From contig NC_088856.1 of the NCBI RefSeq assembly GCF_963853765.1, forward strand, positions 1,612,001 through 1,676,000: 64,000 bases of DNA, in the 5' to 3' direction. The position numbers and the translations under genes are program-made. This document shows, one piece after another, positions 1 through 64,000 of this stretch. This stretch comes from Magallana gigas. Taxonomy: Eukaryota. The first letter of the stretch is position 1. Every line of letters begins with the position of its first letter. Below the pieces are notes generated by a model. That model worked only from the letters and a program-made list of their open reading frames with translations. It did no database searches and had not been told where the DNA came from.

Positions 1-12619: not shown

Positions 12620-14172
12620 TTTGTCAATATATCTCAAGTAGCTGTATGTATTAATTGAAGATAAATGCCAGTCTTGGTAAAATCAACATTCCTTCAAGTC
12701 ATCCACATAATATTACGACACCATTTCTCAGATATCTCTCTGAATGTAGTCAGCTATTTGTGCATTTTGTTACAAATATCTTTATTTTTCGGCGGTTTTG
12801 TAAATATATCTCAAGTAGATAAATATATAGATTGAAGATATATGCCAGACATGCTAATATCAACATTCCTTCAAGTCAACCACATAATATTACGACACCA
12901 TTACTCAGATATCTCTCTGAATGTAGTCAGATACTTGTGCATTTTGTTACAAATATCTCTATTTTTTGGCGGTTTTGTCAATATATCTCAAGTAGCTGTA
13001 TATTTAAATTGATGATATATGCCAAACATTCTGTTATCAACATTCCGTCAAGTCATCCACATGATATTACGACACAATTACTCAGATATCTCTCAATATG
13101 TAGTCATCTACTTGTACATTTTGTTGCAAATATCTTTATTTTTTGGCGGTTTTGTCAATATATCTCAAGAAGCTGTAAATTTGAAATTGAAGACATATGC
13201 CAGACATGCTATTATCAACATTCCCTCAAGTCATCCACATAATATTACGACTCAGGTACTTAGATATCTCTCTTAATGTAGTCAGCTACTTGTGCATTTT
13301 GTTACAAATATCTTCATCTTTTTGTAGTTTTGGCAATATATCTCAAGTAGCTGTATCTATAAATTGAAGATACATGCCAGTCTTGCTAATATCAACATTC
13401 CTTCAAGTCATCCACATAATATTATGACACAATTACTCAGATATCTCTCTTTATGTAGTCAGCTACTTGTGCATTTCGTTACAAATATCTTTATTATTTG
13501 GCGGTTTTGTCAATACAGTCAATTTTTTCATATCTATTACAATTTAATGCTATGCTATGGTATGCAATTTTAGTGATATGCTATGAGATTTTAAATCAAT
13601 GCTATGAGATTTGGATGCTATGCTATGAGAAATTGAAATGAAGGACATGCTATGGTACGCTATGATATTTGAACAAAAACGCCTCCATACACAGAAGAGT
13701 TTTGCACATATGGAAGTAAAATGATAAATGCGAAAGTTAATCATTTATCCGCAATGTGAGCATTTATTCCTCCAAAGAACAACATTTATTACCGAGTTAA
13801 AATCATGTTGTATGGTATGCTATGGTATGCTATGACAAATGAGATTATATGCTATGGTATGAGATTCCAATGCTATGCTTTGGGATTCAATGCTATGCTA
13901 TGAGATTTCAATGCTTTGCCATGAGATTTCAATGCTATGCTATGCTATGGTGTATGTTGTAAAAGATATGCTTGAACTGACTGTATAACTCAAGTAGCTA
14001 AATATATAGATTAAAGATATATGCCAGACGTGCTTATATCAACATTCCGTCAAGTCATCCGCATAACATTACGACACTATCACTAAGATATCTCTCTTTA
14101 TGTAGTCTGGTACTTGTGCATTTTGTTACAAATATCTTTATTTTTTGGCGGTTTTGTCAATATATCTCAAGA
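12620..14172. repeat. Satellite-like tandem array, ~177-bp monomer, about 6 copies, interrupted by a MITE
   Basis: The marker atctcaag recurs at 12631, 12808, 12985, 13162 and 13340, and the array resumes after 13984. The ORF-track ORFs here are repeat translations. Confidence 0.9.
13516..13983. mobile_element. TA-flanked MITE with internal (ATGCT)n repeats
   Basis: ta|cagtcaattttttcatatc ... gatatgcttgaactgactg|ta; inserted within a satellite monomer. Confidence 0.7.
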
Positions 14173-14179
14173 TGTATTT

Positions 14180-15372
14180 TTTCAAGGATGTCAAATGGAC
14201 TATTTTTCAACCCACAGACATCTTGGTTTACTTTTTTCTAATGATTTAGGTTGGTTTCAATATATTTATAATATAGTAAACAGTGCATACAAAAAATTAG
14301 GACTTTTGAAAAAACTATATTTTACTCTAGGTAGAACTAATTTATCAATAATGTATATCACGTTTATTAGACCAGTTCTTGAATATAATATGCTTCTGTA
14401 GTATGGGACGGTTGCAATATGTTTGACATGGAGAGATTAGAAAAAGTTCAATTAAGTGCTGCATGGATTGTTACTGGTTTACCCATTTTAGCATCTACAG
14501 AATCTCTCTCACAGAAACTGGCTGGGAACCTATAGCCAGTCGACGAAATAAGGCTAAATTAATAACCATGTTTAAAATTCATACAAATCAAGTACCCGAG
14601 TACTTGAGCAACATTATTCCTCCTGTAACATAAAATAACTCAATATATCACGCAAGAAATAGCGAAAATTATAGTGTTCCAATCAGCAGATTAGAACTTT
14701 ACAAAAAAATCTTTTGTACCTGACACCATTCGGAAATTAGAAGTAACGTCTCTCAACATATTCAAGAAAAACATTACTGAAAGTATTCCTCAACCTCCAA
14801 AATATTATTCTTTTGGTAAGTGCACTATTAATACTTTACGTACCAAGTTGAGACACAACTGTATTTTGAATTAAGATTTGTATAGAAGAAACATTATTGA
14901 ATCATCCAATTGTAATTGTGGTCAAAAAGGGGAGGTTTATCACTTTTTTCTTTGTATGCAAGAATTATGTAAATGCTACAAACAATCTTTTTGAATTACT
15001 TTTTAATAGGCTTGAAGAAACAATTTCAATTAACTCACATTTGCCTCTTTGGGGTAGTGACAATTGTCTTAAAATACAAACTGCTTTATTTTTTCAGCAG
15101 TTCAAAAGTTCATTAAAGAGCCTGGAAGTGCCTTTTTGCTTTTGCTCTTTATACTGTATATTAACGTTATATACTATATATTTGCAAGTACTTTGTAAAT
15201 GCATGTCTATGAATTTAATAATCATAAAGTCAATAGCTATAAGTAACATGTAATAATACTATGTCAATTGTATACATTGTATGTATTATCATTAGGAGAG
15301 GAACTTGTAAGTTGTAAGAACTTTGTTTCCGATCCTTGTGTGTTATTTACACAATAAAATATGTTCAAATCA
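14180..15372 (+). mobile_element. 5'-truncated, degenerate non-LTR retrotransposon (CR1/L2-like) 3' end
   Basis: HRHLGLLFSNDLGW...NSAYKKLGLLKKL...MYITFIRPVLEY resembles the region after the RT core of CR1/L2-type LINEs. Multiple frameshifts; ends in AATAAA followed by ttcaaatcaaatc. Confidence 0.75.
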
Positions 15373-15596
15373 AATCATTCCTTATTCGCGGGTTCATTTA
15401 TGGCAAGCTCCTAAAAAAGTGGAGGGGAGGGGGGGGGGGGGGGGCAAATCCATGAAATTTCCATTCCATTCCATATAAAGTTAAGAAAAGTACCAGCTGC
15501 CAAAAAGAGGGGAGGGGGAAACACCCCACTTTTTAAATCGCTTTCTTTCTTTCGTTTTTTCTTTTTTTACTCATAGTGTCAATATTATTGACTCTA

Positions 15597-15772
15597 TATT
15601 ATTTAAGCATCGAATCATTGTTTTTTGAAAGATATAGTCTCATAACTGCAGCGATATGTGCATACAAATTGAGTAACGCGCGCTAGCGCGTTATGAAAAG
15701 TTGTTTGCACACACCGCTGCAATTATGAGACTATATCTTTCAAAAAAATAATGATTAAATGCTTATATTTAC
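15597..15772. mobile_element. Palindromic foldback MITE
   Basis: Imperfect inverted arms (...ttttgaaagatatagtctcataactgcagcg / cgctgcaattatgagactatatctttcaaaa...) centred on cgcgctagcgcg. Confidence 0.7.
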
Positions 15773-15984
15773 ATTTTTTTTAACTTCTTGCCTTGTCTGC
15801 AAATGTCATTTATAGGTCAACATTTATGTTATATCCTAAGGGTAAGTTCATATTAATGGAAGAGCCACTGTAACAGCCACAAACGTGAACTTTGATTATC
15901 GTTTGTGACGTTGCATTTTACAGCGTTCAACGTTTGTGACGTCATAATGAAACTAGTCAATCTAACCTTTGAGTACCCTGTGTG

Positions 15985-18900
15985 CAGTGGCGTAGCGTAC
16001 TATAAGGCAAAAAGGCAATTGCCTACACATAATTTTGTAAAGCAAAATTTAAAATTTGTGTACAATTTTAAATTTAAAACAAAGCTGACATTAACTTTGA
16101 TTAGTTAAAAAATTATAAAACAAATCGAAAGCAGTAATTGTCATACTTGCACAGGGTCGGTTCTTTAATTAGCATTAGAATTATACTTCCGATTTAATTT
16201 CTTTTAAACTCGAGGGAAAATGCAAAAAATTAACGATTTTTTTCATCCAAAAACTAAATCCTTGGAGAATGAAACTCAGAGTGACAGTCAACCAGTTACC
16301 CAGAGTGCTGGGCCCTCCGAATCTATCAAGATTACAACCCCATACAAAGACCCGTACTCTCTGAAGCCGTTATCCATGACTGATACAGAGAAAGTCGAGT
16401 TTCTAACAGCAAAATGGGAACCCTTTGATGTTTCATTCCCGGCCAAGTATGTATATATTTAGTATATTTATGTTAAAATTCACACGCACTTAGTTTATAA
16501 CTTAACTTTTGACATCAAACGTAAACTGTACATTATCAAAATGGGCGGATCCAGATATTTTTCATGGGAAGGGGTGACTCTCCAGACATAAAACAGTTTT
16601 TTTAAGAAAAGAGGTAGAGTCCTCAACTTCATCTCCCCACTAAATCCGCTCATAGATTTAAACATCGGGAACAATGTCAGTTGTTTAAAAAAAAAATATT
16701 AGATAGGCTTATGATTAATCAAGAATATTTAAAATATCCGTATTAAAAAAAGGAAGATATGTAATGGTTCATTTTTTTTGTTTGCATGTTTCTTAGGCCG
16801 AAATTATATGGGGGGTTTTCCAGAAGGTGTAATCAAATATTAGATTATTTTGAATTTCATAATTAGTACTAAATGAATAGAACAAGTACCGGAAATGTAA
16901 ATTACAAGCAAATTATAAGAACCAAAAACTGTTTTCAATACACCGTCTGATTATGTATATAGAAGATGAACATGAATCGTAAAATTTTAAACGGGGTATT
17001 TTTTTTTCTAGGCAAATTGGCAGTTCCATGAGACGACTAAATAAAGATGTTCTCATTCAGAACTCTTGGATGAGGTATTCAGTTTCTGTAGACGCCGTTT
17101 ACTGTGCGCCTTGCTTTCTTTTTTCCAATGATCCTAAAGAAAAAACGTTTAGTAGAACACCTGTATCTGACTGGAAAAATTTTGGTTCGTTGATATTAAG
17201 GCACACTCGATCTGGATCACCCCATAATCACTGTATGTCCTTGGCAGATCACTTCCTGGCAACCGAACTCCAACAAAAAAAGAGCATCATAGACCAGATC
17301 TCTTCAAAACACCACGAAACTGTCCAGAAAAACAGAGGAATCCTCCGGAAAATAATGAGGGCTATCGCTTTGTGTGGATCGCAAAACATTCCACTTCGAG
17401 GGCATACCCAGGACGACAGTAATTTTTATGCGATTTTGACATTCTTGGCACTAGACGACAAAGACCTAGCAGAACACCTGAGCAATCCCTCCACTGTTAT
17501 GAAATATACTAGTCCCGATATTCAAAATGAAATTGTCATTCTCCTTGGGCAACAGATTAGAAGTAAAATTGTGAATGAATGCAACTCTGTTAAATGCTTT
17601 TCTTTAATTGCAGATGAAGCAACAGACAGGTCCACTGCTGAACAAGTAGCTATCTGCGTTCGGTTTTATTATGAAAATGTCATGAGGGAGGAATTTCTTG
17701 GATTTGTTAAAGCGGAGTCTACAACAGGAGAAGCCCTTGCAGAATTATTTCTTAGGGCACTGCGAGAGTTTGGAATAAGCGTAGAAAATATGGTAGGTCA
17801 GGGATATGATGGCGCGTCAAACATGAGAGGCTGTCGCAAAGGAGTTCAAGCTAGAATTCGAGAACTACATCCAGAGGCAATTTATGTTCACTGTCATGCG
17901 CACTGCTTAAACTTGGCCATTATACATGCATCGAATGAAATGATGATAAGAAACATGATGGACACGGTGCAAGAAATAAACTTTGCATTTTCGTATTCTG
18001 CAAAACGTACACACCAATTCCGAACTAGCTTAGAGGCAACACCACATGAGCTTGAGAAGCGGACAAAGTTGAGGGAGCTATGTGAGACTCGCTGGTCAGC
18101 TAGAGGTGATGCTCTTTACACGTTCCTAGCTAGCTTTGACGTGGTCGTTGATGCTTTATCCAATCTCATCGACGAAGGAGACACGAAAGCCCAATCCCAC
18201 TTGAACAACATGCTTTCGTTTCCTTTTATCATTTGTCTGGTTACGGCAGAACATCTCATCCAGAGCACAACGCAGTTGTCGAAGTTGTTGCAGTTAAAAT
18301 CCATTGATCTGGTCGAAGCAGTTAAGGAGGCTAATGTTGTCAAAGAGCTCCTACAATCTGAAAGGAATGATGATACCGTGTGGGATGAGTTGTATGCGAA
18401 GGCTGAAGCTATTGCTAATAAGCATGATGTAGTAATACAGAGTCCACGTAATGCCCAAAGGCAGCGACACAGGGTTAATGTCCCAGCAGATAATGTTCCC
18501 CAGTACTATAAACGGGCTGTGTTTTATCCGTTCCTTGACCACTTGGTTGCGGAAATCACTGATCGCCTTCTTGTGCCAGAGAATAGATTTCATGCACAGG
18601 CACTGATCCCTTCCAGACTTCAAGAACTCACAAACCAAAAACAAGCTGATATTGCTCAACATTACGGTGTCCATCTTCCGCACTTTAACCAACTGGATGA
18701 AGAAATCAAAAGATGGAAACCAGATGGCAGATGAGTGATGTTAAGCCTGATAACCTTTCAACCACCCTTGAACATACCAATCCTGTCCTCTTTCCAAACA
18801 TCTATAAAGTTTTGCTCATCCTCATTACAATGCCCGTTTCCACAGCTTCTGCTGAACGCTCATTCAGTGCTATGAAGAGAATAAAGTCGTATTTACGGGC

Positions 18901-19554
18901 CACTATGGGACAGGAGAGGTTTTCTGGCCTTGCGCTGATGCATGTCCACAAAACTTTCAATTTTGATTACGACGAAGCCATCAGAACCTTTATTGACGCT
19001 AAAAAGCGCCGAATGATATTACAGTAAACATATGTAATATCAATCGACATTTTTTTTTTGCATGCATGCGATTGCTGTAAACTGTGTCTGGAACCCACGA
19101 AAAGCTAACCAAGAAGTTTTTTTATCACTAAAAACATATTACTCCTAGAAATATATGTACATGTGGCGTATCAGTTATGACTTATAAAGAAGTTGATATA
19201 GGTTGTTGGTTTTGTTTACAAAAACATGCAGAGTATGGTTAATGATACGGTGTATATTTCAATAACGAAACATATACGTTTGGTTTGCTTTTATTTCGAA
19301 ATGAATGTAGTGATTGAGAATAGTAAATAAAATATTTTAAATATACATAATATTCCCTAAAAACACTCATTACTAATTTGTTGAAACTAACAATTTTTTA
19401 CTCTCAAAAGTGGTATTTTTGCGTCCTTTTAAAAACAATTTCTAGGGGGAGGCCCCCCTAACCCCCCCCCCCCCCGGCGGGAGGGGGGTACCCCCTCCCG
19501 CACCTACCCCCTTCCGCGCTTCGCGCGTCATATTTGGGTCACGCTACGCCGCTG
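15985..19554 (+). mobile_element. hAT-superfamily DNA transposon (3.57 kb) in intron 1 of cGLR copy 2, antisense to the host
   Basis: 14-bp TIRs CAGTGGCGTAGCGT / ACGCTACGCCGCTG (1 mismatch), a GC-rich subterminal region and an internal transposase. The 8-bp TSD is not clean (cctgtgtg vs gtgtgtgt). Confidence 0.92.
16220..19027 (+). CDS. hAT transposase (ZMYM1-like; DUF4371 + hAT dimerisation domain), two exons, one 1-bp frameshift
   Basis: Exon 1 is 16220-16446, the GT-AG intron is 16447-17011 and exon 2 is 17012-19027 (junction FPAK/QIGSSMRRLN). DDE/RW signatures LIADEATD, GYDGASNM, CHAHCLNL, TRWSAR and SAERSFS. One A is missing in tggaaa(a)cc at ~18718; restoring it gives 747 aa. Confidence 0.9.
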
Positions 19555-20306
19555 GTGTGTGTTACAGACTTATAACTGCAGTATCTTTTCACACACTTTA
19601 CATGCAAAAAATATTTGGAATGTACAAATATAATGTTGTATCATGTATTATGTATAATTATTATGTATAACTTTCTTTAAATGTAATTACGATTAAGATT
19701 AAGTGCAAATCACACAATTTTGTACCCATATACCATTGTATATAAATTGTTTGAGTGAATAATGGTCAATTCATGTACATACAGCTGTCAAGATGGTATT
19801 AGATGTTATAACTTAGGGTTGCTTTACACAATTTACTAAAAAATGTCAATTACAACGGGTACTGCAAGAAATTAAACTTTTATTTTGCATAAGTTTAATT
19901 TTTTATTCTGCTGCTCATTTACACATAGAATATATCTTAAGCTGAAGTCTATGTATATATAACCTGCTTGTCATTTTCGATTGCTTTTTATTTAAGATAA
20001 ATGAGATTAGATAAATCGGATAAAATATTAACTTCACGGATAGTTCAACAACAACTAATTCCCGGTTTATATACAAAATGACAAATTTATACAAGGATGT
20101 CACAGAAAAAAACGGCTTTATTAGTCTATCTTTTTCAAACCCCGAGTGTACCTGTACTGTTTGGGTCGCAAACTCTCTTGTTCGGTATTTTATTCAATAC
20201 AATGGAACTACGACCAAAAAGATGTAGGAGCAACTAGTACTGTCAGATTTTTATTTATGTACCTGGTAACTACATATCATTGAAAACCTTAGGCTATTTT
20301 AAGCAT

Positions 20307-20316
20307 GGGAATTTCC
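20307..20316. promoter_or_regulatory. NF-kB/Rel consensus site in cGLR2 intron 1
   Basis: GGGAATTTCC, at the position homologous to 3531. Confidence 0.5.
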
Positions 20317-20728
20317 CTTTTACGGGTATTGATCAACTTTCATTTTGTTTTAACTTCCACTCAAATCTTGTGACTATAGTCAGGAACATAGTGCAATATT
20401 GTAAAAGTGAACTATTTATTATAAAAAGAAATATTTGAAACGTCGGGTGCCACCTGTGTCATATCATTGAAAACTTTATTTGAAAAATAATTCTATACTG
20501 TTCAGGCTAATCTATTCTGTCTATATTTCATATATTATTTATTTATTATATTAATTCTTATTCAAAAAATATTCTATTTTTTTTTCTAATCTATTCTACC
20601 TGTCTACATTTGAAATATAATATAAGATTTTATACACTTACATTCCTTGGTGGAGAGACTCCATTTTAAGGTGAACAATGTTTATGCTATTTATAGACTG
20701 GTAATTTTCAATTTCATACATTGTACCC

Positions 20729-20828
20729 GAGGCGTATTCAACAGAGCGAGTTCTCTTAAGCGCTCGCCAAAAATCCCTTCACCCGTAACACAAATTTTGG
20801 CGAGCACTCGCTTTGCTGAACACGCCTC
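20729..20828. repeat. Stem-loop (23-bp imperfect arms) about 65 bp upstream of the cGLR2 start codon; homologues at 3924-4011 and ~28234 (truncated)
   Basis: gaggcgtattcaacagagcgagt ... actcgctttgctgaacacgcctc, with an inner gctcgccaaaa/ttttggcgagc stem. Confidence 0.7.
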
Positions 20829-22877
20829 TTTACCCTCTACACTTTAACTTCGACTGGGGTTGTCTCTATTGACTCAGTCAGAAATAGATTTCATTAAATA
20901 TGTTATTTTTATTAAAGCTAAAAACAGCAATTATTTTATAACTTTTTAATTAAAATTAAACAGTTAGAGATAGTCAAATAAAAAAAAATTTCAGGCGCCC
21001 CAACGGCTTTAAACGTTACATTTATAAACTTCAAAAATATTTCACATAAATTTGACTCAAAGAAATCTCGAATAATGAAGATTAATGGCTTCAGTTTAAT
21101 CAAAATAGAGATATTTTAACAGAACAAAATTGGTTTACTTGTTCGTTGCTATGTTTCAAAATTATTGCTTTTTAATACTCATAAATGATGCAAAATACTT
21201 CTGTTTAATGTTATTTTTTAATTTTTTTTATTTAATAATTGTTAAGACTAGAGCAGGAATTTTAATTTCTTTTAAAGTGATAAATTTGCAAGATACATTT
21301 TTAAAAAGTATTTATTCTTCAGCAATTCTTCGGCTTTTTCACGACGTCAAAAAATAAATCATTCAATACTGATATTTACATTCCCTTACTGATGAAATCA
21401 ATTACCGTTATTTACTTAGATAAATCAATACCAATTGCAGATCACAGAGGGAGTAAATAAGTAACAGCAAGAACAGCTGTTTTATAAAAGCGGTTTAAAC
21501 TGGTTATCACATAGACTGTTGAGTTGAGATCGATGAGCATGAAAATACATGTACATGTATAATCCATGGAAAATAACTCTTCAAATGAAATCAACTTTTT
21601 GTTGAATAATTGTAAAAACATAGTGTTTTGACAATATGTATGAAATATATTTTTTAACCGACAACATAGAGATCGATATCACTGTTTGAGAACTACTTAT
21701 TATATGTAATTTACTTGTAAATTTATATGCAGTGATAAGTTGTTGCATTTAGAGGCATTTTTAAACATCACAAAATTAAAGATCACAGAATTTAATGGAA
21801 ATGTAAATATCACATTTTGTGTATCAGATAACAGATGCAAATATTTTTCAAGTTTGAAAACACAGCTGAAAACGGACAAATATGAGATGATAATACAATT
21901 ATAACAAATTTTTAAGACATTCCATTGGATGGAAAACAATTTGTACATGTCATTACTTATTCTAACATTGATCTTATATTTTTTATATATAAAGAACAGT
22001 TGATCTTTTGACATGATATACCTTCCCCAAGTACTATATGGCTGTATTTGTGAGTCTGACTCTGAATACTTCAGATAGAACAGGATTAAGGTACAAGTTG
22101 TCGTGTATGAATGGTTTGACTGACTAGATGATTAAAGGCTTTTGTTCTTTTTTATTCCCAGGGATTACCATGCAGATTTCAAGGAAGAATTTGCTGCCCA
22201 GCGAGCTGCTCGAGGCAAAGGTCGAAAGAAACCGGACTCAAAGACAAAAGAATAACTGTGTAGCATAATCTGTCTAGTAAACTGGTAATATGGTCTGTGT
22301 TGAGAAGGATTCTTTGTTATAATGTGATAATTAGAAGCTTGTTTCATGTAGCCCTCTGCTTATCCTTTTGAACATTTTGATTGTAAAATAAAGGAGATCT
22401 ATATAACTTAATACGTTACCAGTACTGGAGTTGTTATTCAAGCCTTTGATCTCAAGATAATTTGTGATGACAATTTTGGATCTAGAAATCATTTTACAAA
22501 GGGTATCAGTCTTTGAGGCGGAATTTCTGACAAAGATAAGACTAGAATCACGTTTTTCTTATCAAATTATTAGATGAAAAATGAAAATATTAACTTTTAA
22601 CATAGGAATATATAAAGAAAAATGCTGGAACTTGTGTGAAAACACAGGCTGTGCAGATTCCAAAACATTATTCCCTTGAGAAAAACGGGATCACAAGAGG
22701 GGAGTGGGGGTTAAAAAAGTGGAGAAAAGTTTTCTCTTAAATACTAACACAACAAAAGGGGCTTCATGTTTACCATAGTATTATGTGGATAAATATTTTA
22801 ACTGTTTGTGCAAGATAGACTATTAAAGTTTCAAGATATTTTGAATTTGATACTGTAATGCTTATTTGATCGGCTAT

Positions 22878-23060
22878 TGTTATACCCCTGTAAAACAGTT
22901 ACTATATAACTCTATACGAAAAAAAGTCCAGCATTTCGACTGTTGGACTAAAACTGTTGGATTTGAACTGTTAAAATCGACTAGTACTGTTAAAAAAGAC
23001 TGTTGATTGGTGACGTCATATTCCGCGAAAACGAGTTATTAAATTAGTAGGGGTATAACA
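22878..23060. mobile_element. Small element with 12-bp terminal inverted repeats
   Basis: tgttatacccct ... aggggtataaca; followed by another imperfect palindrome at ~23070-23190. Confidence 0.5.
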
Positions 23061-24337
23061 AAACAGTGTCTCAGGCAACAGTTGATCTATCGCACCGGCT
23101 CGCAAACTGTTGCCCGCGACCTTCAGCCTTGCATGGGCAACAATTTGCAAGCCGGTCAGACAGATCAACTATTGCCCTTGAACCCAGTCAACAACTGTAT
23201 ATTATTGCTCAGGTGAGCAATATGGCTCTTTGGCCTCTTGTTTTAGTTATAAAACTAGCAATCAGTTTGTAGAAAAAATATTCACAATCGGCGTCCATTT
23301 ATCAACATTAAATCATTTTTATTGTTTATATAGACCTCACTTTCTCCTTTTCTCTAATTTTTTTTCTACTTTTTTATATTAAAGAAGTGGGATAACTTCG
23401 CTGTTTTTGTCCATCAATGCATTACATAGAAGAACTATATGTGAAAGTCACAGGCACCTGGTGTTGTATATTTTTCTCATAATAAAAATATACACATTGT
23501 TTTTGTGTATACATGTACATATATGTACCCTATATCTAATAATACATTATACAATGTAGATATAGGATATAAGCCTATATTTTAGTTTTGAGAAAAATAG
23601 ATAACGTCAGGTGTCTGTGGTGAAGGTTACCATGTACATGTACATTTAAGTATAATATTTGGAAGTCAGAGGACAGTTCATGTGGTCTGTGCAAAAGTTT
23701 TATTCATCATCAAAAATATTTTTAGAAAGACAACAACAAATGATTTTACAATATTTATTTTAGGTGTTAGAGTTGACATTACATGTAACAATGCATTTGA
23801 AACTTAAGGTTTGTACATTCGAAAGCAAACAAACCGATTAAAACTACATGTACCGGTAGTTAAGAACTAATTTTTCATCGTTGGCAAAAAAACAAAACAA
23901 ATAAAATAAAGTGGATTTTTAAAGAATGACGATGATTCTTTTAATATGTAGATATTATGTTATAAATACATATACCGGTAATACAATGGGAATCACTATA
24001 TTATTTATAGATTTTTGTTAAGTACATGTATTGCAACAAAAACATGAAAAAAAAATTGAGGATCACTGAAATAATTCTGAATAACTTTTCAATGTGAACT
24101 TATGATTAAAATAATTTGTTGAGTTGGGTATTGTTTAATTACCATAAGCACATGTACAATAATAGTAGCAACATATCTTGATATTAAACCACTTTGCACT
24201 GATCAAATATAAATATTGATGTTTCTAGTAATGTTAATCTGGAGATGTCCCCCTGAACATGATTATTTTTCTGTGTGGAAATTACTCATACCCAGCATAA
24301 ATTTGTTCTTATTTTCCAATCAAGACATAGTGTTTAT

Positions 24338-27300
24338 TTACTGTAGTTGTACGGACTGAATCACACCCTGTATTCTCCTGTGTGTAGCAGTTTGTATTCC
24401 GTGCAATGGATGCTGTGTGATCAGTGACTGTTGGTATGAGTATAGAGCAGCCTGGAGGTTCCCTGTGATCTGTTGACAGATCCCCAGGATCTCCCAGGAG
24501 ATCTCTCTGTCTCTATTAAGTATATACAGTCCCTGATCATGGTGGACTAGGACCTGTAGCTCATCTAGAGCTGCTTGTGATAATGAAGTATCAATGTGTC
24601 TGTAACACAAGAACTCTAGGAAGTGTAACATTACAAACACTGGGATAACTAATAAAGGCACTCTGTTCTGTAGAGCAGACTGTTGTTCTGGTATTAGTTC
24701 ACTGATATAACAGATTTCACTGAGAAGTGTGATATCCACTGCTACAGCCTGTCTGATCTTTGTAGACCAGGACTGTCCCCCTACAGCCTCAGTATACCTC
24801 TCTCTGTCTACACGTACCATATACATCAGATATGGCTGTGCTAACTTGACTTTTGTCATCTCTATAACAGATAAAGCGTCCCTGTATCTGAGTGTCTTGT
24901 AATAATACATGGCAATGTACAACATATCGGATATACACCCAAACTTGGCTGTTAATTTCAGCATGAGACAGGATAATTTGTCAGCAATATATACATGTTT
25001 GTTAACAACTGCGATAGTGTACATGTTATGTTATATAAATGCAGTATGATTAAAGATTGAGGATGACAATTTTCTTAAAATGGCATCTTGATACCGATGC
25101 AGAGGAGAATTTATCAACTGCTCTACTATTCTTATAGCTTTTAAAAGTAAACGAAAGTCTGTGATAGGAAACTCAATTAAAACACATTGTTTGACGAGTT
25201 CTAGATCAAAATCAACTTCAGACCTCATTACATTCTCATTTGTACAAATTGAAAGTCTAGGATTATACAGGACATCAATGATGTTAGATCTGATAGAGGA
25301 ACTTTGTAACAGACAGACTAGACCTTTCTTGTACAATTCATGTAACTGTAGAAACAATCTGTTTTGTGCTGAGCCATGGACCTTTGTCAGAAACAGGTTG
25401 TTTTGTGGGATGAAAAAGTTTGGACAGATCCCCTCATACACCCATTTAAGGAGAAGTTTAAAGCCGACCCAAAAACCAGCCAGGAGATTTTTTGGACACC
25501 AGTGAAATAGTGTGTTTTGTTGAATCGCCCAAAAAACAGTTGTCTTCATGTGATAGGAACACAACAGTTTATTGGTTTCTTCTGATTGTTGATTGATCAC
25601 TTCTTTTAAAAAACATTTTAACAATCCGTATGTCAAAAACTGACTGTGGTTCATTGAGTACACAAGTTTATATTCTGCCAGAGAAAAAGAAAATCTCCAC
25701 TGTAGGTTTTCATTTGGTCCTAATGGGTGTCCTATTGCTACAAAGTGACATCCATTTCTGACAATGTCATCAACAACTTCAGGATCAGGCCATGAGTGAC
25801 ATCTGTCTATCCATGAGGAGGCAGACGGAGGCCAAAAGTCACAAACAAAACACCAGGCAAAGTCATATTCTACTCTCCCTGCTATATCACCACTAGCACA
25901 GGGTCCATGTACAGTAGAGTTAGGATGAGTTGCTGAACAAGTTAACTGTCTGTATATAGAACTAGATATATAGACTCTGTCATTCATTCTGACACATGCT
26001 GATTGGACTTCTCTGTATCTTGATGGTGTCAGTAACTGAAGTAAGGTGAATCCTGGTGGACTCTCAGAACTGTCAGAGAGAATCACGATTGTATTGGCTG
26101 TGTTGTAATACTCAGACTGAGACTTGTCCATGATCACCTGGTGGTCGTTTAGCCAGAACATCCAGTCAATATCTGATCCAATCAATCTGAACCCTTCTCT
26201 GTAACTACCACTCATCATCGTAATGGCCCCATTATGACGTGCCAGTCGTCTCTCCACCATCTCCTTGACATCTATGGTCTCCCTTCTGATAGCCACCTGT
26301 TGTGAGGTCCCCACTATCCCACACATTCCCACAAACACTGACTCAGACATGTGCTGCCGTCCCTCACACCTGTCAATACCAATACATAAACATTGACAGC
26401 TACAATCTGTTTTTCTCTTTCACAGTATTCTTATTAACAAATAGCTAATTTATTCATTAAGTCTAAAATATTTAAAAGTATCAAAGGAATTAGGGTGGTC
26501 TCTACATGTCTTTGGGCGTAGTCCTCTTGTAAAAACGTAGTAGAGAGTTTGCGACCCAAGGGCCCGTTTTCTCTCTTTCGTTTTTTTCTTTTTTACTGAC
26601 TCTTGTATTAATATGTTGTATTATAAAATTACGTAAAACTTTCTTTAAATTCAATACCTCATGTACCATTGTATATAAATTGTTTGAGTGAATAAGCGAA
26701 TTAACAATTGTCAATTCGTGTACATACAGCTGTCAAGATGGTATTACATGTTATAACTTCGGGTAGCTTATATACTTATGAATATTAATTACAACAGGTA
26801 CTACAAGAAATTAAACTCACATTATTAAAAGACTGGGTATAGTGACAGGCTAAATAAGTCTGATGTGTGTGTATATATATAGGTATTGTGTGTATGGCTA
26901 TTGTGTTTTGTGTTCTTAGTTGTTAAATCCCAGTGCACTTATATTTTGCAAAAGTTTGAGTTTTTATTCTGCTGTTCATTTACATAGAATATATCATTAG
27001 CTGCTTAATTAAGACGATATATACATCTAACTGTGTTACCATTTTTGATTGCTTTTTATTCAAGGCCAGATAAATCGATAAAATATTAATTTCACCAATA
27101 ATTCAACAACAGCTGGTTCCCGGTTTGGTTTTAAGATCCAAAATGACAAATATATATACATGTACAAGGATGTCACAAAAACAAACGGATTTGTAAGTCA
27201 ATCTTTTTCAGACCCCGGGTTGTACCTGTGTACTGTTTGGGTCACAAACTCTCTACTATGGTACTTTATATGATACAAGGAGACTATGCCCAAAAAGATA

Positions 27301-28135
27301 CGCGAGAAACTAGTACTATCAGATTTTTATATGCACCTGGTTACTACATATCATAGTTAATACATATCATTGAAAACGTTATGCTATTTTAAGCATGGGA
27401 ATTTCCCTTTTATGGGTATTATTTAACTTTCATTTTGTTTCAACTTCTATTCAATTCTTGTGACCAGAAAGGAATAGTACAATATTGTAAAAGTAAGCAA
27501 TTTTATCATAAAGAGAAATATTTGTTACGTCGGGTGCCAGCTCGTATGTCATGTCATTGAGGCCTTGATTTGGAAAGTAATTCTATATTCTATTCCAACT
27601 GTCCATTTTTAATATTAAAGTAGATCCAGTGTTTTGTGATGTCATACATCTTTGATATTTTATACATTTTTTCTATGCTAAGGGGAAATAACTCTTTTTC
27701 TGATTTTTTTCTCAGATATATGCCAAAATTCTATAATTTTTCATATCCCAACGATTAATTTTAAAATATATTTGTAGTTTTAGTTTTCTGACACAGTTGA
27801 CAATAAAATCAAAAACGATAAACGAGTTTCTGTCCAAAAAGATTTTACTTTTCACAAAGAAGTACGGTTTTCTGATGCTAAAATACGCTTAAGTTATGTT
27901 ATCTGAAATCTCAAAAAGTGTGATGACATGTATATTTTTTCTAATAATTGATGAAATTTAAATCTATTTAGTTGAAATCAGTTCTGTTTTTCAACTTTCA
28001 TCAGAGAATTTTAGGAGTATGGAGTTACCTTAAATCGAAAATCATTCTATTCTTTTCTAATCTATTCTACCTGTCTACATTTTAAATATAATTCAAGATT
28101 TTATACACTTACATTCTTTGGTGGAGAGACTCCAT
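24338..28135 (-). CDS. cGLR array copy 3; intact NTase/Mab-21 region, one in-frame stop before the TPR-like C-terminal domain
   Basis: Exon 1 is 28135-28113 (MESLHQR-M); exon 2 is 26369-24338. ORFs 25031-26350 and 24338-25024 are in the same frame, separated by TAA at 25033-25031 (TTA Leu in copy 2). 685 codons in total; the truncated product would be 453 aa. Motifs SGSYREGFRLIGSDID and EYDFAWCF. Confidence 0.88.
27397..27406. promoter_or_regulatory. NF-kB/Rel consensus site in cGLR3 intron 1
   Basis: GGGAATTTCC, at the homologous position. Confidence 0.5.
27619..28029. mobile_element. TTAA-flanked MITE-like insertion specific to cGLR3 intron 1
   Basis: ttaa|agtagatcca ... tatggagttacc|ttaa. 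The segment is absent between the homologous flanks in copies 1 and 2; TIRs are degenerate. Confidence 0.45.
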
Positions 28136-28829
28136 TTTAAGTTGGACAATATTAATGCTATGGTAATTTCAGGGACGTGTGTTAGTATATATATATACGT
28201 CCCTGGTAATTTTCAATTTCATGCATTGTACTCGAGGCGTATTCAACAGATCGAGCGCGAACATCCTTATTCCTGCAACAAAAATTTAGCGAGCAGAATT
28301 TAGCAAATTTTAGCAAAAAATAGATTTTATTTTATGTAGTTATTTTTATTTAAGCAGGAATGAATTTAAAACTTTTGTAAAACCAAAGAGTTACTGCAGA
28401 GATAGTAAAATTAAATGATTTTTTTTTTCAGGCGTCCAACGTATAAAAACGTTACATTTCTACACTTCAATAATTTTTTACATAACTTTGACTCAAAGAA
28501 ATCTCACAAAATGAAATTAATGGCTTCAGCCTACTCAAAATAGAGATATTTTTAACACACCGAAAGACTTTTTTTTACTCGTTCGTCGCTATGTTTCAAA
28601 ATTATTGCTTTTTAATACTCATAAAATTCTGTTTATTGTTTTTCTTTTATTATATTTAAGATTGGTTAAGACTAGTACAGGGATTTAAATTTCTTTTAAA
28701 GTCTTAAATTTGCAAGATATATTAAAAACATAAAAAGAAACGTATTTAATTAATGCTTCAGCAATTCTTAGGTTTTTTCTATTAAATGTACTAAACATTA
28801 AAATGTTGAATTCTTTTGGTGTTTCAACC

Positions 28830-29530
28830 GGGTATAAATCTTAGTCTTTCAAGAAATTCTCTATATTTGGAAACAGGATGGGAACCATTAATAATGAGAC
28901 GAGACCTCTTTAAATTATATACTATGTTCAAAACTCATAATAATCGTGTTCCTTCTTATTTGAAAGATATACATGTAACTCCTGGAATTAGAAATATCAC
29001 TTCCCACTATAATACTAGAAATTCCTCAAATACTCTTTGCCTAGATTAGAAGCTTTTAAGAAGTCGTTTTTTTCTGACACTATTTGTATGTAGAATAGTC
29101 TGAGTACTAATACAAATAAGGGGCGCTACCTCATTAGGTATTTTTAAGAAAAAAAACTACAGTGATATTACAAAGCTTTCTAAGTATTTCCCCTTTGGAA
29201 AAGATTTTTAAATATAATTCAAACAAAATTAAGGCATAATTGTATTTTCAAATACGATCTTTATCAATGTAATATAATAGCCATCCCATTGTGTTCGTGT
29301 TTAATGCTCAATGAACCAAAACTACAGTGATTTTACAAAGCTTTCTAATTCATTATTATTAGACAATCATTTATGTATGATCTTTTATCGTTGAACTTTT
29401 TGAATATAATTGATGTGCATTCGATACTTTGGGGTGACACAACTTTGTCTTATGATGAAAATGTAAAAATATTTAAAGAAGTTCACACATTTATACAGAA
29501 GTGTGGACGATTTAACTATATTATTTAAAT
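28830..29530 (+). mobile_element. Degenerate LINE 3' fragment related to the 14180-15372 remnant
   Basis: SLYLETGWEPL...KLYTMFKTHNNRVPSYL...YNTRN parallels the decayed sequence at 14500-14700. Confidence 0.65.
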
Positions 29531-29974
29531 GAATTTGCATAATTTTCTTATCCAGTCTAATTCTAATTCTAGATTTACACTGTATTACAGCATTCAAAAC
29601 TAGTGATTTGATTATTTCTATCTCATTACCATAACTGATATAAATGTTAACTGGCATTGCATGACATTGTAATATATTATGTACAACAAGGAGAGGACTA
29701 TCTAAGTTTTTAGAACTTGTGTCCAATACTTTTGGCATTATTAGTCAATAGAATTTATTATACTTTCATGTTAACTACTGAAATCTGATTTGTTTAGACG
29801 CAATAGATAATCCGTTCTATTACCCTCAGCGTTAACAACGTACTTGGCAACGGGTAACACAATTTAACGAATTGTTACATGCGCGTAAATTATGCGCGTA
29901 CTGTTTGCCATAGAATTCACGTCATTCCTACATGAAAGCAGTAAAGTTTTCTTTAAAATTAAGACATTCAGTAT

Positions 29975-30130
29975 AATAAAATAAATAGTGCCTGTTTGGG
30001 TGGGTAGAAGTTGAAATTGACATCCCTCAAAAACCATTGTAAACCTCCGCTTCGCGTCGGTTGACAATGGTTTTCTCGGGGTGTCAATTTCAACTCTTAC
30101 CCTCCCAAACAGGCACTATTTATATAATGT
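29975..30130. mobile_element. Foldback MITE (~70-bp arms); a half copy lies at ~30420-30498 within a local ~400-bp duplication
   Basis: aatagtgcctgtttggg...aaaccattgtaaacc / ggttgacaatggtttt...cccaaacaggcactatt. Confidence 0.75.
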
Positions 30131-31533
30131 TCAACTCATAAATGTTACAGCAGAAAAGATACTGTTCTTCGAGTTTCATTTAATTTTTTTTATAAATTAT
30201 AACAGAATTAATAGTCATATCATTTTATTATATACTTTCATGTTAAATACTGAAATCTGATTGGTTTAGACGTAGTTGGTAATCCGTTCTATTATCTTCA
30301 GCGTTAGCAACACACTTGGCAACGGGTAACACAACGAATTGTTACATGTGCGTAAATTATGCACGTACGGTTCGCCGTATCTATATAAGAGCATTAAAAT
30401 TTTCTTTAAAATCAAGACATTCAGTAAAATAAAATAAATAGTGCCTGTTTGGGAGGGTAACTGTTGAAATTGACACCCCTCGAAAACCATTGTCAACCTA
30501 GCACTATTAATATATTGTGAAACTTTAGATTAAGTGAAAGAAAAGTTAAAGAACTAGGTACAGATTCAATCATATTTTGCCCTGTTTTAGAGTGATTTTT
30601 AAAGATATCACAAGAAATTAAAATGTAACGTTTCTTTACACAAGCATACCCATAAACTAAAAATCTATATAAAGTTACCCGATTAGACTTCCACAAGTTT
30701 AATTGTGATGTCACAATCAGTGCATTTTCCCGTAATTTTCAAAAAACTGAGCAGAAGACACCAATTCCTAAGTGGTTTTTTAATAGAAAAATGTGTCCGC
30801 AGCTGTCGCCCACGATGAAACTCACATAATAACTTTATTATGTGATGTCACATAATATATATTAAATTCGTTGTGGGCGACAGCTGCGGACACATTTTCC
30901 TCTTCAAAAAACTATTGAAAATGTGCCATTTTTCATAAGTTTTTACCAAATCTTAGAAATATGCCAAAATGTTTAGGTCATAACTATTTATTGAAACAAG
31001 ATAAAAATGTATAACTTGGTACTTTATATACACACTTGTTCAAAATAGTACGTGTACTTGTGTATTTTTATGAGATTTAAACAACTTTTGAATTTTAGGG
31101 CAAATATTGAAAGAAACTGTACCTTCTTCTTTGTATTTTTTTTATCCAATCATGCGATATCCTTCATAGAACGTATAAAACTTTATTAAAAAGCGCTTTT
31201 TTCATTAAAATTAACAAACCCCAATCAATGCAACTTGGTGTGACAGGGCCTTTTAACACAGGCAGAACGATTTCATATAATTGCGAAGGTAACCATAATA
31301 CCACAACTCAGTACAATGAAATGTTGAGACGACAAACGGTGTTCAAAATCTAAACTCCAAAGGAAAAATACTAATAGGGGCAGAGCAAACACGTACCTCT
31401 ACAAAAATTAAAGGTGGGACCAGGTGCGACGGAGGGGTGAGCATCCTCTGCTGACCGGTCACACCCGCCGTGAGCTTTGTCGTAATCGGGTAAGCAGAAA
31501 AATCCGTAGACAATAGGTGATTAATAACATATA

Positions 31534-32148
31534 TTGCCAGAAATTAGTCCTGACTTTTACCCCTTTCTATTTGTAACCAGTAACAGTGCATCGGTAACAT
31601 TGATTATGAATGATGTACTACTGACGGGTTACAGTAGAGTAAGGTTTGGGTTAGGGTTAGGGTTAGGATTAGGGTTAGGATTAGGGTTAGTTTAGGGTAA
31701 GTTTAAGGTTAGGGGTTAGGATTAGGGTTTAGGGATTAGGGTTAGTTTAGGGTAAATTTAAGGTTAGGGGTTAGGATTAGGATTAGGGTTAGCTTAGGGT
31801 TAGGGTAACCATTGTAACCAATGTAACCAATTTAAAAAACTCCCCCTGTAAATCATGAAAATGAATGTCACCACTGTTACCCTTTGTCACCAAGAGAATA
31901 TAGCTGTATACATTGTAACCAAATACAATAAGACACTCTGTTAAACAGAAAAAGGGGCTCGTCACCTGTTACCTTTTGTCATCAATAGAATTTAGTTGTA
32001 ACCATTGTTACTGGATGAAATTAAACCATCCGGCCGAAAGAAAAGATTCAGTTCTGTTATAGGTTATGTTACTTTTGTCACTAGAAAACAGTGCCTTGTT
32101 ACTGGTTACAAATGAAATGGGGTAAAAGTCAGGACTAATTTCTGACCA
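31534..32148. mobile_element. TA-flanked MITE with ~50-bp TIRs enclosing degenerate (TTAGGG)n
   Basis: cagaaattagtcctgacttttacccc...tttgtaaccagtaaca is inverted at 32097-32144. The telomere-like tract is at 31648-31806. Confidence 0.8.
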
Positions 32149-33082
32149 TATCTAATTAATAATGGCCTCACAATACGTATACAAAATATCAGTCAGCATT
32201 CGACCTAGCAGAAGGTTGTTTTTGCTGACTAGGTCATTCTACGAGTTGGTTTTTTAAATGCTGGGAAAAGTAGCTAGTAAACTGTAAAATACCATATTTG
32301 CAGGTAGTGAGAACTGCAGAAAAAAGACTTTCCTTTACTAATTTTCAACCTAAAGTTAAAAGTTCAAGATACAGGTTACCTAAGATGAAAGTACATTGGG
32401 ATATTTATCGATAATCTTAAATGCTTACATAATATAAAAGTTTATAATGAAATTATCTTTTTTCTCATTTGACAAAATACTATTTGCAAAAATTGTAAAA
32501 GTCTTGCTGTATTTATGGTGGCATATCTCTGCAAGTTATTTTACATGTACTATCAAATACGTTGACAGGCAAGATAAATATGTTGACATGCAAGATAGTT
32601 GCATGTGGATAATATTTGATAGTAAAATAGCTTGCATACAAGGGGCAGAGATATGCCACCATTTGTATTACTTTTACGACTAATTGAATATTTTTTCCAT
32701 TGGATGTTTGATGTGATTATAGCTTAACATAAGGATTGTATTTCTACATATATTTCTGAGTAAATTATACATTGTATTTTCTTTAAATATTTATTTTTAC
32801 ATTTTCAATAGAGGATATATACAATGCATGTAAATATACAAAATGAATTCAAACATTGGCTGTACAAAACGATTTTCACATGGTAATAATAAATACCTGT
32901 ACATGTAGCAAAATCCACAAAATTAGGACAGCATAAAAATTATCACAGTCATCGTAAGTAACAAAAATGACAAATTTTGCTTCACATTATCACCCCAACA
33001 GAGTTGTACATTAAACCTCTGAGTGACAGACAATCTATTACGACTGCTACTGTTCAGGAATGTAGATGTCAACCTAACACTG

Positions 33083-36000
33083 CTAAAGTTCAGGCATGTA
33101 GGCTCCCTTCTGGTTGATAGGTGGCAGCACCTTGTGTCTGTCTGACCCCGGCCGACCTTGACCTTGAGAAGTGGGGCGCGGCACGGAAGGAGGGCGGGGA
33201 TTGGACAGTTCCATGGGGTTCATCGTCTCTGTGGGGAGGTGGGGGTCTTTACCGTTGTGAACTGATCCGTCTGGAGAGCGGGCGAATTTCCTGGCGGAGG
33301 ACATGGAGAGGCTGGAATCTGATTCATCATCAGAAGAGGTGTCCTCGTCAGACTGTGGGGGCTTGTTGTTGACCGGGGCGGACTGGGAGCGGTTCATGTC
33401 CTCTGTGATCGTCACAACGTCCAGACCCACCTGGTTGTCTACCGTCTGAGGCGCCGTCTTTGGATATCTGTACAATGAGGTTCAGTCAGTTACTTAGTAA
33501 TGTGATATCTTAAAGCCTATATGTAATAAAATGTGATATCTTAAATCCTATATGTAATAAAATGTGGTATCTTAAATCCTATATGTAATAAAATGTGGTA
33601 TCTTAAATCCTATATGTAATAAAATGTGATATCTTAAATCCTATATGTAATAAAATGTGATATCTTAAAGCCTATATGTAATAAAATGTGATATCTTAAA
33701 GCCTATATGTAATAAAATGTGATATATCTTTATAATAAATGTTATATCTTGATTAAGAAGTGTGATGTATTGATTATAGTTTATGTTGTCTTTGTCATAC
33801 AATGTGATATTTCGATCGCAAAATATGATCATAAGATGTATAAATTTTATCATAAAATGGAATACAATGATGATCTCTATTAATACAAAATATGGTATCT
33901 TGATCCTTGTAAATTATCTCTTGGATCATTATATGTGATTTCTTGATCTTGAAAATGACATCTTGATTGCAAAATGTGATATCTTTATCATGATATGTGA
34001 TAACTACGATTTAAAACCAATAATTAGGAGATACACTTTACTAAACCAAGTAATTGGGATATTTGGGTCAAATAAATGTTTTAAGAAATAAAAAAATTCC
34101 TTTCGAGAGATAAAAGCATTAAATGAAGTTCAGTTAAGGAGATATTTATGGTAGACTCTAAGATGCATCAACCTTGTACTGTAAACGTATTATAATTGGC
34201 ATGTACGATATTCAGTGGAATTAAGTTTGTGAACAAGGTGGCATGGATTTAAATTAGCGTATTCCTGAATGTGACTATTCTTATACATAAGTGCATGGCA
34301 TTTAGTGATGTACTTGATTTAGTGGAGGCCACATTCTGCTAAAAGCGCTAAATAGAATACACAGCCAAATGTAGTACGTTTACAGTATTGTAGAAATTGA
34401 GTATTCAATATCTCTGACATAATTTAGAAACATATTAGTTAAAGAAAGATCTGAGAACATCATTAAATGATTTTTATCTCTAAATAGGGAATTATTTAAA
34501 ACAGGTAATATTGGATAGAGCTGTATTTAACAATCAAGGCATTGACTTACTGTGATGTGATCTGTTCAAACAGCGGAGGGATGTAGCCGGCGACAGATGC
34601 CTTTGCCGCACTGTGTCGACGCTTCAGTGACATTGCCTCCTACAGAACACAAAGCTTTATATAAACACACTTTAATAAAACAGAATTAACTGTTTATGCT
34701 GAAAATGAAAAGTAAAAAAGAATAGGAAATTGCTCAATGCCTTTAATAATAATTTGCCATTTCCCCACTTATCAAATTTCTTCCCAGAGACTGCACTTGG
34801 TATACCCCTCCTCCAACACTTATTCATGGACTTACCAGTATCCCCCTCATAGAGGGCTTTGAGGATTGGATGGTTTTCTAATCTAACCAGTATACCCCTC
34901 CCTGACTGGGCAGTTTTCTTGTTTTAAAGTATGCCCCTTTCTGATTGAATAGTTTTCTTGACTTACAAGTATACCCTTTCCTGAGTGGATGGTTTTCTTT
35001 ACTTACCAGAATGCCCCTCCCCGACAGGCTGGGGGACTGTGTGGTCTTCCCGCGGGTGTACTGTTGTGACATGCTGTCAGGGATACTCGGGCGTGACCAG
35101 GTCCGTGTGCCCAGCTGTGTCCCTGTGGGGGCGTTCTCTGTATCCTTAGTTTCCATGATGTCACCGGCCTCCGACTCAAACGAGGGAATACTGATGCCGA
35201 GGTAATCCATGACCAGGCGCCTCAAATGTTTGTAGGACTCCTCGATGTCATCTGATGTAAGATACATAATATCATTCTTTATATGCAAGAAAAAAATTTT
35301 AACACCATGTCTAGTAGTTTTCTTTGTACCAATTTTTGTGATGGAAATTATTTAGATAGGAAAGATTTTGAAGCACTTTGCCTATGCATCTACTGCTGAA
35401 GCGGTCAGATAATCTAAATTTTGAGTTTTACTGGTCCTTTTGGCCAGCAAGTTTTAAAGTTTTTTAAAGACTGTATATAGCATCACTAACTGTACCAGTC
35501 AGAAGATCTCGAGCCGTGACTTACCACTGTTGATCATCATGTCAAAGAAGCCGGGATGGTCTCTGTTGTAGTCCTGGTACATCTCGGCTCGCTCGAGATT
35601 GTCCTCGATCTGGGACTCTGTGTACAGGGCTCGCTCCCTGAGACGCTTCTCGTGACACTCGGGACTGAGTGGCATGATAAGGACATACCGAGGCTCAAAA
35701 TATGTATTCTTCAGCGTCAGAACTCCCTGGGAATGAAATTTATCAAATTAAACCTCAATATTCTGCTATATTGATTTGAAAATAACAAAATGTTATACTG
35801 TAGCAAGAACTTATAATCTTTTTAATAAATCCCCTCAATTCTTAATACAGTTTTAAAATACTGAGAATAAAACTGACTCTGCTGTAAACATGAATTTGTT
35901 ATGAGGATGTTTGCTGCAACCATGATTTACTTATTTCATAATATTTGCTCCTGTTTTATTTTTGCCCCTTTGCCCTAGTGTTCAGCAGCCAAATTTAAGA

Positions 36001-39000
36001 CTGGGTGAATTGTAATGAGACAGAGTTATTTGTATCTGGGCAAATTTAAGACAGGGGAAACCATGTACAACTGTAGAAGGATGATAATCACACAGGTCCA
36101 AAGAAACCCAGTATAAAGTATATCCCTTACCTCCAGTTCCATGTGGACCACACAGGCCAGCCCCTCCCGGGCGATGTCCTCTATGGACTGCATCTGTAGT
36201 CCGTACCAGTGACCGTGGTACTGGTGGGTCTGTATGAACTGTCCCTGTGTAACACAACCATGGTCTTCATCAGAGTGTAAACAGCAAACACATTCATAGT
36301 TACACACTATACAAGTGTAACACAACACAACCAGGGTCTTCATCAGAGTGTAAACAGCTAACACATTCATAGTTACACAGTATACAAGTAAATTCATAGT
36401 TTATTGGTATATTTTCTTTTAATATGGTGGCAAGGTGATGATCTTGGATACCGGGTAAGTACGAACATGAAATTTGATACCAGTAATAGCATACATTACA
36501 TCAGCAACATAACAAAAGTTTCCATGATGCAAAAATGTACAATAGTTTAAAATTCAATTTGACAGTTTGCAAAGTTTTCTAAAATTTAAAAAAATGCTTG
36601 TCTTGTAAAAATCAGGACAAAAAGACAGACACCGAATGTATAGTCTATCTTACTCTGTGTACGTACCCATCTGATGTCAAACTCAAATTTCTCCAGATCT
36701 ACAAAGTGGTAGTCCCTGCCCGGGGTCTCTTCTTTGTGGGGTTTCCTCGTGGTGTGTGTTACACTGTACAACAGCACAGACAAAATACTCAAAATAACAG
36801 CTCATTGTACAACAACACAGGCAATACATGAAACACTTAATTTACTTCATTGAAGTTGTCTCTACATTTCTTGATTTATATGTTTAATTACCAAAATGTA
36901 ACTACACAACATCAAAATTTAAAAGGCTTGGCAAGTTACCGTATTTAAATAATGATTCAACAAGTTATAAATTCATTTTTATTGCAAACAAACTAGATGA
37001 TCAACTTGGCCAGGGGGAAAATTTTTCTGAAATAGGTTGTTTATTTTAGCCCAGAAAAGCATGCATGATGTTAAAATTAAATTCGACAGTTGTCTCTTAA
37101 ACATCAAGCAATAATTTACTAACCAATAGCCAAAGTAATCCGAGAATTCCTCCACTAATTTTAAAGCCAGGTCCTTTTTCCCTGACCCCTGGGGACCAAC
37201 CAACACTAGCATCGGGTAGGGAGTCTCCATACTGGGCAGTGTGCTGAAAAAAAACATTGTACACTGAATCTGATTTGAAAGTATCAAATATATTTTAGAC
37301 AGGGTTGTTTTTGCCTAGTGTGTTTTTCGCCCTTGTACACTTGCAAACATTTTTGCTCCCTTTTGAAATTGCCCAGATACAGCTGTGTTAAAAGAGAAGA
37401 GATTTAATTGAAACATTTGAATTCGCCCAGTCTTAAATTCGCCTGCTGACAACGAGGGTGAAATGGGCAAAAATAAAATGGGGGCGAATATTTCCCTGTA
37501 TGCAGTATTTGTATAGATGTGATAATCTTTCCTTTTCTCAGAATGATCTACAGTATGCTGTTCTGAGCCAATGTACGCATTACCATATTATGTCAGGTAG
37601 TAATGTACAAATAATTTGGTCATAGATGAACTGTTGATGATTTACAAAGGGGCCATATTGTACTACATTACTATATTTACTTACTTATCCAATATTCGAC
37701 TGGGCTGAAGAAAGGAGTAAACTACATGCATGATGTGATCTCGGGCCGCAACGATTTCTGCCGGAGGGTTAAACATATTTACTGCTGCCACCTGGAAATG
37801 AAAACAAACAGATCTCTAGAGCTTTATTTAACGGAAACCTGTGATAACTGTGATCCATGCAGATAAAACTCCCTTCAGCTGCTACAGCATGGAGTTTCTC
37901 CCTTTTGAACTCTTACTTTGGCTTTTTTACTTGCAGATAAAAAATACAAATTTCTATATGAAAATCAGTGCGAATTAGCCCCACTTCTAAGAAATAGTCA
38001 TGAAGTATACCAACATAGAAAATCCTTAATTGTTAATCTGGCCTATTATGAACTATTTTCTTCAAAATTACAATGAAATACAGTTGACCTTTAACTGACC
38101 TTCTCTTCGACCTCCACTCTGTGTCTGTCCAGCTCCGTGAGACTGGGCATGCGGAACAGAATGGACAAGCGGTAGTCGGGAAGCTCCTGTATAGGGTTCC
38201 GTAACAGATTCACCTGACGCAGCATCTGCGACTCCTTGATGTATTTCATCTCAGAAATGTCAATCACCTGAAAGGACAATGGAAGTCTTAATCAGATGTC
38301 TTCTTCGAAATGATATACGTGTATTACAGAATCATTTAGATTCCTTGGGGCAAATTTTGTGGCTCATCAAAGGTTCATGAAGAAATAATTTGTACTTTTA
38401 CTTGTTTGATGAATAAATCTAAACCGTGTTTCATAATTTATTGTGAATGTTAAGGGGACCCAAAATTTAATAAACTTGATCCACCATGAGTTCTCATGAT
38501 TTCACAGTATGTTAAATTTTGGGGTTTCAACAACTGTAGAATCCGTTAAAAGAATCTACTTGTAATTGTGATTGTCATAAAGCTCCATTGACCTATCTAA
38601 ACAATCTACCTGTAATTAAGATTGATATAAAGCTCCATTGACCTACCTCATTGTCTTCCAGGTCCACATTCTCCAGCAGAGGATGATCCTCCAGGCCGGC
38701 CAAGCTCCGAATGTTATTACCTGCCAGGTTTATACTCTGAAATAAAAAGAACAACATATCTTAATAACTTTCAAAGAAATCTGTTGAATCTAAAAGCTGC
38801 TCTATAGGTATTAAGGCATGCAATGCTTATTCCTGACTAAAATGTTACTTACCCTCAACAAACGAAGTGTTTCCAAGTTTTCTATCTTTTTGATGTGATT
38901 GTGACACTGTGGGGAGAATTATAATGCAGTAAATATCACAAAATTTATTAACCAATAAACAAAGCTTTCATCCTGAATCATTTGATACACATAGTATAAT

Positions 39001-41356
39001 TGTATGATTTTTCTAATCTTTTGTATATACAATCCAACCAACCAAGTTGAGGCTCTGTAACGGCAGATTCTCCAGGCCGTGTATCCTCTCGACTTTGTTG
39101 TGTGCCAGACTGAGATCCTGAAGACGAGTGCATTTCTCCAGGCCAGTGATCTTGGAAATTTTATTGTCTAGAAGATGTGATTAAGGACAAATGTAATCTA
39201 ATTTACCTGTATTTTACAGCCAAGATTTCTTTTCCCTGATACATGTTTAACATAAACAAGGATTTGAAAATAACTTATCATATAACTCATAGTTATTTTA
39301 TAGAGTGTATTCAGTGTGTAAAGGATACGGTCCAGATTAAGGACAGTGAGATAATGATAGGCAGACAGATCCGCCATCTCCTCTATCTCATTGTAACCAA
39401 AGTTGGCCTCCTTTAGATTCTTGGGCGGCGTAAAATCCAGAAGCTTTGTTAGCTTGTTGTGAGACACATCCAGAATAAGCATGTATTGTAAGGAACTAAG
39501 GGGAGATAAATCTGAAGAAAAAAAACACATTTAAAAAACATATGACATTAAAACTTATATTTTTCCATGATTAAGTCTAGGTGTTTGATCTAATTCATCT
39601 CTAAAAAGATCATGAGCAGTCAGATAATTACCTGTCAGTTCATTGTATGGTAATTCAACTTTCTGCAGATGTACAAAGTTTGATAATGCTGTAATATCTT
39701 TTAGGCTGAAACCCTATAACAAATAATACAATAAATTAGTAAACAATAATTTTAGTAAAAAAATTCATATTGATGTAAAGAGGATCCATACAATGTCAAT
39801 TATTAATTCCTCCATGTATTTAGGTATTTTCAATAACAATGAATAATTGCAAAAAATAAATTAAAACACAGAAAAGAGATAAAAGAAATAAGTTTATGCA
39901 TGTACTAAAATGATTTTATCCTAATGACATTGATTTAAGTGTGCTACAATTTAGATATGATTATTCATGGATTTACAAGAAGAAGCAGTCTAAGATACTA
40001 AGATAATAAAAATTTGAAACAGTGAAACACATTTTATATTACATGATACTGAAACCAATTAACAATTTCTAGTTACCCACCGCAATTTGGACATGAAGGA
40101 AGACTTGTTGTGAACCATCTGCTGATCTTCCTAGATTTGATAAATTTCTTCCAATGGTTTCCTCATCCAGAATTCCGCCAGGAGAAAGCTGTAAGCAATG
40201 ATCAATTATTATAAGTTCTCAAGTTTTATATATATATTTTTTTTGTAAACTTATAACAATTTCTGATTCAGACTTCAGGATGTGTGAGGTCACAAGAGTA
40301 TACACTTTTTGTCTGATGTCAAACCACAACATGTGTGATGGGTCAGAGACCTTTTACAAGTACCAATGTAGAAGAAGAAGGTCTCTTACAAAAAAATGAT
40401 AAAAAAAACATCACTGACAGGGAAGGTCTGTTGTAGGTTTGTATCTTTACTCTGTTCGAAGATTATATGCTTTCACCACTTTCTGCCTAATATTTCGATA
40501 AGTAAAGTTTGCAAAGTTAGACCTACACATTGGGCACATAGCATCATAGAGGGTTCAGCCCCCCCCCCCCCCCCCCCCCACTTTTTCTCGCAGGAAAGAT
40601 AATTGTTCCGAAAATTACCTTGATAAGATGGAAAAAAGTTTGGTAGGTAAGAATTTTTTTTTTGGAAATATATGTATAACACCCCCCTCCCCCCCCAACA
40701 GATTAGGATTTTCATGATTTGGGGAAATAGGTTGGGTTTTTTTTGCTTGTCAAGATTTCTGAGGGTTATTTTAGCCCCCCCCCCCCCCATTTTCGATTTG
40801 CTTCCGACGCCACTGAGGTTTCAAAGCACAGCCAAACATAAAATATATACATGCAGGGCTTTTGCATTGCAAACGACCTGGATGAATAAAAGGTATCCTA
40901 TTTACTCCCATTATTAGCCCCCATAAGAAATGCCTGTGTATGCTTTCCACTGATAGGTATGCGTGTGTATTTATTACCAAATCAACAAAAAGTTATACAA
41001 AGTTGTATGGAAATAGTAACCTGGCCTGGGACAAGACTAACGTTTTATGTTTTGCTTGCTCCAACAGTTTCAGCGTGATATATTTTCAGAAACATATTAA
41101 AACTATGAGTATCACTGACTGTCCAAGACAGTAAAGGTCTTACCTCAATATCTTCATCTTCTTCATCTTCAGACTCGACAATTTCATTTTCGGCACCGTC
41201 CGTCATTTCCGTAGGGACTCGAACATTATCTAAAGATAAAACATTTGTGTCGAAGTTGAGAACATGTGTTTCTCCGCCAGTGTGAACAAGATTTCCCTCT
41301 ACTACAGGAGAAAATTCATTTTCTCGCATAGCTTGTTGCCCATCCATAGCGGCCAT
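33083..41356 (-). CDS. LRGUK: Leucine-rich repeat and guanylate kinase domain-containing protein
   Basis: GT-AG exons with consistent phases: 41356-41144, 40188-40081, 39713-39632, 39511-39329, 39167-39043, 38906-38853, 38736-38647, 38267-38100, 37791-37685, 37243-37124, 36763-36667, 36244-36131, 35726-35525, 35251-35007, 34639-34551, 33467-33083. LRRs (LDVSHNKLT, LSLAHNKVE), then the P-loop GPQGSGK, HTTRKP..E..GRDYHFV and YFEPRY, as in vertebrate LRGUK. A microexon could have been missed. Confidence 0.93.
33500..33725. repeat. 31-bp minisatellite, 7 copies, in the last LRGUK intron
   Basis: Unit atgtg(a/g)tatcttaaa(t/g)cctatatgtaataaa. Confidence 0.95.
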
Positions 41357-41647
41357 GATGTTTTCCTAGGATACAAACAGGAACGCAGCGAATACAGACA
41401 AAACTTACATGTTTTCCGAACCCGATTGTTTATCGTAATGCGTACACTTTTGATTTATTTTGACGTAGTTTAACTTATTTCAAATAAATAAAATAAAATT
41501 ATCCGATAATTTGATTTCCTTGTTCCATCATGATTAATCAATGATAACTTGAATGTTTTCTTTTTTTCGGGTTCGGTATTCAAATGTTGGCCTTCTAGAA
41601 TCATGTGATTTGAACGTACAGACGACAAGAAGGCCATGTAATTTAAT
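41357..41647. promoter_or_regulatory. Bidirectional promoter region between LRGUK and the Slob-like gene
   Basis: Divergent start codons about 290 bp apart. An X-box (RFX)-like GTATCCTAGGAAAAC lies on the minus strand at 41360-41374. Confidence 0.6.
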
Positions 41648-44600
41648 ATGTCAGATTTCTTTCAGTATTTGGAGGACCATATTTATGTAAGAAATATTCC
41701 GTTTATAGATATTTATAACATACGTTGAGTATGAAGTGTAACGTAGCTTTGTAACTTGAAAATCAACAGTAATGTACACAGTCCATACAATGTACATGTA
41801 TGTATGTAAATTTTTTTTTTTATAACAGTGTAATGCACATTCTCACAACTTCAGGGGCCCTGAGTCCGTGACATGGCCGTGACTGACCACGAGTGGACTC
41901 AGGACCGCTAACGTTTAGAGGATGCAGTTTATAAAGGGATGAATTTACATTACGCATGAAATTTCCCAGATCATTCATTTGATGAAATTTTGATCTATAA
42001 CACACATAAAATTTCTTTTCATATGATAACTCCAGATCCCAATTCTAGTCGGCTTGTTTGTGTTGTGTCTGATCGTCCTCCTGATCTGGTGGTTATGTAG
42101 GAGAAACAGGTAATTGTAGATATTACTCAGTGTCACAGTGTAACATTACATGTAGAAAACACAGAAAAGCTATAGTCTGTCCCAAGTTATTGCTTCCATC
42201 AATTTTTGACGATTTTTAATAAAAATACACATACCTGTGAAAGAAATACAATTGAAATCGATGAAAGGGAATATATCCAAGGTATCTTCATTGAACAATT
42301 ATCCCTTTTCAATCATAGAATTTCACAGGAACGAAAACAATTTTCTAACGGAGATTTATAATGGGAAATGTTTACATCTTTTCTCCATTCGGAATACACT
42401 CGGAATACATCGCACAATTTTTTAACATTATCATCCGGGCTTATTAATGGCTGATGCAATGCAAAATCTCCGTAGACTTTCAATTTTTGGATGTGTATTG
42501 AAACCTGAAGCGGTAGAGGGGGCGTTTCAAAACAGATAATCTGGACATTTTTCATATTAGTGGATGAACGTAGTTTGAGCACAAAGGTATTTACTATTAT
42601 TGAAATATCAAGCAAAAAGTGGTGGAAGCATAAACTCGGGACAGAGTATAGCATATCTACATTACTGTTGTGTTTTTCTGTTCGGCAGAGAGCGGTACCT
42701 TTACCAACCACTGAACACTCAGGATGTGGCTCTATATGACCGAATGTACAGCAACCAGAAACAGGCTGCAGAGAAAGAACAGGGTGAGTCAAAAAGTGTT
42801 ATAGCCTGGTAACAGGGAAAATACCGGTACAGGGTGAGTCAGAAATTGTGATAGGGAAAGTATACTATAAGGTGAGTTACAATCATGGTTAAAAATAACA
42901 GAAAAATACAGGGTGATAAATAACAATGAAAGTATTAAAGGGTTTGTAAGAAATTGTGTCGACAGAGAAAGTAAAGGGTGAGTTAATAGAATGTTTATTA
43001 GAGAAATACAGGTTGGGGTAAAAAATCAGGACAACAGGTAAAGTATCCTATATGAGTTACTGACTGGCAATAAAAGAACAAAGTGAATCAAAAGGCAGGA
43101 CAGGTAACATGAAATATGAAGTGAAAATAAAAATTGTGAGGTAACAAAAAGTACAGGGTACATTAGAAGTTCATGTTCTATTAATGGTATCTACTTCTGC
43201 AGGATTGTAAGGTGACACTACGCTGTACATGTACATGTATTTACTGATATTTGAAGTGCTTACTGCTATGTCACCAATGTGTATCATTGTATGCCTTGAT
43301 TGTAGATAGTACAAAACATGGAATATCAAACACTGTCCTTTTTGTTTGACGTTGATTTTAATCTTCTCTGTAGAAGCGACCTGGATGAATGCCCAGTACT
43401 ACCTGAGGTCTCACCCCCAGTTCAACAGACTGAAGCAGCTCCCTCAGCTAGGTAACTGGCTCTTTACAGGTTTACATCTAGGTTTTGATCACATTGACAT
43501 AGTATTGGATTATTGATAGTATGATCAATATTGCTAGAACATTGTGCAACTCTATCCCTTGAATCAATCTCTCTTCCTTGGATAATTGATCGTATTATAA
43601 TCAGTTTTTCTGACCTTGACAGGAAGTAGGTCAGAGAAGCAGTGGTTCAAGGTCAGTGATCAGAACAGATCGGAGCACCTGCTGACTACACTCCCCCGCC
43701 CTGATAAGTGTCTGCTGGATCTGGACACTAGAACCAGGAAGATGCTAAACAGTCTGTTCCAACTCCTGAAGGTAGGTGTATAGCACCAGTCTCTGTCTCT
43801 TACAGACAAATGTATTCAGCATTGAAAATACTGCAACATATATGCTGTAGATTCTAATTAAATGTGAGGCTTTGATATCCACATAATATCCTGAAAAGCA
43901 CTATTATGTAATGGATTTAGAGATCTTGCTTTTATTTTTCTGACAGGTAAATGAAATTCAATAAAAGTTTAGGATTTGCGATTTCATATTGCTACAATTT
44001 GATCCAAAACATTGGAATCACAGAATTAAGTTCTTGTGTACCGTCTGTTATTGATCCCATTACTTTCTGTTGTAGCATCCGTACATGTTCGCCATGACTG
44101 AGTTTGACTATGTGCTAGATCAGAATTTTGTGGTCATCATTCAGCCCCTCTGTCCAAAGGGGTCGCTCAAAGACGTTATATATCAGGTGACTCTCTTATC
44201 TATACACAGTACCGTATTTTCCCGACGATTAGTCGGTATTTTTTTTCTCTGAAGCAGATCACCCAACTTATTTGTCCACAGCGATTAATTTTCGTGATTT
44301 AAATGTTGATTATCTGAAAAAAATATAATACTAATGACATTTGAGGAATATTCGCGACGACAAGGGTTTCGCGAACCTCATGAAAATTTCTTGCACGCGA
44401 ATGAAAGTAGCTGCTGTCATGTACAGTGTGTTGATCAATGTTTGTGAGCCTGCCTACTTTGTCACATGGCAATAAGACACACTGTAATAATGTTCCTGTG
44501 ATGTTTTCAGACAAACTATGGTACACCATGGGTCGAAAAATATAGAGTCAAAGGGAGAGGTCTAAGATTGGAGCAAGTGGCTCGGTACGGAAAACAAATT

Positions 44601-44998
44601 CTACAGGTAACTACTTCTCTCCCTTTCTATTTCCTCTGTCATTGTACATGTATATAATTTGTAAAATTCAATGTGAAAGTGAAAGTCCAAACATTATTCT
44701 TTACAGTACATAAAGCATTAGCTTTGCAACAAGTGACATTGTAACTTTTACGATTAATGTTGTTACCTTAAGAATAAATGACTATTTGCCATTGTTACTT
44801 ATACAATTCAGAATATGTTACATTGAATTAATTGTTACCATTACACTGTTTGATACGTCTACTTAATTAACAAAAACATTGCAGGATATGTTAATGTTAT
44901 AATCCATGAAACATTTTAGGATGTTTGACCTTAAATATGACTTACATTTATTATACCCCCGCTCCGAAGGAGAGGGGGTATACTGTTTTACCCTTGTG

Positions 44999-45034
<36 letters not shown>

Positions 45035-48000
45035 CGTAACAAAAATTTCTGTCGCATTTATCTCAGCAACTATTTATCGCAGATGCTTGAAATTTTAACA
45101 CAGTGTTTGTTAAGGCATGCCATATCGTGGGATATTTTTTTGTACCAATCGGACGCCAACTTCCTGTTAAATGACGACTTTGTTTATTTTTAGCAAAACT
45201 TTTCAAACAAATTTTTGTCAAAGAATTCTCAGCAACTGTTTATCGCAGATGCTTGAAATTTTTACACAGTATTTGTATAGGCATGCCATATCGTGGGATA
45301 TATTTTTGTACCAATCTGACGTCAACTTCCTGTTTAATGAGTACTTTGTTTATTTTTAGCCAAAATTTTCAAACAAATTTCCGTCAAAGATTTCTCAGCA
45401 ACTATTTATCGCAGATGCTTGAAATTTTAACACACTATTTATATAGTCATGCCATATTGTGGGATATATTTTTGTATCAATCGGACGTCAACTTCCTGTT
45501 AAATGATAACTTTGCTTATTTTTGAACCAAAATTTTCAAACAAATTTTTGTCAAAGATTTCTCAGCAAATATCTATTGCAGATGCTTGAAATTTTTACAC
45601 AATATTTGTATATGCATGCCATATCGTGGGATATATTTTTGTACCAATCGGGCGTTATCTTCCTGTTCAATGACGACTTTGCTTATTTTTTAACCAAAAT
45701 TTTCAAACAAATTTTCGTCAAAGATTTCTCAGCAACTGTTTATCGCAGATGCTTGAAATTTTAACACACTATTTGTTTAGGCATGCCATATTGTGGGATA
45801 TATTTCTGTACCAATCGGATGCCAGCTTTCTGTTAAATGTCGACTTTGCTTATTTTGCATATTCACATCAGAGCGGGGGTATCACTAGTGAGCATTGGCT
45901 CACAGATATCTTGTTACTTTTTTATTCCTCATCATATTACCATTGTCAATTTGCAATTCATCATTGCAAATTTTCCTCAAAATGTTACCTTTACAAATTA
46001 TGAGTTAGTATAAAAGCATGACATCACAAGTTATCTTTACAATCTGTGATAAATGTCTTATTACCATTGCCATATATTGTATGATATATTACCTGTACTA
46101 TGCATAATAAATTTTAATAATTACTTTTACAGTTTTCGATGTTACTTTCATATAGAAACTTCATGTTACATGTATAATATATTGCAGGGTCTCCTGTTTA
46201 TGGAACAGAAAGAGTTTCCTCCCCATGGACACCTGCACACAGGGAATATCATGGTTAACAATGGAGTGTGCCAGTAAGACAATTCACTCATAGATAACTT
46301 ATCATCTTTTCTTGTTGTATTCCTCTCTTTGGAAAGATACTGGTATCTATTATTATGTTTTTCTGAATTTGTTTTTCTTTCTTTAGAATCGCAGGTTATG
46401 AGAATACATTTATTGGTTTGAAATCCAAGCTCTTGGCGATGGCCAGGAGAAAGTTAAAGGATCAACCGGAGGCTATTGACGTCCTCTCGTTTGGTAAGGT
46501 GCCAGAATGAATTACAGTAAAACATGGTTATAGCAAACATACTTACAATGAATAAACGCTACAATGAAGTGACACGTTGTAAACTTGACAGATATATTGA
46601 ATTACACTTAAAACAAAGCAAATTGGCCGGTCCCTGGCACTCGTTATAAATGTGTTTTACAGTAATGGCTTTTGAGATGTGATACCTATAATTTTTTTAT
46701 AAGAATTTCAAAATACCAGTAGATATACTTGTAATTAATTATGATGATATCTAGGTTACATATTTTACAAGGCCTGTTACCTTTGATTTACCTGTGACAT
46801 TTTCTAGGTTACATATTGAATAAGATGCGGTACCTTATATATTGGTCAGAAATTGTATAAGATTTGGTATCTGTAATTGCCTTTGATGTTTTCTAAGTCA
46901 TGTATAGTGTGGTGTGTGTACTTATATACTTGTTCCTTTGATTTACCTATAACACTTCGTAGGTTACATTTTGTAGAGATGTGGTACCTGTAATTTAGCT
47001 ATGGCAATTTCTAATGCATATTATAGTATAGTATAAGGTGTGTACCTATATATACCGGTACCTGTACCTGCATCTAAGATTTACTTTTGATATTTCTAGG
47101 TCACATTTTGTACGAGATGTGTGTCGGGACAGAACTTGACTCCCCCCACCCTCAGCCTCATCACCTTAACATCATCAACAACCCAGCTGTGGTGTCAGTG
47201 AGTCACCTTATTTAATCATTTTTGTTATCAGGTTTGTTTGTAGCATAACTTTAAAGTCCCATCCGCTGGTAAAGGAGCCATTATATTGGTCAACCAAATA
47301 TTGTCATATGCAAAAAGAATTGAACAACCATATTAAAGAAATTTTGACTTTGACTCTACAGTGTAAAAATTTAAAAAAAATTGTCCATATTCAAGCAATA
47401 GGTGCATGTTCTCACCTTGATGTTCAGTTGGTTTGTTTTTTTTATATAATTTATTGTTTTTGATCCATTACATATCAACATTAAATTACATTTGTAAATC
47501 AAGTCATCATAAACTACACACACAAGTATACTTCTCTCTCACACAAATACATGTACAATAGTGGTAAGTGGTCACTTTGCTTTAAAAAGATAAATGAATC
47601 AGAAAAATATTTAAAAAATACAAGAAATAACATAAATGAGACAAATTTAATATTTTTTCCATGAAAACCGTAATTGTTTGAAATTGTTCAGCCTTTAATA
47701 TTTTTTTTAAGATAGCAGCATATTTTTTTCTGTATCATGATTTTTTTTTTATTGGCTGAATAATCCAAAAAATTTGGGTGATGTTCAGTTAGTCCTCAAT
47801 GACTATCTGCATCAATTTATAATAAGATGTGCATTTAGTAAATGTAGAATTGTGTATCAATAATGACTTAAGCTAAATAAGCTTTTCACTTTGATATGTT
47901 AGCTATTGTGTATCAATTATGACCCATCATGGATTAGCTTATCACTTTGATCTGTTAGCTATTGTGTATCAATTATGACCCATCATGGTTGATCACTTTG

Positions 48001-51000
48001 ATCTGTTAGCTATTGTGTATCAATTATGACCCATCATGGATTAGCATTTTACTTTGATCTTCACACACAAGGTAACCAACCCAAGCTACCCACTAATCAC
48101 CCAAAGCTGGCCTATCTGACCAATTAAAGGGATGGATCCACCAATCATTGACAGGCTTATTAATTGATTGGACAAATTAACCAATCATAACACAGTTAAG
48201 ACTTTCACAAGCCAATGAAATTTTTTGTTTGCAACCCAAGCTGAAATAAATCAGAATCCAGGCCTATATAAAGACCCAGCAAGCTGGCTGGTCATCATTC
48301 ACCCATTGTGATCCAATCTTACCTATCACAGTGCTATTAATTACCTTCAATATAATTCTTCATTAAGTGTACAAGTATATTTTGTGCATTTGTTGATTAG
48401 TGTGTTGTGTGTTACCAAAGTCCTCTATCAATGTGAAAAGGTGTTCTAGTGAAATCTTAGTGAAAAAGTGCTTAAGTGTCAATAGTGCATTAGTGTGCTT
48501 CAGTGTCTGTTCAGTGTCAGTGTAGTGATTCAGTGATCCACCATGGCTTCTTGTTCATCCTCCCCTGCCATCACCGTCAACTTCAGCACCACTCTTGAGG
48601 ACATCATCAAGGCCACCATCTTTGACGACGCCCCACCCACCCCTGAACCCTCCACCAGCCCAGTCAACACCTGCGTAGACACCAGTCAAGCAGAGACCAG
48701 ATTCGATGAGTGCCTCACCTCCCTCTTCAGTGACCATCCCACACCAGAGAAATCCCACGACCTTCACTCCGACCTCCACCTTGCTCTTCAGTGTCTTCCA
48801 CCGACCAGTCCAAAGAAGATATTCAGTGACAGCACCATCTCCTCCACAGAGATCTTCACTGCTCTCAAGTCCATCTTCCGCTCAGAAGCTGACTCATCCA
48901 CTCCCTCTGTGCTCATCAAGTCCGTCCAACCAGAGATTTCACCAGCCGACCGTGAACAGCAACTTCTGCACAGATTCAAGACCCTCCGTTCCTTCCATCC
49001 CCAGGAGATCAACGACCTGTCTTCCTTCTTCAAGTACCAGAGTGCCCAGGTGGAGACTGACCGCTACTGTGCCCTTCATCAGAACTCCAACCAGCCCCTC
49101 CACATCAGAGAAAGCATCAACCAACACTACAACATTACCCACCACCGCATCATGGACCGTGTGGAGAGCAGTCTTCAGTTCCTGGAGGACAACCTCGCCA
49201 CACCTCAACCCATCCAGACCGTCCCCCCACCCCAGGGCAACATCCGTAGCAGACCGTCCCTGTCCCAGAAGGCTGTTCGGCTGATGGAAGAGTGGTACTA
49301 CAGTCACCGAGATCACCCCTACCCACCCCATCACATCATCCAGGACCTGGCCAGGAGAGGAGGAGTCAAGGAGGAACAGGTCAAGAAGTGGTTCTCCAAC
49401 AAGAGGAACAGAAGCCGGAGGTCATCAGGGGTCAACAAGAGGAGGTCAACCGGTGTCATCAAGAGTGTGCCCTGCTTCTGGTGAATGTGCTCTGTGATAT
49501 CTGTGTGTGCTGAGTCTGTGATGTGATTGTGCAAATCCTCAGTGTGACTCCTGTTTGTGAATGAGACAGTGCTTTGGGGTATATTAATCTGATGTTGGTG
49601 CTTTTGGATATCCATATGAGTCTGTGATATGTGGTTTGTGTAATCCTCCAGTTAGCTGTGTTTGTATATGTGCTGTTCATGTGTTTGCTTTGTTTGTTAT
49701 ATTCTTCAGTTCAGTGCTATACGTCTTACATTGATTTTTATATCATCAAATTTTGTGAATTATCCCCATTGTTCATTAGTTGGGAATTAGTTGTGATTAT
49801 TTAGTGCTCTTTTGTAATTTGTTGTTGTTGAACAGTGGTTATGAACCTTGCAGATTTTTGTCTATTGATGTAGATATGTAATTAAATAAAAGTGCTTGCA
49901 TTGTTAATATATACTAATATATTTCTTGTATTGTTGTTTTCAATAAACCAAAAATATAAAATAATGGAAGTGTCTTGTTTAAATTTGAATCAAAAGTCTT
50001 TATCATGATAAAACTAGACAGAAAGGAGATATGAAAAACAAACAGAAAAAAACAGAAAAAATAGAAATATATTTATCAATTTTTTCAAAAAGAAATTTTA
50101 ATTTCTTTGAAAAAGAATTTCCTAAGAAATGTATATTCTTAGGCAAGTAGTTTATATTAACAAAGCATTAATAGATTCATTGAAACTTAATAAAATTCTG
50201 AAACTGTTATATTATCAATGTCATTTAGAGAGAATTGCATAAAATCTTCTTTTGGAAGGTATGCATTTTTGCAGAAATTTCTGTTGGACTTATGTCCTCT
50301 TTTTGATAAAGTAGTTTGTTCTCTTTGAAAACTGTCAAATATGTTCATGCTATTAAATTACTCAATAAATATTCTAAATTTTTTAAGCATAATGATTTAT
50401 TGATCTTAAAAGAAAACACAAATCCAGGAAAGTTTTAAAAGTCACTCCTTTGACTGCTTGAGGGAAAATAATGAAAAGCATTTTAACTGTAATAAGATAT
50501 TGTGTAACAAACTAATACACTTTTTCACTTTGATCTATTAGATATTGTGAATCAATTATGACTCATTATGGATTAGCTTTTCCCTTTGATCTGTTAGCTA
50601 TTGTATATCAATTACGACCCATCATTAAAAAGCTTTTAACTTTGATCTGCTAGCTATTGTGTATCAATTATGACCCATCATGGATTAGTTTATCACTTTC
50701 ATCTGTAAGCTATTGTGTATCAATTATGACCCATAATAAATTAGCTTTTCACTTTGATCTGTTAGCTATTGTGTATCAAAAATGACCCATCATGGATTAG
50801 CTTTTCACTTTCATCTGTTAGCTATTGTGTATCAATAATGACCCATCATGGATTAGCTTTTTACTTTGATCTGTTAGCTATTGTGTATCCATAATGACCC
50901 ATCATGGATAAGCTTTTCACTTTCATCTGTTAGCTATTGTGTATCAATTATGACCCATCATGGGTTAGCTTTTCGCTTTGATCTGTTAGCTATTGTGTAT

Positions 51001-54000
51001 CAATTATGACCCATCATGGATAAGCTTTTTACTTTGATCTGTTAGCTATCGTGTATCAATTATGACCCATCATGGATTAGGTTTTTACTTTGATTTGTTA
51101 GCTATTGTGTAATATTTACATTCTACTGTGTTTTTCCATTAAATTTTGTGATCTTCAAATGCCTCTAAATGCAACAAGTAGTCAAAGGTCAAATTGACCA
51201 GTTTTATTTTGATGTCACAAATGTTGAATGCTGTAAACTGCAACGTCACAAGCGAAAATCAAAGGTTGTAGCTAATCACTTTGATCCTCACACATAAGAT
51301 GACCCCACCAATGTTATACCCTTAGGTGGCAGGGGACAGTTTTTTTGATACAATTCATTGTAGCCAAGGGATGCATGTCTTCGGAACTCTGTAACTAGAA
51401 TTTCCTCAGTTCCCATTCAGCACAAATACCTTTAATTCACTCTTTATAAGGCCAATCACCAATTTCTGAAGAAAATTACTAATCAAAACCTGTAAAATTC
51501 TCTACATACTGGTTTTTATGAGATTTTGACCCTTTCATAATTTGCTAATTTTTCATGATTTTTCAGCTTTTTAGACCTCCCCCAGCTAATTCCCTGCAGT
51601 GGGTTGACCTTCCGTACCGCGTGCATGTTGCACTATCACATGTCAGAAACTTACCGCTGTATAGTTTACAATGTCCCATCCACCTACTTTTCGTGTTATT
51701 TTACCTCCCGTCTGTAACTTGCAATTTCACTATGTAAAGTCAGCACAACAGTCATAGCCGCAGGTTTCGCATTTTACTTCCGATTCTCATGTACCTAACA
51801 TAAGGGGCCTACATATTGCATATCAATTTCAACAAGAGACACCCCTCTAACTAATGATAATCATTAAAAATCATTTCATGAATTTTAGCAACACTCATAA
51901 GCCTTCAAGTACAGCAACTCTCAATTTTACAGAAATATTGACGGGTACTTTATTCGAAACTGTCCCTTGCTACCTTAGTCACCTAAAGCTGGTCCATGTA
52001 ACTTTGACATCCAATCACAATCCAGGATCTCCAGCATTTATTAATATACTCTTGTAGAACCAAATAATGAAGTTATTCAAATTTTAGTTTATATAATAAC
52101 CCTGCAAACACACATTGTGAACAAAATTACCTATCACATTACAATGGTACACCCTCCAGTTAAATCTACATATTTATAAGTTCAGAAGTAAATGTTGTGA
52201 ACTTAATTAGAAGTGTGTTGCTGTCCTTTCTAGCTGCAATAATATAGCCCTCTCCAATTGCAGCTAGGTACTTTCAAGTGATGATGTTACAGTCTTTGAT
52301 TTTATCATAGGATTTTATAGTAATTGATTTAAAACTGCACTCTGTCACACTCCATACATGCTTAATACAGGTACATGTATACATCAGAGTTGCAGAGTAA
52401 ATTATATATGATCTGTCAGCCACTCAGGCCTGTTTGATTATCATCACAATTATACTTAAACTTATAAAAATACATTTTGTTTATCAACTAGTTCCATACA
52501 GTTGCGAATGTAAAACTCGCCAATGCGAAATGTCACAAAATGACAAATGATGGACAAACCATTGATATACTCTGAAATAAAAATCTATGTTAAGAAATGG
52601 CTGAGGAAGGTTATGATTTCACTGTTGAAATAAAAAAATTACCGTATCTAAAATGCTTTTGTAGACCTATGCGGTAGGAAAAATAAAACTTATTGGAAAT
52701 TTATTATTAACTGAGCGATTGTAAGGGGATTCTAATTCAAAGTGGACTTTCAAGAAGGAAATTTCTAAAAAAAAAAAAAAAAAAAAAAAAAAGATTTCAA
52801 TCGTTGGGTTAGAATCAAAGATAGCAACAATTCAGATTATCTTGAGAGGCTTGCCAACAATGTTAGGTAATTATAGAAATGAATATGTGAATAAAATTAA
52901 AAATCTTAATAATTATTGTTTTAATTTCAGTTTCGATGACTGTTGATGAGTATCGTTGTGTTGTCGTATGACTGTTGATGAGTATTGTTGTGTTGTCGTA
53001 TGACTGTTGATGAGTATTGTTGTGTTGTCGTATGACTGTTGATGAGTATTGTTGTGTTGTCGTATGACTGTTGATGAGTATTGTTGTGTTGTGGTATCCA
53101 TGACTTGTCCTTCCTATGAGCTGTCCATTCCGTGACTTGTCCTTTCTATGAGCTGTCCATTCTGTGAGTTGTCCATTCTGTGAGCTGGCCATTCTGTGAG
53201 TTGTTGCAGTGATGATTTTTAGTTAGCTGTCCATTCTGTGAGTTGTCCATTCTGTGAGCTGTGATACAATACTTTGTAAAAATTGGTCCGGGGGGGGGGG
53301 GGGGCAGATATTTGACCATATGAAATATAGTCCTTTCAGAGATATGTATATATTAAAAACAGATGGAACAAATTGTTTTGGGAACATTCAACTGATTTTA
53401 TTTCATTGTAAATTAGTAAAACACATATGACAAGAGATGGGAAAAATCTTAAATAATATGAGATATTTTGGAAAATATTGGTTTTAGCATTCTATTATGA
53501 AAAGAAAGTTATAACAAGAAGATTGAATAATATTTGTTATTTATCTGCATTTTAATTTAAAGATACAAAATGTCTTGAATTATACTCTGTTCCAGGAATA
53601 AATCAAGAAAGAGTGTCAAAAAAAAATTCAAATATTGTGTGAAAACTATCTTTAATGTGGAAAATTGTGATCTTTGAAAAGCTTGAAGTAATGTATTACA
53701 TTATTGGTAATGTGTATTTTGATTTGAGTGATGTTATTTAACGTTATGACTACTTAACATACATCATTTTCATTCCACCTTCTGGTTGTGTGTGTTGGAA
53801 GGGGAGAGGGCGGTTGTGTGCAGTCCCTCAACTGGAAGACAAGGGGTTCAATGGACTGTGGATTGGGGATCTCTTTGTCAGCTTTGAATAGATTACTGGT
53901 TTACCAATTGTACCATATTCAATGATAAAGAAACAATATAATACAGTCATTATGATAGCACTTGTTTTATACATGTTATGTGTTATGCAACAATATATAC

Positions 54001-57000
54001 ATCCAACAATATAGGAAAAACCCTGAGAGAAAAATCAAAATATGATAACAAATAGTGAAGGCATTTCACAATATGTGTCACAGAAAATGCCAGTTGTAGC
54101 ACAGCACTCTGAAAAATTTTACAAATACAACAGACATATAGAACACAGTGATAGATATAACATAGCACTAGCACATAAAAAACACAGCACACTACAGCAT
54201 TGCACAATTGCATCACATAGAAGACATTTTAATATCACAGAGGACTGATACAAGTTGATTATCACATCTTATTCACAATTAGAGGGCACACTGAAGGATT
54301 GCACAAACACATCACATATCACAAACTCATATGGATATCCAAGAGCACTAACATCAGATGAATATCCCAAAGCACTATCACAAGCACAGTACACTGAAGC
54401 ATCGCACAAACACATCAGATATCACAGACTCAGCACACACAGAAATCACAGAGCACAATCACCAGAAGCAGGGCACACTCTTGATGATACCGGCTGATCT
54501 TCTCTTGTTGACTCCTGATGACCTCCGGCTTCTGTTCCTCTTGTTGGAGAACCACTTCTTGACCTGCTCTTCCCTGACTCCTCCTTTCCTGGCCAGGTCC
54601 TGGATGACGTGAGAGGGTGGGTAGGGATGATCTCGGTGACTGTAGTACCACTCTTCCATCAGCTGAACGGCCTTCTGGGACAGGGATGGTCTGCTACGGA
54701 GGTTGCTGTTACTGGAGGTCTGTGGCTGTGGGGGGACGGTCTGTGTGGGTTGGGGTGTGGGAAGGTTGTCCTCCAGGAACTGAAGACTGCTCTCCACACG
54801 GTCCATGATGCGGTGGTGGGTGATGTTGTAGTGTTGGTTTATGCTCTCTCTGATGTGGAGGGGCTGGTTGGAGTTCTGGTGAAGGGCACAGTAGCGGTCA
54901 GTCTCCACCTGGGCACTCTGGTACTTGAAGAAGGAAGACAGGTCGTTGATCTCCTGGGGATGGAAGGAACGGAGGGTCTTGAATCTGTGCAGAAGTTGCT
55001 GTTCACGGTCGGCTGGTGAAATCTCTGGTTGGACGGACTTGATGAGCACAGAAGGAGTGGATGAGTCGGCTTCTGAGCGGAAGATGGACTTGAGAGCAGT
55101 GAAGATCTCTGTGGAGGAGATGGTGCTGTCACTGAAGATCTTCTTTGGACTGGTCGGTGGAAGACACTGAAGAGCAAGGTGGAGGTCAGAGTGAAGGTCG
55201 TGGGATTTCTCTGGTGTGGGATGGTCACTGAAGAGGGAGGTGAGGCACTCGTCGAATCTGGTCTCTGCCTGACTGGTGTCCACGCTGGTGTTGAGTAGGC
55301 TGCTTGAGGGTTCAGGGGTGGGTGGGGCGTCATCAAAGATGGTGGCCTTGATGATGTCCTCAAGAGTGGTGGTGAAGTTGATGGCTACGGCAGGGGAGGA
55401 TGAACAAGAAGCCATGGTGGATCACGGAATCGCAAACTTGACACTGAACAGACACTGAAGCACACTAATGCACTATTGACACTAAAGCACTTTTTCACTA
55501 AGATTTCACTAGAACACCTTTTCACAAACACATTGATAGAGCACTTTGGTAACACACAACACACTAATCAACAAATGCACAATATATACTTGTACACTTA
55601 ATGAAGAATTATATTGAAGGTAAATGATAGCACTGTGATAGGTAAGATTGGATCACAATGGGTGAATGATGACCAGCCAGCTTGCTGGGTCTTTATATAG
55701 GCCTGGATTCTGATTTATTTCAGCTTGGGTTGCAAACAAAAAATTTCATTGGCTTGTGAAAGTCTTAACTGTGTTATGATTGGTTAATTTGTCCAATCAA
55801 TTAATAAGCCTGTCAATGATTGGTGGATCCATCCCTTTAATTGGTCAGATAGGCCAGCTTTGGGTGATTAGTGGGTAGCTTGGGTTGGTCACCTTGTGTG
55901 TGAAGATCAAAGTAAAAAGCTAATCCATGATGGGTCATAATTGATACACAATAGCTAACAGATCAAAGTGAAAAGCTAATCCATGATGGGTCATAATTGA
56001 TACACAATAGCTAACAGATCAAAAAGAAAGGTATTGGTAATAATTCATAATTGATACACAAGTACCAGATCAAAGTGTAAAATACCAACAATGTTAGATA
56101 CAGGTAACATAATGATGATATGCAATTTAAATAAAGAGTAAGTAGTGATTTAAATTAATTTTTTATCCAATGTGAGTTGCAGTTCAAAATGGACAGTTGT
56201 GCAACACTGAAAAACACACTAAAGCTTTTATTCAAAATTAGTATAGATTTTTAAACATTTCTGTTTAAGATGAATCAAGTTTTGCACAATGTGAAATTAG
56301 ATCTTTTGAAATAATTCCCATTGCCTGGGCTGGTGTTCAGAGAAAGAGGTCACCATTTTCAGACTTAACATTAACACCCATTGGTCACTTTATCTTTGTA
56401 GCTTTTTCTTGTCAGTTATTATAAATTAAACACCAGTATCAGAGTGATGTAGAAACCATTCTGTGAAAATCCAATTTATTCCCAAAGATCAATGAGATTG
56501 ACGAACAAGGATGCTGATTAAGAGTGCCATCTTGAGTACATGCTGTTGGTGCAAGTTTTGATGATAGCATTGACATAGAACATGACATTCAACCATCTGT
56601 GAAAATCCTTATTATGTATGATAGAAGATTCCTATTATATAGATTAATGATACTGATGAACAAGAATGTTTATAAAGAGTTTAATCTTGTGTGTTGTATG
56701 TGTTAAGCTTTATTGATATTATATTTTAGGACCTAATTATTATTACATAACTATTATTATATACTACCTATTACATATAGAAGAAGATTCCTATAATTTA
56801 GACTGATGAACAAGGATATTGGTTGAGAGTGTCATCTTGTGTGTTGTAGGTGCTGAACTTCATCTTTGGTGAAGACACGGATGGAAGATACCCTTCTCTA
56901 ACAGAGGTGAGACTCTTTAATGCCAATTGTGATGGAATGATTTAACCATGTATTTCATTCCTATCAAAATATTAAATGTTCCACATAAAACGGTTTGTCA

Positions 57001-57824
57001 CTTGAGAAAAATATGTAGTATTGGAAAATTCAAACTGAATTGTCATTTCAGCCTTTTGGTTATAAAATTTATCAAACCTAAATGCCATGTCAAGAAAATT
57101 ACTGGTAATTACAATTTCTTTCATTTCAGATATCTGAGCTGGCTTTCTTTCAATCAGTTAACTTGGTGGAGATGAGCAAGTTCAATCCCTCTAAGGTTGT
57201 TCATTTTATGCATGAAATCCAGACATTTTATATTTCATGAAGTAAGCTTATAAATGAACTTCTTTCCCCAATATTTTGAAAGGTTAAAATTATGAAACTT
57301 GAATTTGCAGATTTATCTATCAAAAGAAATGAAAAAAGCCATAAAAACAGTCAACTCTGGTAAACCCGTAAAGTGAGTACCTATAAAACAACCTATCAAC
57401 TGAATCTGTTAAATATCAAATTCAGGCTTTACATGTTTTAGAATGTTTATTACGGTACACTCCTGACTTTATTACTCCGTTACAACTTAAAATTTACAGA
57501 AAGAAAACAAAGAGAACAACCACAAAGGCAGAAAACATGGAGAGCAAGTCCAATGTTCCAAGTGGTGGATCCAAGCCCCCCTCTCCTCCTCCCCCTCCTG
57601 GTGGCCCCCCTGTGGTGACCACACCCCCACCACCCCCACCTCCACCTCCTGTCTTCAGTCCAGGGGGACCCCCTCCGGCTCCCCCGGCCCCGGCCCCGCC
57701 CCCACCCCCTCCCCCACCCTCCTCGGGAGGGCCCGGGGGTAGGGCAGCCCTGCTGGGTGACATCCGGTCAGGGATTTCCCTCAAGAAAGCTGTTACTAAT
57801 GATAGAAGTGCACCCAAAGTGTAA
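41648..57824 (+). CDS. Slob: Slowpoke-binding protein / PXK-like pseudokinase with N-terminal transmembrane segment, poly-Pro tract and C-terminal WH2
   Basis: 14 GT-AG exons, phase-consistent, 1443 nt / 480 aa: 41648-41686, 42036-42109, 42689-42783, 43374-43451, 43623-43771, 44076-44186, 44511-44606, 46188-46273, 46387-46493, 47100-47197, 56850-56906, 57130-57195, 57311-57372, 57500-57824. Motifs HPYMF, GSLKDVIY, YGKQILQGL, HGHLHTGN, DVLSFGHILYEM and RAALLGDIRSGISLKKAVTNDRSAPKV match the PXK/Slob family; no PX domain. The symbol is family-level. Confidence 0.85.
44949..45915 (+). mobile_element. Non-autonomous Helentron/DINE-like element carrying ~166-bp satellite monomers (Cg170-like)
   Basis: 5' ttataccccc and a (GTCT)n tract; about 5 monomers with period 166-167 (markers at 45075, 45241, 45407, 45574, 45741); 3' gcgggggtat plus the hairpin gtgagcattggctcac. 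The Cg170 name is inferred from the period and structure. Confidence 0.75.
47880..48060 (+). repeat. 56-bp minisatellite directly upstream of homeobox copy A
   Basis: Unit (t)cactttgatctgttagctattgtgtatcaattatgacccatcatggattagcttt; about 3 copies. Confidence 0.9.
48061..48300 (+). promoter_or_regulatory. Core promoter of homeobox copy A
   Basis: Several CCAAT boxes, TATATAAA at 48265-48272 and an Inr-like TCATTC about 30 bp downstream; near-identical inverted copy at ~55660-55905. Confidence 0.75.
48543..49484 (+). CDS. Intronless TALE-class homeobox gene with PADRE motif (copy A), nested in Slob-like intron 10
   Basis: 313 aa, Kozak ccaccATGG. The C-terminal homeodomain has the TALE loop (SHRDHPYP) and helix 3 QVKKWFSNKRNR (Ser50). 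SPADREQQLL lies at residues 133-142. Confidence 0.92.
   Translation: MASCSSSPAITVNFSTTLEDIIKATIFDDAPPTPEPSTSPVNTCVDTSQAETRFDECLTSLFSDHPTPEKSHDLHSDLHLALQCLPPTSPKKIFSDSTISSTEIFTALKSIFRSEADSSTPSVLIKSVQPEISPADREQQLLHRFKTLRSFHPQEINDLSSFFKYQSAQVETDRYCALHQNSNQPLHIRESINQHYNITHHRIMDRVESSLQFLEDNLATPQPIQTVPPPQGNIRSRPSLSQKAVRLMEEWYYSHRDHPYPPHHIIQDLARRGGVKEEQVKKWFSNKRNRSRRSSGVNKRRSTGVIKSVPCFW
50520..51110 (+). repeat. 56-bp minisatellite, about 10 copies, in the spacer between the homeobox genes
   Basis: Same unit as 47880-48060; period 56 (e.g. 50761 to 50817). Confidence 0.95.
52938..53260. repeat. 32-bp minisatellite (5 copies) followed by short tgtccattctgtgag repeats
   Basis: Unit gactgttgatgagtattgttgtgttgtcgtat at 52938-53097. 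Confidence 0.9.
54459..55415 (-). CDS. Intronless TALE-class homeobox gene with PADRE motif (copy B), inverted paralogue of copy A
   Basis: 318 aa. Identical to copy A over residues 45-218; 5 substitutions in the homeodomain and a 5-aa linker insertion. Confidence 0.92.
   Translation of the reverse strand: MASCSSSPAVAINFTTTLEDIIKATIFDDAPPTPEPSSSLLNTSVDTSQAETRFDECLTSLFSDHPTPEKSHDLHSDLHLALQCLPPTSPKKIFSDSTISSTEIFTALKSIFRSEADSSTPSVLIKSVQPEISPADREQQLLHRFKTLRSFHPQEINDLSSFFKYQSAQVETDRYCALHQNSNQPLHIRESINQHYNITHHRIMDRVESSLQFLEDNLPTPQPTQTVPPQPQTSSNSNLRSRPSLSQKAVQLMEEWYYSHRDHPYPPSHVIQDLARKGGVREEQVKKWFSNKRNRSRRSSGVNKRRSAGIIKSVPCFW
55660..55905 (-). promoter_or_regulatory. Core promoter of homeobox copy B
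   Basis: Reverse complement of 48061-48300 with very few mismatches; TATA at 55699-55692. Confidence 0.75.
55906..56050 (-). repeat. 56-bp minisatellite (inverted) directly upstream of homeobox copy B
   Basis: aagctaatccatgatgggtcataattgatacacaatagctaacagatcaaag x2 plus a degenerate copy. Confidence 0.9.
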
Positions 57825-58758
57825 AGTCAGCTGAGGGAAAGGCTAACTAACTGAGACTGGAAAATAAATCAATGGATGTGTTCATGGCTACTCTCTTCCA
57901 AAATTTTATCATTGATTGTCTTTATAAAAAAAAACACTATTGCATTGTTCTTTTATAATCTGGTAAAATTCTGACCCAAGTTCTTCAGCTATATGTTCTT
58001 TGATTAATTAAGCAGTGTGTACTGAAATTTACACATTGATCCCCCTGTAGAAAAGTGAATTTTGTTGTTATTTACATGTAATACATGCAAGTATTATGTT
58101 GTTGATTTTAAAGTTTTAACTTTTGTTTTCCAATTAACAAACTGTTTTAGCCCCTGCAATATGTTGGTTTATAATGTTGTGCAATATACCTTTGTTATGT
58201 GTTGTGATTGATATCTGTGTATGGTGAGGTGAATACATTCAGAGCTGCATATACATGTACAACAGTTTACTTGGTGCAGATTTTTTTCTACCAAAGGTTT
58301 TATTTTAGTGTTATTTACACTAACAAATGAGATACTCTTTGACAGGTCTGCCTGTGTGGGTGTTTTAGAAGAGCTGTTATCCTTGTTTTTGTGATTTTGT
58401 TTTAGTGTATGAATCTGTGTCTGATGGTTAATGTAATCCTTATTGATTGACAGTGTTGTTTTAGGTTGTATTTTGTTAAACCACCAAGTGCCAATACTGT
58501 GATGCTTTATAATGATAATGAATGAACTTTTACATATCAATGACTGTTTATACCAAATCAAATGATATAAATCAAAATAAAAGGCATGTACAAATGAACA
58601 CAAAATGTGGTATTTGGAGTTTTCAATGTTTATGTAAAGAGGTGATATTATGGGCCATTATATAGTATAAGGAGAGATTTAAACAGTTAAGTAATTTGTT
58701 AATTTCTTTTATACTGAATGAACATTTTGTATATAGATGACATGCATCATTCAGTTCA

Positions 58759-60409
58759 TCAGAAGTTATCACTGCTGTTAGCCAGGCTGTGGTAGGAGAA
58801 CTCCCGCCCACTCTTGATGTTAGACACAACACACGCACTGACCGCGCTCCTCCCAAAGTTCAGGGGGAATAACCCCCGCCAGGCCTTCTTCACGGGGTCG
58901 TATTCCTCCGTGTTTGGGGACGTAGTGGAACCTGATTGGAGAAGAAGCAGAACAGTACCTTTAGTATAGGGACATTTAAATCATTGTTATCATCTTGCTG
59001 TACAAACTGTTCAGTTAAACGTAGATTTAGCAATAAATATCAGTAATTCGTTAATTCTACATAATTTCAACAATGCCAAGTTTTATAATTGGATTTAATG
59101 TAGACATTGTACAGTGAAACATAGGTATAGGGAACAAGCTTATAATGAATTCATGCCACTAGTGAAGTCAGTGTCATTCCACCTATCTAAATTGATAACG
59201 GATCGGAAATAACAAGTTAGGTTTAGAACAAATCAAAATATTTGGTTGTTTGTGGTTGTGTTTGTTTTACTGTGTTTTATTTATGGTCTGTTGAACTGGT
59301 ATTGATGAGAGAGCTATCTTACCATCGTATCCACCAATGACCACCAGCTTCCCGTCAAGTATTACAGCAGCAAAGTTACTTCGTCCCTGTAACATGGAAG
59401 ACATGGGATACCAGCAACGGGTCAGGCTACTGTACCGCTCCACTACACAAAACAACATAGCCCTAAATATTTCATATACAAAATGTGTTCACAACATTAC
59501 TGAGGCAAATATGTGCACATTAGTTATGCGAGGAACTTTTCATATATTTTTAAATGTTTGAATTTTACAGGATCTGAAATTTTGCCATTTGTTTTTATTT
59601 TTAGTAACAACCCAATTACTATTTTTAGCCATAAGTTTCTATTTTTAGTAACAATCCAATTACTAATTTTAGCCATAAGTAACGTTGTGAAAAGCTTGAA
59701 ATCATTTACTATTTAATAAGTATATGTAATGAATTAAATCACATGCTGAACCACTATCTTACGTGTGATTATCAAATGAGATAAATGATAAAAGTGTTTG
59801 ATAAGTATACCTGACGCCAGCCGGTCGCTGCCGTTGTAACCACCCAAGGCAACCAGTTCTCTATTTAACGCCACCAGAACAACGCCACTTCTCCGTGACG
59901 TCATCTCCGGTAGCATCGTCCATTGGTCAGTTAATGGATCGTAGTACTCGGAGGAGTCCAGACAGGAAGTACCGTCAAAACCCCCGGCAATGAATATCTT
60001 GCCTAGAATAATTTAATACGTTTCTATTATTAATTAAAGGCACCTTAATTGAGGGTACCCACGAAATAAAAGCATTTCTAACAGAAATCGGCAACACAAT
60101 TGCCGTTAATAGATGTCTATCTGACATAAAAATAAAATATAAGTATTAGAAAACGTATCAATTTTGTTTTGATAACATCAATACATTATGTTATCAAAAT
60201 ATTATGACCGAAGCTTTATGTAAAAAACGACACAAAATAGCATTATTGTACGAATAATTTTTGCTATTTCTTTAAGTATCTGAATCTGTCATTTCAATTT
60301 GCAAATCAAATTTTGTAAAAGAAAAAAATATCAATCCAAGCCATCTGGGGAGAGTTTCCATTTAAGAAAAAAAGATCTATCTGTATTACGGAAACTATTC
60401 TGGTTAGTT

Positions 60410-60473
<64 letters not shown>

Positions 60474-61937
60474 CGTCTAGTGACGTGGCCCCGGCGTCGC
60501 TACGTTTCCTCCACATTGGCTGTACGTGCGTCCATTGGTTTTTCAGCGGGTCGTATTTTTCCACCGAATCTTGTCGATTTCGTCCGTCAAATCCCCCGCA
60601 TGCGTAAATCAAACCTACAGTCCGTGATTCAGAAAAATATGAAGTAAGTTTTTGAATTTTCTTTAAGTTTGCGCAAAAGTTAACGTGAAATTCCGACCAA
60701 GACACGTACTTAATTCTTTATTTAAATACAATATATTTATTTCCAATGCGGACTTAAAAAACAACTGGTGCCCCTTCAGCTTTACAAACAAAGCTTTACC
60801 GTTTAGTTCCACGGCGCTGACGTAACACCTCATGATGTACATGGGCGCCCTCTCCTCCCACGTCTTGTCGTCGGGGAAGAACCGGTAGACGCTGTTCAGG
60901 TACTGGTTGCCGTCAAAGCCGCCGATGATGAAGATGCTATCGTCCATGAAGACCGTGCCGTGATAGGCGCGGGAACTGGGCATGCTCGGTTTGGTGACGT
61001 ACCAGCGGTCCACGTTCTTGTCATACGTTTCCATGGTTTCCACCACCCCGCTACTGGACCAACCCCCCACGGTAAAGATAATCTCTGGGGGGACCCGAGG
61101 TCTCAACAACGTATTGTTGTCGTCTATGATGAACGGACTCTCGTAGAATATGCGCATTAGGTTTGCGACCCTGTTGATGAGCTTTTTGCAGTCTCTAAGA
61201 GTCAACAACGTTTTGTTTCTCTGAATTTTGGTTTGGAAGAAATCGAGATTAACGAAACAAAAACGAACAGATTTAAGAAGATTTGTGTAATGATCTTTTC
61301 TGCCCCTTGTGTCATAATCCACCCATCTCTGAATCGCCGCAAAAACTTCGCTTTCGTTCCGCACAGAAAGATCGTCATCGTCCAAAATTTCTTTCAAGTC
61401 ATCGACATGCAGCTGAAGATACTCTTGACTCTTTTCAACAACCTCTTTGAAATTACGAATGATGTAGTTCCAGGTGTTCTGTGACAGTTGTTCACAGTTG
61501 TAAAATCGCGAAAATTTGAAAATTCCAATGCAGTTCTCCGGAGAGATTTGATCATAAAGGTAGTTGGTACATTCTCTCAAAAGTCCGAAAACATGAAATC
61601 TGTCCGATGCTGCCAAAAGATCTTCCACATTATCTGGTGTGATGATCGCCTTTCGGATGTATGCGTACTGGATGATTTGGTTCATCGTATTCGCTGATAC
61701 ACCGTGAATGGAGATCTCATTCTCCTCAGATTCCTTCAAACCAGACGTAAACAGCGATCTAAAATAATGACTGCAGCTTGCCATGACGTTTCTGTGAACT
61801 GGTAAACGGGTGTTGTCAACTGGAGTCTTGATGAAGGCATCGCAAAAAATCCCCTGTAGACGCATTTCGTGTAGTTGGGTTTGGGGATCCATGTCAAAAA
61901 CATTGTCCACTTGTAGATCAGTCATTGTGGTCTCCAT
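58759..61937 (-). CDS. KLHL10: Kelch-like protein (BTB-BACK-6 Kelch), KLHL10-like
   Basis: Exons 61937-60800, 60614-60474, 60002-59811, 59442-59323 and 58931-58759; 587 aa. BTB (HRNVMASCSHYFRSLFT), BACK (ENCIGI...L), RPRVP, and GG-Y-W kelch repeats. The orthology symbol is tentative. Confidence 0.8.
60412..60470. repeat. (CT/AG)n microsatellite adjacent to a kelch-gene splice donor
   Basis: Direct reading. Confidence 0.97.
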
Positions 61938-63139
61938 TCACACGCGGTCAAAAAGTAAATAGACGTTAATTTAGGCTACGTCATATATTGCGACGTCATA
62001 ATAAACGTTGAAATTAATTTCGGGAAAAGCCGCTACGACAATTTTTGTTATTTTTTGTTATCTCAAAAGATTAAAAGATCGTTATAAATTAACAAATACA
62101 AAATTAAAATCGTTGATATTGTATTGAAGTTGTCCCTTAGTTTCACTGTGGGGTTCAGGGGAGGGGGATAAACTAAACGTTGAAGTTGCATGCCCAACAC
62201 ACCCCGATTTTCCAAAAATGAAGGTTTTGTTAAACATAAACGTAAGTATGATAAGACATCAGGCAACAATTGCTAATTTTCCACATACAGCACTATATAT
62301 GATATACCGGCATTATTTCGAATACATACGAGGGTTTTTTTTGGGGGGGGCGGGGGGAGTAGGGTCACGGGTATTAATCAGCGATTTTTTTCCCTATAAA
62401 TTAATGTTTTTGGGGGGGTTTTTTGGGGTTTTTTTCCTTTTTTTGTTTTTTTTTTATAGCCATGACATTTAGATAACTACTGAAATTTCTATAATTGATT
62501 TCTTTTGGCGTTACAATATAATTGTAAGAGTCATAAACGTGATTAAAACTTTGGGAATAGTGGTTTCAAACCTCATCTATATAAACCAACTTTTAGAGCG
62601 GAATTAAATCTCTATTCCTAACAACACCCCCCCCCCCCCCCCCACCACACACACACACAGGCGGTTGTTTCTGTAATTAAGAAACACTATAATTATATTT
62701 AAAATATGGTATGAACTTTACCCCCCCCCCCCCCCAAACACAAACACATACACACACTTTATTGAATAGGAGTGACTTCCCTTGGCACTAGTAAACAGGA
62801 AGTCATACAAAAATACGCACTTTCACTTTGGTGTATTGCTTAATCGCATATATTATATTGCAATGTAATTTGCGGATTTTTTTTACTTTTGTGACTCTAA
62901 TTGCTCAATCGCATATATTGCAAAGTAATTTGTGGGATTTTTACTTCTGCGACTCTACTTGTTCAGGTAACGTCTCTCTCTCTCTCTCTCTTTTTCCTCT
63001 CATCTCTCTCAGTTTTCAAAGAAAAGGTGTTGATTTTCTCCAACTGGTTATTTTAGATTATAGGCCCTATATATAATCTGGATAGACTGACTGACTGTGT
63101 GAGCTACACTTTAATACAACTGCTGTACAAGAAAAGGGA

Positions 63140-63215
63140 ATGAAGAGCTTACATTGTCTAGAAATTTTGTGCGCATTCTTAGGTGTCTTATCCCTTGTGT
63201 CTGCTCATCAAACAG
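63140..63215 (+). CDS. First coding exon of a secreted or membrane protein (signal peptide); the rest is not identified in the window
   Basis: MKSLHCLEILCAFLGVLSLVSAHQT-G|gtaac: hydrophobic core, VSA-H cleavage pattern and a phase-1 donor. Confidence 0.65.
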
Positions 63216-64000
63216 GTAACACACTATGTAAACAGTAATAATATTTGTTATCTAACAATCAGGTATTTTATTTTGAATTATCATGTACCCCAGGAATTAT
63301 TAGAAATTTAAATGTGGGTATTTTTGTTTCCTTATATAACTGGTATATAACTTAAAGGTATACTTTTGTTTCATATCCTCTGTGTTGATTCTCATTAAAT
63401 ATATTCTTCTTCATTTTCCATCAAAAAACTCCATCTGAACACTCCATCAGGATGTACACCAGCCAAGGGTTTCAATGGATCCAATTCTCTTCTCTTGAAG
63501 AGGAGCAGATTATAAACCCTCGGCTAGACGTCATGACTACCGACCAGACACCAGATCAGACCCCAACTAAACCCGTGTTTACTTTTGGGTTTACTCCGGG
63601 TCTGCTTTTCAAAAATTTGCATCCACTCAGAGTTTACTTAATTTGGGTCCAATGGAGGTTACTTTAGGTTTATGCAGGGTTGCTTTTGGGGTCCACTTTA
63701 CCCACTGAAGTGTGAAGCAGACCTGTCTTTTATCTTACCATCTTAATGCCTGTAAGCCCCACCCATAGTATATTCCAAATACACATGTAGCATCTGCTTC
63801 CGGGATCTACTTCTGATCAGGGTTTACTCTCGGTGTCCACTCTGCATTTACTCTGGGTTTACTCAAGGTTAACTCTGAGTCTGCTCTAGTAAACCTGGAA
63901 AGTAAACCCAGGGTTTAGTATGGGTCTACTTTCTGTTAGGTTGAGTCTGATCGGTACTGTAGATGACAAAATTCATGAATGATGTCGATAATTTGATTTT

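What the first reader, a model, noticed from the sequence alone, without database searches (positions are those of the whole stretch)
47198..56849. Inverted pair of intronless PADRE-TALE homeobox genes nested inside one intron of a Slob-like gene
Seen: exon 10 (ends 47197, ...NPAVVS) and exon 11 (starts 56850, VLNFIF...) of the Slob-like gene join in frame across a 9.65-kb intron. That intron holds two complete transcription units (CCAAT/TATA/Inr promoter, Kozak ATG, intronless ORF, 3' UTR) facing each other as ~1.7-kb inverted arms around a ~4.6-kb spacer. Established: TALE homeodomains have the three-residue loop seen here. From recollection, lophotrochozoan-specific TALE expansions including an oyster PADRE-box group have been described and are expressed in early embryos; this should be verified. 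Inference: this is a young palindromic amplification of an early-embryo transcription factor sheltered in a host intron. The architecture recalls multicopy zygotic-activation homeobox genes such as DUX, and I do not know of it being described as a nested palindrome.
Basis: partly seen in the sequence, partly recalled or inferred. Interest (0 to 1): 0.82.

Follow-up and report, generated by a model that had tools for sequence, protein, structure and literature searches.

The report
Nested inverted pair of oyster TALE genes
Two intact copies of a known early-embryo oyster transcription-factor gene (PADRE-type TALE homeobox) sit tail to tail inside one intron of a Slob-like gene. The genes are already described, but the old, conserved nesting, the inversion, the copy-to-copy homogenisation and a conserved upstream motif array seem not to have been described.

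Summary
Host exon 10 (ends 47197) splices to exon 11 (56850-56906) in RNA contigs. The 9,652-bp intron holds two intronless TALE homeobox ORFs: A at 48543-49484 (+) and B at 54459-55415 (-). They lie on 1.8-kb inverted arms that are 92% identical, around a 4.6-kb spacer.

The genes are not new. Their homeodomains match Cgi_TALE12 and Cgi_TALE11 of Paps et al. 2015 (TALE clade VI, the founding PADRE proteins; SPILE-A/C). A third copy on another chromosome is Cgi_TALE13.

"Young palindromic amplification" is only partly right.
- The same intron holds two direct copies in Crassostrea virginica, Saccostrea cucullata and S. echinata, so the nesting is old and the inverted orientation is derived.
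- Copies cluster by species (within-pair dS 0.10-0.14, between genera about 0.55; omega about 0.2).
- A and B share a 263-nt identical promoter tract.
- The spacer holds a decayed third unit broken by a transposon.
- Together these point to gene conversion plus birth-and-death turnover.

New here:
- A conserved promoter with CCAAT boxes, a TATA box and an invariant leader.
- A locus-specific upstream tandem array of CTTTGATC (TCF/HMG-type) motifs, present in four oyster genera.

Interest is moderate.

The parts
47087..47197 (+). Host (Slob/PXK-like) coding exon 10, ending ...NPAVVS, donor GTGAGT
   Evidence: tblastn of transcript-derived P0031. RNA contigs join it to exon 11.
47198..56849 (+). 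Host intron of 9,652 bp that contains the TALE units
47849..48060 (+). 56-bp tandem array upstream of A (about 3.5 units), each unit carrying CTTTGATC(T) and a CAATTA core
   Evidence: In this genome it occurs only at these TALE loci.
47883..49652 (+). Left arm of the inverted repeat (array, promoter, 5'UTR, ORF A, about 170 nt of 3' flank)
   Evidence: 92% to the right arm
48061..48320 (+). Promoter of A: CACCC-like box, CCCAAGCT, CCAAT boxes at 48120/48141/48181/48212, TATATAAAG at 48265-48273, invariant leader ATTGTGATCCAATCT at 48305-48319. The 263-nt tract 48075-48337 is identical to B.
48543..49484 (+). ORF A, 313 aa, PADRE region about aa 120-216, TALE homeodomain aa 235-297. Counterpart of Cgi_TALE12.
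50522..51111 (+). Orphan 56-bp array (10.5 units) belonging to a decayed third unit (D)
51269..52220 (+). Remnant promoter and 5'UTR of unit D (51269-51320, 51964-52002, 52109-52220; 68-75% to the A, B and C. virginica promoters). It is split by a transposon and no coding sequence is left.
51321..51978 (+). 655-bp high-copy repeat (98-99% identical to thousands of genomic copies) inserted into the promoter of D
54290..56081 (-). Right arm of the inverted repeat
   Evidence: The spacer/arm junction is bridged by an independent WGS contig.
54459..55415 (-). ORF B, 318 aa, antisense to the host. Counterpart of Cgi_TALE11. B-specific RNA contigs are present.
55904..56081 (-). 56-bp array upstream of B (about 3 units)
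56850..56906 (+). Host coding exon 11 (VLNFIFGEDTDGRYPSLTE), spliced on to 57127

Best explanation
The interval is intron 10 of a Slob/PXK-like gene, which encodes a membrane-anchored kinase-like protein with a WH2 motif. It houses a small, evolving cluster of one spiralian-specific TALE homeobox gene family: TALE clade VI, also called SPILE-A/C, the founding PADRE-domain proteins. ORF A corresponds to Cgi_TALE12 and ORF B to Cgi_TALE11.

Each is a self-contained, intronless transcription unit. Each has an upstream tandem array of HMG/TCF-type CTTTGATC motifs, a promoter with CACCC and CCAAT boxes and a TATA box, a 5'UTR of about 240 nt, and an ORF under purifying selection. The encoded proteins are early-zygotic transcription factors of the kind that specify blastomere identity in molluscs. 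That function is taken from the literature, not tested here.

The nesting is old. The orthologous intron holds two copies in Crassostrea and in two Saccostrea species, always in the host's orientation. In this lineage the second functional copy is inverted, which gives a convergent palindrome-like pair. A third, direct unit in the spacer has decayed after a transposon hit its promoter.

The arms are kept alike by arm-to-arm gene conversion on top of birth-and-death turnover. A dispersed copy of the same 1.7-kb unit, Cgi_TALE13, lies on another chromosome.

Shown: the structure, gene identity, host splicing, conservation of the nest, selection on the ORFs, conserved promoter elements, and presence of B and C sequence in RNA libraries.
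Inferred: gene conversion, the order of events, early-embryo function in this species, and any role of the motif array.

The confidence of 0.78 is for the core claims (gene identity, nesting, derived inversion, old nest). The balance between conversion and turnover is less certain, at about 0.55.
For: Structure and domains.

Identity with named genes: the homeodomains printed in the supplement of PMC5322547 differ from A and B by two residues each. Cgi_TALE12 is flagged there with an extra PKc_like domain, which is what a model fused to the host kinase exons would look like. Copy C is 99.7% identical to C. gigas K1RAG1 and matches the Cgi_TALE13 homeodomain.

PADRE: the literal motif and the conserved block are present. 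The PADRE-only AlphaFold model (pLDDT 82) matches limpet Spiralian-TALE-C at TM 0.75, E 5e-5.

Host splice.

Conserved nesting, with both copies on the + strand between the exon 10 and exon 11 orthologues:
- S. cucullata L018.
- S. echinata L021.
- C. virginica L017. The chimeric models P0022 and P0023 join the exon ending ...NKPALVS to the TALE ORF.

Concerted pattern: pairs cluster by species with 93-100% support. Within-pair dS is 0.10-0.14, against 0.35-0.40 between the two Saccostrea species and 0.54 between this genome and C. virginica.

Conversion: A and B differ at 5 of 380 promoter sites but at 48 of 942 CDS sites. They share a 263-nt identical tract (permutation p < 1e-4), while C differs at 98 of 380 promoter sites.

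Selection: omega is 0.15-0.29 for all pairs.

Decayed unit D.

Promoter footprint.

Motif array: it lies 476-874 nt upstream of every copy in four genera, and in this genome only at these loci.

RNA:
- X40 contig 20 (604 nt) has 9 differences from B, against 35 expected for A or C. Its depth is about 25, against 0-7 in the flanking intron.
- Another contig in X40 carries the 3'UTR of C.
- No splice joints fall inside the unit.
Against: - Stage-specific expression of A and B in this species was not measured. In run X39 the B coverage (depth about 4) is no higher than the intronic background.
- A's own expression rests only on shared 31-mers in three RNA runs and one ambiguous contig.
- Species-wise clustering could come from repeated duplication and loss rather than conversion, and the decayed unit D shows that such turnover happens.
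- Flanks are too diverged to establish positional orthology of individual copies between species.
- The A-B promoter identity could in principle reflect very strong constraint, although the promoter is only about 77% conserved to C. virginica.
- In Ostrea edulis the pair lies outside the Slob-like gene, so the age of the nest depends on the oyster species tree.
- The orientation of B was checked only through short WGS contigs, not long reads.
Confidence: 0.78

Rival explanations
1. Young inverted duplication. B was created in the Magallana lineage by an inverted duplication of A. It functionally replaced the older direct copy, now the decayed unit D. The arms have simply diverged since then, with little or no gene conversion.
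For: A and B are each other's closest relatives. A decayed third direct unit about 30% diverged from both lies between them. The arm boundaries are symmetrical, from the array to about 170 nt past the stop codon.
Against: dS of 0.14 is not young. The identity is strongly mosaic: 1.3% divergence over the promoter against 5% in the CDS and 8-24% towards the 3' end. Simple divergence does not predict that. The same within-pair dS (0.10-0.14) and species-wise clustering recur in three other species that have pairs in the same intron, which would need four independent duplications.
Confidence: 0.25
2. Assembly artefact: a single TALE gene, or two alleles of it, was mis-assembled as an inverted pair.
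For: Inverted duplications are a known long-read assembly error. No long reads could be examined here.
Against: The arms differ at 98 substitutions plus indels, including a 5-codon indel. The flanks are unique. An independent WGS contig bridges the junction between the spacer and arm B. Two distinct homeodomain types were adjacent gene models, CGI_10021477 and CGI_10021478, in the independent 2012 C. gigas assembly. Copy-specific words occur in runs from 12-13 studies. WGS depth over the arm is about twice that of the flanks when copies are allowed to co-map.
Confidence: 0.03
3. One or both copies are non-functional relics, such as retro-copies or pseudogenes, that merely happen to lie in the intron.
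For: They are intronless. A dispersed copy exists on another chromosome. A decayed unit lies next door.
Against: The duplicated unit includes the promoter and the upstream array, which a retro-copy would lack. The ORFs are intact and omega is about 0.23. The promoter is conserved across four genera. B-specific contigs are enriched over the intron background in an RNA library. Cgi_TALE11-13 are reported as expressed from egg to blastula (PMC5322547).
Confidence: 0.05

Closest known systems
Cgi_TALE11, Cgi_TALE12 and Cgi_TALE13 of Crassostrea (Magallana) gigas: TALE clade VI with PADRE domain (Paps et al. 2015, PMC5322547); SPILE-A/C clade (Morino et al. 2017; PMC8524836)
   Same: The homeodomains are identical or within two residues. 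The literal PADRE motif is present. The family, the adjacency of TALE11 and TALE12, and the kinase-like domain contaminating the TALE12 model all match.
   Different: The papers classify the genes and give expression profiles. They do not describe the nesting in the Slob-like intron, the inverted orientation, the decayed third unit, concerted evolution or the promoter and motif array, as far as the searchable text shows.
Nested (intronic) genes of animals in general
   Same: Complete transcription units with their own promoters sit inside a host intron that is spliced out normally.
   Different: Here a duplicated pair is retained in the orthologous intron across oyster genera, one member has become antisense to the host, and annotation pipelines repeatedly fuse the sense copy to the host.
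Palindromes with arm-to-arm gene conversion (for example ampliconic palindromes of sex chromosomes); concerted evolution of tandem duplicates
   Same: Inverted arms each carry a gene, with tracts of identity (263 nt and 173 nt) inside otherwise diverged arms. Paralogues cluster by species.
   Different: The arms are short (1.8 kb) and only 92% identical, against more than 99.9% in classical palindromes. Conversion is patchy. A birth-and-death component is evident.
DUX/Dux-type multicopy intronless homeobox genes active at zygotic genome activation
   Same: Lineage-restricted, intronless, duplicated homeobox genes active at or near zygotic genome activation (by the literature for this family).
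   Different: TALE class with a single homeodomain, not double PRD class. There are 2-3 copies, not a macrosatellite array. There is no retrotransposition signature, because the promoter is copied with the gene. A role as a genome-activation driver is untested.

Membership tests
TALE-class homeodomain | Three-residue extension in the loop between helices 1 and 2 (63-residue homeodomain), matching the KN/TALE profile | tested here: met
   Pfam PF05920 Homeobox_KN at 39.9 and 41 bits against a cut-off of 24, full profile 1-40. The P-Y-P loop ...HRDHPYPP... is visible.
TALE-class homeodomain | Helix 3 recognition motif WFxNxR | tested here: met
   KKWFSNKRNR is invariant in all oyster copies.
PADRE-domain TALE (clade VI / SPILE-A/C) | Conserved region of about 87-90 aa N-terminal to the homeodomain (PADRE domain) | tested here: met
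   The literal SPADREQQLL motif is present. The block aa 120-216 is nearly invariant among oysters and alignable to mussel, pearl-oyster and scallop proteins. The predicted three-helix fold matches limpet Spiralian-TALE-C at TM 0.75, E 5e-5.
PADRE-domain TALE (clade VI / SPILE-A/C) | Homeodomain groups with named clade VI members | tested here: met
   The homeodomains of A, B and C compare with Cgi_TALE12, Cgi_TALE11 and Cgi_TALE13 as printed in the supplement of PMC5322547, with 2, 2 and 0 differences. No clade-wide tree including limpet SPILE genes was built here.
PADRE-domain TALE (clade VI / SPILE-A/C) | Expression in cleavage or blastula stages | tested here: inconclusive
   B- and C-specific contigs are present in RNA libraries of unknown stage. 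Stage information comes only from the literature on C. gigas (PMC5322547) and a mussel (PMC8524836).
Nested intronic gene | Host transcript splices across the interval | tested here: met
   RNA contigs of two studies and the transcript-derived protein P0031 join 47197 to 56850.
Nested intronic gene | Own promoter and transcript independent of the host | tested here: inconclusive
   The conserved promoter elements and RNA coverage confined to 54348-55579 in X40 support it. The transcription start site, the polyadenylation site and the strand were not mapped.
Gene-converting palindrome | Inverted arms with near-identity maintained by arm-to-arm conversion | tested here: inconclusive
   The arms are 92% identical overall, which is not near-identity. 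A 263-nt identical tract (p < 1e-4) and a promoter divergence of 1.3% against dS 0.14 argue for conversion tracts.
DUX-like ZGA homeobox array | Double PRD-class homeodomain in a tandem macrosatellite | tested here: not met
   There is a single TALE homeodomain. The genome holds three close copies, two of them here.
Slob / PXK-like host | Kinase-like domain plus C-terminal WH2 motif; PX domain in vertebrate PXK | tested here: met
   The orthologues carry PF07714 and PF02205 and are named slob2, slowpoke-binding protein or PXK-like. No PX domain is listed; the N-terminus is a hydrophobic anchor instead.

The most novel reading that the evidence does not exclude
The locus-specific tandem array of CTTTGATC(T) motifs, paired with a homeodomain-type AATTA core, is conserved upstream of every copy in four oyster genera. 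It may be the enhancer through which a maternal HMG-box input (beta-catenin/TCF or a Sox factor) switches on these first-wave zygotic TALE genes. The intron-sheltered pair would then be kept in two nearly identical doses by gene conversion over tens of millions of years. That would give a direct cis-regulatory link between maternal axial asymmetry and the spiralian-specific blastomere-identity factors.
Probability: 0.2. Interest if true: 0.65.

Novelty: new member of a known kind. Interest (0 to 1): 0.42.

Why it matters
Spiralian-specific TALE genes are the best current candidates for the factors that give spiral-cleavage blastomeres their identities, yet their regulation and genomic dynamics are almost unknown.

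This locus shows that one subfamily has lived as a pair inside the same host intron across oyster genera. It is homogenised within species, it turns over (one dead unit, one dispersed copy, one inversion), and it carries a compact, phylogenetically footprinted promoter and a motif array that can be tested directly in reporter assays.

It also explains recurring chimeric "kinase-homeobox" gene models in oyster annotations, and unannotated copies such as those in S. echinata.

It is not a new kind of element, and the genes themselves are already named.

Tried and rejected
- Exact look-ups of A, B and C found none of them in the 15-billion-protein collection, so database names could not be read off directly.
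- The look-up of encoding contigs found nothing for P0002 or P0033, so the O. edulis host intron could not be inspected.
- The hypothesis that copy C sits in the orthologue of the Saccostrea TIR_2 host was rejected. Outside the TALE unit and its upstream array, tblastx found only short, low-scoring matches and no recognisable host exon. The nearest ORFs are carboxylesterase-like and PAP-associated. Translin, a neighbour in O. edulis, lies elsewhere in this genome.
- Positional orthology of individual copies between the two Saccostrea species could not be resolved from the flanks.
- The PADRE domain had no Pfam hit beyond the homeobox at E <= 1. It had no usable ESM Atlas hit, no PDB sequence relative (best E 0.15) and no PDB fold match (best E 1.5). 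The whole-protein fold search gave only weak global matches to PBX and BELL proteins (TM <= 0.26). A relationship to PBC or MEINOX domains is therefore not shown.
- CTTTGATC arrays were sought upstream of nine other TALE paralogues in this genome and not found.
- The single read-laying run covered only the B side. A's transcript, the poly(A) sites and the strand could not be established. The polyA raw-read run X22 gave only 24 reads.
- No canonical AATAAA was seen close to B's stop codon. A candidate for A lies at about 49885.


Full report
**1. The observation**

The interval contains an inverted repeat. The arms are 47883-49652 and 56081-54290, about 1.8 kb and 92% identical, and they are separated by 4,637 bp.

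Each arm carries one long ORF. A is 48543-49484 (+), 313 aa. B is 54459-55415 (-), 318 aa. The two proteins are 92% identical and the genes are convergent. GC content rises from about 0.31 to 0.54 over both ORFs. Both proteins match Pfam Homeobox_KN and Homeodomain above the curated cut-offs.

The host exon ends at 47197 (|GTGAGT) and the next begins at 56850 (TTGTAG|). The intron is 9,652 bp.

**2. Host gene and splice**

- A transcript-derived 478-aa protein, P0031, maps exon by exon onto 41648-57821.
- It reads ...NPAVVS-VLNFIFGED... across the interval, and by this mapping 47087-47197 is coding exon 10.
- Orthologues are named slob2, slowpoke-binding protein or PXK-like. They carry a weak kinase-like domain and a WH2 motif.
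- In RNA contigs from two studies (X39, X40) the letters immediately before exon 11 are those of window 47158 onward, which is exon 10.
- The same contigs continue by a GT..AG joint from 56906 to 57127, and then to an exon at 57311.
- The host therefore splices across the interval.

**3. What the genes are**

- The best database hit is C. gigas K1RAG1, at 89-91% to A and B.
- The genome (564 Mb; the window is C4:1612001-1676000) holds a third close copy, C, at C5:56258701-56259654. C is 99.7% identical to K1RAG1.
- The supplement of Paps et al. 2015 prints the homeodomains of the oyster TALE genes.
  - A differs by two residues from Cgi_TALE12 (CGI_10021478).
  - B differs by two residues from Cgi_TALE11 (CGI_10021477, the adjacent model).
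  - C equals Cgi_TALE13.
  - Cgi_TALE12 is annotated there with an extra "PKc_like" domain, which is what a model fused to the host kinase exons would look like.
- All three carry the literal PADRE sequence that gave the domain its name.
- These genes belong to TALE clade VI and the SPILE-A/C clade.
- The literature reports expression of TALE7-14 from egg to blastula in C. gigas. It reports zygotic onset at the 4-16-cell stage for SPILE-A/C genes in a mussel and a limpet. Unclassified TALE genes are among the first zygotically up-regulated genes in an annelid.
- The species is M. gigas or a very close relative. I could not determine which.

**4. Protein**

- AlphaFold models give a confident three-helix PADRE region: pLDDT about 90 in the full model and a mean of 82 in the domain-only model.
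- The domain has no solved-structure relative by sequence or fold.
- It does match predicted structures of other spiralian TALE proteins, including limpet Spiralian-TALE-C (TM 0.75) and brachiopod proteins.
- A link to PBC or MEINOX domains is not shown.

**5. The nest is old and was originally a direct pair**

- In S. cucullata (L018) the exon 10 orthologue is at 392-493. TALE ORFs start at 2289 and 10001, both on the + strand. The exon 11 orthologue is at 11646-11702.
- In S. echinata (L021) exon 10 is at 8478-8579, unannotated TALE ORFs start at 10248 and 20009 (both +), and exon 11 is at 21848-21934.
- In C. virginica (L017) exon 10 ends near 7619 and two + copies start at 10001 and 18677 inside the host gene.
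- Two RefSeq models in C. virginica (P0022, P0023) fuse ...NKPALVS to the TALE ORF.
- The flanking genes (an LRR/guanylate-kinase gene upstream, a BTB-Kelch gene downstream) are the same in the window.
- In O. edulis two direct copies lie elsewhere, next to RING and Translin genes. The Slob-like orthologue is on a different chromosome-scale contig.
- Saccostrea also has a further paralogue nested, in the sense orientation, in a TIR_2 gene.

**6. History of the copies**

- The intron copies cluster by species in all four species, with 93-100% support.
- Within-pair dS values:
  - 0.139 for A-B
  - 0.096 in C. virginica
  - 0.144 in S. cucullata
  - 0.126 in S. echinata
- Between species, dS is 0.35-0.40 for the two Saccostrea and about 0.54 for this genome against C. 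virginica.
- All omega values are 0.15-0.29.
- One old pair homogenised by gene conversion is more economical than four independent duplications in one intron.
- Within the window the identity is mosaic.
  - The promoter differs at 5 of 380 sites, including a 263-nt identical tract at 48075-48337 (permutation p < 1e-4). A second identical tract of 173 nt lies in the central CDS.
  - The whole CDS differs at 48 of 942 sites, and identity falls to 76-92% towards the 3' part.
  - Copy C differs from both at 98 of 380 promoter sites.
  - The promoter is only about 77% conserved to C. virginica, so constraint alone does not explain the A-B identity.
- Turnover also occurs. The spacer has an orphan 10.5-unit array (50522-51111). 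It is followed by the start of a third promoter (51269-51311), a 655-bp high-copy repeat insertion (51321-51978), the continuation of that promoter (51964-52002) and a 5'UTR-like stretch (52109-52220). All are on the + strand and 68-75% identical to A and B. No coding sequence is left.
- Two scenarios remain open. Either B is an inverted member of an old pair, or B is an inverted duplicate that replaced the dead unit D. In both cases the inverted orientation is derived.

**7. Regulatory anatomy**

- The duplicated unit starts in a 56-bp tandem repeat and ends shortly after the stop codon. The unit of copy C has the same limits.
- In this genome the repeat occurs only at these loci.
- Its core CTTTGATC(T), with a nearby (C/T)AATTA, recurs in 1-6 or more units 476-874 nt upstream of every copy in Magallana, Crassostrea, Saccostrea and Ostrea. 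The unit length differs between genera, 34 bp against 56 bp.
- Elsewhere in the 64-kb window the 9-mer occurs once. It is absent upstream of nine other TALE paralogues.
- CTTTGATC is the core of TCF/LEF-type HMG-box sites. That is established knowledge; its function here is inference.
- Downstream, an alignment of nine promoters shows these invariant elements:
  - ACTTTGAT
  - a CACCC-like box
  - CCCAAGCT, twice
  - three CCAAT boxes
  - a TATA box
  - the leader ATTGTGATCCAATCT

**8. RNA evidence**

- Three RNA runs hold 61-63% of A's sampled words, and six RNA runs hold 29-48% of B's.
- Laid on 53900-57250, run X40 covers only 54348-55579 at depth 17-45, counting whole 112-nt bins. The flanking intron sits at 0-7 and the host exons at 18-22. 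No joints fall inside the unit.
- Contig 20 (604 nt) has 9 differences from B, against 35 expected for A or C. Another contig ends in the 3'UTR of C.
- In X39 the B-specific contigs, including B's 3'UTR, are present, but at the depth of the intron background.
- The stages are unknown.
- B and C are therefore present as RNA-library sequence, enriched over background in one study. A's transcription and the developmental timing were not shown here.

**9. Verdict**

The "young palindromic amplification" reading needs revising: this is an old, conserved intronic nest with conversion and turnover, and the inversion is lineage-specific.

The genes are already described. The layout, its evolutionary behaviour and the conserved promoter and array are modest additions, and the regulatory hypothesis they suggest can be tested directly.

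Noticed in passing
G000:C5:56258001-56259704 (L003; ORF 56258701-56259654 +): A third copy of the same 1.7-kb unit (array, promoter, ORF) lies on another chromosome. It is 99.7% identical to C. gigas K1RAG1 and corresponds to Cgi_TALE13. Its promoter and 5'UTR are 20-50% diverged from A and B although the CDS is 92-94% identical. It is transcribed: an RNA contig carries its 3'UTR.
   Followed up: partly
L019:10001-10945 and L020:10001-10927: Saccostrea echinata and S. cucullata have a further paralogue of this TALE gene nested, in the sense orientation, inside a TIR_2-domain gene. It carries the same upstream CTTTGATCT motif. No counterpart was found in this genome.
   Followed up: partly
P0022 and P0023 (C. 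virginica); Cgi_TALE12 in PMC5322547 supplementary table 1: Annotation pipelines repeatedly fuse host exon 10 to an internal AG inside the sense-oriented TALE ORF, giving 605-aa kinase-like plus homeodomain proteins. Whether such a splice exists in real transcripts was not tested. The equivalent AAG|GCC site exists in ORF A.
   Followed up: no
L021:10248-11198 and 20009-20956: The two intron-nested TALE genes of S. echinata are intact ORFs but are not among the called genes of that assembly.
   Followed up: partly
window 51321-51978: A 655-bp repeat is 98-99% identical to thousands of genomic copies. Many occur as direct pairs about 2.07 kb apart, which looks like LTR or terminal-repeat structure. 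It is evidently a recently active element, and here it lies inside the dead promoter of unit D.
   Followed up: partly
window 54460-55691, run X22: In a stranded polyA library the few reads over ORF B lie mostly in the same direction as reads on the host exons. That makes them antisense to B. The numbers are too small to interpret.
   Followed up: no
L013:4359-5771, 10001-11299 and 725-999 (-): The O. edulis copies sit in a 5.5-kb tandem duplication that is 94-99% identical. They carry a 320-440-nt insert in the variable N-terminal region that is annotated as an intron. They have 34-bp motif units. A partial inverted fragment of the gene lies upstream.
   Followed up: no
L018:12216-12458: S. 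cucullata has an orphan CTTTGATCT array downstream of host exon 11 with no TALE ORF behind it. This may be another relic of turnover.
   Followed up: no
window 52936-53262: Tandem repeats of period 32 and 16 nt lie in the spacer. They create the spurious 109-aa ORF at 52863-53192 (-).
   Followed up: no
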